NCBI GenBank assembly: GCA_003486305.1
Contig: DNGJ01000424.1
Location: 5,760-21,648, forward strand
Direction: 5' to 3'
Source: Cyanobacteria bacterium UBA11371
GTDB taxonomy: Bacteria; Cyanobacteriota; Cyanobacteriia; Cyanobacteriales; Aerosakkonemataceae
Length of the DNA stretch: 15,889 bases
The stretch's first letter is position 1; every line of letters starts with the position of its first letter. A model generated the notes under the pieces. It saw only the letters and a list, made by a program, of their open reading frames with translations. It ran no database searches and was not told the DNA's origin. A program made the position numbers and the translations under genes. Shown one piece after another: positions 1 to 15,889 of the stretch.

Positions 1-6852: not shown

Positions 6853-8013
6853 ATGACACAAGATCAACCTCAACAGCCAGAACCACAACAACAGATACCA
6901 CCCACCACACCGGCACCCACACCGACACCCAAAGCACCCGTGTCGCAGTCGGGGAAAGCGGTGCAAACAGTGGTTCAAACCCTGGGAGAAACGTGGAAAA
7001 CCGTCCAACCTGTGCTAAAAGAAGGCACGGTTAAAACTTTACGCGGCACAATTTGGGTGTTACAAGGCGCGGTGAATCAACTCGAAGGACAACAAAGAGC
7101 GCCAATTCAGCTTCCGGTGGATACCCTACCTTCGGCTGCGACGCTTCCCCCAGAAATGCCTGTATCTATTCCAGGGGATGCAACGCCGCCAGTCACAACT
7201 AAACCTGCTGTACCTGCAAAACCAGCTTCTCAACTGTCGAATGCGTTGGCGATCGCGCGCACTGTGATTATCACCCTGTGGCAGTGGTGGAAAGCCGCTA
7301 TTGCGAAACTACGCAGCCTGTTGCCCGAGTCGGTGAAGCAAAAACTGCCCAATAATGATATTTTGTCGGGTGCGATCGCAGCCATCTTGCTCGTCTTTTT
7401 CTGGTTAAATTCCTCCTCCTCACCCCCAGCAGTCGCTAAAGTTCCCCCCGAAATTTCAACCCCAGCAGCGGAAATCGAAGTATCTCCGGAAGTTACCCCA
7501 ACACCGGAAGTTACCCCACTACCAGAAATTAAAGTATCTCCGGAAGTTACCTCAACAGGGGAAATTAATGTATCTGTGGAAGTTACCCCACCAGCAGAAG
7601 TAAAAGTAACCCAGGAAGCGAAACCACCTGTGGTTGAAACCCCACCCGAATTAACCGCACCCAAACCATCTAAACCTGTAGCAATCGTTCCACCGCCTCC
7701 CCCAGTTTTAACCCCAGAGCAAAAATTGCTCGCCGAAATTCAAAATAAAATTGCTGAAATTACCAAAGAATCGGCGGATGGGTTAATTCAATCTGTTCAA
7801 GCGAATTTTAAAGCCGGTCAGCTAACTGTTAAAATTAGCGACGATTGGTATAACTTTGATGTTGCTAAACAGGATAAATTAGCCGCCGATATGTGGAATC
7901 GGGCGCAGGAATTGGACTTTAGCAAAGTGGAAATTACCGACACTTCTGGCACGTTGATAGCCCGATCTGCCATCGTTGGGTCTAATATAATCGTTTTGAA
8001 GCGTCAGATGTAA
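6853..8013 (+). CDS. Proline-rich single-pass membrane protein with tandem P-E-V-T repeats and a conserved-looking ~110-aa C-terminal domain. Function unknown.
   Basis: ATG 6853 is preceded by AAGGGAG. Pro/Gln/Thr-rich N-terminus. Predicted TM helix ILSGAIAAILLVFFWL. Repeats EVSPEVTPTPEVTPLPEIKVSPEVTSTGEINVSVEVTPP. PPPPP linker. Followed by a strong terminator hairpin. Confidence 0.55.
   Translation: MTQDQPQQPEPQQQIPPTTPAPTPTPKAPVSQSGKAVQTVVQTLGETWKTVQPVLKEGTVKTLRGTIWVLQGAVNQLEGQQRAPIQLPVDTLPSAATLPPEMPVSIPGDATPPVTTKPAVPAKPASQLSNALAIARTVIITLWQWWKAAIAKLRSLLPESVKQKLPNNDILSGAIAAILLVFFWLNSSSSPPAVAKVPPEISTPAAEIEVSPEVTPTPEVTPLPEIKVSPEVTSTGEINVSVEVTPPAEVKVTQEAKPPVVETPPELTAPKPSKPVAIVPPPPPVLTPEQKLLAEIQNKIAEITKESADGLIQSVQANFKAGQLTVKISDDWYNFDVAKQDKLAADMWNRAQELDFSKVEITDTSGTLIARSAIVGSNIIVLKRQM
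7478..7600 (+). repeat. Imperfect tandem nucleotide repeats (units like CCGGAAGTTACCCCAACA / GTATCTCCGGAAGTTACC) that encode the PEVT/EVSPEVT peptide repeats of the proline-rich membrane protein.
   Basis: Direct reading of 7441-7620. Confidence 0.6.
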
Positions 8014-8034
8014 TAGGGAACCCATACACCCAAA

Positions 8035-8067
8035 AGAAACCCGGTTTTTTCAAAAAACCGGGTTTCT
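8035..8067. terminator. Intrinsic-terminator-like hairpin between convergent genes. Perfect 16-nt arms AGAAACCCGGTTTTTT / AAAAAACCGGGTTTCT. The T-run and the A-run sit inside the stem, so it could act in both directions.
   Basis: Starts 22 nt after the stop of the proline-rich-protein gene. Perfect inverted repeat with the T tract on the + strand and the A tract on the opposite arm. Confidence 0.55.
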
Positions 8068-8144
8068 TAATAATAACCTCACCGCTTCTTGGCGTCGCGA
8101 ACATTATTAATGTTATACTGTTTTCCCATCAATGGGAAAAACTT

Positions 8145-8202
8145 GGGGCGGGTTTATTTAAATTGTTTGCTTGTATCAAACGTTATTGGTAAAACCCGTC
8201 CC
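8145..8202. repeat. Inverted pair of the GGGGCGGGTTTA / GGTAAAACCCGTCCC motif. Together they form an 11-12-bp stem (one mismatch) with a ~31-nt loop.
   Basis: Direct reading. A member of the TAAACCCGCCCC family, which has at least 7 copies in the window. Confidence 0.7.
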
Positions 8203-8336
8203 AAAGATTTCTATATGTTGATGATAAGCATTATCAAGGGAAATTGGTATTATCTGTTTGTCCGAAATATCTATATTTTTCCCTAATTATGATTATTGGT
8301 AATCGACCAAACGTGAGATTATATCAACAATCGGTC

Positions 8337-8394
8337 GGGGCGGGTTTAATGAGATCTCTCATGGTTCCACAGTATGGTTGGTAAAACCCGCCCC
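8337..8394. repeat. Second inverted pair, GGGGCGGGTTTAA / GGTTGGTAAAACCCGCCCC: an 11-bp perfect stem. The loop contains the palindrome GAGATCTC.
   Basis: Direct reading. Confidence 0.7.
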
Positions 8395-8413
8395 TACAAT
8401 CTGCAAACTATCG

Positions 8414-8434
8414 CCATTACCAATTACCAATCCC
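8414..8434. repeat. Heptamer tandem (CCATTACCAATTACCAATCCC). It overlaps the 3' end of nanE and encodes its last residues, GIGNW plus the stop.
   Basis: Direct reading. The reverse complement GGGATTGGTAATTGGTAATGG encodes G-I-G-N-W-stop. Confidence 0.7.
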
Positions 8435-9088
8435 TTCTCGATACGCTTTAACCAAATAATCAATTCCGGTAATAGCCGTACCAACTACAACTGCATAAGC
8501 GCCTAAATTCAAGGCTTCTCGTGCCATTTTTGGGGAAGAAATACCGCCTTCACAAATTACGGGAATATCTAATTGTTGTACCATTTGAGTCAGCAATTCA
8601 AAGCCGGGGGGAGATAAATGTTTGGTTTCGTTGGTGTAACCGTAGAGCGTTGTTCCTACAATATCAGCACCCGCAAGAGCAGCTAACTTCGCATTCTCAA
8701 TTGTATCCACATCCGCCATCACTGGTTTCCCCAATTCGGCGTGAATTCGCTCAATTAACCCCGCGAGGGTTTCTCGATTCGGGCGTTGTCGCAGCGTCGC
8801 GTCGATGGCGATGATATCCGCACCCGCACGTGCGATCGCTTCTGCGTCTTCATACCTCGGTGTAATGTAAACTTCATAACCTAGTAATTGCTGTTTCCAC
8901 AGTCCGATAATCGGCACTTTAACCTTCTGCCGCACCGCGCTGACATGATAGGAAGTATCAATTCTTACACCTACCGCCCCCTGATTCACCGCCGCTTGCG
9001 CCATAGCTGCAATAACGACGGGATCGTGTAGCGGCGAGTCAGCAGGGGCTTGACAGGAAACAATTAAACCACGGATTTCTGGTAACAT
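8417..9088 (-). CDS. nanE: N-acetylmannosamine-6-phosphate 2-epimerase-like protein (NanE family).
   Basis: Colinear with E. coli NanE. GLIVSCQAPADSPL (compare GGLIVSCQPVPDSPL). PIIGL (compare PIIGI). AGADIIAIDATLRQRP (compare AGADIIAIDGTDRPRP). GTTLYGYT (compare GTTLSGYT). The start is placed at the MLPEIRG Met (9088). The 14-codon upstream extension to 9130 is encoded by a copy of a dispersed repeat and is probably not translated. Confidence 0.75.
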   Translation of the reverse strand: MLPEIRGLIVSCQAPADSPLHDPVVIAAMAQAAVNQGAVGVRIDTSYHVSAVRQKVKVPIIGLWKQQLLGYEVYITPRYEDAEAIARAGADIIAIDATLRQRPNRETLAGLIERIHAELGKPVMADVDTIENAKLAALAGADIVGTTLYGYTNETKHLSPPGFELLTQMVQQLDIPVICEGGISSPKMAREALNLGAYAVVVGTAITGIDYLVKAYREGIGNW

Positions 9089-9106
9089 AAGCAGGTGAGT
9101 TTTGTA

Positions 9107-9166
9107 GGGGCAGGTTTTACCAATAACCATTAAACGCCAACAGACGATTAAAATAAACCCGCCCCC
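9107..9166. repeat. Two more copies of the same family upstream of nanE. GGGGCAGGTTTTACCAATAACC (9107-9128) is the reverse complement of the GTTATTGGTAAAACC(C/T)GCCCC consensus. AAATAAACCCGCCCCC is at 9151-9166.
   Basis: Direct reading. The first copy encodes the spurious MVIGKTCPY N-terminal extension of the nanE ORF. Confidence 0.7.
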
Positions 9167-9183
9167 GTTCGGGCATTAGCAGA

Positions 9184-9231
9184 ATTAGCAAGCTTGCAAT
9201 TAGCAAGCTTGCAATTAGCAATTACCAATCC
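9184..9231. repeat. 15-bp tandem repeat ATTAGCAAGCTTGCA x2 (each unit contains the 10-bp palindrome GCAAGCTTGC), followed by the degenerate unit ATTAGCAATTACCAATCC, which ends in the AATTACC-family heptamer.
   Basis: Direct reading. Located between the stop of the histidine-kinase gene (9237) and the nanE start. Confidence 0.75.
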
Positions 9232-9236
9232 ACCCA

Positions 9237-11573
9237 TTATTTAATCGCGCAAGCAGCTGGAACCTCAGCAATAATCAAAGCAGCGATGGTATTTAATAAC
9301 TGTTCTGGTTGAACGGGTTGGGTCAAATAATCATCTGCCCCTTGAGCGAGGATAGTTATGAGGTTTTCTGGCGTTTCTTCAGGAATTAGCGCCATAATTT
9401 TAACGTTTTTTGTTGCCTTTGACTGGCGCAAGAGACGCATAACTTCATAACCACTCATTCCAGATAGTTGAATATCAACAATCGCGACCCTTGGTTGCAA
9501 AATATCAATTTGCTTAACAGCAGCAGACCCTTCAATTAACCATAGCACCTGATGGCCTGCTGCGGTGAGGATATCGCAGATTAGAGTAGCGCTTTCTTCT
9601 CGATCGGCAATTAAAGCAATGCGACCTTGGGGAATCTTTGCTGTCAGCGGTGCCGATTCTCCCCCAATTGATGTTATCGGTTGACAGGGTAACCAAACGG
9701 TAAAAATCGAGCCAACATCGACAGTAGATTCAACCTCAATTCGGCCTCCATGAAGTTCTATCAGTTGTTTTGTTAAAGCCAAACCCAAGCCAACGCCTTC
9801 GTATTCGCGATTGTATGAAGTATCTAACTGTTGGAATTTCTGAAACAGTAAATGTCGTTGATGTTCGGGAATGCCGATGCCCGTGTCTTCTACCTGAAAA
9901 ACGGCTGTATTGCCTTCTAACCAAACCCGCAAGATGACTTTGCCATCTTTGGGGGTGAATTTAATGCCATTGCTCAACAAATTCAACAGCATTTGTTTAA
10001 GGCGCTTGGGGTCGGCTCTAAAGCGGTCTTTGCTCGAAGGAATGCGTAAATTTATCCCCAAATAGACGCCGCTTTCGATAGCTTTTTCCCGCAGGGTTTG
10101 TACGGTTTGAGTTGCCAGTTGAGAAAGGGAAAACTCGCTGATATTTAAGACAGTTTTACCCGCTTCCACTTGAGACAAATCGAGGATATCGTTGATTAGC
10201 CCTAGTAGGTGGAAGCCGTTATCGTGGATAGTTTGTAGGTAATCCCGCTGTCGCTGGGTGAGTTGACCAAAAGACCAACGCAACAGGGTGGAAGATAGCC
10301 CGATAATGCAGGTAAGGGGCGTCCGCAATTCGTGGCTCATCGTTGCGAGAAATTCGCTCTTGGCGCGATTGGCAGATTGGGCGGCTAGCAGGGCGTCTTG
10401 GAGTTCCGAGGTGCGATCGATCACCCGTTGTTCGAGGGTTTGTTTTTGTTGTTGCACCTGGGCATAAAGTTCGGCTTGGTGAATTGCGATCGCTAAGTGT
10501 TCCGCAATATGCCGCAGAAAGGTTTTTTCGCTTTCCTGCCATTGACGCGGCTCAAAACATTGATGGGCAATCAGCAACCCCCACAATTGATCTTGGATTA
10601 TAATTGGCACCACCAACTTGGAGCGTACCCCAGTTCGTTGCATTAACCCCAACAAACACTGGGAAAAAATATCAGATGTTTTCACATCTTCCACCGCCAG
10701 GATAAAGCCTTGGCGATATTTCTCCCGACAGTTGGGTATATCCACAAAGCAGCGCTCTGACTCGGCAAAATGCAACACCGAGGGGATGGCATCAGAGGCT
10801 TTTGCCTCGTAGGTAATTCTACCAATGCCAGCGCGTGAATTGTTAGCTATCAGTTGTTTGTTGCCATTCCTCCCTGAAGTTGGACAACTAACGGCTGACT
10901 CCTCAAACTGATAAATTACTAACCGATCCGCCTGCAAAAAAGAGCGCACTCGCTCGAGTACTGTTTCCAAGATCGCGGGTAACTCCAGAGTTTGCCGAAT
11001 TTGCGTGGTTACCTGATTGAGGACGCCTTCTTGTTCGACTTGTTGGCGCAAAGCATCGTGGACTGGTTGACAAACAGAAACATAGGGGTAATCTGTTTCT
11101 AAGCTAGGCTCGACGCTAGTATCGCCCGAAAGAATTTCTAGCAACGAGAGGGTAAACTCGCTCTGAAGCTTGGCGTCGTTGGGATGGAGGATTAGACTTG
11201 CTTGTTTTAAGGTTTCTGTAGCCATGTGACTATTTTTGAGCAGGTTTCCCAGTTGGGTAATAAAGCCAGCGATCGCATCCGGATCAAAACTCAACCCCAC
11301 CTGATAGCATTGCCTTTGAGGATTTTGCCAACCCAAAGGATCTGACTCCAAACTCGTCCCCAACAGCAAGACACTAAACCGCTCCGACACCAAGACGGTA
11401 AAACATTCTGGCAAAGTTGTGGCAGGAACCGATATCCCTTGCACCACATCTTCGGTCAACAGCAGCGCACCTTCCCCAACTGTTTGAGCCATTTGCCCCA
11501 ATACCAGCCTCAGCCGATTAAAAGTTGCTTGGGGCAAAGTCCGACGTAAAATTGAAGTTTGGTAACTTAGCAT
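9237..11573 (-). CDS. Hybrid sensor histidine kinase: N-terminal sensory region, GAF domain, HisKA (H-box MSHELRTPL), HATPase_c, and a C-terminal receiver (REC) domain.
   Basis: 778 aa. H-box [11 protein letters not shown] boxes: [47 protein letters not shown]-like C-terminus with the phosphoacceptor-type Asp in [15 protein letters not shown]. Confidence 0.8.
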
Positions 11574-11730
11574 TTGAAGGTTTTATTTTCAAAAGCTGAA
11601 TGCTTGGGCTTGTCAAAGCTTCTGACCTTTGGCTCAATCATTCAGGGAACATATTTAATTAATTATCAAACGCGAACTCAGAGGTGGGACAAGACTTAAT
11701 GGTTTGTATCGGTAATACCTACAAAATACT
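11574..11730. promoter_or_regulatory. Divergent promoter region between the hybrid histidine kinase gene (-) and cobN (+). No cobalamin riboswitch was recognised.
   Basis: 157-bp AT-rich spacer between the divergent start codons. No B12-box-like GCCACTG core was found. Confidence 0.3.
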
Positions 11731-14700
11731 ATGCATCGGATAGCCGCCACCCCTGGAGGTTGGAATCCTCAAACTGAAGGTGTCATCTTTGTCGAGCAAA
11801 CCCCTGCTCCTATAGTCATTCTGACTGCTGCCGACACCGATATTCAAACCCTCGCGGCGGCTGTCACCCAGCTACCCGATGACTTTGGAGCGTTGCGGGT
11901 GGTCAATCTATTGCAGTTGCAGCAACAGCTAACCATCGATACCTATGCAGAACTTGTTCTGACATCCGCACGGGTTATTATCCTGCGCCTATTGGGGGGA
12001 CGCGCTTACTGGTCTTATGGATTGGAAATCGTACAGGAAACGGTACGGCAAACCGGCGCGGCACTGATTGTACTCCCCGGAGACGATCGCCCCGACCCCG
12101 ATTTACTCGATCTTTCCACGGTTTCTCTATCAAAGGTCAACCAGGTATGGCGCTACTTCACCGAAGGCGGCATCGAAAATTGCGTCAACGCCCTGAAATT
12201 TGTCGCCGATATCTGCCTGGGACACTCTTACAACCCACCCCCACCCCAAGAAGTGGCGCGCCTGGGGCTTTATTTGTGGCAGAGGACTCCAAGAGCAGGT
12301 GACTCCGGGTGCAATTACGGTGTGGGTTTGACCGATAACCAGACAACACAAAATTACAATGTAACTAAACCCGCCCCGGTGAATGAGGCGGCGATCGCAA
12401 ACAAGGTCGGTATTCTGTTTTATCGGGCGCATTACTTGGCGGGAAATACACGCCCAATTGATGCACTTTGTCAAGCTTTAGCGGCACGAAAATTAGAACC
12501 CGTGCCGGTATTTGTCTCTTCCTTGCGCGACCCGGATGTACAAGCAGAATTATCTCAATATTTCCAGCCGCCTAAAACAGAACCCGTTCAACTGATACTC
12601 AACACCACCAGTTTTTCGGTTTCAGATTTTACAAGGATTTCCCATTGGGCGCAAACCTCTGATTTGGCGGCAAAAATGACTGATGCTGTGCCCCTACCCC
12701 CCGTTTTGCATTCCCAGGGAAAGCCCTCTGAACGAGGCACAATCGACAATCTTGATGTTCCAGTTTTGCAAGTTATCTTCAGCGGCGGCACTGTAGAACA
12801 GTGGTCAGCCCAGTTTCAGGGGCTTTCACCCCGCGATATGGCGATGAATGTGGCGCTACCAGAGGTAGATGGGCGAATCATCACCCGTGCAGTTTCTTTT
12901 AAAGCGGTACAAACCCAAAATTCTCAGTTAGAGACGGATGTAGTAATTTATCAGCCTCAGTTAGACCGGATAGAGTTTGTCGCCGATTTAGCGGCTAACT
13001 GGGTGCGACTGCGGCAAACTCCCCCCCAAAAGCGCCGAATTGCTCTAATTTTGGCAAATTATCCCTGTCGCGATGGCAGACTCGCGAATGGTGTGGGACT
13101 CGATACCCCTGCAAGTTGTGTAGAAATTCTCAAGGCGCTGCAACAAGCTGGATACTGGGTGGAAAATATACCAGCTACGAGTGATGAACTGATGCAACGT
13201 TTAACCGCTGGGGTGACCAATGACCCGGAAGGACAACAATTGCGACCCGCAATGCAGCAGTTATCTTTAAAGGAATATCAAGAGTATTTTGCTACCTTGC
13301 CAGTTGAGGTGCAGAAAGAAATATGCGATCGCTGGGAAATCGGTAATGGGTCATTCGATTCCCAGGCGGAGCCTCTTAACGAGGGTAATAGAGAAGAAAA
13401 CCAATCACCAATTACCAATTACCAATTACCCATTCCCGGCATTCAACTAGGCAATATTTTTGTCGGAATTCAACCGAGTCGGGGTTACGATCTCGACCCG
13501 AGTTTAAACTACCACGCCCCGGATTTAGAACCGCCCCATCATTATTTAGGCTTTTATTATTGGGTGCGAAAACATTTTGGCTGTCATGCGATCGCTCATA
13601 TCGGCAAGCACGGCAATTTAGAATGGCTACCGGGTAAAAGTGTCGCCCTATCGAATAAATGTTATCCCGAAATCGCCTTGGGCGCTTTGCCCCACCTCTA
13701 CCCATTTATTGTCAACGACCCAGGCGAAGGTTCAGCCGCCAAACGTCGCGCCCAAGCGGTTATTATCGATCACCTCACCCCACCGATGACCAGGGCAGAA
13801 TTATACGGCCCGCTGCAACAATTGGAAAGTTTAATTGATGAATATTACGAAGCACAAAGTTTAGACCCCTCCAGGCTTCCAGCAATCAGAACGCGCATCA
13901 CCCAGCTAGTAGCCAAAGAAAACTTACATCAAGACTTGCAAATCGCTAATCCCCAAGAAAACCAATTACCAATTACCCAACTTGACGGCTATCTTTGCGA
14001 ATTAAAAGAAGCCCAAATCCGCGATGGATTGCATATTTTTGGGCAATGTCCCCAAGGACGACAACTGCGGGATTTGATAGTTGCGATCGCTCGTCATCCC
14101 GGAGTAGGTCGTCTCGGCTTAACTCGCGCCTTAGCTAAAGATTTCGGTATAGATATTGACCCCCTTACCGCTGATATGTCAGCAGTCATTAACTCGTTAA
14201 GAGGCTCAGCCTGGGAACGAGATCCCAGAGGCTCCGCCTCGCTTATAGCAGTACCATTTACTAAAAAATGTCGCACCATCGGCGATGTTGTTGAACTTCT
14301 GGAAGAACATGCAGCTAAATTAGTCGAACAACTAATATCTGACCGCTTCCAGCACACCAGCACACCCCCATCTTTAAACGCCACCCAACGCGAACTAGAC
14401 TGGATACGCTCCCACCTCCTCCCCGCATTGCAACAAACCGATCGAGAAATTATCAACTTGTTGCGCGGACTCGATGGGCGCTTCGTCCCCCCCGCCCCCT
14501 CTGGCGCACCCACGCGGGGACGCCCGGAGGTTTTACCCACTGGTCGCAATTTTTACTCTGTTGATATCAGGGGAATTCCCACCGAAACCGCTTGGGATTT
14601 AGGAAGAAAGGCAGCAGAAGCGTTAATCGAACGCTACGCCCAGGATAATGGGGAGTATCCAAAAGCACTTGGCTTATCCGTATGGGGAACATCCACGATG

Positions 14701-15837
14701 CGGACTGGCGGCGACGACATTGCAGAAGCATTGGCGTTAATCGGCGTCCAGCCGGTATGGGATGGGCCGTCGCGGCGGGTGGTAGATTTTGAAATATTGC
14801 CAGTATCGATTTTGGGGCGTCCGCGCGTAGATGTGACGTTGCGAATTTCCGGCTTTTTCCGGGATGCCTTCCCGAATTTAATCGATTTATTCGATCGAGC
14901 AGTTGCAGCCGTGGCGGCGCTGGATGAGACGGCGGATAGCAATCCTTTGGCGGCTGCTGTGCGCCAGGAAACCGAGATGTGGATAGGTGCTGGGGTGGGG
15001 GAAGAACAGGCATTAGTGCGATCGCAATATCGTATTTTTGGCTCAAAACCTGGTGCTTACGGTGCTGGATTGCAAGGTTTAATCGAATCCCAAAATTGGA
15101 CAGACGAACAAGACTTAGCTCGTGCCTATATTAACTGGAGTTGTTACGCTTATACATCGGGATTTGGTAATAGGTCATCCCATTCCCAGGCGGAGCCAGG
15201 GAATGAGGGTAAACAAAACCAATTACCAATTACCAATTACCCATTACCCAGCGCCGCACCCGAAGCTTTTGAGCAGCGACTGCGCCAAATGGAAATAGTA
15301 TTGCACAATCAAGATAATCGGGAACACGACTTACTAGATTCGGATGATTACTATCAGTTTCAAGGCGGTTTAACCGCATCGGTGCGCGCATTAACCGGCA
15401 AAAATCCTCAAACCTATTTCGGCGATAATTCTATGCCGAGTAATCCCAAAGTTCGGCAGTTAAAAGAAGAAATTGCCCGCGTGTATCGTTCGCGCGTCGT
15501 TAATCCTAAATGGATTGCAGGAGCGATGCGCCACGGTTACAAAGGTGCGTTTGAAATCGCAGCAACGGTAGATTATTTATTTGCCTACGATGCAACGGCT
15601 AACTGCGTAGAAGATTTTATGTATGAAGGAGTTGCAGAAGCATATTTATTTGCTCCAGATGTACAGGCATTTATTCAAGAGAAAAATCCTTGGGCATTGC
15701 GAGATATGGCGGAGCGTTTGTTGGAAGCACACCAGCGGGGTTTGTGGCAAAAAGTTGACCCAGAAATGGTGGATAAATTGCGAGCGATCGCCCACCAAGC
15801 CGAAGCCGACATAGAAGCTACAAATTTTAAATTGTAA
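11731..15837 (+). CDS. cobN: Cobaltochelatase subunit CobN (CobN/Mg-chelatase H family). Carries in-frame short-repeat insertions.
   Basis: 1368 aa, with typical CobN blocks: IVILTAADTD, FYRAHYLAGN, HIGKHGNLEWLPGK, GEGSAAKRRAQAVIIDHLTPP, LRISGFFRDAFPN. It is longer than typical CobN (~1250-1300 aa as recalled), which fits the repeat-encoded insertions. Confidence 0.85.
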   Translation: MHRIAATPGGWNPQTEGVIFVEQTPAPIVILTAADTDIQTLAAAVTQLPDDFGALRVVNLLQLQQQLTIDTYAELVLTSARVIILRLLGGRAYWSYGLEIVQETVRQTGAALIVLPGDDRPDPDLLDLSTVSLSKVNQVWRYFTEGGIENCVNALKFVADICLGHSYNPPPPQEVARLGLYLWQRTPRAGDSGCNYGVGLTDNQTTQNYNVTKPAPVNEAAIANKVGILFYRAHYLAGNTRPIDALCQALAARKLEPVPVFVSSLRDPDVQAELSQYFQPPKTEPVQLILNTTSFSVSDFTRISHWAQTSDLAAKMTDAVPLPPVLHSQGKPSERGTIDNLDVPVLQVIFSGGTVEQWSAQFQGLSPRDMAMNVALPEVDGRIITRAVSFKAVQTQNSQLETDVVIYQPQLDRIEFVADLAANWVRLRQTPPQKRRIALILANYPCRDGRLANGVGLDTPASCVEILKALQQAGYWVENIPATSDELMQRLTAGVTNDPEGQQLRPAMQQLSLKEYQEYFATLPVEVQKEICDRWEIGNGSFDSQAEPLNEGNREENQSPITNYQLPIPGIQLGNIFVGIQPSRGYDLDPSLNYHAPDLEPPHHYLGFYYWVRKHFGCHAIAHIGKHGNLEWLPGKSVALSNKCYPEIALGALPHLYPFIVNDPGEGSAAKRRAQAVIIDHLTPPMTRAELYGPLQQLESLIDEYYEAQSLDPSRLPAIRTRITQLVAKENLHQDLQIANPQENQLPITQLDGYLCELKEAQIRDGLHIFGQCPQGRQLRDLIVAIARHPGVGRLGLTRALAKDFGIDIDPLTADMSAVINSLRGSAWERDPRGSASLIAVPFTKKCRTIGDVVELLEEHAAKLVEQLISDRFQHTSTPPSLNATQRELDWIRSHLLPALQQTDREIINLLRGLDGRFVPPAPSGAPTRGRPEVLPTGRNFYSVDIRGIPTETAWDLGRKAAEALIERYAQDNGEYPKALGLSVWGTSTMRTGGDDIAEALALIGVQPVWDGPSRRVVDFEILPVSILGRPRVDVTLRISGFFRDAFPNLIDLFDRAVAAVAALDETADSNPLAAAVRQETEMWIGAGVGEEQALVRSQYRIFGSKPGAYGAGLQGLIESQNWTDEQDLARAYINWSCYAYTSGFGNRSSHSQAEPGNEGKQNQLPITNYPLPSAAPEAFEQRLRQMEIVLHNQDNREHDLLDSDDYYQFQGGLTASVRALTGKNPQTYFGDNSMPSNPKVRQLKEEIARVYRSRVVNPKWIAGAMRHGYKGAFEIAATVDYLFAYDATANCVEDFMYEGVAEAYLFAPDVQAFIQEKNPWALRDMAERLLEAHQRGLWQKVDPEMVDKLRAIAHQAEADIEATNFKL
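13334..13438 (+). repeat. Composite short interspersed element, copy A, inside cobN in frame. It has the core TCCCAGGCGGAGCCTC...GAGGGTAA and a 3' tandem heptamer array (CCAATCA CCAATTA CCAATTA CCAATTA CCCATTC). It encodes IGNGSFDSQAEPLNEGNREENQSPITNYQLPIP.
   Basis: About 80% identical at the DNA level to copy B, including the 5' flank GGTAAT(G/A)GGTCAT. The element ends resemble imperfect terminal inverted repeats (GGTAATGGG ... CCAATTACC). Confidence 0.75.
13962..13982 (+). repeat. Short tandem heptamer array (CCAATTA CCAATTA CCCAACT), preceded by GAAAACC as in element copies A and B. In frame inside cobN; encodes NQLPITQ.
   Basis: Direct reading. Same heptamer as at 13401-13435 and 15219-15246. 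Confidence 0.7.
14185..14240. repeat. Partial, inverted, degenerate copy of the cobN element core. The reverse complement of 14199-14218 is TTCCCAGGCTGAGCCTCTTA. It is followed by a direct fragment TCCCAGAGGCTCCGCCTC, and together they form a near-palindrome.
   Basis: Sequence comparison with copy A. The opposite-strand frame here also reads SQAEPLNE, which shows the similarity is at the DNA level. Confidence 0.6.
15160..15249 (+). repeat. Composite short interspersed element, copy B, inside cobN in frame, in the same orientation and same reading frame as copy A. It encodes FGNRSSHSQAEPGNEGKQNQLPITNYPLP.
   Basis: GGTAATAGGTCATCCCATTCCCAGGCGGAGCCAGGGAATGAGGGTAAACAAAACC followed by (CCAATTA)x3 then CCCATTACCC. 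Aligns with copy A. Confidence 0.75.
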
Positions 15838-15889
15838 TACAGCAGATTGCAAGTGAGTGAGGTACACCTTTTGGCGCCTTTTGTGTAGC

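Follow-up and report, generated by a model that had tools for sequence, protein, structure and literature searches.

The window analysed here, a stretch of 15,889 nt from Cyanobacteria bacterium UBA11371 (contig DNGJ01000424.1, positions 5,760 to 21,648), contains a cobN open reading frame of 1368 aa on the plus strand (11731..15837), and this gene hosts all the elements. Its homologs carry precomputed matches to Pfam PF02514, and the solved CobN 9uk9 (PDB) was matched at E = 0. Named CobN proteins were as much as 86% identical to it, the invariant alignment columns were kept, and the homology to CobN/Mg-chelatase H extended over the full length with the conserved blocks intact. An identical protein was present in three independent assemblies, so CobN with its repeats is not an assembly artefact. 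The repeat sites were the most variable columns of the CobN alignment, in loops rich in indels, and the predicted insert-derived peptides were SFDSQAEPLNEGNR, GSAWERDPR and SSHSQAEPGNEGK. An AlphaFold model of residues 450-1368 with 46 homologs (mean pLDDT 53, pTM 0.30) was too poor for use.

Three copies of one repeat within cobN

A reading of the window from its letters alone (hereafter the sequence-only reading) had described two segments, A (13334-13438) and B (15160-15249), as similar at the DNA level over about 90 bp. This was confirmed, with 76 of 90 positions identical (84%) and one 6-nt gap. The alignment scored 95, other 90-nt windows of cobN reached 12 at most, and without gaps the identity was 80% over 54 nt. 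The core TTCCCAGGCNNAGCCNGGGAA, searched with up to three mismatches, matched only at 13359, 14197 and 15183, and it gave five strand-hits in the window versus 0.01 expected. The third, inverted copy that had been proposed was also recovered: 13359-13383 and 14193-14217 form an inverted pair of 25 nt with 96% complementarity, and the reverse strand reads SQAEPLNE. As had been stated for A and B, translation runs through the segments in the cobN frame, and this held for all copies.

The palindromic core, TTCCCAGGCRGAGCCTGGGAA-CGAG, is hairpin 2 of a REP unit that has two hairpins. The family unit of about 52 nt is composed of hairpin 1 (NNGGCRGAGCCN'N'), a spacer of 10-12 nt, hairpin 2 (TTCCCAGGCRGAGCCTGGGAA) and a CGAG tail. 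Copy C (14191..14242, minus strand) is one complete REP unit, with hairpin 1 GAGGCGGAGCCTC, a 10-nt spacer, hairpin 2 and CGAG. It covered positions 1-52 of the family model (42.7 bits, E = 3.6e-9), so that the copy previously called degenerate is in fact the most complete one. It has no heptamers, and its plus-strand translation, RGSAWERDPRGSAS, is unrelated to the SQAEPLNE of the opposite strand. Copy B (15172..15207, plus strand) comprises an AGGTCAT-CCCA spacer, hairpin 2 with no mismatch (15183-15203) and a TGAG tail, encodes SHSQAEPGNE, and scored 35.2 bits (E = 2.6e-7) with hairpin 1 absent. Copy A (13359..13383, plus strand) is a hairpin 2 with its CGAG tail (TTCCCAGGCGGAGCCTCTTAA-CGAG), three mismatches and the peptide SQAEPLNE. 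To its left stand inverted heptamer-like units, GGTAAT-GGGTCAT (13342..13354, plus strand), the supposed left terminal inverted repeat of the sequence-only reading, of which GGGTCAT and GGTAATT are also found in the relative L004, where the core is missing. Copy A reached only 10.5 bits (E = 0.26) and is therefore called decayed; its own score was poor, and it was assigned to the family through better-preserved orthologs. Altogether, A and B are hairpin 2 only and C is a full single unit, and the window copies are all singletons and decayed. The pairing of hairpin 2 was lost in A and C (fold z = -1.3 and -2.3), and the hairpin of B was retained (z = -3.4).

A candidate for a degenerate hairpin 2, or fifth copy, at 12688-12738 (plus strand; GCATTCCCAGGGAAAGCCCTCTGAACGAGG) was rejected at 6.5 bits (E = 2.6). 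A different element of 58-59 nt, with terminal inverted repeats GGGGCGGGTTT and AAACCCGCCCC, lies in frame in another variable CobN loop (12319..12378, plus strand). It is 73% identical to 9113-9168, and it was present in the window and L004 and missing in L002 and L003.

The core belongs to a dispersed REP family

The 25-mer pattern matched at least 120 genome stretches, in agreement with the earlier view that the core is part of a dispersed element family. By record title, 50 of the stretches were cyanobacterial, 54 planctomycete and 6 from Desulfobacterota, together with 5 'Alcaligenaceae' MAG and 2 'Promethearchaeota' MAG stretches. Single genomes held several loci, such as four in Oscillatoria PCC 10802 and seven in Thermoguttaceae SMAG_U14240. 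Hairpin 1 was located at a fixed distance in 122 of 143 instances and its pairs covaried (GC 77, CG 17, AU 4 and UA 1; AU 92 and CG 11), with 96.8% of cells paired versus at most 46% when the partners were slid. Canonical units folded at z = -5 to -6. Inverted minus/plus REPIN-like pairs, 80-130 nt apart, were seen at many loci of cyanobacteria and planctomycetes, and the doublet of L086 folded at -63.9 kcal/mol (z = -14.5). Plasmid matches were confined to one Dolichospermum plasmid, in intergenic DNA with no transposase nearby. At Rfam gathering thresholds no family covered the element in the window and six loci, where only tRNAs and a CRISPR repeat matched, and a full-text search of the searchable literature did not find the core sequence.

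In all six RAYT loci examined, REP units abutted a 177-aa RAYT (HUH-Y1) gene. The open reading frames in L090, L038 and L016 were flanked by inverted units, and abutting units were also present in L141, L142 and L143, which had been picked by protein similarity alone (the L143 locus is cut at one end). The protein was named by NCBIfam only, as NF047646 (REP-associated tyrosine transposase; 87.6 bits, cut-off 80), with no match in Pfam and no sequence match in the PDB; its HxH, WQ and YxHxNP motifs were conserved. The RAYT family has more than 7,700 homologs, and the 25-nt hairpin 2 was nearly invariant across phyla with RAYTs down to 49-57% identity. The tblastn searches found no RAYT in 50 cyanobacterial 8-kb loci and no cyanobacterial match on plasmids, and no cyanobacterial names occurred among the RAYT homologs in database searches and cluster look-up. 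The transposase link is thus shown only outside cyanobacteria.

Filled and empty sites and intragenic copying

Relatives at 82-86% protein identity had both filled and empty cobN sites, which, with the position of the segments in variable loops of the CobN alignment, bears out the earlier suggestion of lineage-specific insertions. At site A, the orthologs in L002 and L003 had one mismatch each to the family pattern, and L004 was empty. At site B the window had a net gain of 36 nt relative to L003 and L004, and at site C a net gain of 48 nt relative to L002 and L004, while L003 carried two tandem copies at site C, of 68.1 bits each. Short direct repeats, GGTAAT and GGTAA(T/A), border the 36-nt insert at A and B; these are heptamer-derived and already there at the empty B site. 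No target-site duplication was evident, and the borders of site C had no direct repeat. In the 23.6 kb scanned of the source genome, family copies lay only in cobN.

Outside the REP sequence, A and B have further features in common, namely the flanks GGTAAT-RGGTCAT-YCSA and 3' GGTAA. Because B has these extra-REP flanks in common with A, it is more likely an intragenic copy of A than an independent insertion, as judged from four sequences only. A GGG-to-CTT change (CTCTTAA) unique to the window was found in both A and C, and this common change points to gene conversion between A and C, again from the same four sequences only. It may be argued instead that A, B and C are independent RAYT-mediated REP insertions, without copying or conversion inside the gene, and that the common flanks reflect a REP subfamily of local occurrence or a target preference for sites beside heptamers. 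The presence-absence patterns of A, B and C indeed differed among the relatives, the 3' ends of REPs in other genomes adjoined 7-9-nt tandem repeats in 13 of 130 cases versus 0 of 130 controls, and the NFACT gene in L066 holds a REP and tandem repeats in frame. However, A and B both lack hairpin 1 and share the GGTCATYCSA spacer and 3' GGTAA, all foreign to the family consensus, the CTT change of A and C is absent from the L002 and L003 orthologs, and the cobN surroundings of four genomes, about 80 kb in total, gave no other significant match to the family model. We therefore consider three independent insertions unlikely.

Heptamer arrays are separate from the REP core

Five heptamer arrays were detected in the window by TRF, two of them intergenic. 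Those in cobN are ACCAATT arrays on the plus strand, located at 13400..13434 (5.0 copies, peptide PITNYQL), 13961..13977 (2.4 copies, no REP) and 15218..15248 (4.4 copies, also in relatives without copy B). The copy number of the first varied among relatives, and at the second the relatives differed by exactly 21 nt, that is, three heptamers. Peptide tracts with a period of 7 aa (3 x 7 nt = 21 nt) occurred in 18 of 120 CobN homologs. Arrays outside cobN were also present in L002, L003 and L004 (shuffle expectation 0.17), and all four syntenic loci had AATTACC heptamers in their intergenic DNA, as did REP-free sites of relatives. The AATTACC arrays are separate from, and unrelated to, the REP core.

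The sequence-only reading had combined both components into a single MITE-like composite of 90-100 bp, with imperfect terminal inverted repeats (GGTAATGGG...CCAATTACC), which transposed into cobN several times with an intrinsic bias towards frame-preserving insertion into loops. Such an element would account for the similarity of A and B over about 90 nt including the flanks, for their common orientation and frame, and for the direct repeats bracketing the 36-nt insert. The supposed terminal repeats, however, are AATTACC heptamers that also stand at the empty B site of L003 and L004, at the core-less site A of L004, in REP-free arrays and in intergenic DNA. The presumed heptamer-only remnant near 13962 is likewise the independent REP-free array at 13961-13977 and not a leftover of a composite. 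Moreover, at least 120 loci of other genomes had the core but no heptamers, and there it has a two-hairpin build of its own and a RAYT; copy C has no heptamers either, and neither a matching IS nor a target-site duplication was seen; the core is the REP hairpin of a RAYT-associated family. The prefix GGTCATNCNATTCCCAGGC was not found elsewhere, a weak point because the metagenome scan missed its positive controls (JGI contigs) and gave 12 chance matches. Taken together, a composite MITE is very improbable.

Reading frame and in-frame insertions in other genes

The conserved parts of the REP unit contain a stop codon in no frame, and 55 of 117 units (47%) were open in all six frames, versus about 7% expected. 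Family sites lay mostly outside long open frames (184 of 202, about 91%). In other cyanobacteria the same REP was found in frame in genes for MenC, NFACT, PMT and AAA proteins, and a planctomycete radical-SAM fusion held one as well. The PMT insertion follows the Pfam-matched domains, and the other four lie between such domains. An independent REP insertion was also present in another CobN (P0085). Frame-biased insertion was rejected as unnecessary, since the unit is stop-poor and its sites are mostly extragenic. Of the earlier proposal on frame keeping, the insertion bias was thus given up, also in view of the likely copying of B, and its other part was retained: the preservation of the cobN frame is best explained by selection.

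A further explanation places selection on the protein itself, with SQAEPxNEG and PITNYQL as functional CobN motifs that were duplicated and kept. In its favour, the reading frame is kept, and most genic insertions use the hydrophilic frame (E)AEPL..SQAEPGNE. Yet, as the sequence-only reading had also held, the repeats are alike as DNA, and the same DNA occurs mainly outside genes, on both strands and in several phyla. In copy C the opposite strand is translated and gives an unrelated peptide, solved CobN proteins and close relatives do without the segments, and the sites are the most variable of the alignment, all of which makes a functional protein motif extremely unlikely. Hardly any more credible is an action of the hairpins in cobN mRNA, be it on stability, on pausing or on some form of regulation. 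REPs are thought to be RNA elements in some contexts (PMC3733652) and copy B still folds, but A and C have lost the hairpin 2 pairing, orthologs exist without the copies, and no Rfam family matched.

Discussion

These results suggested that the cobN segments are, in all probability, relics of a REP from a REP/REPIN family that flanks RAYT genes elsewhere, lying beside unrelated AATTACC arrays. The cobN case is a known kind of event and not a new mobile element, as intragenic in-frame REPs have already been reported (Di Nocera et al. 2013, PMC3733652; Quentin et al. 2018, PMC6006769). In an ancestor of the clade, a RAYT acting on single-stranded DNA may have placed one or two units in cobN, and the insertions that survived would have been those that kept the frame, were free of stops and lay in permissive loops. 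Copies would then have spread and been homogenised inside cobN by ectopic recombination, B probably being copied from A through flanking heptamer homology, and A and C exchanging the 3-base change. The cobN hairpins would now be decaying. Array length would shift by slippage, with 21-nt steps being frame-neutral, and single 7-nt steps could offset out-of-frame insertions.

The family resembles the REP/REPIN-RAYT systems (E. coli REP/BIME with TnpA-REP; Pseudomonas REPINs) in its short dispersed imperfect palindromes, often inverted doublets, and in the small gene for a HUH-Y1 protein of about 177 aa between inverted units. It differs in its foot, which reads CTCG or, on the complementary strand, CGAG, where classical REPs with their two tagged super-families have GTAG or CGTC (PMC3733652), and also in having two hairpins per unit and a 25-nt hairpin 2 that stays near-invariant across phyla despite RAYT divergence. 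The motifs E(N/H)HLH, WQ and YxHxNP are similar to those of RAYT group 4/TnpA-Y1 subclass 2.4 (NH[IFV]H, WQ, YIxNNP), an assignment on motifs only; subclass 2.4 is described as frequent among Cyanobacteria, with a scattered occurrence in many phyla (PMC6006769, PMC5581495). Previously reported intragenic REPs likewise lie inside open reading frames of known proteins, keep the frame and probably owe their tolerance to a position in flexible loops or linkers, with some genes holding two insertions (PMC3733652, PMC6006769), and REPs were also found inside tnpA-REP genes (Quentin et al. 2018, PMC6006769). The cobN case differs from these in that one REP is present three times in a single biosynthetic gene, which also contains a second element and heptamer arrays and shows signs of intragenic copying and gene conversion.

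Cyanobacterial MITEs (Nezha) are also very small repeats of filamentous cyanobacteria, but the TIR/TSD architecture of a DDE MITE was not seen in the cobN element. The small dispersed repeats (SDR) reportedly described by Elhai et al. in 2008 are similar in size and host. Rickettsia palindromic elements (RPE) are 100-150 bp long, and Ogata et al. are said to have found in 2000 that they sit in frame in genes that still function, adding surface peptide segments. They are palindromic in-frame inserts like those in cobN, which have no sequence relation to them; to our knowledge, RPEs are confined to Rickettsia, and we know of no established RAYT link for them. RPEs are also brought up as background in PMC3733652. 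The heptamer arrays recall the STRR heptanucleotide tandem repeats of cyanobacteria reportedly described by Mazel et al. in 1990, which Vioque is said to have found inside the RNase P RNA gene in 1997. Both are tandem dispersed 7-nt units of filamentous cyanobacteria, able to sit in genes; as far as we know, the AATTACC/AATTAGC unit is not among the three classical STRR sequences.

The stop-poor repeats inflate open reading frame calls and yield spurious "paralogous peptides" such as SQAEPGNE, FPGSAWER and VPRQSLGTR, and annotation pipelines ought to recognise them. The REP family defined here has a two-hairpin unit and a CTCG/CGAG foot, extends over several phyla and is tied to a very large RAYT family. 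The cobN gene provides a clean, checkable example of a large conserved enzyme whose loops have become longer and more diverse through selfish hairpin repeats and simple tandem repeats, with the enzyme itself not destroyed. The record consists of sites that are filled or empty in close relatives, and of traces that intragenic copying has left. A broader reading, which we regard as rather improbable, is that this REP-RAYT family is unusually conserved and phylum-crossing, with a propensity for coding loops that could be helped by ends that seed or attract 7-9-nt tandem repeats and by a heptamer frameshift buffer; since every step of 7 nt moves the reading frame by one, the arrays could rescue out-of-frame insertions. 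If this were true, REP activity would be tied to how the heptamer repeats of cyanobacteria arose and to the evolution of loops in large enzymes.

Repeated segments of cobN and their insertion sites

The window was cyanobacterial in character, with abundant GCGATCGC sites, and its cobN ORF (11731-15837) encodes a CobN of 1368 aa, which was found identical in three independent assemblies, the MAG 'Cyanobacteria bacterium UBA11369' among them. Two segments of the gene, A and B, aligned with 76 of 90 positions identical (84%) and a single 6-nt gap; the alignment scored 95, while other windows of cobN reached at most 12. When the window was scanned for the core TTCCCAGGCNNAGCCNGGGAA, allowing 3 mismatches, the sole positions were 13359, 14197 and 15183 (5 strand-hits observed, 0.01 expected), and 13359-13383 was complementary to 14193-14217, the inverted copy C, at 96% over 25 nt. 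The sequence-only reading had therefore described the repeated segments correctly, far above chance.

CobN length ranged from 1247 to 1412 aa across cyanobacteria, and in an 18-sequence CobN alignment all element sites were indel-rich stretches flanked by invariant blocks. We then aligned the cobN DNA with its counterparts in L002 (Microseira sp. BLCC-F43), L003 and L004, all of them syntenic relatives, and both filled and empty sites were observed. The core of site A was filled in the window, L002 and L003 and empty in L004, with total loop length unchanged (98 nt). Site B was filled in the window (net +36 nt) and L002 (net +33 nt), and empty in L003 and L004. Site C was filled in the window (net +48 nt), held two tandem copies in L003, and was empty in L002 and L004. 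The loops at sites A and C were shorter in the solved CobN 9uk9, and site B (window residues 1147-1178) lay between two aligned 9uk9 blocks; a predicted CobN structure, intended for loop exposure, had a pLDDT of 53. Judged from these sequence comparisons, the cobN segments are insertions into permissive loops.

ACCAATT heptamer arrays were located in cobN at 13400-13434, 13961-13977 and 15218-15248. Those at sites A and B were present in 4/4 genomes, and at 13961 the genomes differed by exactly 21 nt. Heptamer arrays (AATTACC, AATTAGC and CATTACC) also occurred between genes, at 8416-8431 and 9183-9229 in the window, and arrays outside cobN were found at several places in L002, L003 and L004. 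The proposed MITE-like composite thus separates into two things, a core, which is a short palindromic repeat (REP), and the heptamers, an independent, STRR-like tandem repeat family, because the latter are also intergenic and occur in L004 without the core. The proposed left terminal inverted repeat GGTAATGGGTCAT was rejected, as it consists of inverted heptamer-like units of a kind also present in core-less L004. In about 70 kb of syntenic DNA (window, L002-L004), nearly all AATTACC-type arrays, inside and outside cobN, shared one orientation relative to cobN, which may reflect a strand (replication) bias.

The REP family and its RAYT transposase

Scanning one genome per species with TTCCCAGGCNNAGCCWSKKAAYGAG gave matches in at least 120 stretches. 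Among the matches listed, 50 came from cyanobacteria (with Oscillatoria PCC 10802, Scytonema PCC 10023 and Microcoleus strains as cultured examples), 54 from planctomycetes (the isolate Rhodopirellula sp. SM50 among them), 6 from Desulfobacterota, 5 from 'Alcaligenaceae' MAG contigs and 2 from 'Promethearchaeota' MAG contigs, with 3 others. Two contigs of a 'Promethearchaeota archaeon' MAG, L010 and L023 (coverage about 0.4), which had been assigned to Asgard archaea, carried canonical REP units and a RAYT (REP-associated tyrosine transposase) fragment; they are probably mis-binned bacterial DNA and no evidence for the family in archaea.

The unit has a fixed layout: an upstream hairpin NNGGCRGAGCCN'N' (found in 122/143 instances), a 10-12-nt spacer, the hairpin TTCCCAGGCRGAGCCTGGGAA, and CGAG. 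In the first hairpin, compensatory changes were seen at the outer pairs (GC 77, CG 17, AU 4, UA 1; and AU 92, CG 11); 96.8% of cells were paired overall, and slid partners reached at most 46%. REP units folded into two hairpins with z = -5 to -6. Tail-to-tail unit pairs 80-130 nt apart, found at many loci, resembled the inverted REP doublets called REPINs, and one folded at z = -14.5.

A 177-aa ORF lay exactly between inverted units in L090 (a Gemmatales MAG), L038 and L016. The L090 protein matched NCBIfam NF047646 'REP-associated tyrosine transposase' with 87.6 bits (cut-off 80), and the RAYT motifs E(N/H)HLH, WQ and YxHxNP were conserved. At E <= 1e-10 the protein had more than 7,700 homologs, and many of these bear the JGI label RayT. 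In three further RAYT loci chosen on protein similarity alone (L141, L142 from an Acidobacteria MAG, and L143), high-scoring REP units adjoined the gene in 3/3, so that REP units flanked or abutted RAYT in 6/6 loci examined. By motif only, these proteins resemble RAYT group 4 / subclass 2.4, which is common in Cyanobacteria, scattered over many classes, and carries in-frame REPs even within its own gene (PMC5581495, PMC6006769). The foot is CTCG/CGAG, whereas classical REPs have GTAG or CGTC (PMC3733652). No cyanobacterial cognate RAYT was seen in cyanobacterial REP loci, RAYT homolog lists or plasmids. Contigs carrying RAYT homologs were mostly very short (0.6-5 kb), consistent with metagenome assemblies breaking at the REP/RAYT region; MAGs probably understate REP/RAYT copy number.

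Decay and probable copying within cobN

Scored with a covariance model of 107 units, copy C was full-length (14191-14242, minus strand; 42.7 bits, E 3.6e-9), copy B lacked hairpin 1 (15166-15209; 35.2 bits, E 2.6e-7) and copy A was decayed (13361-13385; 10.5 bits, E 0.26). The folding z (A -1.3, C -2.3, B -3.4) confirmed the decay of the window copies; the L002 and L003 orthologs of A were better kept, at 26-27 bits. In about 80 kb of clade DNA (window, L137, L002-L004), all significant unit matches fell within cobN. A and B shared sequence outside the family consensus (upstream GGTAAT-RGGTCAT-YCSA, downstream GGTAA) and had lost hairpin 1 alike, and empty site B already had GGTAAT and heptamers. 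These features of A and B, and a base change common to A and C, point to spread of the REP inside cobN, not to repeated transposition. B would be a copy of A templated via heptamer homology, which would explain their same orientation and frame. GCCTCTTAA was common to window A and C, where orthologs of both read GCC(A/T)GGGAA; this shared derived 3-base change would be best explained by gene conversion between the inverted copies. In L003 cobN (12434-12629), an 87-nt segment with a whole REP unit and a perfect 29-nt palindrome CTCGTTCCCAGGCTCAGCCTGGGAACGAG was tandemly duplicated in frame, giving the peptide ..FPGSAWERDPRGSASLTPPPF.. twice.

Reading frame of intragenic REPs

The conserved parts of the unit were stop-free in every frame, and 55/117 units were open in all six frames (about 7% expected). 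Only 18/202 family sites lay within long open frames, some of them ORF-calling artefacts. In-frame REPs were found between Pfam-matched domains in MenC of Microcoleus, NFACT of an Oscillatoriaceae MAG (followed by in-frame tandem repeats), an AAA protein of Hormoscilla and a planctomycete radical-SAM-AMMECR1-Memo fusion, and after such domains in a PMT-family protein. The CobN homolog P0085, of a more distant cyanobacterium (69% identity), carried a REP inserted independently and in frame (TQAEPGDLHSQAEPGNE) at about residue 794, in another of the CobN loops. Cyanobacterial genic REPs mostly used the hydrophilic frame (E)AEPL..SQAEPGNE. Because units are stop-poor and few sites lie in long ORFs, we infer that selective filtering by reading frame, stop codons and loop tolerance suffices; the bias for frame-preserving insertion suggested by the sequence-only reading is unneeded.

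Tandem and other repeats

Tandem repeats of 7-9 nt followed the 3' CGAG end of the REP unit in 13/130 instances and 0/130 control windows 500 nt away (loci L005, L008, L020, L048, L049, L052, L066, L071, L089, L092, L100 and L116), and in many cases GGAACGAG of the unit itself was the seed. This proximity suggests that arrays originate or expand beside REP hairpins. Exact 7-aa periodic tracts (QESGVRG, NQGQMTN, LPTTHYP and others), stemming from lineage-specific heptamer DNA repeats, occurred in 18/120 CobN homologs.

A second small element, 58-59 nt long and bounded by the 11-nt inverted ends GGGGCGGGTTT...AAACCCGCCCC, was intergenic at 8145-8202, 8337-8394 and 9107-9165, heptamer arrays following two of these three copies. 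Its in-frame copy (12319-12378; peptide ..GVGLTDNQTTQNYNVTKPAP..) occupied another variable CobN loop in the window and L004, not in L002 or L003. Within ORF 6853-8013, an 18/36-nt tandem repeat (7459-7638) encoded a periodic Pro/Glu/Val/Thr-rich peptide; the protein had no recorded Pfam match in syntenic loci (386-393 aa). An intergenic perfect 20+20-nt palindrome (GTTTGTGTAGCGGGTGCGTT/AACGCACCCGCTACACAAAC, 4303-4342) and 17+17-nt hairpin (AAGAAACCCGGTTTTTT/AAAAAACCGGGTTTCTT, 8034-8068) look like candidate bidirectional terminators.

Discussion

Intragenic in-frame REPs are already documented (PMC3733652, PMC6006769), and the cobN finding belongs with them; Rickettsia RPEs are the classical analogue. 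Specific to this family are the two-hairpin REP with its CTCG/CGAG foot and a hairpin-2 25-mer that is near-invariant across phyla, although RAYT diverges to 49-57% identity. Specific to this cobN are three REP copies, a second small element and three heptamer arrays in one gene, together with apparent traces of intragenic copying.
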